From assembly GCF_006345805.1 (NCBI RefSeq), contig NC_043008.1:70184001-70248000 (forward strand): a DNA stretch of 64,000 bases, given 5' to 3'. The DNA comes from Octopus sinensis. Its lineage: Eukaryota. Position numbers and translations under genes: made by a program. Positions 1 to 64,000 of this stretch are shown piece by piece (within the stretch, counting starts at the first letter, position 1; each line of letters opens with the position of its first letter). Below the pieces are notes generated by a model. The model did not search any database. It had not been told where the DNA came from and saw only the letters and a list, made by a program, of their open reading frames with translations.

Positions 1-10
1 ACATATATAC

Positions 11-138
11 GATGGGATTCTTTCAGTTTCCGTCTACCAAATCCACTCACAAGGCTTTGGTCAGCCCAAGGTGCCACGCGGTGGGACTGAACCCAGAACC
101 ATGCGGTTGGTAAGCAAGCTACTTACCTCACAGCCACT
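11..138 (-). mobile_element. SINE family A (tRNA/CORE-type, resembling octopus OR SINEs), 5' part with internal deletion
   Basis: Reverse complement matches the head of the full copy at 46792-47186; the segment between two GCCC-AG microhomologies is missing. Confidence 0.8.
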
Positions 139-663
139 GTTGTTGTTGTAGTTATTATTATTATTATTTATTTTTTTTGTCTTCTTATTTCAGGAGACTG
201 TAATTGTTATTCACCATTACAGCCTCTGGTTTGTGCTCATGCCACTTTTCTGTCCTTTTGAACCCACATATGTTAGCATTCTGATGCACACTTTTACCAA
301 CATAGTCCTGCTTGCCTGAGCATATATTCATTTAGTAATAGCTTACTGCATTCACGAAAAAGATGGTTAATACTTTCATCTCTTTTTCACAGATTCTGTA
401 TTTGCTCTCTGACTGAGTTTTATCAAGTTTTGTTGTTATTAAGTTTATTCTATTGGTTTGTTCCTGAGTGGTTAAAATTAGCAATTCAGTTTCTCATCAG
501 GTTTTCATTTGTGAGCCTCAACCAGTGTTCTCCACTTCTAACATAATCTGTTGTAATAATTGGCTCTGTGATTCTTATTCTTTCCAGCTGTTTCTGCCAT
601 TCTTCCTTCTGTTCTCGAATTCTCCTACTGTTTCATATTATTACTATTATTATTACCATAAGA

Positions 664-845
664 CAGTGTATTGGCCGAATCCTCATACTTCAGAAAAATG
701 CCTTGCAGTATTTCTACTGGTCCCTAATGTTTCTGAGTTTAAATCCCACCAAGGTTAACTTTGTCTTTCATACTTTTAGGGTTGACAGACTAAAGTACCA
801 ACCAAATACAGGGGTCACTTGTGGGACTGCCAGGGATTGGCTTGT
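664..845 (+). mobile_element. SINE family B, degenerate copy
   Basis: B-box-like GAGTTTAAATCC followed by the central domain TTTGTCTTTCATACTTTTAGGGTTGA...AAGTACCA. Confidence 0.65.
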
Positions 846-1066
846 ATATTTGTTGCTACTCTTGATGTCATTCCAATTGCCTTAATAGCAATGGGTAATG
901 TTGATTTGAAATGCCACATTCTTTTACATTTCAATATTCAGGTTGTTAGATTTGCTCAGTTTCTCAAAGACAAGTCTTTTCAGAATAATTTTTCACAATG
1001 ATATCTGATTAATTAGCCTGTATTTTCCTATATTATTATTATTATTATTGGTATTGTATTGGTATT

Positions 1067-1374
1067 GGCATCCTTTCTGTCTCGGGAGACAATGGAGTTG
1101 TGCATGAAGTAGTCTAGTCCGGCTTTTATATTTCATGTTCTGATACATTTCCTGCTGTGGCTGTGTAGTCCTATCCTGGACAAACACTCCCTCTGGCAGG
1201 TACCGCAAATGTAGCGAAGACTGTTCCTGGCTGGTTGTAGTGCCATAGTCTCTTGTTTACGTCTCTTCCTTTCTTTCCATTTCTCCTCTCTCTCTCTGTC
1301 ACTCCTTTGTATTCCCTCTTTTACTGTACATCGCCATTCTCCACGGTTGCCGGCAACTGCCTCCCAATCGCTAA

Positions 1375-1375
<1 letters not shown>
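1067..1375 (-). mobile_element. RTE-clade LINE 3' fragment (C-terminal zinc-finger-like region plus 3' UTR)
   Basis: Translation WEAVAGNRGEWRCTVKEG...YICGTCQRECLSRIGLHSHSRKC* fits the RTE C-terminal CxxCxRxCxSRIGLxSHxRxC motif. 3' end CCATTGTCTCCCGAGACAGAAAGGATGCC followed by (AATAC)n/(AAT)n; (AAT)n also lies at the 5' side. Confidence 0.85.
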
Positions 1376-1416
<41 letters not shown>

Positions 1417-1427
1417 CATTATTTATG

Positions 1428-1462
<35 letters not shown>

Positions 1463-1463
1463 T

Positions 1464-1878
1464 AAGATAGCAAGTTGGCTGGCCAAAATGCTCAGTGGCA
1501 TTTCAACCATCTTCACATTTTGAGTTCAAATTCCACCAAAGTTGACTGCCTTTCATCCCTTTGGGGTTGATAAAGTAAGTGCCAGTTGAACACTGAGGTT
1601 GATGTAATTTTACTTATCCCTCCTCTGAAATTGCTAGCCTTGCACCAAAATTTGAAATGATTGTTATTCAGGTGACAAGCTAGCTAAATTGCTAGTATGT
1701 TGGGCAAAATACTTAGTAGTATTTCATCTGTCTTGTTCTGAGTTCAAATTCTGCTGCAGTTAACTTTACCTGTCATCCTTTCAGGGTCGATAAAATAAAT
1801 GCCAGTTGAACACTGAGGTTGATGTAATTTTACTTATCCCTCCCCTGAAATTGCTAGCCTTGTGCTAAAATTTGAGGT
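1464..1878 (+). mobile_element. Two tandem SINE B copies (about 1464-1658 and 1670-1878)
   Basis: Each has GAGTTCAAATT, the CCT(T/G)TCATCC..GGG(T/C)GATAAA domain and an AAAATTTGA end; followed by (ATT)n. Confidence 0.8.
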
Positions 1879-1950
1879 CATTATTATTATTATTATTTTT
1901 ACTTTTATTATTATTACTATTATCATCTTTGTTATTGCATCTTGTTGTAG

Positions 1951-2241
1951 GCATCCAGGTTTCTGGTAAATCATACATCGAGAAAGGAGATCCCATCAAA
2001 CTTGTATGCAATACAACTGGCTCAGAATATCCTCCACTGGATCTCGACTGGTTCAAAGATGGCAACAAAATTAATGCCGATTCTGCGAAAAAGATCAAAA
2101 TCGATAAACGCCACTTTCCTCACGCAAACACACTGAGCAGTGTTCTGAATATAACTCACAGTAAAATGTCCGATGCTGGTGAATATGTATGTCGTAGTTC
2201 GAATCTGGAGATAACTAGCATCAAAGTGCATGTACTCAATG
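1951..2241 (+). CDS. Internal coding exon encoding one Ig-like domain, probably the second Ig domain of a Dpr/zig-8-like (IgSF) cell-surface protein
   Basis: Acceptor CTTGTTGTAG at 1941-1950 and donor G|GTAAGT at 2241/2242; 291 nt, phase 1 at both ends, as is typical of Ig exons. Translation IQVSGKSYIEKGDPIKLVCNTTGSEYPPLDLDWFKDG...SVLNITHSKMSDAGEYVCRSSNLEITSIKVHVLN has the Ig Cys, Trp and DxGxYxC motifs. The YxxKGxxIxLxC start and VHVLN end match my recollection of Dpr Ig2 domains. Confidence 0.9.
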
Positions 2242-2889
2242 GTAAGTCTTTCCTTATATTTTTAACTATTTTCTTCATCATTATTATTATTATTAAAAGA
2301 TTTTCAGAATGGCTTTAATTTATTTATATATTTATTTACTTATTTATTTATTTATTCATTGGTACTGACAAGACAGCAGGGTGGTGGTGGACATCATGAA
2401 ATGGAGGGTGCATTTTTTGCATATATTTTTTATTTGTTTTAAATTTTTCTTTTATGTATCTTTCTTTCTTTAGCCTTTAGCACACTGTAGGTGCGTCATG
2501 TCACCATATGAGTTTTCTCCCCTGTATTAACAGGGCAGGGGTAAACGGTGCTGGAGAGAATGCAGTGTGCTAAAGTTTAAGTATATATATGTTCTTTAAT
2601 TATGTTTAATTGATTTTTTTCCATGTATTTTTATTTTGAGTATATTTCATTTTATTTTGTTCAGCTTTGTGTTTTTTTAATCATTATTTGTAATTAATAT
2701 AATAGATATTTTCATTTCTTAGTTTGAAAATAAAAATGATGATGATTAGAAGTTGGTTGATGAGGATGAGGAAGAGCTTTTAATAATGTTATCTTTTCTT
2801 TCTTTTCACACCTTTTGCTTTATTTATTTGTTTTGCTTCATTACTTTTCTTTTTTTTTTCTTTGCTTTATATATATATTAATATTCAGG

Positions 2890-3169
2890 TGAAGATTATT
2901 ATTATTGTCATTAATAATGATTATGATGCCAGAAATCATCATTAATTTTATTATCATTATTATTATTATTATTGCTGTTGTTGCTTTTTTATCTTCATGT
3001 CATTGTTTTTAGTGTTATTCTTATTTTCCAATTTTATTTTTGTTCTTTATCATCATTGCTGATATTGATGTCGTTATTGTTGTTGCAGTTATCAATGTCA
3101 TCAATATTGCTTTCATCATTATAAATATTCTTGATGTTGCTGTTATTATTATTATTATTATCATTGTTG

Positions 3170-3210
<41 letters not shown>

Positions 3211-3215
3211 TTCAT
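2890..3215. repeat. Degenerate ATT/ATC/GTT trinucleotide repeat tract
   Basis: Directly visible; source of the poly-I/L/N ORFs at 3021-3439. Confidence 0.85.
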
Positions 3216-3374
3216 TTTTGTTATATATAATTTTTGTTGGTGCTGTGATTATCATGATTACCTTGAGAAAAGTATGTGTCTGTAATGAAAATCTCAGCCT
3301 TCATGCCTCAACAAGAAATTATCATTGTTGTTGTTGTTATCATTATTATTACTATTATTGTTGTTGTTGTTGTT

Positions 3375-3575
3375 GTGAACTGGCAGAATTGTTATCATGC
3401 TGGACAAAAAGCAGCATTTTGTCCTTCTTCACATTCTGAATTCAAATTCCACTGTGATTGATTTTTACCTTTTATCCTATGAGGGTTCATAAATTAAGTA
3501 TCATTTGAGTACTAGGGTATTCAGTTTGCTGTCTTCCCATCAAAAACTGCTGGCCTTGTACCAAAATTTGAAAGC

Positions 3576-3607
<32 letters not shown>

Positions 3608-3810
3608 TATTATTATTATTATTATTTTTTTTTTTTAAGGTGGTGAGCTGGTAGAATCATTAGCATGCTGGGTGGTATTTCATCCATCTTTACATTCTCA
3701 GATCAAATTCTGTTGTGGTTGATTTTACCTGTCATCCTTTGATAAATTAAGTACCAGCTGAACACTGGGGTCAATATAATCAACTGGTGCCTACTTCCTC
3801 AAAATGTCTT
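3375..3810 (+). mobile_element. Two SINE B copies (about 3375-3575 and 3638-3810) separated by an (AAT)n(ATT)n tract
   Basis: Heads GTGAACTGGCAGAAT and AAGGTGGTGAGCTGGTAGAATC, B-box-like motifs and central domain present. Confidence 0.8.
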
Positions 3811-5227
3811 GGCACCTCTACTGATATTTAGTCATCTTTGTGTGCATACTGCTTCTGATGAACTATTATTATTAATCCTATATTGTTTGAAGCAGTCACA
3901 TTTTGGAATTGCCATAAAGTGATGTTTGATTCTGTTTCGCAACTCTATGTGATCAAATTTCTTTAAGGTTAACTTTGAATTTGGAAGCCTAAAATATAAG
4001 AACCAAACATATACTGATGTTGTTTTAACTGACTCTACTTTCTGTTTGTGCCACAAAAATGTTCTGACAATCAGTAAAAAGAGGGGTTGAGTAGATTGAA
4101 ATAGCATTTAGTGTTCCATGTTCTAATACTGCCAGGGATAACATTACATCTCTTTCTCTTCCTAACAGTCAATAATGATCAGTAGTAAGGAAAGCTATTG
4201 CTGGGGTAATTGGTTTAAGCTAACCCTAAAATCTTATGTGAAATTCTGGTCAGTTTAATGGGGCCAAATCCTTTCTTCTTCAAACTATGCTACTTCCAAG
4301 AGGAATTGAACTCACTTCTGCTAGTCAATGAAGTATCTGTTTATTTTAGAACAATGTCATTTCTGACAATGGTGAGTGCTTCTACCCTGTGTTATCTACT
4401 TTTGGCCCTCCAGACTGAACAAATTGTAAGTTAGGTACTATACTGCTGTCAGGATATGAAAACACTGACCTGGCAATCAGTTGGGATTATAGAACTCCAT
4501 AGAACATAATGTGTTTCTTTTCTTGCATGTTTAAATTTTAAACTAATGTCTTAATAGCTGTGAAGTTGTTAATATGAAAATTTACTAACCATGTATTGTC
4601 ATAAATCCAAATCTTAATGCTGTAGTTATTCTGTGTCTCTAGACAAGATAGATCACGCTGCATGCACCTGGTTGCCTGACTGACAAAGTCCTTATGCAGA
4701 AAAAAAAAGAAAGAAATGGTATCCAGCTGTATATTCTTGAAATATATAGGAACTGTTTCTTTTTAATAATTATATCATATTATTTATCGCTCTATATTTT
4801 CAAGAATTCTCTTGTTGCTCTGAAGTCTTAGATAGTCACTTTTGCTTCTCTTATCAAAGAAAATTACCTTTTTCTCCTATCGATAGGAATTTTCTTCCTG
4901 TTGTTAATCAGAAAAACTTGCCTGAATTTATTAAATCATTGTAGTTCTTTTCCTATTTAATTTCCATAACTCTCCTGTCAACTTTTAGACATAGGATCTT
5001 GCCAGTTTCTTTATAATCACAGGAATTCTAGTGATTTTTTTTCTCTCATGTCATGCACTTTTTCTGTTTTTCTCTATTCCTCTATTTTCATGAACTTTAA
5101 CTCTAGGAATATTTATATTCTTTCACTTGTATCAATATTACAATAAAGTAGTTAGAGTCCAGCAAACAAAATGTTCACTGTGATTTTGTAAGTCATAACA
5201 ATAATAATAATAATGATGATGATAATA

Positions 5228-5416
5228 GTTTCAAACTTTGGCACAGGGGAGTACTTGACTGATAATTATTTTATCGACACTAGAAGGATGAAAGGCAAGG
5301 TTGAACTTGGCTAAATTTGAGGTCAGAATGCAAAACTGGATGGTGCTTAGCATTTTGTCCAGCATGCTAATTGTTCTGCCAGTTTACTGCCTATGATAAT
5401 GGTAATAGTAGTAGTA

Positions 5417-5458
<42 letters not shown>

Positions 5459-7023
5459 GTATTAATAATAGTAATAATGATCCTTTCTTCTGGAGGCACA
5501 AGGCATTATATTTGTGGGGAGGGGACTAGTTGATTATATCAACCCCAGTGTTTCACTGGTACTTGATTTATCGACCCCTAAAAGATGAAAGGCAAAGTTG
5601 ACCTTGGCAGAATTTGAACTCAGAACATAGCAGCAGATGAAATACTGCTAAGCATTTCATCCGGCATGCTAACAATTCTGCCAGTTCACCACCTTAAGGA
5701 TAATAATAATAATAACAATCATCATCAATAGTCAATTTCATCAATCCAAGTACTTGGCTGGTGCTTTATTTTGTTAAAGAATGAAAGTGACAGTTGACAG
5801 CAGCAGAATTTGAACCTATGACATAAAGAGCAGGAAGAAATGTACTAAATAGTCTAGCAGCTGCCTCAAGATTTGGAACAAAGCCTGCAATTTCAAGAGG
5901 GGCTGAGGATTCAGTCATTGACATTGACTCCCAGCACTTGACTGTTACATATTTTATTGACCCTGAAAGGATGAAAGGCAAAGGTGACCTCTATGGAATT
6001 TGAACTCTGAATGTAAAGCCAGAAGAAATGTTGCTAAGCATTTTTGTCCAGCATGCTAACAATTCTGCCAGCTCACTTCCTTAATAATAAGTAATAATAA
6101 AAATCCTTTCCACTATAGGCACAAGGCCTGAAATTTTGGGGTGAGGGCCAGTCGATTAGATCAACCCGAATGGATGGAAGGACCTTGGCAGAATTTGAAC
6201 TCAGAATGTAGACAGACAAAATGCCACAAAGCATTTTGCCTGGCATGCTAACAACTCTGCCAGCTTGCAACCTTAATAAATAATAATAATAATAATAATA
6301 ATGATAATAATTCTTTCTAAAAATTGGCACCAGGCCAGCAGGTTTTGAGATGAGGGGAAGTCAATTTCATCAACTCCAGTGCTCAAATAGTATTCATTTT
6401 AATTGACCCTGGAAGGATAAAAGGCAAAGTTGAACTTGGTAATATTCGAACTTAGAAAGCCAGAAGAAAAGCTGCAAAGCATTTTGCCCAGCATGGTAAT
6501 AATACTGTCAGCTCGTTGCTTTAATAATAATAATATAATAATAATAATAATAATAATAATAGTAATAATAATATTGATAAGGATTTCACATTTGGGCACA
6601 AGGCCAGCAATTTTGGGGGTGGGGTAAGTCAATTACATCAACCCAGTATTTTATTGGTACTTATTTTATTGATCCTGAAAAGATGAAAAGCAAAGTGGAC
6701 CTCAGTGAAATTTGAACTCAGAACATACTGATGGATGAAATGCCACTAAGCACTTTGCCTGGTGTGTAACGATTCTGCCTGCTCACTGCTTTTTTTATAA
6801 TAGTAATCCTTTCTACTGAAGGCAGAAGGCCTGAAATTTTGGGGAAGTGGAGTAGTCAATTAGATTGACCCCAGTGTTTCACTGGTACTTAAATTTATCC
6901 GCACCGAAAGAATGAAAGGCAAAGTTGACTTTGGCAAAATTTGAACTCCTAATGTACAGACGGACAAAATGCCATGAAGCATTTTGCCCAGCATGCTAAT
7001 GATTCTGCCAGCTTGCTGCTTTA
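5228..7023 (-). mobile_element. Head-to-tail array of about 8 SINE B copies, mostly separated by (TAA)n
   Basis: Copies at about 5228-5393, 5480-5696, 5731-5855, 5865-6083, 6102-6275, 6310-6523, 6581-6792 and 6805-7023. All are minus strand and carry GGATGAAAGGCAAAG and AATTTGAACTC variants. Confidence 0.9.
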
Positions 7024-8222
7024 ATAATAATAGTAATGATAATGATAATAATAATCATAATACTAAAAGACTAAGTAAGCTCAGATTATGTAAATAGAAA
7101 CATTTGATGGGGGTTATGAAAGGGTAGCCAGAGAAACAGAAAAATGTAGGATCATTAGTGAAGTATTATTTCTGAGGTAACTGTAAACCTCACGTGTTTT
7201 ATTTAGATGAACCCAGCCGATTTGTTATTTGCAATGACAACTCTTATTGTGCTCCCCCCTCACCACCACCTAATTAAGCATCTCAATGTATATTGTTATC
7301 TGAAATTGGAGAAAAACATGGAATGATTTGTTTACTCCAAATATATGTTAGATTTTCAAATCACCTGAGACAACATGTATATATTTTACTTGGGTGAGTA
7401 TTAAGCTAATAACCATCAACATGTAAGGTAATAATTTTGTCTCAAATCACTGTCACCAAAAATCTGTGCTTTACATGTAATGTGAAGCAAGATGTTTTAA
7501 TGCAGGAACAACAGAAATTTATTTTTGAAACCCACTGGGATTACAAGTCATTGACATCCGTAGTTGGTAAAAATGGTTACTTTGTTATAAAATAAAGGTG
7601 GTCTGATTTATAAGTGGGAATGCTGGAGAATGATAGATTGTGAAAAGTATATACATTAGCGAACCATATATGTTGGAAGCTAAATTATGTCATTTATACA
7701 AACTACCATCAGTTGATGTGTTTCAGTAGTGAGATAATCATTAGTCATTATATTCTGTCACAAAACCCTAACAACCTGTCTCTTCCCCTCATCCCCACCC
7801 CACCACTACCACTACAGCCAGTAAATTAGTGATTGCCCTTTTGGAAATAATTTTCAGGAGAAGTACATATTCAATAAAGCTATTGTTTACAAATGCATTA
7901 ATAAAAAACATTGTTCCACCCTTGGTCAGGTCTTATGCACAAGACCTATCATCAAAAGCCTTTGAACTGTATTCTGTCTATGTAATTCAGAACTACATAG
8001 CTACTGGGTCTTTATTTTTCTTAGACATTTTAGGATGTAATTTGAGAGAGATTTAGCTGTTATTTATAGCAGCTCAATAAACTCATATTTTTGCCATATG
8101 AAGCTTGAGTTATATTTTAATCAAATCCAAGGAAGAATTTAAAAGTAGTATTGCTAAAAATGGAGAGAAGTAAATCCAAGGACTGTCTTCAATGATGTGA
8201 CAGAGTTAAAAATGATTATAAA

Positions 8223-8768
8223 GGTTTCTAATTTAGGCACAAAGCCTGCAATTTTGAAGATATGGGGTTAAATGACTACATTGACTTGGCTGGTATTATA
8301 TTTTATCAATCTTGAATGAATAAAAGTTAAACTTGGTTGGATTGAAACTTACAGTGTAAAGAATCAGAAGAAATACTGTAAAGCATTTATTTTAATGCTT
8401 TGCCAATTCTTAGGTTTCTGATTTTGACTCAAGGTCAATAATGTTGAGAGGTAGTTGTGGTTAATTGATGCCACCAACCCTACTATTTGACTGGTACTTT
8501 ATGTTGACTCCTGCTTTTCATTCTTCTGGGTTTACTCTCTTACTCTTTTACTTGTTTCAGTCATTTGACTGCGGCCATTTGACTCGGAGAGTGCAGAGTA
8601 GTTGATTACATTGACTTCACTGCTCAACTGATACTTATTTTATTAACTATGAAAGAACAAAATACAAAGTCACCCTTGGCGAAATTTGAACTCAGAAGAT
8701 AATGCCAAAAGAAATACTGCTAAGTATTGTATCTGGCACAGCAATGATTCTGTTGGCTTGCCACCTCA
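8223..8768 (-). mobile_element. Cluster of degenerate SINE B copies with an embedded SINE A 3'-tail fragment (about 8530-8580)
   Basis: GGCACAAAGCC, AAAGTCACCCTTGGCGAAATTTGAACTCAG and ATTCTGTTGGCTTGCCACC segments; TTTTACTTGTTTCAGTCATTTGACTGCGGCCAT is the family A tail. Confidence 0.7.
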
Positions 8769-8776
8769 GTAATAAC

Positions 8777-8809
<33 letters not shown>

Positions 8810-8893
8810 TGGCGAGAAACGGAAGAAAATTTGAAGAAAGAAGGAAAAATAATAATGATAATAATAATAATAATGATAATTATAATAATAATG

Positions 8894-8922
<29 letters not shown>

Positions 8923-8924
<2 letters not shown>

Positions 8925-9375
8925 TATGACTGTCCCAATCGATATAAACGTATCTGTCAAGACCTACCAAAAACTGAGCAAATATAAAGATCTTGAAATA
9001 GATATCAGCAAAATGTGGAACCTGAAGACTAAAACAATACCTGTTGTCATAGGTGCCCTGGGAATGATAATGAAAGGGGCTGATTGCTACCTAACTCAGA
9101 TACCAGGAAACCCAAAAATGACAGAAATTCAAAAGATAGTGCTCATTGGAACTGCTCATATCCTATGCAAAATACTCTCTATGTAATCTCAAGGTTTAAA
9201 ACAAACTTTTAAAAAAATTTATTTATTAGACATTCACTAGTACAACACCAAAATAAAACCCAAATATATGGCACACTAGGCATAACAACAATGTGAACTT
9301 CCAAGCTGTTGTCTCTTGAGGTCTCTGGGTGAGACTTGGAGCCAACTTGTACAAACATAAAGCAAAAGTCAAACA

Positions 9376-9377
<2 letters not shown>
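8923..9377 (+). mobile_element. 5'-truncated R4/Dong-clade non-LTR retrotransposon (restriction-like endonuclease C-terminus plus 3' UTR) within (TAA)n
   Basis: DMTVPIDINVSVKTYQKLSKYKDLEIDISKMWNLKTKTIPVVIGALG...EIQKIVLIGTAHILCKILSM* (stop 9184-9186) fits the D-x-x-P...K-x-x-KY-x-x-L RLE signature. (TAA)n flanks both sides (8770-8922 and 9378-9406). Confidence 0.88.
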
Positions 9378-9408
<31 letters not shown>

Positions 9409-9476
9409 TAATAAAGAAACAATAACAAGAGTGCAACTGTTATCAAATGAACAATATTAATAATAATAATAATAAT

Positions 9477-9970
9477 GGTTTCAAATTTTGGCACAAGGCC
9501 AGCTAGTTTGGGGAAGGAGATTAGTCAATTATATTGACCCTGGTGCTCAACAGGAGCTTATTTTATTGCCCCTAAAAGTATAAAAGGCAAAGTCAACCTC
9601 AGTAGAATTCAGACTGAGAATGTAAACACGCATGAAATACCAGTAAGAATTTTGCCCAATGTGCTCATAATTCTGCTAGCTCACTGTCTTAATGATAATT
9701 GTAATAATTGTAATGATATAAGCCAGGCATCACCTGCAAAGAAGTCTGGTTTGGTAATGTCTATCATGCATTTTGCTAATTGTTTTCGGTGCTTATGTAG
9801 TTGCGAGCAGCTATAGACACCTTTCCAGCAATTTTGAGGGTTAAAAAAGCTGGTTGAAGTCATTGATCCCAATGCTTAACTGATACTTTATTTTACTGAC
9901 CATCTGGGATTTGAACCTGAAACATATAACATATATTTTGTCCAACATTCCTGCAATTCTTCTAAGCCTC

Positions 9971-10005
<35 letters not shown>

Positions 10006-10164
10006 TAATAACAATAATATCCACACCAGACAAATCTTTAGCAGCATTTGCCTTTCATCCTTTCAGAGTTAATAAAATAAGCACCAGATAAGACTGGTGT
10101 CAATGTAATCGACCAGCTCCCTTCTCCAAACTTGCTGCTCTTGTGCTAAAGTTTAAAATAATTA

Positions 10165-10210
<46 letters not shown>

Positions 10211-10420
10211 GGTGGCAACTGGCATTAACACACCAGTTCTGTGAGCTTAGTGGCATTTTGTCTGTCTCTACTTCCTGAGTTCAAATTCCACCAAGGTTGA
10301 CTTTGCCTTTCATCCTTTTGGGTTGATAAAACAAGTACCAACTGAGCACAGGGGTCAATAAAATATGTACCTGTTGAGTGCTAGAGTCCTGAAATTGTTA
10401 CCCTTGTGCTAAAATTTAAA
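9477..10420. mobile_element. SINE B cluster: about 9477-9692 (-), 9815-9970 (-), 10045-10160 (+, partial), 10208-10420 (+)
   Basis: Family B head, central domain and tail motifs, with TAA/ATT spacers. Confidence 0.75.
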
Positions 10421-10845
10421 ACTATTATTATTGTTATTATTATTCATGAAGTCAAATGTTGCTAAGATTAGCTGAGATTTCTAAAATATTGAAAGCACTA
10501 CATAAGTTAGATGTGTGCATTCATGTAAAAGAACAAATAAATAGGAAGACAAAAACTCATTCCAAAATTCTTGAGGTTTAATAAAGCTTATCAAGAAAGA
10601 GCAAAGAACTGTGTGAGATACTTGAAATACAAGAAAATATTTTTATAAAAATATAGCAATTAAATCAGTAAGCATAGTGGAAAAAAAAGTTAAGACATTA
10701 TTTCTAAGGTGTCTATTGTGCGTTTGGTAAGTTATTAATAAACTTTTTCATATGTGAGAAAAAGTTGTCCAATGAGGGAAATGGGGAAAAATTGTTCGTG
10801 GTTTTGTGTTGAAGGAAATGTCCTGAGCTTGAAATATGTAGTTAA

Positions 10846-11117
10846 TCATCATCACCATTTAATGTCCATTTTCCATGCTGATATTGGTTAGACTGTTTGA
10901 CTGGAGCTGGTAAGCCAAAGAGCTACATGAAGCTCCAGTTATCTGTTTTGGCTTGGTTTTGTATGACTGGATGCCTTCCTAATGCCAACCATTTTACAGT
11001 GTGTACTGGGTGTCTTTTACAGGTCACTAGCACTGGCCACAATAATGATTTCACTTAGATTGGTGTGTCTTCTCAAGCACCACAGCAAATTGACAGAATT
11101 CTCAGTCACTTGTCAAG
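10846..11117 (-). mobile_element. Family C (GAT)n-tailed non-autonomous retroposon
   Basis: Reverse complement ends ...CCAATATCAGCATGGAAAATGGACATTAAATGGTGATGATG and contains TTAGGAAGGCATCCAG; same family as 11966-12153. Confidence 0.7.
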
Positions 11118-11487
11118 TATTTAGTATTTGTGTGAGTGCATGTATTTGAGATAGGGGCTAGGACCTCCACTTGATAATAGCTGCTATAAATGTTGGTTGG
11201 TTGAAATTCTCTAGTCATGTTTTGCATCATACAGAAAGGTGATGGAGATGGAGAGTAAATGAGGGCACTGCACTGAAAGTCACTCACCTGATGACATGCA
11301 GATACACAACTACTGCTGGATTATATTTATGTGAAAGTTTTATTATTTGTATAATATGGAAAACTCAGCAACTAACAGCTGTTACTAATGCACAGAAACA
11401 AGTGTTGCATTTCTGATTAAAGCCTGTTCATTCTGTCTTTGTTGATATATATATATATGCCTATATATATATATGCATATATATATA

Positions 11488-11804
11488 TATATATACCAAT
11501 TAAGGACTGAACACGAAAAGGTGGACAGTCAACATGCTAGATATAGACGTCAAATCGCCATTCTCCACAAAGATTTGTTCTCAAATAAAAATAAAATTCA
11601 GCACGACCTAAAGCAATGGATGAGACAAAAGAAAAATACTAAATTCCATTTAGTATTTTTCTTTTGTCTCATCCATTGCTTTAGGTCGTGCTGAATTTTA
11701 TTTTTATTTGAGAACAAAATCTTGTGGAGAATGGCGATTTGACGTCTATATCTAGCATGTTGACTGTCCACCTTTTCGTGTTCAGTCCTTAATTGGTATA
11801 TATA
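11488..11804. repeat. Near-perfect 317-bp palindrome (157-bp arms, 3-nt loop TCC at 11645-11647)
   Basis: Positions x and 23292-x are complementary throughout except a homopolymer shift (AAAGATTT versus AAGATTTT) at 11571-11573/11719-11721. Embedded in (TA)n. Confidence 0.95.
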
Positions 11805-11879
11805 AATATTTTAATCTTCGGATTCTTTTAATGTGCTAGACCACTGGTTTTAATTGACTAATATCAATTTCTACCCTTA

Positions 11880-11885
<6 letters not shown>

Positions 11886-11965
<80 letters not shown>
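11886..11965. repeat. (TA)n microsatellite
   Basis: Directly visible. Confidence 0.95.
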
Positions 11966-11968
<3 letters not shown>

Positions 11969-12153
11969 GGTGGCACGTAAAAAGCACCCACTACACTCTC
12001 GGAGTGGTTGGTGTTAGGAAGGACATCAAACTGTAGAAACTCTGCCAGATCAAGACTGCAGCCTGGTGCAGCCATCTGGTTGCCAGCCCTTAGTCAAAAC
12101 CATCCAACCCATGCTAGCATGGAAAACGGACGTTAAACGATGATGATGATGAT
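11966..12153 (+). mobile_element. Family C retroposon, 3' part with (GAT)n tail
   Basis: GGTGTTAGGAAGGACATCAAACTGTAGAAAC...CAACCCATGCTAGCATGGAAAACGGACGTTAAAC(GAT)n. RTE dependence is inferred only. Confidence 0.8.
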
Positions 12154-12241
12154 ATATATACAGAAGAACTTCAATTTTCGAACAACTCCGATCATGAATA
12201 AATTGTACTTTATCTCCTGTCTTTCTTATATTCATTTAATA

Positions 12242-12375
12242 CAGTAGTACCTCGGTTTACAAATGTTACTGATCACAAATAAACCGTGCTTTATATATGT
12301 CTATATCTATCTATATGTATACATAAAGCATGATTTATTTGTGATCAGAGATGTTCGAAAACTGAGGTACTACTG
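12242..12375. mobile_element. Tc1/mariner-pogo (Tigger-like) MITE with TA target-site duplication
   Basis: About 54-bp imperfect TIRs starting CAGTAGTACCTC and ending GAGGTACTACTG; TA at 12240-12241 and 12376-12377. Confidence 0.85.
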
Positions 12376-14544
12376 TATATATATATATATATATATATAG
12401 TAATAGTAATAATAATGATAGTCCATGAGATGGAATTTATGAATATTTAATGCATCACTATGTACCTTTCCACAAACTACGCTTCTTAAGATCATAGTCT
12501 ATATTCCTGAGATGATTTCAGTACAGTTCATATGTATGTGTGTGAGTGTGTGTATGCATATTTATGTATACATATGTATGTCTGTGTATGTGTGTGTATA
12601 TATACATATATATATATGTGAGTGTGTATATATATGATGAATGAGCAAAAACTAGAAAAATACAAGTTTTCAGAAAGGTGTCATTAGTCTCACACTTGAT
12701 AAGAAAAGGGAGAAGTGTCTTTGATATTTTGCACATTAGAGTCCTCCATCTGGAAAAAGAAACAAAAACAGGTAATGGATAGGAGTGAAGATGAAAGAGA
12801 AAAAATGTTTAGGGGCTGAGTGGAAAAGCAGTTCTGTGAGCTGGAGATAAGGTGTATATATATATGTGCATGTGTGTATGTATGTATGTATGTATGTATG
12901 TATGTATATATGTGTATATATATATATATACATAGTATGTCCTGTACTCTGTTTTTTCTGTTGTAAAAAAATGTTTTTTCTGTTTTCGTTTCTCGTTGAG
13001 TTCTACGTCTAGTTGTGGTGTCCTGTACTCATGTGTATATATATTCATATATGCATGTATATATACATGTAGATGTAGGTACGTACATATATGTTTGTAT
13101 GTATGCATATATTTTATTTATTACACTATATATATATATATAATCATCATCTTCATTTAATGTCTGTTTTCTATGGTGGCATGAGTTGGATGGTTTAACA
13201 TGACTTTTAAAAAAAATTTTGGGAGGTAGAGAAAGATGGATTGCAGTTATGATGATGTAGGGTATCTGGGACTGGATGGGAGAATGAAACAAAGAGAGGA
13301 ACTCATGGGTTGTGATCTTCATATCAGAAATTGGTCTCTACTAAATTTTTCTCAGGGACAGATGTTGGTGTTAAGCCAGGCAAAAAATTAAATCTACTGC
13401 CTCTGTCCATTAACAAAGAAAACACAGACATAGAGAAATTCTTCCAAGTGAAACTGGGTATAAAGAGATTATGAAGGAACCTACTCCTAGTGGACTCCCT
13501 CATAATCTCCCTATACTCAGTTTCTCTTGGTATCCTTGATTCATCCCAAGGCTGTGGTAGATGTTTGCTCAAGGTGCCACATAGTAGGGGTTGAATACAG
13601 AATATATGTAATTGCCAAATAAATTTAACAACATCATGTTAATGTCTCTGCCCTATTGGCATGCACATATGAAGGTTTGAAGAGTTGGCTAAGTGATCTG
13701 ACAAGAACGACTTCAATCTAATATACATTAAAATATAATGGTTTCTTTCCTCTGCATATTGAATTTAACTTATAGAGGGTTTCCTGTTGATCTATGTCTA
13801 TCTAGGTACACTAAAATAAATACCAGTAATATACTGTGAACTACTTAATCCATCATATGTCCTTTCCACCATACAATAGATTATTTTCATCTACCTCACC
13901 ATAAATATAAACAAACAAACAAAAATATGTCAATAACAAATTAATTAGAAGTATTTATTGTTCTGGGGGAAAATCTAAACTGGAGAATTTGGTACACACT
14001 TCGTTGGAAGCTTGTTCTGCAGTATTTGTTACCTATGTCAGATTACACAAATATATAGGTACTGTGACTGGCCCCCTGCCAAAATTATTGCTGAGCACCA
14101 TAATATAATGTAAACATTATTGCTGTGTAGCTGGAGGTGTGCTGTTTCAAATAAACGAACTGTTTAAGAATTAGGCCAAGGTTTCACGTCTAAATATTTT
14201 CGAAACCACATACTTACTTAACAAAGAATCATTAAAAGTCATATAGTACAATGAGGAATTAATTAATACCGAATAATTTCTTTGTTTTTCTATTTTTGCA
14301 ATTCTTTAATTAATGCATTGGCATTCTTTCTTAGGAAGACACTAGTTTGTTTCTTGTGTAATTTAAGAAAACTAATGTCTACACAAAACGGAACCGAGTC
14401 TGGTTCAGATTTCTTCTCAGAAAGTACTCTCATTTCAAATCCATTTAGCATAGAACTTCTGAAAGTTAATCCCTGCTAGAAATGGTTTCATTGTTGCTGT
14501 TATTGCTACTGCTGTTGTTGTTGTTGTTGTTAATACTGTGAGGG

Positions 14545-14715
14545 CGGAGATTTGCCAGAATCAGCAGAAAGTGTTGGACTAAATATCTTCTGGTGGTAGT
14601 AGATTACTTTTCTTTGTTACTTTCTGAATTTGAATTCTACAATGGCTGACTTTGCATTTCCTGCTTCTGGAATTGGTAACATAAATATCAGTCATGCACT
14701 AGAACACACTGACTA
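14545..14715 (+). mobile_element. SINE B, degenerate
   Basis: GGCGGAGATTTGCCAGAATC head, TGAATTTGAATTC B-box-like motif and GACTTTGCATTTCCTG central domain. Confidence 0.55.
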
Positions 14716-14891
14716 ACACCCTTTTACTTGCAAATAGACGATTCCAATCATGTACAGCAAAACACTAACTATTTACAAATAGACAACACAAATAATGTAA
14801 TGAATCTCACTAACTACACCCCTTTATCTACAAATAGACCATACCAATAACTGTGAGAAGCTGTTTGTCTTTTATATATATATATTTATTG

Positions 14892-15249
14892 GGCAGACAT
14901 GGCTGTGTGGTAAGAAGTTTCCTTCTCAACCACATAGTTTCAGGTTCAGTCTCACATCATAGCACCTTCAGCACATGTCTTTTACTATAGTCCTGAGCCA
15001 ACCAAGACCTTGTGAGTGGATTTAGTAGATGGAAACTGAAAGACCATTGTATGTATATATATCTGTGAGTGTTTGTGTGTGTGTGTGCATGCATTTCTGT
15101 TTGTCCCCCACCACTGTTTTACAGCTGGTGTTGGCTTGTTTACATCCCTGTAACTTAGTGGTTCAGCATAAAAGACTAACAGAATAAGCATCAGGGTTAA
15201 AAAAAAACTATGTCCTGAGGTTGATTCATTCTACTAAAATCCTTGGAGG
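14892..15249 (+). mobile_element. SINE A, nearly full length, 3' tail interrupted
   Basis: GGCAGACATGGCTGTGTGGTAAG head, CORE-like ACCTTCAGCACATGTCTT, internal TA/TG repeat; breaks just before the GGTGCTCCAGC tail. Confidence 0.8.
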
Positions 15250-15420
15250 AAAAACCAGGAGCACCGGTAGAGGACTCCTTCAAAGGCACTTGCTGTATGT
15301 GTGACTGCCATTCCCATGGGATCTTCTACAGCCACAGCAGATGCTGCACCACCATCTGCTGCTGACACAGTTTCTCTGGGTGCAGATCCATGGTCGCTTG
15401 AGACTGTTGCATGCCTACTA
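15250..15420 (+). mobile_element. RTE-clade LINE 3' remnant
   Basis: Frame ...DSFKGTCCMCDCHSHGIFYSHSRCC resembles CxxCxRDCHSRIGLYSHSRRC. Tail CCATGGTCGCTTGAGACTGTTGCATGCC resembles the RTE tail near 1067-1100. Confidence 0.6.
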
Positions 15421-16103
15421 TTACACCAAGAATATAAAGGCTCACACGAACTACACCCCTTTACTTACTAATTACTTACAAATGGAGCATATCAATAATT
15501 TCTGGGGGTATATTGAATTGCCTTCAATCCTTTTCGTTCTCAAATTCCTATAAAATCATTTCTGACAGAGCAACAGACGGCAGATTTGGTAAAATGCTTT
15601 AAAAATTCTCATGGCAATTACCAATGTTCTTTTACAGTATTCATTTTAATCTTGCCAATGTCAATTTGGCCTTTCATCCTCTCTAAATTCAGAAAATACA
15701 TACCAGTTATATACTGAAGGATTTATCTGTACCATTTAAATTTTATGGCACATATTCTTCATTAGAAATACCAATTATCAATTTTTGGAAGCAATGGAGT
15801 GAAACTATAGGGAAAGAGAAAACAGTTTATTAATCACCTTTATTTTATTTATTATTTTTTTTTTTTGTATTTTCTATATTCTCTGTTCCACTGTAGCCTG
15901 TGCTGACATTATCTTTCATAGTTATGAAGTTGTTAAAATAAATATCACACATGCCTGTAGTTAATTAAAATGGTTACATACTCTACATTTGTGGTTTTGG
16001 TCATTATTGGAGAAATCTTTATCTGATTTTATTCTTCTATGTTCTCTAATGAAACTAATAAAGTTATAAATTTTACTTCACTGAAGTATATGTTTCTATA
16101 TGC

Positions 16104-16139
<36 letters not shown>

Positions 16140-16604
16140 TTTAATAGAAATCAGTTGTCTGATACTATAGATTTTATGTGCCTATCTTTGCAGTTATAGA
16201 TACTCTGACTGAATAATTGCAAAGATACTTCCACAAAACCTATGGTATTAGGCTACTGATTTCCGTTAAAAAATATTTATCCACCCATCTGAGGTTGAGT
16301 TATATTCTTGTTTGTCTCTAACATATCTATATGTATGTTTGTTTATAAAAACACACACACACACACACATGCACGCAAGCCACCTTCTTGTATCTTGAGC
16401 ATATACTCTGACACTTTGTCACCACCGTCATTGTTTTCTTTCCAGCTACATCTCCTCTTATGTAATGTGGAGGTGGCCATGCATCTCCTCTATAGCAAGA
16501 CACTTACTCCTGTTCCTCATTCATATTTGAGCCTCTCAATACCTGGCATAAAGCCAACCCCTCTCTGCCCCCCCCCCACACCTCATTCAAGTGGCTTCTT
16601 TTCC

Positions 16605-16720
16605 TCAGTAGTGTTGGTGTCATTAAAAAAGCACCCAGTAAACCCTGAAAGGAATCCAACTTTAGAAACCTATGGCAGCATGGAAGACAGATGTTTGATG
16701 ATGATGATGATGATGATAAA
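16605..16720 (+). mobile_element. Family C variant, internally deleted, (GAT)n tail
   Basis: AAAAAGCACCCAGTA followed by GGCAGCATGGAAGACAGATGTTT(GAT)n. Confidence 0.55.
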
Positions 16721-17656
16721 GATAATGATGGTGTTGGCAGTGGTGGCTGCTGCAGCACTACCACTGCATATTTGAAAATGCGTATTGAAATGAAACTCAG
16801 AGTACATAGCCAAAATTCTCACCAGCCTGGCACAAATATTCTATTACTACACAATTGCATATGTTTTTCAAATTTCCTGCTATAGTGCTTTTAACATGGT
16901 CCCTAGGCACCAAGAATAAATATATTATAACCTTATAGGAAATAACTCTTAATTAACACAAGCTGAGATAATTTACATATTAGTTTACCAATGCACTAAC
17001 ATCATATGCACGTTTAAATAGATTTCATATAAACATATAATAAAGAGTATTCATCTGTTTAAAGCATATAAATGTTGGATGAAACTAGAGAACTTCAGCT
17101 TGAAGTTGTTGGTGTACTAATAATTTATTAACAGTTGGGCAAACTAACATCAATATACAAATTAGCTCCCCCTCTGTGAATTGAGATGTATTTCTGTATA
17201 GTTATAAGCTATATCTTCTTGGCACACTGGCTGTGAATTAAATGGAATTTGATAATTAATTTTAAATGATCGAAACTCTACACCTCCCTCCAAAATTTGC
17301 ACTGAGCTTCTAAGAACATACAATATATTCCCTAGATTTATTCTATAAGTGTTGTAGAATACATGTGCATGCAGTACACACATTTGGAGCAGACAATGAG
17401 GGAACCACAGTAACTAAATTCTTCAAGTCAATTTTAAAATCTTAAAAGAAAAAGAGAAAAAGATGATCCAGAACCTAAGGAAGCTGAGATTTATGATGGC
17501 ATGAATGTTTGTTGAGAAAAATATTGCATTAACTTGATTTGTCATGAAGAGTAAAGATTCTGATGTTTTGGACAATTAACTTTCAACAGAAAGAGAGAAA
17601 ATATTCATTCTCCCCAAGCCCAAGTGTCCAGAATATTTAATTCTAAATTTAAATCC

Positions 17657-17866
17657 TTTACTTGTTTCAGTCCTTAAACTGTGGCCATGCTGGGGCACCA
17701 GCATGAAGAGTTATAATTCGAATGAATTGACACCAGTACATTTTTCTGTTAAGCTTGGTACTTATTCTATTGGTGTCTTTTGCTGCACTGTTAAGCTACT
17801 GGGATGTAAACACTCCAAGTGGTAGTGGGGGACAAACATAGACATAAACATACACACTCACAAATG

Positions 17867-17926
<60 letters not shown>

Positions 17927-18267
17927 AAAATTCAGAAGGGTATTAGAATTCCACTTGTTATAAACAGAGCTATCCCTCTAAACCCCAAATTACTCTCTAT
18001 TAAAATACACATGGGTGAATAAATGAATATAACAGAAATAGGCCTACCTTGTAGGAACTACAAAAGTAAGGAATATGGATATTCGAGAATCACTTGATTT
18101 TGCTTTCTGTATGAGAAACATAAAGCTCATCAACCAGACTCACTGCAAATCATGACACTTTAGTTAGCCTGAGGCTATAGTACAATACTTACTCAAGGTG
18201 CCACACACTGGGATGGAACCTGGAACCATGAGGTTGGGAAACAAGCTTCTTACCACACAGCCATGCC
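17657..18267 (-). mobile_element. SINE A split by (TA)n (17869-17922) and an unrelated insert of about 210 bp (17923-18130)
   Basis: 3' half at 17657-17868 and 5' half at about 18135-18267 both match family A. Confidence 0.7.
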
Positions 18268-18571
18268 TACATCTTTACAAAATGTATGAACCTATTATAA
18301 TAGATTATGATGATTATAGAGGCACACACTCACACATTTATATTCATTTGTGTGTGTTGTAAATATGCCAGACTTTTTGAGCTTTATTTAGTTGTCTGGC
18401 TTCACGTGGTTGTTTAAAACACCAACTGAACAATTCATTGTATGTATAAATAAGCACACATACACATATGTATAAATAAGCACACATACACATGCAGACA
18501 TAAATGTATGCATGCATGAATAAGTATGTATGCTTGTATATACATAAAGGTTCATATACATATATATATAT

Positions 18572-18702
18572 TCATCATCACCATCATTATCATTATTTAA
18601 CATCTGTTCTCCATGCTAGCATGAGTTGGACATTTTGACAGAAGCTGACCAGCTGTTCAGGCTCCATGCCTGTTTTGGCATGGTTTCTATGGCTGGATCC
18701 CC

Positions 18703-18703
<1 letters not shown>
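18572..18703 (-). mobile_element. Family C 3' fragment
   Basis: TTTAACATCTGTTCTCCATGCTAGCATGAGTTGGAC preceded by (CAT)n. Confidence 0.7.
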
Positions 18704-18734
<31 letters not shown>

Positions 18735-18817
18735 TTCAAAAGTAAATAGACACCCCCTATTTTGCTGTTTTATCTCTGCAGGTACTACTCATTTGTACGA
18801 TACCCAAAGTGATTGTT

Positions 18818-19057
18818 GATAGTCCATCAGTGTCTGATGATAACAAAATCTGTGTTCTCAGCAATGAGAGAGAGCAAGTGACCCCACAGTCCAAAGCTAG
18901 AAGCACAGGTGTCACAATGATAACCTGTTGACTGGATTGAGGCAGACACTGTACTGACACCTGTTTCTTGCAGCAATGAAATGCTGTCACTGGTCCTCTT
19001 TGAAGGCAGCTGTTGCTTGTGGGGCAAGAGACCTCCACGATAGTCTCTCTGCAGCAG
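18818..19057 (-). mobile_element. RTE-clade LINE 3' remnant (frameshifted)
   Basis: Across frames: LSWRSLAPQATAAFKEDQ*QHFIAARNR...ASIQSTGYHCDTCASSFGLWGHL, then tail ATCATCAGACACTGATGGACTATC. Confidence 0.6.
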
Positions 19058-20639
19058 AGGTTTAATTAGTATGATGCCTTAAGTAATTAAATCATTAGAA
19101 ACTGCACAAGGCATGTCTACTAAATATTGGGATAAGTATTTTGATGTGTCAAATAACAATATTGGGCTTCAAGAAAAAATAATTCTTTAAAATCATTTAC
19201 TGTCTGTGTATTTGTATCCTCTGCCTCCTCCTCCTCCTCATCATCATCATTATCATCCTCATTGTTTTGCATTTAATTTCCATGCAGGCATTGGCTGGGT
19301 GGGTCATCATAATCCATTTCAGTTTCTATTTTAAGTTACTACATTCTTACATCACCAACCACACATGCTTCTATGTGTTTTGCTTGTTCATCAGTACATG
19401 GTGGTTTAGCACTGTGGGGCTGGCTCCCTCAAATTGCTGAGTGTATCCCTTAATAAAACAACTGAACTTTTATACTATTGCCACCAATGAATCTCTCTCC
19501 AGATAATTTTAACCAATTACTTGTTAACACTGTTTTCAAAATTTTACTGAGGATTTAAATTTCATTGTAATTTTGAAAGCAAGCACATCTCTTCATGTCT
19601 ACCTACCTAGTAGTTAGTTGACAGTCATTATAGCACTCAGCAGTTGTCATATTATGGGTCTGTCACCTAACTTGAAGTGGTTAATGAGAATGAGTTTTAT
19701 CCATCATGCTATGGCAATCAGTACTATTTTGGTGTGGGTGTCCCACCATTCAGAATCACCTCATCTGAATGATCACATAAGCTTTACTTGTGTCAGTGAA
19801 ATATCTTATAATGCAGTTCTGAACCAAACTGTTAATACAAATATTTAACTTTCACAACCTGCATTAAGAGATCTTGATTTTTGTTTGTACACAGTACTGT
19901 ATGTTTGTATGTGTGTATGTATGCATGCATGTGTGTGTGCGTGTGCATGTGTGTAAAGGCATATATATACACATGTATGTATATGCATTTATTTGTGCTT
20001 ATATAGATATGTAAATATCATATATATATATATATACACACACCCACACTCACACATTTCCATATACATATCTTACCTTTACATATGTGTGTGTCTGTGT
20101 ATGTATATATTCACTTATAAATAAATACATATACTTTAAACATGTCCATATAAATCAAGGATTTGGTAATTTTTTTAAATTGAATCCAACTTGAAATTCT
20201 CCTAAAGGATATCTACAAAATAGTAATGCAAAAGAAACAAGTGATTCTTTGAAACTACCAGAAAATCTAAATCTGTGTTAGCACTAGAGAAATGGCTTTA
20301 TAACCCATCCATTGAAGTGAGTCAAAGACAAAGGGAAGTGGAAGGTGGGGAAGAGGAGAAGCACTAAAAATTATGATGAGGAAACAAAATGTTTTAGAGT
20401 ATGTCGGACTTAAATCAAAGTGCGAAGATTTGTGCCATTTTCACTTCAAATCAAACATTTTCTTTTTTTCATTCTTTGATGTCTTTTTGAATTTTTGTTG
20501 TTTGATGTTTAGTCTTTGTAATATTGTTGTTTGTTATATTTCATTTTATTTGTTAGTTATTAGTTGTTTTATTTATTTATTTATTTATTTTTTGTTTTTA
20601 GGAAGTCCTCTTAAAAGTTCAGATTCATGCAAATAAAGT

Positions 20640-20845
20640 GTGAGTGTGTGTATATATATATGTATATATATATGCATGTATGTGTGTATATATATATATG
20701 CATACATACATTTATATATATATGCATACATATATTTATATATATATATGCATACATATGTATATGTTTATAAGTGTATGTATATGTATGCATACATACA
20801 TATATATATGTATGTTTATATGTATATGTGTGTTTATGTTCATGA
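20640..20845. repeat. Compound TA/TG/TATGCA microsatellite
   Basis: Directly visible. Confidence 0.9.
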
Positions 20846-21599
20846 GTTGCCTCATAACTTCTCTCATCATCACCCTCATCACCTCCAGCCACTAGCAATA
20901 GCAACACCTCCACCAATACCATCACTTCATAACAAAACTTTTTTCACTTCATTTGGTCCATTTCAACAGAATCTAATTTGAAACATATTCACAGAAATAT
21001 ATTTACATTTACTTAAGAAACACTAAGATATAAAAGAGAAAACAAATAAGAGTAAAAAACAAAAATATCAATTCACAGCAATGCCATGATACCCATTTAA
21101 GTGTCTTGGCATCAAGTGTTGAAAATTTTAGTTATATTTGGCCTCCGGGCAGTTGTTGTTTCAACACAATTGTAAAGCGTGACATATTGCACTCATTGTA
21201 TTCATACGAAAGGTCAAAGGCTCTTGGAGAAAATTGCTGTATTCTCTAAATCCTGAATCCAGTTCTGATACAAGTTGTTCAAATTGAAAAGACTAAGAAA
21301 AGACTTGAGAAATGTTGCTAAAAGAAAGCTGCTTTCTTTCCTATGGACATTAAGCAAAGTTTTCTTGTCAGTTGACTTAAAATATTCAATTGATTTTTTT
21401 TGTTTTGATATTTGTTTTTCTTTCTTTTTTTCTGTACCTCCCACCTACCCACCCCATGCATTTTATGTTCTTATCTTTTGTTTAATTATTTTTTCCTTTA
21501 TTTTTGTTGTTGAAACTGGACAGTTTAAAATCTGTAGATCTAGTCAGAAGTTATAACTAAAACCTTGTATATTTTCTCAATTTTGAGAGATAGGACAAA

Positions 21600-22145
21600 G
21601 TGAGATGTTGACTGCAGGGAGAAACAGTGTGTATATGTTGACTACAAAGAGAAACACTGTGTAGATGTTGAATAGATAGATGAACACAGTGTGTAGATAT
21701 TGACTGGATACATAGATACAATATGTGCGTGCAGATGTTGACAGGGTATAGAAAAGGCAGCGTGCAGAAGTTTTCTGGATATATAGACACAGTGGGTAGA
21801 TGTTAACTGGATAGACATGTGCATTGTGCTAATGTTGACTGGGTAGGAGGAGCATGTGTAGATATTGACAGGGCAGATAGCCACAGTGTATTGATGTAGA
21901 CTCGATAGATAGACAGTGTGCGGATGTAGAGTGGATAGACAGACGCTGAGTTTAGATAGACAAAGTGTATAGGTGTTGCCTGGATAGATATAATGTGTAG
22001 ATGTTGACTGTATGGATAAATATTGTGTAGATATTGATTTGGTGTATAAAATGGTGTGAACATGTTGACTATATATATGTGTGTACTGTGTGTATGTAGA
22101 TGTCTAGATAGACAGACACAATGAATAGGTACATTATGATGTTGA
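21600..22145. repeat. Degenerate minisatellite, unit about 28-32 bp, consensus near GTGTAGATGTTGACTGGATAGATAGACACA
   Basis: AGATGTTGAC/AGATATTGAC recurs about every 30 bp for roughly 17-18 units. Confidence 0.8.
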
Positions 22146-22989
22146 ATTAATTGTGGCACTCTGTAAAAATTATTAAGATATTTCCAGTGTGCTGATTATC
22201 TCTTAAAATTCTGTTCTTTAATGTAATTTCTTAATGTTCACAGACCATTTAAGTTGTCAGTAAACAAGAAACATTTAAATTAGTATGTTTTCTAAGCAAT
22301 ATGGAAGTAAATAGTGAAGCAATGTCATTACTGATTCTGATGATGAGCCTTCAAAAAGAAGTAATTATGTCTAACTCAATCTTCCATATTTGTTGCTGAA
22401 ATAGTATTAGATATCGATGACCATGTTCACATCCCACTGAAGTCAACTTGGCCTTTCGTTGTTTTTGGGTTGATAAAATATGTACTTGGGTCTGTTCTCC
22501 AACAAATTTCCAGTTCTTGTGCCAATGCTAGAAACAATTATTTTTATCTTGACCACTTATTTCAGCCATTTATCTGAATATATTTTAGCTTTTTGATGTT
22601 TTAATCAGTAAAAGTGCTATCATTTACATAACATTCATCATTTTAGCTTGTCTAGTTTCACTTCTTATATAGTTGATTGAGATTGATAAAACTGTCTTGA
22701 GATGCTGACTAAATATTAACAATTGACACATACATTTCTGTAAGTCTGTTGCCTGGCTTTCCTAGAACATATTTAGATATTGGAGCAGAGTTCCAAGTAA
22801 ATAAAATCCAAACTCATAAATTAACATTTGGTGGCTTAAATAAGAATGAAAAATGAAATCATTTAATGAGGAGATATGGAAAGGTTTTTGAGATAATCAT
22901 TTATATTTTGTCAAAAGAAAGAAAGCTCTACAAGACATGGAACAAGCAAATATTTTATCAAAATGTAGGTTTGATCTGATCAACTATAA

Positions 22990-23300
22990 TCATCATTATC
23001 ATCATTTAGCGTTCATTTTCCATGCTGGCATGGGTTGGATGGTTTGATACGGTCAGCCGAGGAGTGTCCAGAGTTTAATTGTCTGTTGTGGCATGCTTTC
23101 TCATTCCACTTGTCTGTTGTGGATGCTCTTCCTAATGCCAACCACTTTACTGAATGTGCTGGATGCTTTTTATGTGCCACTAGTATAGGTGCATTTATGC
23201 ATCACTGGCATGATTGTATTTTATGTAGCACCAGCACCTGTAAAGGACAAGCTTGTATGTATGGATGACTGATTTTACTTAACTTGGCATATCTTAGAGC
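22990..23300 (-). mobile_element. Family C retroposon with short internal subrepeats
   Basis: (CAT)n, TTTTCCATGCTGGCATGGGTTGGA, GATGCTCTTCCTAATGCCAACCAC, then repeated GCTTTTTATGTGCCAC-like units. Confidence 0.75.
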
Positions 23301-23443
23301 ACAACACCTCCTAGTCCTTTGTCATTTCCTCAGTGAGGAATTTCCCATGTCTTCTTGGGTCTACCCCTTCCACAGGTTCTCTCCACAATTAGACCTTACC
23401 ACTCTTTTATGCTGCTGTCCTCATCCATACACAACTATAATAT

Positions 23444-23727
23444 ATATATTTATTTATAATAAGGGCATTACTACACATAAATGCCTCACACTATGAGGGA
23501 CTCTTAAAGTCAAAACTACTATAATAAATACTAAGCAACATTCAGCCGCATATCATATGATGTCATAATTAGTGCACAAAATGCACTTTTTTTTAAGGAG
23601 CTCGCTTCTAGAGTTACATTCCCTCGCATTCGGTACGCTGTATTTATTATGGGAGTTTTGACTTTAAGGGTCCCTCATAGCATGAGGCATTTATGTGTAG
23701 TAATGCCATCATTATAAATAAATATAT
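23444..23727. mobile_element. Fold-back MITE with 88-bp terminal inverted repeats in TA-rich flanks
   Basis: 23444-23531 is the reverse complement of 23640-23727 with about 7 mismatches; 108-bp spacer; superfamily not assignable. Confidence 0.85.
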
Positions 23728-23841
23728 TTAAAGGGAATAATTATAATTCTTTCCTTATGAGGTTTTTCACGCTGACTACTTGATGAATTCTTATAAAGAT
23801 TTTATCTTATTTCTAATTTAAAATATATATATATATATATT

Positions 23842-24265
23842 CTTTTATTCTTTTACTTGTTTCAGTCATTTGACTGTGACCATGCTGGAGCACCACCTTA
23901 AAGGGTTTTTAGTTGAAGAGCTCGGTCTCAGGACTTATTTGTTGTAAGCCTAGTACTTATTCTATCAGTCTCTTTTGCAAAACTGCTAAGTTACGGGGAC
24001 ACACCAGCATTGGTTGTCAACCAATGGTGGGGGTGGGGGTGGGGGATGGACAAACAGAAATACACACAAACATACACACATAAATATATACCAATATGTA
24101 TATATATATATAACAGGCTTCTTTCAGTTTCTATCTACCAAATCCACTTACAAGGTTTTGGTCGGCCTGAGACTATAGTAAAAAATACTTGCCCGAATTG
24201 TTATGCTGTGGGACTGAACCCAGAACCATGGGGTTGGGAAGCAAGCTTCTTACCACACAGCCATG
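23842..24265 (-). mobile_element. SINE A, full length
   Basis: Head, CORE-like block, internal microsatellite and GGTGCTCCAGCATGG...CAGTCAAATGACTGAAACAAGTAAAAG tail all present on the minus strand. Confidence 0.88.
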
Positions 24266-25075
24266 ATATATAGTATACTTTGGGTTAAAACCTCATAACA
24301 TGTATTTTAGAGCTTTTACATTGTTATTTGGCTACCATATGATATCCTAGAGGGCTGGATACATATGCAGAACTCCTCTTTGAACCCCGATGGAGCACCC
24401 ATGCATGGCTGTCACTTAAAAGTATTCAACTTTATGATAATTATAAAGAATGGTCTTCTGTAATTTATTATAAAAGAAATCAGTTTTAAATCATATAATT
24501 TAATATGTTGACTCCATTATTGTAATCTTAATAAATTAAAAATATTATCATTATTTGATATTTGTTATAATTATTGTCATCACCGTCATTATCTATTAAT
24601 ATTAATTAATCACAAAATCAGTTGAAGACAATATTGTGGTATTTAGCCCCAAATCTATAAGCTCTCAGTTCAAAACTTCATTGAAGTCTACATTGCATTT
24701 TGCCCTTCTATGCCAATGCATTTATGTGTGTGTGTAATATTTATAATATTTATGTACATATATCTTTACATAGATATAGTGGTAGATATATACCACTATA
24801 TGGTGGTAGTTAAATACTGGGACTAGTTTACTTAACCATTTCTATTCCTCTCAAACAAACAGCCTTCCCTCTATTAGGATACAGAATCAGTAGATCATTG
24901 AACAAAATAAACTTTGTGTTATTTACTTGACTGTTTACATTCTGAGCTTAAGTCCTGCTAAGGTCGACTTTGTGTTTCATCTTCCTAGTGATTGATAAAA
25001 TAAGTGAAGTACTTAGGTTGATAAAATTGATTATATCCATCACTAAAATATCTGTCTGTGTTTCTTTTATTATTA

Positions 25076-25108
<33 letters not shown>

Positions 25109-25417
25109 TTATTATGGAGAGACTAGAGATTTTAAGCAAAGAAGCTGAAGATATCGACCTAATATTAAATATTAGTTTCCTGAATGTTGACTGCAGAATA
25201 TTTACTGGATGTTTCTATACTAGATTACCCCCACTTCTTTCTCTCCCTCTGTCCTTCCATTTGTGTGTGTGTGTGTATGTATGTGTATATACATATATAT
25301 GTATATATGTATATACACACACATATGTGTATATACACACATATATGTATATACACACACATATGCATGTATTTCCACACACAGATGTGGATGCATGTAT
25401 ATGTACAGGAGGAGGTG

Positions 25418-25555
25418 TATGGCCTAGTGGTTAGCTAATAGGTCCTTCATCATATGGTTGTGGACCTAATTTCTGATCTAGGAGCCACATTGTGACCTTG
25501 AGCAAGGTACCTTATTTCATATTACTTCAGTCCACTCAGCAGACAAAAATGAGTT
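25418..25555 (+). mobile_element. Third tRNA/CORE-type SINE, degenerate
   Basis: A-box TGGCCTAGTGG and CORE-like TGTGACCTTGAGCAAGGTACCTTATTTC; the B box is decayed. Confidence 0.5.
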
Positions 25556-25984
25556 TTAAGGCCGAAACAATGCATCATCTGCCATACTTGACCATTTGAA
25601 AGTGAAGAATTAATCCTGGCTGGATTTGAACTCACAGTGGTGAAATGACAGAAGTAAAATTTAATGAAAGAGCTCTTCTACTGGCTTTAATGTTTACATA
25701 CAGGTTAATTGAATCTCGAAGCACACCTGTGAACAATCTTTTCTATTTTTAGTTAGCAGGTGAAATATAAGCAAACAATTCTGTGTTTTTATTTGAACCT
25801 TATCTCAGTATCCTCAGGGCCAGGTGTATATCAGAGCAATACATTTGCTGCAGAAACACTTGGAAAGTTTTCTTAAAGAACCATGTTTATAATTGTTTAT
25901 AGTTTAAAGAGTTCTTTTACAAGGAAATGAGTCATGGTAGAAAATGCTTTATCATTACAAACAAAATAAAAGATAAAATGATGA

Positions 25985-26690
25985 CAGTGAGCTGGTAGAA
26001 TCATAAAAGTGTCAGAAAAGTATGCCTTGCGATAATTTGTGTTGGTTCTTTAAATTCTGAATTCAGTTCCCACTGGAGTCATCTTTACTTTCAATTCCTG
26101 CTGGAGTTAACTTAACTTTTCATCCCTCTGAGGTCAATAAAATAAACACACCAGCCAAGTGCTAGGACTGATAGTATTGACTTATCCTTGGAAAATTGCT
26201 TACCATGTACTGAAATTAGAAAACATTATTACCTAAAATAAAGGTGATGATTTAGCAGAAACATTACAGTGATAGAAAAAATACCTTGTGGTATTTTTTC
26301 TTGTTCTTTGTATTCTGAATTCAAGTCTTGTTGGGGTTGACTTCACTTTTCACCCTTACAGGATAGATAACATAAGTACCAGTCAGATGATACCAACTAA
26401 CCATTCCTCTCTCAAAGTTGTTGGTCTTGTGCCTAAATTAGAAATAGCTACTATCAAACAATAGTACTTGTGGTATTTTAGTTGTGCCACACCTTTCAAT
26501 TGGTGGTCAGAATATAACTCAGGTACATATTTACTTCTAGTTAGTCTGATTTCAAATTCTACTAAGGCTGACTTTGTCTTTTATCCTTTTGGAGTCGATA
26601 AAATAAGTATCATTTGAATACTGAGGTTGATGTAACTGACTTGGTCCCTCCCACTAAAATTGCTGGCCTTGTGCCACAGTTTGAAATCAT
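25985..26690 (+). mobile_element. Three tandem degenerate SINE B copies
   Basis: GTGAGCTGGTAGAATC, GGTGATGATTTAGCAGAAAC heads, central domains and CTTGTGCC tails at about 25985-26220, 26235-26445 and 26520-26690. Confidence 0.7.
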
Positions 26691-26856
26691 ACTTACAGCT
26701 AATTGGACTGAGTTGGTCCCTTATAGTACCTCTTAATTTCACTGTCTGCAATGTAATACTGATGACCAGGATTTCATTTCTACATCCACCATTCTTCCAT
26801 ATGTGAATCTGATTCTCAGAAACCGTACTCAAATCTTGAAATCAAACCGTAACTTC

Positions 26857-27084
26857 TTAACCCTTTGACATCCAGATTATTCTGTCAAATGTAAAGCTTA
26901 TTCATTCACATTGTTTTGAATTAATCATGCACTATCTTATAGCTTTGAGATTTTGATGATGTGATTGCTTATTTTTAGAATGATATTGCAGGGTAAGTGC
27001 AAGAGTTCTGATCTGGTCAGTTTGAACATGAAACAAGTAGAATATTTGGGCCAGATATGGCTAGTTTGAATGCTAAAGAGTTGT
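26857..27084. mobile_element. piggyBac-type MITE (TTAA/CCCTTT termini), decayed right end
   Basis: Left TTAACCCTTTGACATCCAGA; right TTTGAATGCTAAAGAGTTG approximates its reverse complement. Confidence 0.55.
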
Positions 27085-28084
27085 GCAAGATAAATGCATT
27101 AATGATAGTGTTAAATCTGTATAAAAAACTGGGATGCTTCACAGAGCTGCTCAATGAGGACTGACCTGGGGTTAAATATTAAGAGAACAACATTAATTAT
27201 GCTAAATGATTAGGTACCAGCTTTTGATATTGAGTAGATTTTGTATAAAAATAATCTATTCTGACCTTTATTTTTCCTCTGTTAAAGTCTGAATTTGCAC
27301 AACCTTCAAACCCAGCTAGGCAGGGTGAGGGAATAAATAGATAAACGTATAAAAACATTAGGGAAAATACAGAGAGAGTAGACAAGTAGATTTTTGGTGG
27401 TGATTCCTACTATTGTCTTTGGTAAAACTATCAATCAATCATTCGGAAGTTGGCTGACTATATTGTGCCCTCTTTGGCACCAACCCATTTTAGCTTCTTT
27501 ATCCGACCATCTCATTCCAGTTTGTTAGATATTTCAAATAGCTCTCTCTATCTCTCTCCCCTCCCTCCCTACCCCATCTCTCTCTCTTTCTATCTCTCTG
27601 TGTCTCTTACATATTTTCTCCTTTTGTATATCCATCTTCCTGCCTCTGCTTCTCTCTCTCTTAACATTCTGAACTGAAGATCTTGTATGAATCAGTCAAG
27701 CAAATAATTGATAAGCATTCCATTTTACCTAAGGACTTAAGATCTTCTTCTAAACAGATCTGTCTTCAGTAACACTCCAGTCTACTGCTGTAGTTTAACT
27801 GATTATTAACCTATTTCTGCGTTATTTACTTTATTGGTTTTCCAAATCAACTTACACACTTTCTCCCCCTCTTCCTCCTCCTCTTCCTAACTAATAGTTC
27901 TCAAAATGCCAACAATACATTGAATGGAACAAATTGTCTTTTCAAATTGTTGTTGTCATTGTCGTTGTTGTTATTGTCATTGTTATTATTATTAGTAGTG
28001 GTTGTAATATTATTCATATGTTAAAAATAATAAAGTTATATGTAGAAATATTACATATTAGAAATCATTATTATTGAAAATATT

Positions 28085-28144
28085 AGAAAACTTTATCATC
28101 ATTATCATTATTAATTATTAATTATTGTTATTATTATTATTATG

Positions 28145-28175
<31 letters not shown>

Positions 28176-28188
28176 TATTATTATTATT

Positions 28189-28272
<84 letters not shown>
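28085..28272. repeat. (ATT)n/(ATC)n compound microsatellite
   Basis: Directly visible. Confidence 0.95.
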
Positions 28273-28274
<2 letters not shown>

Positions 28275-28717
28275 GGCAGTAAGCTTGCTAAATTGTTACT
28301 GTGCTGGACAAAATGCTTAGTAGCACTTAGGCTGTCTTTACATTCTGAGTTCAAATTCCACCAAGGTCAACTTTGCTTCCATCCTTTCAGAGGTCAATAA
28401 AGTAAGTACCAGTTGACCACTGGGGATCAATGTAATTGACTTAGCTCTTCCTCAAATGAGCTAGTCTTGTTTCAAAATTTGAAAACATCATTATTATTAT
28501 TGTTAAGAGGCCAAGCTGGCAGAATCATTGGCATGCTGGGCAAAATGCTTATCAGTATCTTGTTTGTCTTTATGTTTTGAGTACAAATTCTGCCAAGGTT
28601 GACTTTGCCTTTCATCCTTTTGAGGTTGATAAAATAAGTACCAGCTGGACAGTGGAGTCAATTTAATTGACTTGCTACTCCCTTGAAATTGCTGGTCTTG
28701 TGCCAAAATTTGAAACC
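28273..28717 (+). mobile_element. Two tandem SINE B copies (about 28273-28487 and 28505-28717)
   Basis: Complete head, B box GAGTTCAAATTCC (first copy), central domain and AAAATTTGAAA tail; (ATT)n spacers. Confidence 0.88.
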
Positions 28718-28733
28718 ATTATTATTATTATTA

Positions 28734-29289
28734 CTTTTGCACAGTGAACTAAGGTAATACCTCTTATTTTTCGAGCACTTTCCAAGCTGTGCTGTTTTCT
28801 GCAAGTGCTCCACTCTTATTGCAGCTCCTATTTGTTCCATGTACTTCTTGAGATTTTTGTTCACTGTTCCCAGCTCTGACAATTATTGGTACTACAACTA
28901 CCTTTTCTATCAATCACAACTGCTTAACTTTCTAAGCTAACCTGTCATATCTCTCAACTTTTCTTTCTTCCTTATCGCATACCTTGTTGTCTGCTGGGCA
29001 TGCTATCTTTATTATCCAGCATAGTTTGTTTTCTTTCTCAATTAAGACTATATCTGGCTTCCTATTCTCAATCTGATGGTCGCACTGAATCATAAAATCC
29101 CATAGGAACTTTGCTTTTTTATTTTCAATAATACCTTCGGGTTTGTGATCATCCCAATTTTTGCTCTGTCAAGTCCATACTTGTTGCAAAGTGTCCAATG
29201 GGCAAGCCTGGCTATATTGTCGTGGCATCTCTTATATTCCTTCAGGGCTAGTGGCGTACATTGGCTGGTAATATGCCATATGGTTTCAC

Positions 29290-29290
<1 letters not shown>
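28734..29290 (-). mobile_element. 5'-truncated R4/Dong-clade LINE (zinc-knuckle remnant, RLE domain, short 3' UTR), a different subfamily from 8923-9377
   Basis: GETIWHITSQCTPLALKEYKRCHDNIARLAHWTLCNKYGL...LGTVNKNLKKYMEQIGAAIRVEHLQKTAQLG...KVLEK* with frameshifts; (TAA)n on both sides in the sense orientation. Confidence 0.85.
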
Positions 29291-29331
<41 letters not shown>

Positions 29332-29334
29332 GGA

Positions 29335-29880
29335 CATTGGAGAGGCTGAAAGTTTCAAGCACTACACAAAATTCCTTGCAGTATTGTGGTATTTATTCTG
29401 GCACTTTTTATTCTGAATTAAAACCCTGCTGAGGTCAACTTTGCTGTTCATCCTTTTGGGGTCAATAAAATGAAATGCTGGTCAACAACTAGGGCCAGTG
29501 ATACCAACTAGCCCTGTCCCTCAATTCTGTTTGTCTTGTGCCTTAATTAAAATTTCTATCAGGGTTGTGAGTTGTTAGAAATAACAACTGCAACATCAAC
29601 AACAACTACTACTGCTACTGCTTTTATCCATCCCTCAGGGTTGATAAAATGAAGTGCCAGTCAAGTACTGGTTGCAATGATATCAACTTATCCCTTCCCC
29701 TCAAAAATGTTGGACTTCTCTTGAAAACAGAAAACATTATTATTATTATTAAGTTTAAAAGGCTGCAAGCTGGCAGAATTGTTAACATACTGGACAAACA
29801 GCTTAGTGACATTTCATCTGTATTTATGTTCTGACTTCAAATTCTGCTGAGTTTGACTTTATCTTTGCCTTTCATCCTGT
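29335..29880 (+). mobile_element. Further SINE B copies (about 29335-29545, 29625-29735 partial, 29760-29880)
   Basis: Family B motifs with ATT spacers. Confidence 0.7.
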
Positions 29881-29896
29881 TTGGTATTGATACAGT

Positions 29897-30570
29897 GTTG
29901 TGTGATTATTTCCCAACCACATGGTTCTGGGATCAGACCCACTGCATGATACCTTAGGCAAGTGTCTTCTACTATAGCCCTATAGCTTTGGGCCAACCAA
30001 AGCCTTGGAAGTGGATTTGGTAGATGAAAACTGAAAGAAGCCTGTCATATATATAGACATACACATACACATTAACCAAGAGCACATGTGTTTTAAAAGA
30101 TTAATTCAAAGTGTTCACGCACACTAGGAAAAAAGACTTCTTCCAAAAAGGTTAGTAACATCCTGATAAAAGATTTTATAACTTGTTTTAAAAAATAATT
30201 TTTGAAACAAAATCCTTTAATACTTAAAAAACTGTATTAAGTAATTTTCACAAAGACTTTCAAATATGCTCCAGCAAAAGGTGGTGCTCCAGCATGGCTG
30301 CAGTCAAACGACTGAAACAAATAACAGAATAAAAGAATGTCTGTGTGTGTGTGTGCGTGCGCCTTTGTGTCTATGTTTGACCCTAATCACCGCTTGACAA
30401 CTGGTGTTGGTGTGTTTATGTCCCTGTAGCTAAGCAGTTTGCCAAAAGACTCCAACAGAATAAGTACCAGGCTTTAAAAGAAAAAGTATTGGGTCGATTT
30501 ATTTGACTAAAAGTTCTTAAAGGTATCACTCCAGCATGGCCACAATCTAGTGACTGAAAGAAGTAAAAAA
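29897..30570 (+). mobile_element. SINE A with a nested insert (about 30072-30338) that ends in the same family A/CR1-type tail
   Basis: 5' half 29897-30071, 3' half 30339-30570; the insert ends GGTGGTGCTCCAGCATGGCTGCAGTCAAACGACTGAAACAAATAACAGAATAAAAGAAT. Confidence 0.75.
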
Positions 30571-30814
30571 AGTTAAAGCAAAAAGATCAGTTAAGCACTG
30601 GGGGTTGATATAATTGACTTACTCACTTCCCTCAGAACTACTGCTCTTGTGCCAAAGTTTTAAACCACTATTATTAATATTATTATTATTATTCAGTAGT
30701 TTTATTTTTATAGCGTGCTTTCACTTCACTACCGAGCGCAGCTCTGTGTGCCTTGGGTATGTGCTGTGATTTGTTGTGATGCTCTGATGGTTATTGTATG
30801 GAAAGTGTTCTGCG

Positions 30815-30847
<33 letters not shown>

Positions 30848-30850
30848 TTT

Positions 30851-31063
30851 AGGTGGCAAGTTGGCAGAATCATTAGCATGCTAGGTGAAATGCTTAGTGA
30901 TATTTCGTCTGTCATCTGATTCTGAGTTCAAATGCTGCCACGGTCAACTTTGCCTTTCATCTTTTTGGGGTCAATAAATTAAGTACTAGTTGCCTACTGG
31001 GCTCGATCTAATCGACTGGCCCCCTCCCCAAAAATTTTGGGCCTTGTGCCTAGAGTAGAAAGG
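30851..31063 (+). mobile_element. SINE B, well-preserved reference copy (AGTAGAAAGG tail subtype)
   Basis: A-box-like TTGGCAGAATC, B-box-like GAGTTCAAATG, central GCCTTTCATCTTTTTGGGGTCAATAAATTAAGTAC (from memory similar to the MetaSINE central domain; unverified); (ATT)n on both sides. Confidence 0.9.
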
Positions 31064-31113
<50 letters not shown>

Positions 31114-31149
31114 CATCATTATTATTATTATTTGCCCTTGTTTGTTTAT

Positions 31150-31345
31150 TATTTCATATCATTCAATGCTTCTTTTTCCATCAGTTCTAAATTTTTCATC
31201 GCATTTCTCTTTTATTTCATAACATCTCTGCTATTTATTCAATCCATGTGAAAGAAACTTGTTGTTACCGCCAATGCCTCACTCCATATGTCAGTACAAA
31301 ATTCCTAGAACATTTTTCAATGTTTGGCGCCTTGCCAATCTTACT
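31150..31345 (-). mobile_element. Probable internal R4/Dong LINE fragment from the region just upstream of the RT domain
   Basis: Frameshifted APNIEK..F(C)TDIWSE...TWIE*IAEML resembles the PxxE..FWxxIWS...W segment that precedes NWKAPG in R4-type ORFs; (TAA)n tracts lie nearby in the sense orientation. Confidence 0.4.
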
Positions 31346-31615
31346 GCTGCTTAACAAGTATTCACCACTTTTCACTTCTTTTCTTTCTTTTTCTTTGGTA
31401 TGTTTTCTTTTTGGGTTTTTTTCCATACTTTCTCATGTTTTAGTGAAAGCAATCTTCATCTTGCATAGCGATGCGCTATTTTCACTTGTGTCACTTCTAT
31501 TTTATGCATTTTCATATGGCTTTCAGCTTCATCATCATCATCAGCATTATCAGTATCATTATGTTTGCCATTGTCTTTGTCATCACTATTATAATTATCA
31601 TGGACATTTTCCCCC

Positions 31616-31670
<55 letters not shown>

Positions 31671-31699
31671 CATGGTATTTTCTTTTTTTTTCTGGTTCC

Positions 31700-32900
31700 T
31701 TATATTCCAAGTTCAATTCCTACAAAAGTCAACTTTGCTTATCATCTCCATGTGCGGCTGATAAAATAAAGTATCAAATGTATACTGGGGTCAATGATAT
31801 TGACTAACCCTTCCCTTCAAAATTGCTGGTCTTGTGCTGAAATTTGTTGACATTATTATTGCTGACAGAATTCTTAGCATGCTGAGAAAAATGCTTAGCA
31901 ACATTTCGTCCATCGTTACATTCTGTGTTCAAATCTGCTGAGGTTGACTTTGCTTTTCTTCCTTTCGTGGTTGATAAATTAAATACCAGTTGAGCATTGG
32001 GGGTAGTGAAATTGACTTACACACTCCCACAAAATTACTGGCCTTGTGCCAAAATTTGAAGCAGTTATCATTTTTATTATTATTAGGTGCAAGAGTGGCT
32101 GTGTCATAAGTAGTTTGCTTACCAACCACATGGTTCCAGGTTCAGTCCTACCGCGTGGCACATTTGGCAAGTGTGTTCTACTATAGCCTCGGGCCTACCA
32201 AAGCTTTGTGAGTGGATTTGGTAGAAAGAAACTGAAAGAAGCCCATCATTTATATGTATATGTGTGTGTTTGTGTGTCTGTGTTTGTCCCCCCAACATCA
32301 CTTGACAACTGATGCTGGTGTGTTTACGTCCCCATAACTTAGTAGTTCGGCAAAAGGGACCGATAGAATAAGTACTAGGCTTCCAAAGAATAAGTCCTGG
32401 GGTCTATTTGCTCAACTAAAGGCAGTGCTCCAGCATGACTGCAGTCAAATGACTGAAACAAGTAATAGAGTAAAGAGTAAAGTGGAAAGCAGAGAAAATA
32501 CTTCACTGTGATTTTAGTGGCTTTTCTCATTCTGAGTTCAAATCCTGCCAAGGTCAACTTTACTTTTCAAACTTTTTAGAGTTGTTGAAATAAAGTGCTA
32601 ATCAAGTACTGAGGTCTTTGAAATTAATAAAAACCCTTCTCCTTGAAATTACTGACCTTGAGCCTTAATCAGAAACTTATTATTATTAAGATGGTGAGCT
32701 GGCAGAATCGTTAGCATGCTGGGTGAAATGCTTAGCATTATTTTGTCTGTCTTTATGTTTTGAGTTTAAATTCCACTGAGGTTGACTTTGCCTTTCATCC
32801 TTTCAGGGTCTATAAAATAAGTACCAGTTGAACACTGGAGTCGATATTTTCGAGCAACTCCCTCCCCCAGACTAGCTGGCCTTGTGCCAAAATTTAAAAC
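31700..32900 (+). mobile_element. SINE B cluster (about 31700-31850, 31855-32063, 32490-32675, 32686-32900) with a full-length SINE A inserted at 32086-32480
   Basis: Family motifs as above; the SINE A copy has head, CORE block, internal TA/TG repeat and tail. Confidence 0.85.
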
Positions 32901-33329
32901 CATTATTATTATTATAATAAATACCACAAAACAAATGCCTTCTGTAGCATTCTGTAGAGGCTGTGTGTATGGTAAAGACATTGGTGGGAACAGAATTCTG
33001 TGTGTCAGTTTAGGCAACCTGGGTAGCCTCTTCTTGAGGATTTCTGGTTGAGGAATGTAGACACTTCTAAAAATTCCTGAGCCTGGCAGTGTATGAGAGA
33101 TGGTAGAATTTATTTTTTCAGGATAAATTGTGTAGTCATGGCCATGTAGGAACCACCTGCAACCATATTTGTCCAAGCTTTATGTAGGCTGAACAACTCA
33201 TCTGGCATGCCCTTAAGCAGTGTACTTCATTGCTAAATTATAGGTTTATGTCAAATAGCTATTATCATGTGTGGAATGGCTCTAGTTGTCAGTTGAATCT
33301 ATTATGGAAATTAATCTGCTGTTCTTCTT

Positions 33330-33530
33330 TTGGAAAAGAAGGGCAGGTAATGTTCATCTGTCTGGTGCCTGTGGCAAATGATGTTGTGTAGTGGATGTAC
33401 TCTACAGGTTTAAGGAGAGAGCTTTTTTTTTCAGAACATGCCCTCATCAGCATATACAGGTACAACTTAAAGAGGCAGATGAGAGTAAAAATGGAGGTGA
33501 AAATGGTTGGATCAGAATAGCTAAATGGAT
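33330..33530 (+). mobile_element. Possible decayed L1/Tx1-type LINE C-terminal remnant
   Basis: Frameshifted GKEGQVMFICLVPVANDVV*WM...SEHALISIYRYNLKRQMRVK resembles, from memory, C-termini of Tx1-like ORF2 proteins; unverified. Confidence 0.25.
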
Positions 33531-33959
33531 CCACATTATGTAAATGTTGGCTGGCAGCAACAAACTGGAGGGCATTGACCTTTGGTATATCAAGGTCATC
33601 TGAATTACCCTTTGTGTTATCCCCTCTTCCCTCCATTTTGTTATTGTGTTATTGTTATTAGCTATTTTTTGATTGGTCATTGATATCAATCTCACTCATT
33701 CACTCCATTTAAATCTGCCATTGTTTCTTGTTTGCATCTTTCTTTTGTACTTCACCTTTGTATTGTCCTCAATGTCTTGGACCCTTGTGGCTGATAAAAG
33801 ATTGCAGGTTCATTTACATGTCAAACAAAATGCATTAGACTATCAAGTTGCAACTCTTTATGTTCTCACTTCCAATCCTGCCACAATCAACATGGTCATT
33901 CATAAAGCCCCTGTTACTTTAATTTCATCTCCCATAAAACTGTTGGCCTTGTGCCTATG

Positions 33960-34380
33960 CTATAATGGCAGAATCATTAGAGCAGCTTGTCAGAATACCG
34001 TGCAGTATTTCTAACTCCTTATGTTCTGAGTTCAAATCCTGTTAAGGTCATCTTAGCCTTTCAGTCTTTCAGTGTTGTTATGGTATCAGTCTAGTACTGA
34101 GGGCCCATGTAATCAACTAACCCTCCATTCACAATTGCCAACATTGTACCTAAATTAGAACCAATGAAAGGTGCCACTTTGGCAGACTTGTTATATAACA
34201 TCATAAGAAAATGTTTTGCAGTTTGTCTTCTTCATGTTCTGGGTTAAAATGCCTCCAAGGTCAACTTTCTTTCAGCCTTTTGGGGTTGATGTAATGAAGT
34301 ATCAGTCAAATATTAGGATTGATGGTATCAATGGATTCCCTTCTTGGAAATTGCTGGTTCAATGCCTAAATTTAAAAGCA
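33960..34380 (+). mobile_element. Two degenerate SINE B copies
   Basis: TGGCAGAATCATTAGAGC, GAGTTCAAATCC, CAGCCTTTTGGGGTTGAT and CCTAAATTT tails. Confidence 0.65.
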
Positions 34381-35489
34381 TTGTTGTTTTCATTGTTGCT
34401 ATTATTTTTTTTATATACCTTTGTCTAATAATATATTTCTGTACATTAATTATTCTAAGTATCACTATTTCTTTTACAACAACTTCTTCACAACAGTGAT
34501 GAGTCGGCAGTTTGGAACTATTCTTAAACATTCCAAGATCCTCTCTTCTTTGGAGTTTTGTTTGCCATCTGCTTTTAGTTCTGTTGATCTCATTAGTTTT
34601 CATAGTAATCAGATGCTTGCACACTTTGTCTGAATATTTCTTTTTCTTTTACTCTGTATTATTTGTACTACCCTTTTCTCTCACCATATCTATCTATCAA
34701 CCCAGCCTTTTATCTATCTATATCTCTATCATCTATCAATCTATCTATCTCTCACTTGCTGGCACAGTTCCGGAATTGAACACATGCACACACACTTGTA
34801 GTTTGAAAAGCCAAAGCAACAAACCAGGACTATAATCTTATAATTTCATTAATATTGTACTAATCATAATGGCTCAGGGTTTACTGATTATATTGTGTAA
34901 ATGCATTTGTCATATGCCTTGAACAAGGCACAGAAATTTTTTTCTCTGTTTCTTAGGAGAGAAGTGTCATGCTTGTAACCATTTACAGGGCCTCTCTAAG
35001 AGGAATGTAGAATATTATTCAGAAATGAGAGACTTGGCTCAAATGCTTGTGACTAAGTGAACTCTAATAAAGACACTCAAAGACCAAGTGGTGGTTTTAA
35101 GCTGGACAAAGGGTTTAAGTTTGTCTGCCAGATAGTCTGTAGCAGGGTTTGAACTCAAAACATGAAGAAGAACAAAATAACAGCCACATGGTATTACTTC
35201 TAATGTTTCTATCAATCTACTTTTGTTCACTGGTACTTTGCTTGTCACTCCAGGAAAGATGAAAAACAAAGTTGATTATAACAGAACTTGAACTCAGAAT
35301 GTAAGCTACTGGAATACATACTGCATGATACATTGTCTTCCAGTGTGTCTGCCAAACAAAATGCAGTTTCCATTCCTATTTTACAATAAAGTAATTTGCA
35401 TTAGGAAGAGTATGCTGTTATAAAAACTCTAGCTATTACTCCATTCTACCAGTAGACTATCTTAGAGCACTATGTTATTCAATAGCAAC

Positions 35490-35660
35490 CATTTATCTGC
35501 ATCTGTGCAGGGCAGTGCATTATTTGCATGTGCAGTGTATTTATCTGCATATGCAGAACATTTATTTACATATGCAGTATATCTGCATGTACAGTTTCTT
35601 ACCTGCATATATTGTATATTATCTGTATGTGCAGTGAATTTATGTGCAGCTGTATATACA
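35490..35660. repeat. Degenerate minisatellite of about 20 bp rich in TGCA (near GCAGTGTATTTATCTGCATAT)
   Basis: Recurring TTATCTGCA/TGCAGTG blocks, about 8 units. Confidence 0.65.
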
Positions 35661-35924
35661 ACCAGACCAATTTTTATTTTTTGTGAAAGTTTGGAAGTTG
35701 CCCATGTATGCAAGTCTCCTCTCTCTTTGCAACCAGTGTTCTCTTACTGAAAGAGTGTTACTTTAAGGCAAATACAGCTTGGTACCAGTGTTATCATAAA
35801 TACTACAGTCAGAACACAAAGGTCCAGATACCACAGAGCAGATACCACAAAGCATCTCATCTGACCTTCTCACTGTTCCACCAATTCACTGCATTCAATT
35901 CATATTGCATTTATTCTTTTCTAC

Positions 35925-36250
35925 TAAAGGCATGAGGCCCAAAACTTTTAGGAAGGGGGCCAGTTGTTTAAATCAACTCCAGTTTACAACTGGTACTTAA
36001 TTTATTGACCCTGAAAGGCAAAATCAACCTCGGCAGAATTTGAACTCAGAACTTAAAGACAGGCAAAATACTGCTAAGCATTTTGCCCAGTGTGCTAACA
36101 ATCCTGCCAGTTCGCCACCTCATATTGTGTTTATTGACCCCGAAAAAGATAAAAGCAAAGCTGACCTTGGCAGGATTTGATCTCTGAGCACAGAGGTTTG
36201 ATACTCATATAGCAAGGTATTCAACCTAATGCTCCAACAACACAGCCAAT
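35925..36250 (-). mobile_element. Two SINE B copies
   Basis: GGCATGAGGCCC...GGCAGAATTTGAACTCAG...CCAGTTCGCCACC, then a second partial copy. Confidence 0.8.
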
Positions 36251-36954
36251 TCACTACATTACAACAAACAGTCATATACAAACATCGTAAAATAGATTTA
36301 AAACATTAAAACATTAAGAAAAAATTCAGCTAAATGACACAAAAAAAAGAGAATATTTCACACTATACTTTATTTCTTTTCATTTAAATTACTTTTATTA
36401 ACGAAGACCACCAAAAAATAAATTATCTATTAAATCAACGACCTCGTTTAAAGTGTCTTATACAAGAAATTAATTAGAATTTACAATGTTTTAATCTTAT
36501 TGCATTACATTACTGTTAAAACATTCTAAAAACACTTTATTAAAACATTAAAATATATTTCTGTGGAAATGATACAAGAGAGAAAAAAAATGCAATAAAA
36601 TTATCAAAAGGATGGATGTTCCAATTATAAGTTATTTATTTAAACAGAAAATTTATATTTCTGTGAAGCAATTTTGTTGTTGTTTTTGTTTTGTTTCTAA
36701 AATTCAAAGGACAGGTTTCAAAGCTATTTTTCATTATTGTCTTGTTACAATTATTATTATTATTATTTTTTTTTTTTGCTTAGAGTTTCTGATATATTTC
36801 AAGATTTGGAGGGATGATGGTAGCTGTTTAATTTAAGGGGATTCAGTTGATTTGAGTTTTTGATTTGTTTTGGTACAAACATCATGATAAAATTGAAACC
36901 AGAACTGTGTGTGCATCTGGTGTGGATCAAATTTATAAAATGTTCTGATACCCA

Positions 36955-37050
36955 AAAGATGATCCCAGCTCACAAGATCACCCCACAATTAACAAAATGA
37001 CCCCAATTCACAAGATAACTCCAAATCACCATTTGAACCTCAATTTATAA
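36955..37050. repeat. Short degenerate tandem repeat of about 18-20 bp (near ATGACCCCAATTCACAAG)
   Basis: GATCCCAGCTCACAAGAT, CACCCCACAATTAACAAAAT, GACCCCAATTCACAAGAT, AACTCCAAATCACC. Confidence 0.55.
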
Positions 37051-37799
37051 GGTGATTGTTTTTCACAGATAACTTGATATTTCACAAGGAACATGTATAT
37101 AGTAATGGTGGGAGTGATTGAGCCAATGCATTAACATATTGGACAGTTTGCATTGCAATAGTCATTCTACCTCTCTGTGACTTAAGTTCAAATCCTCACA
37201 AAGTCAAATGAGCCTTTCAACCTTTAAAGGTCTATAAAATTGTTTTGATCCTGAACAGTAGGGTGATCAAACTGTTCAAGGGTCAAGGAAGGTGTCTGAT
37301 GGTATTTCTTGTGGCTCTTTGCATAACTGAAGGGTAAAAATGTCAACTTAATATATAATTATGATAATCTCATGATCAGTACACATACAACATTTTCATA
37401 AAACATACAAATACCATTGTGATCAACTACAAATTCTGTGTGGCCTATCTGGCATATCATTGATCTAGATTTATGTTGTTGATTCTGGAGACATGAAAGT
37501 GAAAACTACATCTGATGGGATTTGAACTAGTAAAGACGTCAAGGGTAGTTTTGACTGAAACAGTAATAGTGTGTTAGAATAAATGTTTCATTACTTTATA
37601 TTGTAAAGTGTTAATTTAACTTTTCATGGGTCTGGTGATGAATTAGCCCAGGTACTAGTTATGAATTGGGTCAGTGAGATCAACTCTACCTCTTACCTTC
37701 AAGATCAGTATCAATAACAACAATGATGATAATAATAATGACAATAGCAAAAATACAACAAAATTCAACAGAGTTAACTACGACAAATGAATAATTGTT

Positions 37800-38792
37800 T
37801 CAACTATAGGTACAAGGCCTGAAATTTGTGAGGGGTGGGGTATTAGTCAGTTACATCCCCTCATGTTTATTTCCCTGACCCTGAAAGGATTAAAGGCAAA
37901 GTCAGCCTTTGTGGAATTTGAACTTATAACATAAAGATGGGTGAAATGCTGCTAAGCATTTTGTCTGACATCCTAACACTTCTGCCAGTTCACTGCCTTA
38001 ATAACAACTAAATAAACAATGTTTTCAAGAACAGCAACACCTACGATAACAACAGCAAGGATAACAACAACAGCAACACCAATGATGATGGCGACAACAA
38101 CAATAATAAAATTGGCATCACCAAGAACAACAGCAACGTTGTTCTCATAACAAAACATTATTAAATCCAGTTTTCCACATGGATGGGTTTTTTTTTTGTG
38201 TGTGTCTAAGAACAATATTTTCTTTACATCAAGATGCAGTTCCTTCCATCACTAACCCCTAAATTGTAATGAGGAATATGTGAAACAAGAAAAACAAAAT
38301 TAAATATGAATTTTATTTGTTTATAGGATTACCAATCCATTGCAAGTTGTCATTGTGAAAATATCTATTTTATTATACATATCATCTCCATAACTACTAC
38401 ACATCTACTTCTATGCACATTGGATTTGAGTGTATAAAACTGTATAACTTACGTCATATGTATTTCATTATGCATTATCTACATAAGTATCTCTTATCTT
38501 ATACACACTGGACTTGACTGTATGAAACTTTCTGTTCCTAAAAATTATCTGTATTAAACACTTTTCATATCAAAACTTCTAATATTGGTTTCAAATTTTG
38601 GCACAAGGCCAACAGGAGGAGGGGTCAAGTCGATTACACCAACCCCAGTGTTCAACTGGTACATATTTTATCAACCCTGAAAGGATGAAAGGCAAAGTCA
38701 GCCTCAGAATTTGAACTCAGAGTGTAAAAATGGTGAAATGCTGCTCAGTGTTTTACCCAGCATGCTAACAATTCTGCCAGCTCACTGCCTTG
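37800..38792 (-). mobile_element. SINE B copies at about 37800-37998 and 38588-38792, with a degenerate (AAC)n tract between
   Basis: Family B motifs on the minus strand. Confidence 0.8.
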
Positions 38793-38811
38793 CCAAAACT
38801 CCAAATATTGC

Positions 38812-38999
38812 CTCTAGCTCTATGATACCAAGTTTCTGTTTTAAAGAGATCTAAATTAAAACCTTCCTTCAAAGTTTCATGTTATGTTCCAAATATCAAC
38901 TTAATAATGACCAATTTATTTTACTAAATTCTTCCTTATTTTAAAAATCAACAGAAACCAAGGTATATTTCAACAAAAATATAATAACAAAAGTGTTAA
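38812..38999 (-). mobile_element. Partial piggyBac-type MITE, second family
   Basis: Ends AAAAGTGTTAA (reverse complement TTAACACTTTT); the other terminus is lost. Confidence 0.35.
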
Positions 39000-39071
39000 A
39001 TATAACTGATCTCCATAGCCATCTTGCATATATCTGTTTATACACATTGAATTTTTTTAATGCACACCCTA

Positions 39072-39540
39072 CCATGCTTGTATGGATCAAATGCAATTTG
39101 TTGAGGCAGATTTTCTATGGCCACGTTCCCTTCCTGTCACCAGCCCTCATTTATTTCCAAGCTACATAATATTTCATGATGAGTGAACCTGTTTGCACAA
39201 AAGACTGGAAACAAAAGAAAGAGTGATGCTTGTTTACAACTGTCATGTAATGTGACAACTAATACATACACATGCACCATTTCACACACACACACACACA
39301 CATCTTGATAACCATCACCATCATTTAACTCTACTTTTCCATGCTTGCTTGCATGACACAGACAGAATTTGTTGAGGCAAATTTTCTACAGATGTCCATC
39401 CTGTTGCCAACCCTCATTTGTTTCTGAACAAAGTAATATTTCCCCATGTTAGACTAGTTTCCCATGAAAGACTGTAAATGAGTAAACTCATATGATGTGA
39501 TGCTCATTTACAACCATCATGTGATATCAAAACAAGGACA
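39072..39540 (-). mobile_element. Two tandem copies of a family C variant (related segment at about 44960-45155)
   Basis: AATTTGTTGAGGCA(G/A)ATTTTCTA...CCTGT(C/T)(A/G)CCA(G/A)CCCTCATTT..GACTG(G/T)AAA occurs twice, about 260 bp apart. Confidence 0.6.
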
Positions 39541-39619
39541 CAAACATATACATTTACACACATACATTTTATGCATGTGTGTTGTGTCTATCCATATATG
39601 TGTACACACAAACACACTT

Positions 39620-39750
39620 GATGGGCTTCCTTCAGTTTCCATCTACAAAATCCATTTGTAAGGCTTTGGTCAATACTTACCCAAAGTACTATGCAGTGGC
39701 CTGAACTTGAGACCATATGATTTGGAAGGAGGCTTCTTAATCACACAGCC
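39620..39750 (-). mobile_element. SINE A 5' half, internally deleted
   Basis: GATGGGCTTCCTTCAGTTTCCATCTAC...CTTCTTAATCACACAGCC. Confidence 0.75.
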
Positions 39751-40895
39751 TATAGCCATGCATGTATCTGTGGAATAATTGAAAAATCCATGATTACAAA
39801 TTCTGTATGACATGGTTGTCACATAACTTACTCATACACATTCTAGATTTAAAACTACATGAAAATTTTGTGTAAACACCAAAAAATTCCTTCTGTTATT
39901 TACTAGATGTCTATAAAATCAGGGTTACATATTCTAACAAAAGAGCATTATTAAATGTCTGTTCCAAGGTTTAAACACAAAACTAGACTGTTTTTAATGC
40001 AACACATTACCCACAAAAGACAAAATAAAATAACATTAAATCTCTGAATAAATAGATAAGTCTGTATAATGTCTGATATAGCCCTGTTGCTCTGCTTATT
40101 ACACATCAATATTGTTGTATTTTCCATGCATGAGAGCAGCAGTGAGACTACAAGCAAAATTAGAAGACTAGTTATGTATTAAAGAAATATAATTGCAGAA
40201 GTGATAGTGGTCGGATAATCTCTAGAGATTAAGATAACTGTAATTAGCTGCTCCTGATTACAACAGACTTTCAATAGTCTTGCATGTAAATAGTAAGTTG
40301 GCTGACAGATATAAATAATGTTAACCTGTAATTTGATGCTTGATTTTTACATTAACGAGGAGTTGTTTACCTGCCTTTCCCTCTGTCTGTCCCATTCTCT
40401 CTGTATCTCTCTTACTTTGTCTGCCTGTCTATCTATATATGTATGTGTGTGTGTGTAGGCATATATATATGTACTATACAAACACTGACAAACATTGTAA
40501 TTTTCGATCAAAAACCGAGGATACAGCTTGATGAAAGGAGGAATCAATACCTTGTGTATGCAGAATCTGTACATATTTCAACAATGAAATGGCTGCAAAC
40601 AAATGTACAGTGGCTTGAATACATCATTGCATCTTGTCAAAGGTCTAAAAATTATTAGACCTTTGACCAAACGCAATGATGTATTAAAGCAATTATACAT
40701 TTGTTAGCTTTCCTTTCATATATGTGTTTGTGTTTGAATGTGCACATATGAATATGTGTATGTACGTATATATTTATACACATGTGTGTATTTTCCATAT
40801 GTGTGTGTACATAAAATGGCCCAGGCATGAGCAAGTGGTTAAGAAGTTTACTTCTAATCACATGGTTTCAGGTTCTGTTCCTGGAGATACTTAAT

Positions 40896-41981
40896 ATTTT
40901 ACTTGTTTACACATTTCATACATGCAGCTGCGGCCATGTTGGAGCACCACTGTGGTCTTTCTGATTTCCTCAGTCTGAGGTGTTTCACATCACCACCCCT
41001 GTAAGTGCCCTTGTCCCAGCTGTTGGTTCATTTAGTGTATAATGGAGTTTGATTCCGCTGCCCTCGTCTGTACCTCAAGTCAGGCTGTTGGTTCATCTGG
41101 TATTGTGGAGAGGAGGATGTCTAGTTCCTTTTTGAAGACATCTATTTCCACCTTATGCAGATTTCTTAATTTTTGCAGTAGGGCATTGAAGAGCTGTGCG
41201 CCTTTGAACCCTTGACTATTGCAATATCTGGTACTGAATTTAGATGGAGTGGATGGTACCTTTGGTATAATAAAATGACGGCCAGTTCTGGCATTTGTAT
41301 AACAGTCAATGTCAAAGTAAAGTACTAGCCCTTCTACGATTTTCCATATGTATATTATTGCATATTTCTCACGCCTTCATTCCAGAGAGTAAAGTTGCAG
41401 TTTTCTCAGCCTATCCCTGTAGCTCATCCACTGTAATGTTTCAATCTTTTTAGTGTAGTGGCGTTGGACTGCTTCAAGCTCTGCTGTTAGTTTGGCCCTA
41501 TGTAGTGACCACAACTGGGAGCAGCAGTCCAAGTGACTGAGAACAAAGGTTTTCCACAGGGTCAACATAGTTTCTTGGTCTCTTATCTTGAAGGGCCTCA
41601 GTATCCACCCTGCTAGTTGTCTGCTCTTTGCTTCCATCTTGGTAATGTGCATAGGAAATAATGTGTCATTGCACATACTGGTCCCCCATGTCTTTCACTG
41701 CCTGTGACTCTGGGAGTGTAGTGCCTTCAGGTCCTATAAATGTAAATTGTACTGTATTTGGGAGTTGATAGTGCAGTGCTTGAAATTATCTAGCATTAAA
41801 CTGCATGTTGTTTATTTCAGTCGCCTTCCATATCAAATTCAGATCCTGTTGTAAGCTTGTGATGTCATCTTGATTTTTAATTTGCCTGTGATAATTTTGT
41901 GTCATCAGCATAGCTAGTGACAGTGGCTTTGGGCATATCTAAGAAGGCTATTATGGACAGTAATAGCCCCAGAACAGTTCC
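40896..41981 (-). mobile_element. 5'-truncated CR1-clade LINE (3' 1.1 kb), abutting a truncated SINE A head (40818-40883, +)
   Basis: GTVLG...SYADDTKLSQ RT motif, ETMLTLWKTFVLSHLDCCSQLWS...LRKLQLYSLE region; 3' tail GTGGTGCTCCAACATGGCCGCAG...AAACAAGTAAAA. Confidence 0.88.
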
Positions 41982-43869
41982 AATGTACTTATCCAATGTA
42001 CATTGGATAGTATCTTCTAATACAGTTCAAGGCTGATAAAGCTTTCTGAGCACATCTGGTAAGCAGATACAGGAAAAAAAATGCATGTCATATGTATGTG
42101 TGTGTATGTATGCTTGTGTGTGTATGCATATATATATATGCATGTATGTGTATGTGTGTGTGTGTATATATATGTGTGTATATTTATATGCATGTGTGTT
42201 TGTGTATATATATATATATATGCGTGTCTGTGTGTGTGTGTTTTTGTTTACATCTGCAGTTGCTTATTCAGAAGTCATGACATTTATGTGGTGGTGTTGT
42301 TGGCATTTCTCCTGTCAATAAATCATCCACTCTCTTTGTGCTTTCGAAACTGTGTGCTATGAGAGTTCTCTTACAAAGCATTTAAGAGCCAATGATGGGA
42401 GGGGTATCCAGTTGTAAAGCTTCAATTATATACTCATCTAATTTGTGCTATCATGAAAATTGATGTAAAATAAATAAATAAACATATATTACATTATATA
42501 TACATACATACCATACAATCATATACACATATGTCAGACAATTGTTTTCTTTTTTTTCATTTTCCTGTCTCATAAATTCACTCACAAGTGTTTGATTGGC
42601 CCTGGCAATTCAGCAAGATAGTCCTGTTGTTACAAGCATGAGGATCTAAGGATGATCTCCTTGTGTAGCATCTTGTGCAAATATCTTTTATGAAGGCCTC
42701 AGCTCAACCCAAGTGTTGTGAGAGCAGTCACTTACATGAAAACTGCTGAAGGTTTTTGGATGTATTGTTCCTGTGATCCATAGGAGCAGCCACATCACAG
42801 TCACTGTTTTTTTCCAAAGATTATGTTGTTAGGTTGGTTGTGTGTGAGTGATATAACAACACCTCAATTAATAGTAACTTTATTTCAATGCACAAATAAT
42901 TTTTGTGTTGGTCATGAATTAGAAATTGCAACAACAAAGCTTAAACACTGGAAAGAATATTATATAGCTCTTACAAATAGTTGACTGAAAAGACTCCATT
43001 ATTAAGCTGTCAAGACAGGAGAAAATATACATGCTAGGTTCATGATGGCAAACTGTGGCTGCTGTCTACAAGGTTGAGTAAATAGCCATTACAATGACTT
43101 TTAAAAGCAGCATGTGAATGAATTGGCTGATCTCTGTGCAAATATGCCTGGCAAGGCTGGAGGCATTTCACTCAGATGTCTTTGGAACTCTGCGAAGTTG
43201 GTGCTTGAAATGTGGCTATTAATAACCCTTGTAAAGAAATGTTTGAGGAGCTTCCAGAATGATCTATCACATAATGTCTGGCTACTGATTGGTCAATAAC
43301 TTAGCAGCTCATGTGAACAAGGTGTTGCTATGCTGTGATTTTAGCTTGGCAATTCATTGACTCAGATTTGAGTCTTGTTACAATTACACTGAAGGTACAG
43401 ATGCCTGTGGAATACTCGGCCATTTACACTATAAGATATGAATAAGTAATTCCTTCTAGAGCCTGATAAACCATCCATTTTAAAGTTTTTGTCTGTGTAT
43501 GTAATAGCATATGCTATACAGAGTTCACCTTACAAATGTTTACTTGTATTTCATTGCAGTCTTACACATAATATCATAAATGTATACACATATATTTGTA
43601 TATACATTTATCTAAATATCTACCCATTTATCCATTTATTTGTCTATTTGTTTGTATTTCTGTATGGTTGTGTGTGTGCATATATTTATGATATGTACTT
43701 CTAAAAGTAATGATGCATAAATAAAAACACACATATGTGGGTACATGTCTATAACTAACTTTCTTTCTATCTATCTGTCTGTCTATTGATATATATGTTT
43801 GTATGTGTGTATATGTATAATGCCTATCTTGACTATCTATCTGTCTATTTACCTATCTTTCCACATGTT

Positions 43870-43903
<34 letters not shown>

Positions 43904-43990
43904 ATATATATATATATATATATACACCAATGCAAAAAAAGAAGACAAAGAAAATTCATAGTGACTACATACATATGCATGTGTACATAC

Positions 43991-44039
<49 letters not shown>

Positions 44040-44667
44040 CACTATATTTATTAGTTATATGCACAGCATATTTAATACAAGATGGAAAAAGTATACACAC
44101 ACACACATTCATGTGTGTATATGCATATGTAATGTATGTGTCTCTACACACACAAGTTCACACTTGTGGTGGTAGCTAATAAAAAAAATGAATTCTTTGT
44201 TGTTTTAGAAGAGAACCAAAACATTTTTTTGTGGAAGGTAAATAAATATCAAAAGACGTATGAAATATCAAGCTGTGGTTGTTGGAGAATGTTACATAAT
44301 GCATTAATAGAAGGAGCAGGAGTGATCAGGTTTCAATACTGGCTAATTATCATATCAGGTGTAAACGTCTTTTTTATACAAGACAGTTGACATTAATGAA
44401 CACGTCCTTGCTTGGTAAAAATATCATCTTACACTCTATGTCGTACATATCTACATTGATCTGGGTTAAGGTGCTGAACGAGAATGTTCCATGTGAGATG
44501 TTGAAGTCATCACTGCATGCTAATGAGCGTTTGCCTTGAAGGGTTGTTCTGCAAGGGTGAGTGTTAAGAAAACATAGAATCTGTCAGCTAATAGGGTTGA
44601 TTGTTTTATTTCCACCAGTATTTGTAGCTTTGTGCCCACACACACCACCACCACCACCACAACCACT

Positions 44668-44930
44668 ATCATCATCATCATCACTTGGCATCTGTTCTCC
44701 ATGTTGGTATGGGTTAGATGGTTTGAATGGAACTGGTAATCTGGGGAGCTGCACCAAGCTCCAGTCATCAGTTTTTTTGGCTTGGATTCTATGGCTGGAT
44801 GCCTTTCCTAATGCCAAACACTCCATAGAGTGTACTGGATATCTTTTATGTGTCACTGGCACAGGTGCCTTTTATATGTCACCGACACTGGCCACGACTA
44901 CAATTTCACTTAGATTGACATGTCTTCTCA
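44668..44930 (-). mobile_element. Family C retroposon
   Basis: (CAT)n, TCCATGTTGGTATGGGTTAGA, GGATGCCTTTCCTAATGCCAAAC and internal TTTTATGTGTCACTGGCAC subrepeats. Confidence 0.75.
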
Positions 44931-45160
44931 ATCAAATCACCAGTCCTCATTATAATCACTTCAACATTTGCATTTACATGGGATTCATTTATGCAGGTTT
45001 TCTACAGCTGAATGCTCTTCCTGTCACTAAACCATTACCTATTTCCAAGCAAGGCGATATTTACCCATGGCCAGACATGATTCCCATTGAAGACTGGAAA
45101 CAAACGGTATTGCTTGACAGCTATACTTGTTTGCTACCATCATGTAATATCAAGAGAAGA

Positions 45161-45325
<165 letters not shown>

Positions 45326-45553
45326 TACAATAGGCACATGCATACATAGACATACATACAACAGGTTTCTTTTCCTTTCCATCAACCAAATCCATTCACA
45401 GGGCTTTGGTTGGCTCAGGGCTTAGCACCCAGCAGATTCTGTAAAGTGATTGGTGTTAGGAAGGGCCTCTAGCTGCAGAAACATGCTACAACAGACAATT
45501 GGATTCTGGCCAGCTCCCCGGCTGGCTAGCTCCTGTCAAACTGTCAAACCCAT

Positions 45554-45626
45554 GAGCATATGGTGTAGTGGTTAAGAGCACGGGCTACTAACCCCAAGAT
45601 TCCAAGTTCGATTCCAGGCAGTGACC
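45554..45626 (+). promoter_or_regulatory. tRNA-derived Pol III internal promoter (A box 45561-45571, B box 45605-45615); not a functional tRNA
   Basis: TGGTGTAGTGG and AGTTCGATTCC; D-arm and GGG-CTACTAA-CCC anticodon-like hairpin are present, but the acceptor stem does not pair. Confidence 0.75.
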
Positions 45627-45697
45627 TTAATAATAATAATAATAATAATATCGAAAAATACCTTAGGAATGAGAACCTAGGTTCGAAATTTTCCCAA

Positions 45698-45743
45698 GAC
45701 ACCTGATGAAGTCTGGAGGGTATAACAGCCGAAACATTGTGTT
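45698..45743 (+). ncRNA. Minimal type I hammerhead ribozyme motif of the Penelope-associated type; this copy is probably impaired
   Basis: GACAC-CTGATGA-A-GTCTG-gagggtataa-CAGCC-GAAAC-ATT-GTGTT: helix I GACAC/GTGTT, core CUGAUGA, helix II with one mismatch, GAAA, vestigial helix III (ACAT rather than palindromic ACGT). Confidence 0.7.
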
Positions 45744-45787
45744 AACAATAAAAAAGATGAGGACAAATACCCATCAATTGTAAATAA

Positions 45788-45911
45788 TGGGCCTTCTTTC
45801 AGTTTCCATCTACCAAACCACTCAGAAGACACTTGCTCAAGGTGCCACAGAGTGGGACTGAACCCAGAACCATGTGGTTGGGAAGCAAGCTTCTTACCAC
45901 GCAGCCATGCC
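45788..45911 (-). mobile_element. SINE A 5' part with internal deletion
   Basis: TTCTTTCAGTTTCCATCTACC...GAAGACACTTGCTCAAGGTGCCAC...CTTCTTACCACGCAGCCATGCC. Confidence 0.8.
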
Positions 45912-45962
45912 ATTCACACACATGCACACAGACATATTTAATACATATGTATGTGTATATAA

Positions 45963-46007
<45 letters not shown>

Positions 46008-46280
46008 CACACACATACATACACACTGTTCATACATGGATATATGTGTGTTTATATGTGAAAGCACTGATGGTTGTATTACGTAAAAGTTCTTTAGTTT
46101 ATATCAATCATAGGTAAGGACATAGTAAGGAACTTCATATACATATGAATAAATAAATATATATGCACACACACACATATACACATATGTACATTCATAC
46201 ATATATCCATACACGAAAACACACAGACACATACATTCATGTATATATATATACAGATATATACATGCAGGCTCACACAG

Positions 46281-46336
<56 letters not shown>

Positions 46337-46791
46337 CCATCATAATTTAACATCCTTTTTTTACATTTGGGTATTATATGTATGTGTGTGAGTGTGTATA
46401 CATATATACACATATATATTCTCACACATTTTATATACACCCAATTGTTAATCATCTGTAAGTATTTTAATGTTACCCTCATGGCAAATAAAAACAAATC
46501 ATCATCATGATCATCATCATTCACTTTATGTTCTAAGTTCTGGAGGGAGTCAAGTTTACTTTTATCTGTTCAGGATGTATGTACTAAATATCGGTGGACA
46601 CTGATGCCACGCAAACATTAATTTGTAAGTTAAGAGGAAACCAAACATCACATCTATATCTCATGTGTTAATATTTCAAAGACAAACTCTGCAACCCATT
46701 GGAATATTTAGTGTTTTCCAGAAAATATTACGTGAATATTCAGGACTATCAAAGATGCACTGAAATACTGGAATATCATTGACTGCAAATA

Positions 46792-47186
46792 GGCGCAGGG
46801 GTGGCTGTGTGGTAAGTAGCTTGCTAACCAATCACATGGTTCCGGGTTCAGTCCCACTGCGTGGCATCTTGGGCAAGTGTCTTCTGCTATAGCCCTGTCG
46901 ACCAATGCCTTGTGAGTGGATTTGGTAGACGGAAACTGAAAGAAGCCTGTCGTATATATGTATATATATATATATATGTATGTGTGTGTTTGTGTTTGTC
47001 CCCCTAGCATTGCTTGACAACCGATGCTGGTGTGTTTACGTGCCCGTCACTTAGCGGTTCGGCAAAAGAGACCAATAGAATAAGTGCTAGGCTTACAAAG
47101 AATAAGTTCCGGGGTCGATCTGCTCGACTAAAGGCGGTGCTCCAGTATGGCTGCAGTCAAAATGACTGAAACAAGTAAAAGAATAA
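46792..47186 (+). mobile_element. SINE A, best-preserved full-length reference copy
   Basis: A-box-like TGGCTGTGTGG, B-box-like GGTTCAGTCC, CORE-like ATCTTGGGCAAGTGTCTT, internal (TA)/(TG) repeat and tail GGCGGTGCTCCAGTATGGCTGCAGTCAAAATGACTGAAACAAGTAAAAGAATAA. Confidence 0.92.
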
Positions 47187-47368
47187 GCTGAGCAATATCA
47201 CTTTATTTCCTTGTAATATTTGGTAACAGTAACCACATCGGATACACACACATACACACATATGTGTCGCTGTATAATATATGTATATTATATGTTTAAA
47301 TGTTAACATTATAAATGCATATATTGTCAACATATGATACCATGTTTATGTGTGTGTATATGTATTTA

Positions 47369-47762
47369 CATCATCATCATCTGACATCCATTTTCCATAC
47401 TGGCATGGGTTGGACAGTTTGAGTGAAAACTGGTAAGCTGTTGAGCTGCACCAGGCTGCAATCTGATTTGGCTTGGTTTCTACAGCTGGGTGCCTGCCCT
47501 TCCTAATGCCAACCACTCTAAGAGTGTACTGTGTGCATTTTATAAGCCACCAGCATGGCTACTAGTTACATAACACCGGCATTGGCCATGACTATGATCT
47601 CACTTAGCTTGACAGCACGGTATATCACCAAAGAACTTGGTCACTTGTCACTGCCTCTGTGAGGCCCAAAGAAGTTCTTAGGATGCTTTTTATATGTCAC
47701 TGGCATGGGTGCCAGTGACCCGACACTGACATTGACCATGACTAGAATTTCGTTTGGCTTGA
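47369..47762 (-). mobile_element. Long family C copy with a diverged internal duplication
   Basis: (CAT)n tail at 47369; two related blocks containing GGCCATGACTA/GACCATGACTA near 47584 and 47733. Confidence 0.75.
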
Positions 47763-47810
47763 CAGGACATTTCAGCCTAAGGCCGTGACCATGCTGGAAC
47801 ACACTTGCAC

Positions 47811-47926
47811 ATATATATGAATATATATATGTATATATATATATATATATATATTATATATTATAATATATATATTTATATATATATTATAATATATATA
47901 TAATATATTATATATATATATAGATA

Positions 47927-47963
<37 letters not shown>

Positions 47964-48026
47964 TTATATATTATTTATATATATATATAATATATATATA
48001 TATATTTTATATAATATATTTATATC

Positions 48027-48098
<72 letters not shown>

Positions 48099-48654
48099 AT
48101 AATCTAGTTATATATATATTTTATATAGAATTTATATATAGATTTATATATATATTTATCTATATATGTATTTATATATTATATATAGATGTATATATAT
48201 ATATATTATAGATAATATTATTATATATATATATATTTATAATTATTATATATATATATAATATTATATATAGATTTATATATATATAATATTTATATAT
48301 ATAATAGATATATATATATGTATATTTTTATTATATATATATAATATATGTATATTTATATTTATATATATATATTTATATATATATATATTTTATATAT
48401 ATATATATATATTTTATATAATATATGTTATTATATATATATATTATATTATATAATATATTTATATATAGTATATATTATATATAGATGTATATATATT
48501 ATTAGATATTATTTATATATATGTATATATATATATGTATATATATATTTATATATATTTATATGTATATATATAGATATATATATATATATAAGATATT
48601 ATATATAGTTATATATTATATTATATATAATTATTATATATTTATATATATATT

Positions 48655-48689
<35 letters not shown>

Positions 48690-48751
48690 TATATGTAATA
48701 TATATAGATATATATAATATATTTATATATATTTATATATATTTATATATA

Positions 48752-48796
<45 letters not shown>

Positions 48797-48945
48797 TTAT
48801 ATCTATATATCTATATATATATCTATATATATATATATTTATATTATATATGTATATATATATATTATTATATATTATATATATATATTTATATATATAT
48901 ATATTATAATATTTATATATATAATATATATATTTATATATATAT

Positions 48946-49042
<97 letters not shown>

Positions 49043-49249
49043 ATATAATATATATATATTTTATATAATATATATATATATATATTATTATATATTATAT
49101 TATATATAATATATTTATATATATATATAATATATATAATATATATATATTTATATATATATTATTTATATATATATATAGTTATATATATAATATATGT
49201 ATATATATATATATTTATATATATATATTTATATATAATATTTATATAT

Positions 49250-49285
<36 letters not shown>

Positions 49286-49442
49286 TATAATTTATTATAT
49301 ATTATATATATGTATATGTATATATATATATTTTATATATGTGTTTATATATATGTATATATATATATATATATTTATAGTATATATGTTATATATATTA
49401 TATATATATATTTATATATGTATATATATATATTATAATATT

Positions 49443-49479
<37 letters not shown>

Positions 49480-51069
49480 TTATATATATTTATATATATA
49501 TATTTATATATATGTATATATATATATTTATATATATTTATATATATATATTTATATATATTTATATATATATATTTATATATATGGTTATATATATATA
49601 TTTATATATATTTATATATATATATTTATATATATGTATAATATATATATTTATATATATTTATATATATATATTTATATATATTATAATATATATATTA
49701 TATATATGTATATATATATATTTATATATATTTATATATATATATTTATATATATGTATATATTATATTTATATATATTTATATATATATATTTATATAT
49801 AGGTATATATATATATTTATATATATTTATATATATATATTTAATATATGTATATATATATATTATAATATGTTATTATATATATATTTATATATATTTA
49901 TATATATATATTTTATATATGTATATATATATATTTATATATATTTATAGATATATATATTTATATATATGTATATATATATTTTATAATGTATATATAT
50001 ATATTTATATATATGTATATATATATATTTATATATATGTATTTATATATATGTATATATGTATTATATATATTTATATATATATATTTATATATATGTA
50101 TATATATATATATTTAATATATGTATATATATTAATTTATATATATGTATATATATATTATATATATGTATATATATATATTATATATATGTATATATAT
50201 ATATTTATATATATGTTATTATATATATTTATATATATGTATATATATATATTTATATATATGTATATATATATATTATATATATGTATATATATATATT
50301 ATATATATGTATATATATATATTTATATATATGTATTTATATATATTTATATATATGTATATATATATATTATAATATTGTATATATATATATTTATATA
50401 TATGTATTTATATATATTTATATATATGTATTTATATATATTTATATATATGTATTTATATATATTTATATATATGTATATATATATTTATATATATGTA
50501 TATATATATATTATATATATGTATATATTATTATATGTATATATATTTATATATTATATATATATATGCGTATATATGTTTATATATATGCGTATATATG
50601 TTTATATATATGCGTATATATGTTTATATATATGCGTATATATGTTTATATATATGCGTATATATGTTTATATATATGCGTATATATGTTTATATATATG
50701 CGTATATATGTTTATATATATGCGTATATATGTTTATATATATGCGTATATATGTTATATATATGCGTATATATGTTTATATAATGCGTATATATGTTTA
50801 TATCTATGCGATAATGTTTATATATATGCGTATATATGTTTATATATATGCGTATATATGTTTATATATATGCGTATATATGTTTATATATATGCGTATA
50901 TATGTTTTTATATATGCGTATATATGTTTATATATTTGCGTATATATGTTTATATATATGCGTATATATGTTTATATATATGTGTATATATGTTTATATA
51001 TATGCGTATATATATTTATATATTTATATATATTATATAGATATATTTATATATCTATATATATATTTA

Positions 51070-51104
<35 letters not shown>

Positions 51105-51139
51105 ATATATTAATAATTTATATATATATATATATAATA

Positions 51140-51180
<41 letters not shown>

Positions 51181-51266
51181 ATTATTATATATATATATAT
51201 TATATATTAGATATATATTATATATATATATTATATATATATAATATATATTATATATATATAATA

Positions 51267-51320
<54 letters not shown>

Positions 51321-51483
51321 ATATATATATTATATATATATACTATATTATATATATTATATATATTATTATATAATATATATTTATTATATATATATAG
51401 ATTATATTTATAATATATATATATATATATATATTTATATTATAATATATATATATATATATATATAGTATATATATATATAT

Positions 51484-51549
<66 letters not shown>

Positions 51550-51566
51550 TTATATATATATATATT

Positions 51567-51600
<34 letters not shown>

Positions 51601-51675
51601 ATAGCTATATATATTTAATGTATATTATATATATATTTATATTATATATATATTATATATATATATCGATATTTA

Positions 51676-51736
<61 letters not shown>

Positions 51737-51985
51737 ATATTCATATATATTTATATTTATATATATATATATATATTTATATTTATAATATATATATAAT
51801 TATATTTATATTTATATATATATATATATATAATTTATATGTTATATTATATTATATATTATTATATTTATATAATATATATATTATTTATATTTATAAT
51901 ATATATTATATATATTTATATTTATATATATATATATATAATATATATATTTATATATATATATATATATATATTGATATTATAA

Positions 51986-52017
<32 letters not shown>

Positions 52018-52040
52018 ATATATAGATAATATATTTATAT

Positions 52041-52079
<39 letters not shown>

Positions 52080-52099
52080 ATTATATATATATATATTTA

Positions 52100-52144
<45 letters not shown>

Positions 52145-52197
52145 ATATATATATTATATATTATATTATATAATATATATATATATATTTATATTTA

Positions 52198-52230
<33 letters not shown>

Positions 52231-52253
52231 ATATATATATATATATATAGTTA

Positions 52254-52285
<32 letters not shown>

Positions 52286-52410
52286 TTATTTATATATATA
52301 TATATATATATTTATATTTATTATAATATATATATAATATATATATATATTTATATTTATATATATATATAATATATTTATATTTATATATTATATATAT
52401 ATATATATAT
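47811..52410. repeat. 4.6-kb (TA)n-derived array with higher-order sub-arrays (22-bp unit GCGTATATATGTTTATATATAT at about 50560-51010; 24-bp unit near 50380-50480)
   Basis: GCG recurs every 22 bp (50568, 50590, 50612, 50634...); the ORF track shows 22-aa and 8-aa periodicity. Confidence 0.95.
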
Positions 52411-55400
52411 CCTTAAATCCTTAAAAATGTTTAGCCCGAAGGCCGCGGCCATGCTGGGGCACCACCGCTGAATGAGCTACACTAGTTTGTGAATCCACCT
52501 CTGATACGTGGCACTTGATCAACAAGGGAGTTCGATGCTGCTGCCCGCATCCGTGTCTCCTGTCGTGAGGTAGGTTCATCTGGGACTCCCAACAAGAAGA
52601 GATCAGTTTAGTTTTAAAGAAACCCACATCCACACCATGTAAGTCTCTCAGGCATTTAGGGTGGATGTTAAAGAGCTGTGGTCCTCTGAAACCCAAGCTG
52701 TTGCAGTATCTGGACCTGTATTTTGATGGTGATGTGTGGAATCCTTGGCACCACGCAGCGGCGCCCCGTTCTGCGGTTGGAATAACTTTGAATGCCAAAG
52801 TTTGGGACAAGACCCTCCAGGATTTTCCAGATGTATATCACTGCATATCTCTCCCGCCTCCGCTCCAGGGAGAAGAGGTTTAATACCTTCAGTCTTTCCC
52901 AGTAGCTGACATTTTGCATTGAGACGATTTTCTTTGTGTAGCTTCTCTGAGTTGCTTCGAGTTCTGCTGTTTGTTTTATATTGTGTGGTGACCAAAGTTG
53001 GGAGCAGTAGTCCAAGCGGCTGAGGACAAATGTTTTCCATAGGACCATCAGTGTCTCCTCTCTCTTGTTCTGAAAGTTCGGAGAATCCATCCAGCTAGCC
53101 GTCTGCATTTTATCACCAGATTAGCAATATGCATTTGGAAAGATGCATCATTGCTCATGTCAATGCCCAGGTCACGCACTGATTTTGACTCAGGGATTGC
53201 AATTCTTTCTGGGCCAGTGTATCCAGTCTTCACGTCATTTACCTTTGTGTGCCAGTAGCGCAGGCCTGGAACTTACCTGCATTAAACTGCATGTTGTTGT
53301 CCTCAGCCCACCTGATATTGTGTCCAGCTCATGTTGCAGATGCGCAATATTTTCAGGGTTTTGTATTGCGTGGGAGACTTTTGTGTCATCTGCATAGCTA
53401 GCAAGGGTGGTCATCGTAGCAATTGAAGGCATGTCTGAAAGGGCCACTATGAACATCAGTGGCCCCAAGACAGTGCCCTGTGGGACACCGCTTGCTATTT
53501 GTGTTTCCCTGGAGGTGGCTCCATTGCTCACAACTGCCTGTTTTCTGTCTTTTAGGAAGTTGTGCAGCCACTCTCCAAGTTTCCCGCCTATGCCGAGACC
53601 ACGCAGTTTGTGACAGATCATACCATGGTCGACTTTATCAAAGGCTTTTGCAAAGTCAAGATATATTACATCCACATTTGAGCCATTTAGTAGCTGTTTC
53701 AACACCCAGTCATAGTGTTACAGGAGCTGTGTTAGGCAGCCTCTACCTGGTCGAAATCCATGCTGGGTGTCAGACAGTAAGTCATTTTCTTCAAGGAACA
53801 TGATTAGTTTCTTACGGACTATTCGTTCCATGACTTTGCTGATGTGTGAGGTCAGAGAGATAGGCCTATAATTTTAGCATCTGCTCTGCTACCTCCCTTA
53901 TGGATAGGGCATATTACCCCCTCTTTCAGTTTGACTGGGAGCTTACCACTTGCAAGAAAGCTCTGAAAAGAAAAAGAAGCTGTAGCGGTTTTGCAAGGGC
54001 TCGTTTGCACGATTTGAGAAGGATCGCTGGGAATCCATCAGCGGTCCAGCAGCTGAGTTTGTGTCAATCTCATCAATGGCTGTGTGATATCATCTTCTCG
54101 ATGTTGATGTACTCAATTTTTGTCTCTTTGGCCGCTGGTAAAGTGGCAAAGAATTCTTCTGGGTTGTTTACTTGCCTGTGTCCTAGAGGTGTAGTGAACA
54201 CACTTTGGAACTGTTCGTTCAGTATTTCACTTATCCTCGTGGGATTTCCTGTGAGAGAGCCATCTTTTTGGAAGAGAGGTCCTATTCTCTGGTGCACTGT
54301 GGCTGTCTCTTTGGCAAACTTAAAGAAAGCTCTAGGGTTTGATTTTATATTTCTATTACCCAAGCTTCTTTATCTGCTCTCTCCTTTTCATGGGACTGAT
54401 GTAGACTTTTCTCAGTTTCCATTAGCATTCTTTCGAGCCGAGACTTCTCACCACTTTTGGTGTGCTTGCTCAGGCGGTTTGCAATCCTTGTCCGTCGTCT
54501 CATAAGAATCCTCCTTTCTCTAGGGATCCTGTTTTTGTTCTTGGTGTGCTGGCCCTGCACATTGGGACATATTTGTCACATATGGCTTGTATTATGGACA
54601 TGAAGTGTTTGTGTTTCATGTTTATGTCCGGTGTGGAGAGACATTCAGGCCAATCTTGTTTGAGGATCTCTTTCTCAATCGACTTCCAGTTGGCTTTATG
54701 AAAGTTAAGTTGGAGAGATGGTAGGTGCTTCGTATAGGCTGTGTGTCTGCTGGGGCTTTTGTTCCATACATAGACAGCTCTATTATGTTGTGATCCGAGA
54801 TCATTGTCGGCATCACATTAACATATGGATAATATCCATATTGTTTGTGAAGCAGAGATCCAGTATATTATCTGCCCTTGTTGGTTGCAGAACTATTTGC
54901 TCCATGAAAGAGGTATTTGTGAGATGGAGCAGGGACTCCACCTGTGCCTGCTGATGGTGTGTCATCCCTGGGAGCATCTGCCCCCAGGCCATTCCACATT
55001 GGGGAGGTTAAAGTCACCCATGAAGAATACACTGTTGTGCTGTTCAAGGTTGGTGAGGACTTCTCCTACTTTTGTTAGGCAGTCTTCAAACATGCCTGAG
55101 TGTTTTGGGGCGTCTGGTGGGCGAATGTAGTGCATATGACGATATTCAGTTGTCTTATGTGTACAATTTGAGTTTCACATACTGAGTTTGAATATGACAG
55201 CAGGACCTGGGGCGTGAGGTCATCTCGGATGTACATTGCAACTCCACCATGGCTCCTCCCTTTTCTATCTGTGCGTATGACTGCATATTGCGGCATGTGT
55301 ATTTCTGCATCACCTATATCGGGTCAAGATGCTTTCTGTGAGTGCCATGCATATAGCTTGATTGCATGTCACAAGGTCTCTCAGGAATGAAATTTTCTTT

Positions 55401-55435
55401 TTACAGTTTCCGCGCAGCAGCCCTCCTACATTCAG
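52411..55435 (-). mobile_element. CR1-clade LINE with an essentially complete but frameshifted ORF2 (APE endonuclease, RT, C-terminus); ORF1 and 5' UTR absent
   Basis: Starts at LNVGGL (APE N-terminal motif), then RTDRKGRSHGGVAMYIR, GDFNLP, YLDFAKAFDKVDH, SGVPQGTVLGP, YADDTK and SLERRRERY; 3' tail ...CATTTTTAAGGATTTAAGG; TA-rich repeats on both sides. Confidence 0.95.
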
Positions 55436-55447
55436 TATATTTATATT

Positions 55448-55483
<36 letters not shown>

Positions 55484-55518
55484 ATATATAATTTATTATA
55501 TATATATATATATATACT

Positions 55519-55573
<55 letters not shown>

Positions 55574-55587
55574 TATATATATATTTA

Positions 55588-55629
<42 letters not shown>

Positions 55630-55634
55630 CTATA

Positions 55635-55684
<50 letters not shown>

Positions 55685-55725
55685 ACTTATATGTGTCTGT
55701 GTGTATGTATAAATGTATATATATA
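55436..55725. repeat. (TA)n-derived tract
   Basis: Directly visible. Confidence 0.95.
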
Positions 55726-55957
55726 GGGGGAGAATTCACAAAAAGCAATAGATGTAAACAGGTGATGTAGACAACAAATAGAGGTATTAGTATAACGCTC
55801 GGGAAATAAAGAAGTCTTTAACGTTTCGAGCTTACACTCTTCCACAGAAAGGAACATGGAGAGAAAATGAAGAATGTGTAGTGGCTAGTGACCTATCATG
55901 GCGAATGCCAGACAGAAGGGTCACACAGGAGAGATAGGGAGAAGGGGAGATATTAAG
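55726..55957 (-). mobile_element. Probable Penelope-like terminal remnant in (TA)n carrying a hammerhead-like motif (55816-55851)
   Basis: Minus strand reads CTTT-CTGTGGA-A-GAGT-gtaa-GCTC-GAAAC-GTT-AAAG; TA repeats on both flanks. Penelope origin is inferred from the motif type. Confidence 0.55.
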
Positions 55958-55986
55958 TATGTATATATATATATATATATATATAT

Positions 55987-56910
55987 AGGGTGCGTTCAAA
56001 AAGTACCTGACCTATGGGCATAAAAATAAGCAATATTTTACATTTCGCTAATTTTCTTTAATCACCTTCAAAATACTGCCCTTGCGTGTTCATACTCTTC
56101 TCCCAATGGTTCTGTCACTGCTGATTACACCTTTAGAGTGCCTTCACTGGAAAGCTACAGAGCTCTACTGTTGCTTTTCTCACAATTTTGTCTTGCTGAC
56201 AGGGAAGCAACTCAAATTGCTTCCCTGTCAGCATTCTTTTCACTTTGGTGCCAAGTCAAGAGAATAGGGAGCCTGTCAAACAAATGACATGTTGTTCTTG
56301 ACCAGAAAAGCTTGCATTATGAGGTGTGTTCAAAAAGCATCAGACAATTTTTCCACTGAATCTCTCCACAGGCACAAATCTTCTTTTAAAATGGAATGCA
56401 CTGATCCTAGGCTTATTCCCACTTCATTAGAGTTATTCCCTGGATTGTTACACATTGTCTTCCATGACTATTCACTGAACCTTCTCAACCAGCTGCTCCT
56501 TTTGACTTGTGGATGGCCTACCTGAAATGCCTCACTCTCCACTGAAGTGTGGCCATGTTTGAAGTGATTGTACCACTCCTTGGTCTGACTTTTCCCCATG
56601 GCATCATCACCAAGAGCCTGTTGAATCTTCTGGATGGTTTTGAGCTTGAGTATCACCAAGCTTTTGGCAAAACTTGATGCAATACCTCTGATCAAAGCAT
56701 TCTGTCATTTTGCTTGAAAACAAAAATCTACTGAGTGCACACAATATGTCTGTACTCAATTTGTAACAGTCAGTAACTGACATGACCTACCAATGCAAAA
56801 TTTTCAGGCACACATTGGAAGTGGGGGTGTCATCTCCCACCCAAAGCATTTCGTCTGCACAGCATTAGTTTCCTTGGGAAAAAATAGACACTTTTTCAGC
56901 ACACCTCGTA
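55987..56910 (-). mobile_element. Internally deleted mariner (DD34D-type) element with an extra internal TIR at 56318-56345
   Basis: N-terminal QRYCIKFCQKLG...KEWYNHFKHG...EVGISLGSVHSILKEDL and C-terminal FLVKNN...PYSLDLAP...YFEGD*; TIR-like GAGGTGTG(T/C)T(C/G)AAAAAG at both ends (left end diverged) and internally; TA flanks. Confidence 0.85.
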
Positions 56911-56925
56911 TATATGTGTATATAC

Positions 56926-56977
<52 letters not shown>

Positions 56978-57054
56978 ATATGTATATATATGTATATATG
57001 TATATGTATATATATGTATATGTATATATATGTATATGTATAATATATATATAT

Positions 57055-57086
<32 letters not shown>

Positions 57087-57117
57087 GTATATGTATATGT
57101 ATATGTGTATATGTATA

Positions 57118-57150
<33 letters not shown>

Positions 57151-57200
57151 GTATATACACACATGTATATACATATGCATACATATACTTTTATGTGTGT
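56911..57200. repeat. Compound (TA)n/(TATATG)n microsatellite
   Basis: Directly visible. Confidence 0.95.
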
Positions 57201-58252
57201 GTATGTATTATATATTGTTTAATGCTCAAAATGAGGAGTAGATAGACAGCCATCAACTGATGAAGGGTCCTTTCTGTCTTTACTTGTCTTGTTTTCCATT
57301 TTTTCTCTTGTTTATATATATTTATGGTGTAATTCAAATTCCTTCTTGAAATACAAAAACTGTTTTAAATATCCCACACCATATTATGACTTACTGCATC
57401 AATTTCATGAGGCAGGAGCAGTGCTTGTAGCTGTAGCAGCACCACCACCATCTCATTCATTGATCTACCTACAAATGTGCAGATAAGGTAGTCACATGAG
57501 TCTTCTGGGCCTGAGAGAATCTTCAAAGATATCATAAGCACTGTCTATCCTCTGCAGACCAACTTTCATATAAAGAAAAACAAAATTTATTTCCACCACC
57601 ACCACCACCATCATCATCAGCATCGTTGCTATCATCATCATCCTCATCACCATCATCATCATCATCCATATCTTAATCTTTGTATTTTCCTTGAATTGCA
57701 TGGCTTGAACAGGTTTATCATGGCTTTTGTGTGCCTTTCATTACCACCACTATTTTCCTTACATGATTTTGGAGAGGGAAGTGTTTCTTTTCTCTTTTTT
57801 TTTTCATCTAGTTGAATATGACTATTTCATAGTAAATTCCTATACTAATTACACACCTTATTATTAATACCAATTAATAGAAAGTAATTAGAAATAATAG
57901 GAAAAAAGTTGTGTAAACTGTTAACTTTTTTTACATCATATATTAGGATGTCCTATTATCAGGTGCCACTTATTCTGTGTGTGTGTATCTATCTACCTGT
58001 CTATATGTCTCTGCCTCTGTCTGTTTGATTGTCTGTCTGTCTGTGTCTTAGTAGTAGTAGCGTGCAATAAAACATGTTTGTTCTATCCATTCTCTTCTGT
58101 TTACACTTTTACATATACTATATGGATATATATATAGCTTTCCAGATCTAACCGCAGTATCTTGAACAGTTTTTTGCTGTAAAACCATGTTAGCTGATAT
58201 TCATAGGTAGGCTTTCTGAAGCAAACTACAAGGGTTATACTCAAATTAAATT

Positions 58253-58301
<49 letters not shown>

Positions 58302-58324
58302 CTTCTGTCTGTCTAAATATATCA

Positions 58325-58810
58325 CTATTGGGTGTCTGTCATGGGTCGACATTGACTGTTCTTGTTCAGTAACCATCTCTGACAGGCTCCCATGTGGGCT
58401 ACAAGGCCTGCTCTTCATCTGCAGTAGTGATGACATCTGTAGGTGAAGTTACATGATGTACTTGAGAAGTGACGTCAATCATGTGCACTTTCATATTCCC
58501 TCTGTTGTTTCTTCTCAATGACTGAAATTATGAGCCTCAGAAATTGGTGCATTCAGTGTATCATGGGGCCTTCTCCTCCTAGGTGTCTGGAGAGATGCTG
58601 AAGTTCTCCACGTGTCTCTTGTATAACAACCTCTGGCTACCATGGCTCCTCCTCTTCTGATACACTTCAGTGTAGAAAACTACCTTTGGGAGTCTGCTGC
58701 CCTCCATCCAACAAATATGTCCCACTCAGTGCAGTTGCAATGCAGAAATGAGGGCCTCCATACTAACTGCACTCAAACTTCTTGTGCAGTTTACTTTTGC
58801 CACTGTGGAT
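58325..58810 (-). mobile_element. RTE-clade LINE 3' fragment, decayed
   Basis: SMEALISALQLH*VGHICWMEGSRLPKVVFYTEV...SHGSQRLLYK...CR*RAGLVAHMGAC matches RTE post-RT motifs (QLRWxGHVxRM, RLPKxxFYxEL, SRxGLxxHxRAC). Confidence 0.75.
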
Positions 58811-58824
58811 AATAACAAGTAATG

Positions 58825-59245
58825 TTTATTATTATAAGGTAATGATCTAGCAGAATCCGTAGCATGTTGGACAAAATGCTTAGCTGCGTATCTTCCAATT
58901 TTACATTCTGAGTTCAAATTACACTAATGTCAACTTTGCCTTTTATCTTTATGTGGTTGATAAAATAAGTACCAGTCATGCACTTCACCCCACAAAATTA
59001 CAGACCTTGTGCCTATCATAGAAAGAAAAATAATGTTGCATTTTTCATTAATCATTTCTGATTTTTGCATGAGGCCAGTAATTTTTGTAAGATAGCATTT
59101 AGTTTAGTACTTGGCTAATACTTTATTTTATCAAAAGTGAGGAAAAGGAAAGTTGACTTCACTCAGGATTTGAACCCAGAATGTAAAGAGCTGGATTAAA
59201 TCTTGCAAAGCTCTTTTCCACTACTTTAGTGATTCTGCCAATCAA
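58825..59245. mobile_element. Two SINE B copies in opposite orientation (about 58825-59025 +, 59050-59245 -)
   Basis: AAGGTAATGATCTAGCAGAATC head and GAGTTCAAATT; the second copy reads GATTTGAACCCAGAATG...GATTCTGCCA on plus. Confidence 0.7.
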
Positions 59246-60009
59246 CAACTCTTGCATCTGTGTTATTTCAACTGAAACAGTGTTATTTCTATTGAAAATA
59301 CTACATACATCTGTTGCTGCAATACTTAGTGGGCATAATCATTGTTGCATACCAAAGTCACTGACTATTTCAGGTCTTACAACACACACCTTCAGGCAGA
59401 TGGGCTGATCTAGGTTGATCAAGCATTCTACTGACCCCATATAAACTCTATGTTCTTGATGCCCCTTCTATTCATTCCTGTAATGCACAAGGTTCCAAAG
59501 GCTTTTCTAAGGAAGTGATCTGCAAATCCTAAACTACCTACATCTACTGGCAAGCACCTAGTCCCCTATAATTCCTGTAACTGCACCCCGCCACTACAAT
59601 CCTTAGTACTTTACTCCTTTCTTCTTCTGTACCAGCTTCTCCTCTCCCTCCTTGGGCCTTCTTTTATTCTTCTTTTACTTGTTTCAGTCATATGACTGCT
59701 GCCATGCTGGGGCACTACCTTAGTGAATATATTTATTGCAAATATGGACATAAAAAATTTGTTTAATTTAAATCAGCTTTATTTTAATATTATTGTGAAA
59801 ATAATAATTTTGATTTGGTATCTTTATTGTGAAAATTACCGTTAATTCTATTGTTTTGTGTAGGACCATAAAATCTGAAAAATAGTAAAAAAATTATAAT
59901 TATTGAACTTAGGTAACCTTCTTTGATGTTACATCCTCCCACAAAGATAAATTCCTAATATAATCCATCATGTGATAGGTAACACACTTTAGTTAATGAA
60001 TAATTAACA

Positions 60010-60258
60010 GGATGGTCACAACTGGAAAATCTTTTCTCATAGATCTGCTCAATCAGAGGCTGACCTGTGGCTAAACAACAACAATAACAAAAACTACCGT
60101 TGCTGCTGTTGCAACTACTACTACTACTACTACTACAGCAAAGGATACATTAAACAATGGGAGTCCTCATACACTATGTATGAATAATTGACAGTTTGGT
60201 CATGGTTGGAATGTTTTTGATCATGTCCATCAGTAGTCTTGGGTTTAAATAACAACTA
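60010..60258 (+). mobile_element. Two short (CAA)n-tailed retroposon 3' fragments (related piece at about 27135-27192)
   Basis: GGATGGTCACAACTGGAA...CTGACCTGTGGCTAAACAACAAC and TGGTCATGGTTGGAA...CTTGGGTTTAAATAACAAC. Confidence 0.45.
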
Positions 60259-60649
60259 CTATTATTGCTCCTTCGCCATGTGCTATAACCCAACTCAGTC
60301 CACTCTATTGCCATTAACACTTTGATATCCTACCACACTAATCTTTGACATTACTCTTCCCCGTTTCCCTCTTCCCTCCATTAATCTCATGTCAACATTA
60401 TTTCCTCTGTTATTCTTTCCATTAGCATCTTCTCACAGCCATAAATCTGTTCCATCAATCATGGAGTGACTCTCTTTTGCCTTGTCAGTTACAAGGCACA
60501 CCTTTCCATTCTCCACTCTGCCTGTGGTGATGCTTCAAAATAGCACTTTGTACAGTCTGCAAGTGGTTGGTAAATGATTTAAGCAGCAACAACTTGCAGC
60601 TTAAGAGCTCTCTTCATGTTTGCTGATGGTAAGGTTACCTCTATAATGT

Positions 60650-60817
60650 TAGTGCCATGAAAAGCTACACCCAACAAACTTAGTAAAGTGGTTGGTGTTA
60701 AGAAGAGCATCCAGTCATAGGAACCATGCTGAAACAAAGATCTTGGAGCAAGATGTTGTCCTTAAAACCCATTTCAACCCATGTCAATATGGAAAATAGA
60801 TATAAAATGATGATGAT
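60650..60817 (+). mobile_element. Family C 3' fragment
   Basis: GTGGTTGGTGTTAAGAAGAGCATCCAG...CAACCCATGTCAATATGGAAAATAGATATAAAAT(GAT)n. Confidence 0.7.
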
Positions 60818-61507
60818 ATAAAGTTGAAGCACAGGGCTGCATAGATTAGTTGCTGACAATAAATAAAGATATGAACAAAGAAAATATGATGTCAAAGACC
60901 AGAACATTCAGAGTTCATTTCTTAGCAGATTCAACTTTAGCATTCATCTCATTGTTAATAAATTCAATACCAGACATACATTGGTGTTAAGGAACAAGTG
61001 AGGTGGCGAGGAAGGGATTTGGTCAACTGCAGTGTAAGTAGTTGGTAGAATCATTAGTGTTGAGTAGACTGTTTCACAGTGTTCTTTTTGAGTCTTTGTA
61101 TTCTCAGTTCAAATCCTGCTGAGGTCAAATTTGCATTTCATCCTTTCTGGTTTGATAGAAATTAAAAATAGTTACCTCACCAAGTGTAGTTAATTTGCAG
61201 AACTGTTTGAATATTGGGCCAAATACCACAAAGAATATTTTGTGGTATTAGCTCTGACATTCTGAATTCAAATCCCACCAAAACCTATTTGGCTGCTAGA
61301 ATTAATTTGTCAACTGATTCAACACTATCACGCAGCAGCTTGAGATTTGTCAGTGGGTGTGCTCTGTTGCAAGAATTGAGTTGAGGTCACTGGTTTGAGG
61401 TTGGCTTCTATCTTCCTTCTTTCCATCCAATTACAGAAGTCTTGTATCATGCATACTATTTTATCTCCTGACAGAAAGATTAAAAAACAAAAACAGCCTA
61501 TATCAAT

Positions 61508-61838
61508 CTTTTACTTGTTTCAGTCATTGGACTGTGGCCATACTGGTTAACTGCATTGTAGGGTTTGTCTGAAAAAAACCCAAAAAAAAACAGCATTTAT
61601 TCCAAGTCTGGTACATACTCAATTAGTTTCTTATTGCTAAACCATTATCACTGTGATGTAATGAAACAAATACACACACACACACATACACACAATGGGA
61701 TTCCACACAGTTTCCATCTACTAAATTCACTCACAAGGCATTGATTGGCTCAGGCATAGTGGAAGACATCTACCCAATGGAACTCAACCCATAACCACAT
61801 GATGGCAAAGTGAGCTTCTTAACCACATGCCCATGCCT
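61508..61838 (-). mobile_element. SINE A, degenerate full-span copy; another 5' half at 62432-62587 (-)
   Basis: Tail TTTTACTTGTTTCAGTCATTGGACTGTGGCCATA at 61508 and head ...CTTCTTAACCACATGCCCATGCC at 61838. Confidence 0.7.
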
Positions 61839-63173
61839 GCCCTATATACATATGTAGCTTACAAATCCACTATAGGTAGACTCAACAAAAAAGTACTTCA
61901 TCTAGTGAGAGATAAATACAATTTAATTCGCATATCAAAAGAGTTACTGATGGTTTCATGCTTTTATGATACTTTAAATCAACATATTTATAAAATACAC
62001 CATGTATCGCCAAGTAATTCTTCAGGTTCTGTTTATGCATTATATTCATTTTGAAAAACAGGGATTGTGTTTCTGTCTCAGAGACTTTGGATATATTTTC
62101 TGTTATTTTGTTCTATACCAGCTGCATTAATTGTGGTTTCTGCAATCAAGGCAGACAGGGATCTTGGTTTTCTTCATTTTGTTTATTTCTTCTCGTTCCA
62201 TTTTTCCAACAAACTTCTTCTCATTTTTCTTCTCTCTTATGTTCGCCTTGTCTAGCATCCTTGTTTTTAAAATATATCTAATGCATAAACAGAGCTTGAA
62301 AGATTGGGTGGAGATAAATACCTTATTTTATAAGTATGCTAATTTAAAGTATCATAAAAGCATGAAACTATTGGTAGCTCTTTCAATTGTGTATTAAATT
62401 AATACATGCACACACACATACACAAACACATGATAGGCTTTTACTCAGTTTCCATCAACTAAAATCACTCAAAAAGCTTTGGTTGGCCCAGGGCTATCGA
62501 AGAAGGCACCCAAGTTGCCACCCTGTAGGACTGAATCTGAATGCACAGGTTACAAAATGTGAGCTACCTAACCGAACAGTCATGCCTGTGCTTGTATCAA
62601 TAAAATAATAAACAGGTCCAAGATTCCATTGAAATATTTGTTTTTAATAATAACGGCTGAAAAATACCCAGTATTATTTCATATCATGGTGTCTTTGATA
62701 TTGAATATTTCCTGTGATTCAGATATCACCTAACTTTTACATATTTCAAGTCCTGTGAGATAACACTTGCATCCACATATATATGCACACACGTATTCAT
62801 AAGTTGTTTTGGTGTACACATATGCAAAACACACATATACATATATGCAAATACATACATTCATACATAATATGTATGTATATTCGTTTGTGTATGTGTA
62901 TACACACACATATGTACACATGTAACTCCTTTGTCCCTCCATGCATATGTGTATATGTGTGGGTAAATTTGCATATACAAGAAATATCAAAAGTCCCGTG
63001 AGATATACATACATATACATTCTTCAACATGTTAGTGGATTTATGTATTCATGTCAGTATTCTCATCCCTATCTATCTATCTATCTATTTATCTTTCTAT
63101 CTATCTATCTATCTATCCATCTACACACATATGTACAAATATTTATTACACATATATATATATGTATATGTGA

Positions 63174-63214
<41 letters not shown>

Positions 63215-63801
63215 TTACGCAGACATGTTTATATCTGTATATAAATGTACATACATACATACATATATATTTACATAAACACAAAAAGATACTAAAATTT
63301 TTACATAAAAATAAGCAAATTTTTCCCATTTTCCCAGAACGTGTTTGCAAGAATTGAATTCTATATGTTTCAGGAACACAGGAATTTTACCATTTTATGG
63401 CATAATCTTCTTTAAGAGTTGATACTTATGTAGGTACATTCGGAAATATAGCATTATTTACAATGGAACATGATCAGATTAATATTAAGACAGAACTAAA
63501 AGAAAGCAAAAGAATGGCAGATAAATATACACAACAACAAAATTGGCAAAATTAATAAAACAATAATAATAATAGTCATGATAATAATAATAATGATAAT
63601 AATGATTTCTTTTTATAATGATAATAATAATAGTAATAATAAAAACAGGAATATAGGCGATTTAAAAGTTAATTCTTGCCATTATTTATGAAGTTTAGTT
63701 TTATCAATATTTTCAATCAAATTGGAAAAATGGAGTAGTTTTTCACTTTGAGAATCTTCCATTATCTTATGTGTGTCACTGTATGTATTTGTATGTCTGT
63801 A

Positions 63802-63841
<40 letters not shown>

Positions 63842-64000
63842 TATATACATATATATTATATATATTTCTTTTAAATTTTACATGTATATATATCAATAAT
63901 TAGTATTCTTATATAAGTAAGTATGTATTGTTGAATATATATGTCTTCATCTATATCAGTATGTATTTGTCTATCACATTTACACACACACCAAAAACAC

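What the first reader, a model, noticed from the sequence alone, without database searches (positions are those of the whole stretch)
11488..11885. Near-perfect 317-bp palindrome with a 3-nt loop, about 9 kb downstream of the Ig exon (probably intronic)
157-bp arms differ only by one compensated homopolymer shift. The right arm continues for 81 bp of unique sequence (11805-11885) before (TA)n, so the structure looks like a roughly 240-bp element whose end was copied back on itself, not a symmetric MITE. Such fold-backs arise during retro-integration (inverted partial copies are known for Penelope-like elements) or by template switching. Long perfect palindromes are unstable, so it is either very young or selected. 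If transcribed it would give about 157 bp of dsRNA, a strong ADAR/Dicer substrate in a lineage known for extensive A-to-I editing (inference). One arm is open in frame for about 50 codons (YQLRTEHEKV...).
Basis: partly seen in the sequence, partly recalled or inferred. Interest (0 to 1): 0.7.

Follow-up and report, generated by a model that had tools for sequence, protein, structure and literature searches.

The report
Young 317-bp DNA palindrome beside TA repeat
A real-looking, almost perfect 317-bp DNA palindrome sits next to a TA microsatellite, probably in a long intron of an immunoglobulin-domain gene. It is most likely a recent local copy-back (template-switch) duplication, a known kind of mutation, not a new kind of element.

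Summary
The arms are 11488-11644 and 11648-11804 (157 nt each) around a 3-nt loop (TCC). They pair perfectly for 83 bp and 71 bp. One 3-position discordance separates these blocks (AAAGATTT vs AAGATTTT).

The structure is far beyond chance. The next best non-repetitive short-spacer palindrome in the window has 17-nt arms, and shuffles give 12-14.

Neither the arm nor the tail that follows it has another copy in the 64 kb. No protein, Pfam, Rfam (above threshold), plasmid, phage, metagenome or prokaryote-genome relative was found. The open frame in the arm is not unusual and has no homologues.

The outer 8 nt of both arms are TATATATA, and the left arm abuts a (TA)n tract. That fits two origins equally well:
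- microhomology-guided template switching in place;
- a TA target-site duplication of a palindromic MITE.

I favour a young in-situ fold-back or template-switch inverted duplication (about 0.5). The rivals are a young palindromic MITE copy (about 0.25) and a library or assembly artefact (about 0.12).

The palindrome lies 9.2 kb downstream, on the same strand, of an internal Ig exon with a GTAAGT donor, so an intronic position is plausible but unproven. The dsRNA, ADAR and Dicer consequences are inference only. No outgroup or independent reads could be reached. Interest is modest.

The parts
11445..11495 (.). Left microsatellite, (TA)n with GC interruptions (16-mer ATATATATATATATGC x 2.9). Its last 8 nt (11488-11495) are also the outer end of the left arm.
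   Evidence: Tandem Repeats Finder; sequence.
11488..11644 (.). Left arm of the palindrome (157 nt: TATATATA plus 149 nt of unique sequence starting CCAATTAAGG).
11571..11573 (.). Left side of the only discordance between the arms (AAAGATTT here, AAGATTTT in the other arm). It pairs with 11719-11721.
   Evidence: It shows as one bulged base per arm in the folds.
11645..11647 (.). Centre of symmetry, the 3-nt loop TCC. The central 41 nt are 80% A+T.
11648..11804 (.). Right arm of the palindrome (157 nt, ending CCTTAATTGG plus TATATATA).
11805..11884 (.). Unique A+T-rich 'tail' between the right arm and the next TA tract. It has no other copy in the window. It ends CCTTAATT + TT + (TA)n, echoing the arm end CCTTAATT + GG + TATATATA.
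11885..11965 (.). Right microsatellite, (TA)40 with two GC interruptions.
1951..2241 (+). Context: an internal immunoglobulin-domain exon (291 nt) with a polypyrimidine tract and AG acceptor and a GTAAGT donor. The palindrome lies 9.2 kb downstream on the same strand.
   Evidence: Pfam Ig_3 / I-set; sequence; similarity to relatives stops at 2244-2247; relatives.

Best explanation
This is a young inverted duplication made in place by a fold-back (template-switch) replication or repair error next to a TA microsatellite. The proposed course, which is inferred, is as follows. A strand being synthesised through the present right arm came off its template near 11645-11648. It looped back on itself, or jumped to the opposite strand, with a minimal 3-nt turn, and copied about 150 nt in reverse-complement sense. 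When its 3' end reached the self-complementary TATATATA at the outer end of the arm, it re-annealed to the neighbouring (TA)n tract and normal synthesis resumed. The result is a source arm (right arm, continuous with the unique tail) and a new copy (left arm) that abuts (TA)n. The one compensated shift in short A and T runs is either an error of the low-fidelity copying step, a later slip, or a consensus error. The palindrome has no demonstrated function. As DNA it should be prone to hairpin or cruciform formation and so be polymorphic or short-lived. If it is transcribed with the Ig-domain gene, it would form about 157 bp of intramolecular dsRNA.
For: Shown: the reverse-complement copy is immediately adjacent to its source, with a 3-nt turn and perfect blocks of 83 and 71 bp. 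Both arms end in the self-complementary TATATATA and the left arm runs straight into (TA)n, which gives microhomology exactly where a return switch is needed. TA tracts are very frequent here: 41 tracts of 12 nt or more outside the satellite block. The arm and the tail are single-copy in the 64 kb. They have no relatives in protein space, Pfam, plasmids or phages, or by exact 24-27-mers in metagenome, prokaryote-genome and viral contigs. The composition of the arms (65% A+T) equals the window's (67%), as expected for local DNA. Literature: template switching makes perfect hairpins in one step, by an intrastrand loop-back or an interstrand jump, also at sites with no earlier repeat; events of 28 and up to 83 bases are documented (PMC10710096). 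Inverted repeats of only 5-9 bp with 3-12-bp spacers can seed snap-back duplications (PMC7999016). Argument: transposition copies both arms as they are and does not make them alike, so near-identity means the palindrome itself was formed recently, and formation in place needs one step fewer than formation elsewhere followed by transposition. No substitution in 2 x 149-157 nt gives an upper bound of about 2.7 My, if the octopus calibration of JC 0.09 = 25 My (PMC13282606) applies.
Against: No ancestral or empty state was seen, because no outgroup, second haplotype or read set could be reached. The copied stretch (149-157 nt) is about twice as long as the longest template-switch events cited. 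The same TA ends fit a TA (or 4-, 6- or 8-bp) target-site duplication of a transposon. An 8-mer (CCTTAATT) recurs 2 nt from a TA run at the end of the tail, which the model does not explain. Which arm is the source is inferred only from continuity with the tail. Single copy in 64 kb is weak evidence, because the neighbouring MITE-like element also has no copy elsewhere in the window.
Confidence: 0.5

Rival explanations
1. It is a recent insertion of a fully palindromic non-autonomous DNA transposon (a MITE or foldback-type element, 11496-11796, 301 bp) into a TA tract, with a TA target-site duplication. The arms would be its terminal inverted repeats, and the tail would be plain host DNA.
For: The size (about 300 bp), the A+T richness, the sharp ends and TA on both sides all fit. 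A clear TA-flanked palindromic element with CAGT ends lies 430 bp away at 12242-12375, plus a solo arm at 12156-12213, so such elements live in this genome and land in this neighbourhood. That element also has no distant copy in the window, so the lack of copies in 64 kb does not argue against a TE. Recently active Tc1-mariner and MITE-like insertions are reported in Octopus vulgaris, including 65 'MITE families' with one insertion each (PMC13282606).
Against: The palindrome runs on through the supposed duplication for 8 nt on each side, and any even-length 'duplication' is automatic inside a TA tract, so the target-site duplication carries no information. The termini (CCAATTAAGG) do not resemble the CAGT ends of the neighbouring element. 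The arms are 98-100% alike, against 79-81% in the neighbour, and transposition does not explain that. No other copy or fragment was found anywhere searched, although none of those collections appears to hold this species.
Confidence: 0.25
2. It is an artefact: a fold-back chimera made during library preparation or amplification (polymerase snap-back) and carried into the consensus. A milder version is that the palindrome is real and only the compensated A/T-run shift is a consensus error.
For: Paired +1/-1 differences in neighbouring short homopolymers are typical of long-read consensus errors. Palindromes are hard to sequence and polish. The window resolves a 4.5-kb TA-rich array, which suggests a long-read assembly.
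Against: Strand-read-through chimeras of long-read platforms give arms as long as the read, not 157 nt embedded between two different unique flanks. A consensus built from many reads should outvote a single chimera. No other such palindrome exists in the window. The window has no gaps or N.
Confidence: 0.12
3. It is a retro-integration fold-back: a 5'-truncated retroelement copy (Penelope-like, LINE or SINE 3' end of about 240 bp with a (TA)n tail) whose cDNA end self-primed and was copied back.
For: The right arm and tail end in a simple repeat, (TA)40, as some non-LTR tails do. LINE remnants in the window also adjoin TA-rich arrays.
Against: There is no similarity of the arm or tail to any other sequence in the window, including its LINE and SINE-like copies. 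There is no reverse-transcriptase or other protein homology. No target-site duplication brackets the 389-bp unit other than TA repeats.
Confidence: 0.06
4. It is a selected hairpin-RNA locus: a long hairpin kept because its transcript feeds Dicer (endo-siRNAs) or ADAR.
For: A near-perfect 157-bp stem on the sense strand of a gene. Many sub-threshold Rfam hits to miRNA precursor models.
Against: The Rfam hits fall on both strands, go to unrelated (mostly plant) families and all lie far below the gathering scores, which is what any perfect hairpin gives. No homology to a possible target gene was found. The only difference between the arms breaks pairing instead of preserving it. Molluscs are reported to respond to dsRNA by apoptosis and to lack extended miRNA hairpins (PMC12553114). 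Identity is explained by youth alone.
Confidence: 0.05

Closest known systems
Template-switch mutations (TSMs) that create perfect hairpins in one step (Loytynoja & Goldman 2017; Monttinen et al. 2023, PMC10710096)
   Same: A reverse-complement copy lies directly beside its source with a minimal turn, the stem is perfect at birth, and the site is non-coding DNA.
   Different: The copied stretch is 149-157 nt here, against tens of bases (28 to 83) in the cited cases. No ancestral state is available to prove the event. The return point lies in a TA microsatellite, a context those studies filter out as simple repeat.
Fold-back inversions / snap-back inverted duplications after breaks or fork stalling (yeast and human; PMC7999016, PMC7467729, PMC10622511)
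   Same: A 3' end is primed on itself through a tiny inverted repeat with a 3-12-nt spacer, which gives a palindromic junction.
   Different: Those events usually yield kilobase-to-megabase duplications or dicentric chromosomes. Here the copy is 150 nt and the strand returned to its template, leaving a small interstitial insertion.
Human palindromic AT-rich repeats (PATRR8, 11, 17, 22)
   Same: Near-perfect palindromes of 200-600 bp, several of them in introns, each unique in sequence, prone to forming cruciforms and polymorphic.
   Different: PATRRs are more than 90% A+T. This one is 65-68% A+T, the same as its surroundings. Instability or translocation is untested here.
Palindromic MITEs with a TA target-site duplication (Tc1/mariner-derived), such as the neighbour at 12242-12375
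   Same: A few hundred bp, hairpin-forming over the whole length, and flanked by TA.
   Different: No second copy was seen, the termini are different, the arms are almost identical rather than diverged, and the flanking TA is uninformative inside a TA tract.
Drosophila hairpin-RNA (hpRNA) loci and young plant MIR genes born by inverted duplication
   Same: A long, near-perfect inverted duplication that would give a Dicer- or ADAR-grade dsRNA if transcribed (for hpRNA literature).
   Different: Those are inverted copies of a target gene and are defined by their small RNAs. Here no target homology was found and no expression data could be consulted.

Membership tests
Template-switch / fold-back inverted duplication | A reverse-complement copy contiguous with its source, with a short turn. 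| tested here: met
   Arms 11488-11644 and 11648-11804 with a 3-nt loop, pairing at 154 of 157 positions.
Template-switch / fold-back inverted duplication | Microhomology at the switch or return points. | tested here: inconclusive
   TATATATA at both outer ends and (TA)n at the left junction fit. But TA repeats are self-complementary and abundant, so the match is not specific.
Template-switch / fold-back inverted duplication | An ancestral or allelic state with the source only. | not testable with these tools
   The nearest relatives share only the exon at 63-70% identity and no intron similarity. No reads or second assembly were available.
MITE / foldback DNA transposon | Terminal inverted repeats. 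| tested here: met
   Trivially met, since the whole unit is an inverted repeat.
MITE / foldback DNA transposon | A target-site duplication distinct from the element. | tested here: inconclusive
   TA, TATA, up to TATATATA on both sides. This is indistinguishable from the palindrome itself and from the TA tract.
MITE / foldback DNA transposon | Multiple dispersed copies. | tested here: inconclusive
   None in the 64 kb and none in the collections searched. Those collections appear to lack this species, and the control MITE next door also has no distant copy in the window.
Palindromic AT-rich repeat (PATRR-like) | A near-perfect palindrome of several hundred bp. | tested here: met
   317 bp, 98%.
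Palindromic AT-rich repeat (PATRR-like) | More than 90% A+T. | tested here: not met
   65% (arm) to 68% (whole) A+T, against 67% for the window. Criterion taken from PMC7999016.
miRNA / described structured RNA family | A match to a curated covariance model at its gathering score. | tested here: not met
   There are 0 hits at gathering thresholds. Only sub-threshold hits on both strands to unrelated miRNA models, for example 71 bits against a threshold of 100.
hpRNA / endo-siRNA locus | Small RNAs of 21-23 nt from the stem, and arm homology to a target gene. | not testable with these tools
   No expression data. The homology part was tested and is negative.
Penelope-like or other retroelement with an inverted partial copy | Sequence belonging to a retroelement family (RT or GIY-YIG coding, or a shared 3' end). 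| tested here: not met
   No protein or Pfam match for the arm. No similarity to the window's LINE or SINE-like copies.

The most novel reading that the evidence does not exclude
A single template-switch event two or more times longer than those catalogued in primates has just created, inside an intron of an Ig-domain gene of a mollusc-like genome, a 157-bp perfect hairpin that is transcribed. It would already act as a strong ADAR and/or Dicer substrate: a caught-in-the-act birth of a long hairpin-RNA locus, possibly kept by selection or by arm-to-arm correction despite the instability of its DNA.
Probability: 0.07. Interest if true: 0.6.

Novelty: new member of a known kind. Interest (0 to 1): 0.3.

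Why it matters
If real and formed in place, this is a clean and unusually long example of one-step hairpin birth by template switching at a TA microsatellite. It would make a convenient natural marker for three questions:
- How long such palindromes survive in an animal germ line.
- Whether TA tracts seed these events.
- What the RNA machinery (ADAR, Dicer) does with a brand-new 157-bp intronic duplex.

If it is a MITE or an artefact, it is routine. Either way it does not point to a new kind of genetic element.

Tried and rejected
**Searches for another copy, all empty**
- Second copies of the arm or tail in the window: none (blastn word 7).
- Protein-space relatives of the arm's open frame. 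The indexed search found nothing. The exhaustive phmmer search gave one hit to a 3527-aa protein that is 20% E and 18% K, repetitive, matched in 14 stretches at 22% identity. I rejected it as compositional. Pfam found nothing.
- Exact 24-27-mers of the arm in metagenome, prokaryote-genome and viral contig collections: 0 hits.
- Vector, plasmid or phage origin: no match.

**Attempt to reach an orthologous locus through the Ig exon**
- The best relatives are 63-64% identical.
- Their contigs (L001-L004) share only the exon with the window and no intron or repeat DNA.
- No presence/absence test was therefore possible.

**Attempt to name the organism**
- The RT fragment search gave only unnamed hits of 74% identity or less.
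- A literature search for the sample accessions found nothing.

**Ideas considered and rejected**
- Known RNA families: no hit at gathering score. The sub-threshold miRNA-model hits are generic hairpin scores. There are no tRNA genes nearby.
- Similarity between the tail and the arm, which would make the tail an old third copy: not above shuffles, apart from the terminal 8-mer.
- A second Ig exon downstream, which would prove an intronic position: none detectable with an HMM built from the exon family.
- A parvovirus-like terminal hairpin or a transposon excision footprint: no adjoining viral or transposase coding sequence, and the length does not fit.

Full report
**1. The observation**

The sequence at 11488-11804 is a near-perfect palindrome, as described.
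- The repeat finder reports arms 11483-11644 and 11648-11809: 162 nt, 98% complementary, 3 nt apart.
- Base-by-base extension gives three parts. An outer perfect block, 11488-11570, pairs with 11722-11804 (83 bp). Three discordant positions, 11571-11573, face 11719-11721. An inner perfect block, 11574-11644, pairs with 11648-11718 (71 bp), around the loop TCC (11645-11647).
- With gaps allowed, the discordance is one A fewer and one T more, two bases apart: CACAAAGATTTG against CACAAGATTTTG. The arm lengths stay equal, but the stem gets one bulged base on each side.
- The outer 8 nt of each arm are TATATATA. The non-repeat part of each arm is 149 nt and starts CCAATTAAGG.

Chance is excluded.
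- The fold is -183 kcal/mol as DNA and -265 kcal/mol as RNA, with z-scores of about -41 against dinucleotide shuffles.
- Outside low-complexity DNA, the next best perfect short-spacer palindrome in the window has 17-nt arms. Shuffled sequence gives 12-14 nt.
- All the other long inverted repeats of the window lie in a TA-rich satellite-like block at 47.9-52.4 kb.

**2. Surroundings**

- To the left, the arm runs straight into a TA microsatellite with GC interruptions (11445-11495).
- To the right, the arm is followed by about 75-80 nt of unique A+T-rich sequence, then (TA)40 at 11885-11965. After that comes a SINE-like repeat at 11966-12160, which has at least six other full or partial copies in the window.
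- TA tracts are very common here: 41 tracts of 12 nt or more outside the satellite block.
- About 430 bp downstream lies a second, clearly older palindromic element: TA|CAGTAGTACCTCGG...CTGAGGTACTACTG|TA at 12242-12375, with arms 79-81% alike. A third, solo arm copy sits at 12156-12213. It looks like a Tc1/mariner-type MITE.
- That neighbour serves as an internal control. Such elements exist in this genome, their arms diverge with age, and they too can lack further copies within 64 kb.

**3. Gene context**

- The only recognisable coding exon is an Ig-domain exon on the + strand, matching Pfam Ig_3 and I-set.
- It has a polypyrimidine tract and AG acceptor near 1950 and a GTAAGT donor at 2242.
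- Similarity to the nearest relatives, at 63-70% identity, stops at 2244-2247.
- An HMM built from that exon family finds no second Ig exon in the window.
- The 10 kb downstream of the related exon on contig L001 shares nothing with the window.
- The donor shows that the transcript continues downstream, so the palindrome, 9.2 kb further on the same strand, is plausibly intronic. This is an inference, not a demonstration.
- The organism could not be named. The protein hits are unnamed and distant, and the sample accessions appear in no paper held. That the repeats look octopod-like is my recollection only.

**4. What the arm is not**

- Neither the arm nor the tail has another copy in the window.
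- It has no Pfam family and no relative in the indexed protein search.
- The exhaustive search returned only an E/K-rich repetitive giant protein, which is a compositional match.
- Rfam has no hit at gathering scores.
- With relaxed thresholds the stem collects sub-threshold hits on both strands to many unrelated, mostly plant, miRNA precursor models. The neighbouring MITE does the same. This is the generic score of any long hairpin.
- There is no plasmid or phage match.
- No exact 24-27-mer match exists in the metagenome, prokaryote-genome or viral collections. Those collections do not seem to hold this species, so the negatives exclude contamination or vector origin and say nothing about copy number in the host genome.

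**5. Most likely mechanism**

The identity of the arms means the palindrome itself is young. Transposition copies a unit as it is and does not make its two arms alike, and the neighbouring MITE shows what age does (79-81%).
- No substitution is seen in 2 x 149-157 nt.
- If the published octopus calibration applies (Jukes-Cantor 0.09 = about 25 My; PMC13282606), the 95% upper bound is about 2.7 My.
- This ignores arm-to-arm correction and assumes an octopus-like lineage, which is unverified.

The simplest origin is formation in place by template switching. A growing strand leaves its template near the present centre. It loops back on itself or jumps to the opposite strand, copies about 150 nt in reverse-complement sense, and returns.
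- The return point is where the evidence fits best. The arm ends in TATATATA, which is self-complementary, and the new copy joins a (TA)n tract.
- Template switching is documented to create perfect hairpins in one event, by an intrastrand loop-back or an interstrand jump, even where no repeat existed before. Events of 28 and up to 83 bases are described (PMC10710096).
- Inverted repeats of 5-9 bp with 3-12-nt spacers can seed snap-back copying (PMC7999016).
- The event proposed here is about twice as long as those. That is a difference of degree.
- The compensated shift in two short homopolymers could be an error of low-fidelity copying, a later slip in the hairpin, or a consensus error. I cannot tell which.

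Shown: the adjacency, the turn, the TA ends, and single copy in the window. Inferred: the order of events, which arm is the source, and the kind of polymerase error.

**6. Rivals**

- A young palindromic MITE inserted in the TA tract (about 0.25). It fits the size, the composition and the flanking TA, and the neighbourhood holds a true example. However, inside a TA tract any even-length 'duplication' is automatic, the palindrome runs through it, the termini differ from the neighbour's CAGT ends, and no second copy was seen.
- An artefact (about 0.12). Paired homopolymer shifts are typical consensus errors. But platform fold-back chimeras give read-length arms, not 157 nt set between two different unique flanks, and nothing else like it occurs in the window.
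Nothing links the arm or tail to any retroelement.
- A selected hairpin-RNA locus (about 0.05). The only difference between the arms disrupts pairing, no target homology exists, and molluscs are reported to lack extended miRNA hairpins and to respond to dsRNA by apoptosis (PMC12553114).

**7. Consequences (inference)**

- As DNA, this is a 157-bp stem with a 3-nt spacer and an 80% A+T centre. That is the class of palindrome expected to stall forks, extrude cruciforms and be rearranged. Longer, more similar arms and shorter spacers raise the risk (PMC7999016). I therefore expect polymorphism and centre-deleted derivatives in the population.
- Long near-perfect palindromes are rare but not unknown. 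718 longer than 200 bp are reported in the human genome, mostly intronic or intergenic.
- As RNA, if the intron is transcribed, the + strand would fold into a duplex long enough for promiscuous ADAR editing or for Dicer. No expression data could be consulted.

**8. Comparison and verdict**

- It works like a template-switch or fold-back inverted duplication.
- It resembles human PATRRs in size, perfection and intronic setting, but it fails their defining composition: 65-68% A+T, the same as the surrounding window, against more than 90%.
- It cannot be filed as a MITE, because copy number and target-site duplication are inconclusive.
- It is not a member of any described RNA family.
- It is a new instance of a known kind of mutation, unusually long and unusually clean, and of modest interest unless reads and RNA data show that it is real, polymorphic and processed.

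Noticed in passing
window 12156-12380: An older palindromic MITE-like element: TA|CAGTAGTACCTCGG...CTGAGGTACTACTG|TA at 12242-12375 (134 bp). Its arms are about 79-81% alike with a 6-nt spacer. A third, solo arm copy lies at 12156-12213, directly after the (GAT)n tail of the SINE-like repeat. No further copies occur in the window.
   Followed up: partly
window 11966-12160 (+); also 47357-47554, 44667-44856, 10845-11020 (all -) and partial copies near 22985-23045, 13133-13196, 18582-18639: A SINE-like interspersed repeat of about 195 bp ending in (GAT)n, present in at least seven full or partial copies at 70-89% identity. ARAGORN finds no tRNA and Rfam finds no hit.
   Followed up: partly
window 47900-52400 and 52400-55100: A 4.5-kb TA-rich satellite-like block that reads as YIYIYI in translation and holds many 150-280-nt inverted and direct repeats at 70-82%. 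It directly adjoins LINE reverse-transcriptase remnants on the - strand (RVT_1, 53235-53705). This suggests a hugely expanded simple-repeat tail of a LINE, or a satellite seeded there.
   Followed up: no
window 11498-11505, 11787-11794, 11874-11881: The 8-mer AATTAAGG / CCTTAATT sits exactly 2 nt from a TA run three times: at the outer end of both arms and again at the end of the unique tail. Overall the tail is not similar to the arm. Unexplained: it could be a relic terminal repeat or a recurrent microhomology site.
   Followed up: partly
window 1951-2241 (+): An Ig-domain (Ig_3 / I-set) exon with canonical splice signals. The closest proteins in a 5.8-billion-protein collection are only 63-64% identical and unnamed, so the gene and the species seem absent from that collection.
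   Followed up: partly
window 1133-1516 (-), 8809-9186 (+), 29090-29362 (-), 41377-41676 (-), 52668-53108 (-): Scattered open frames that look like C-terminal pieces of non-LTR retrotransposon proteins, several next to long homopolymer-codon runs (N, I, L). Only 53235-53705 scored a Pfam RT domain.
   Followed up: no
window 45150-45330: A long (CT/GA)n-type microsatellite that reads as (SL)n in translation, followed by (CA/TG)n. It is one of many dinucleotide arrays in this window.
   Followed up: no
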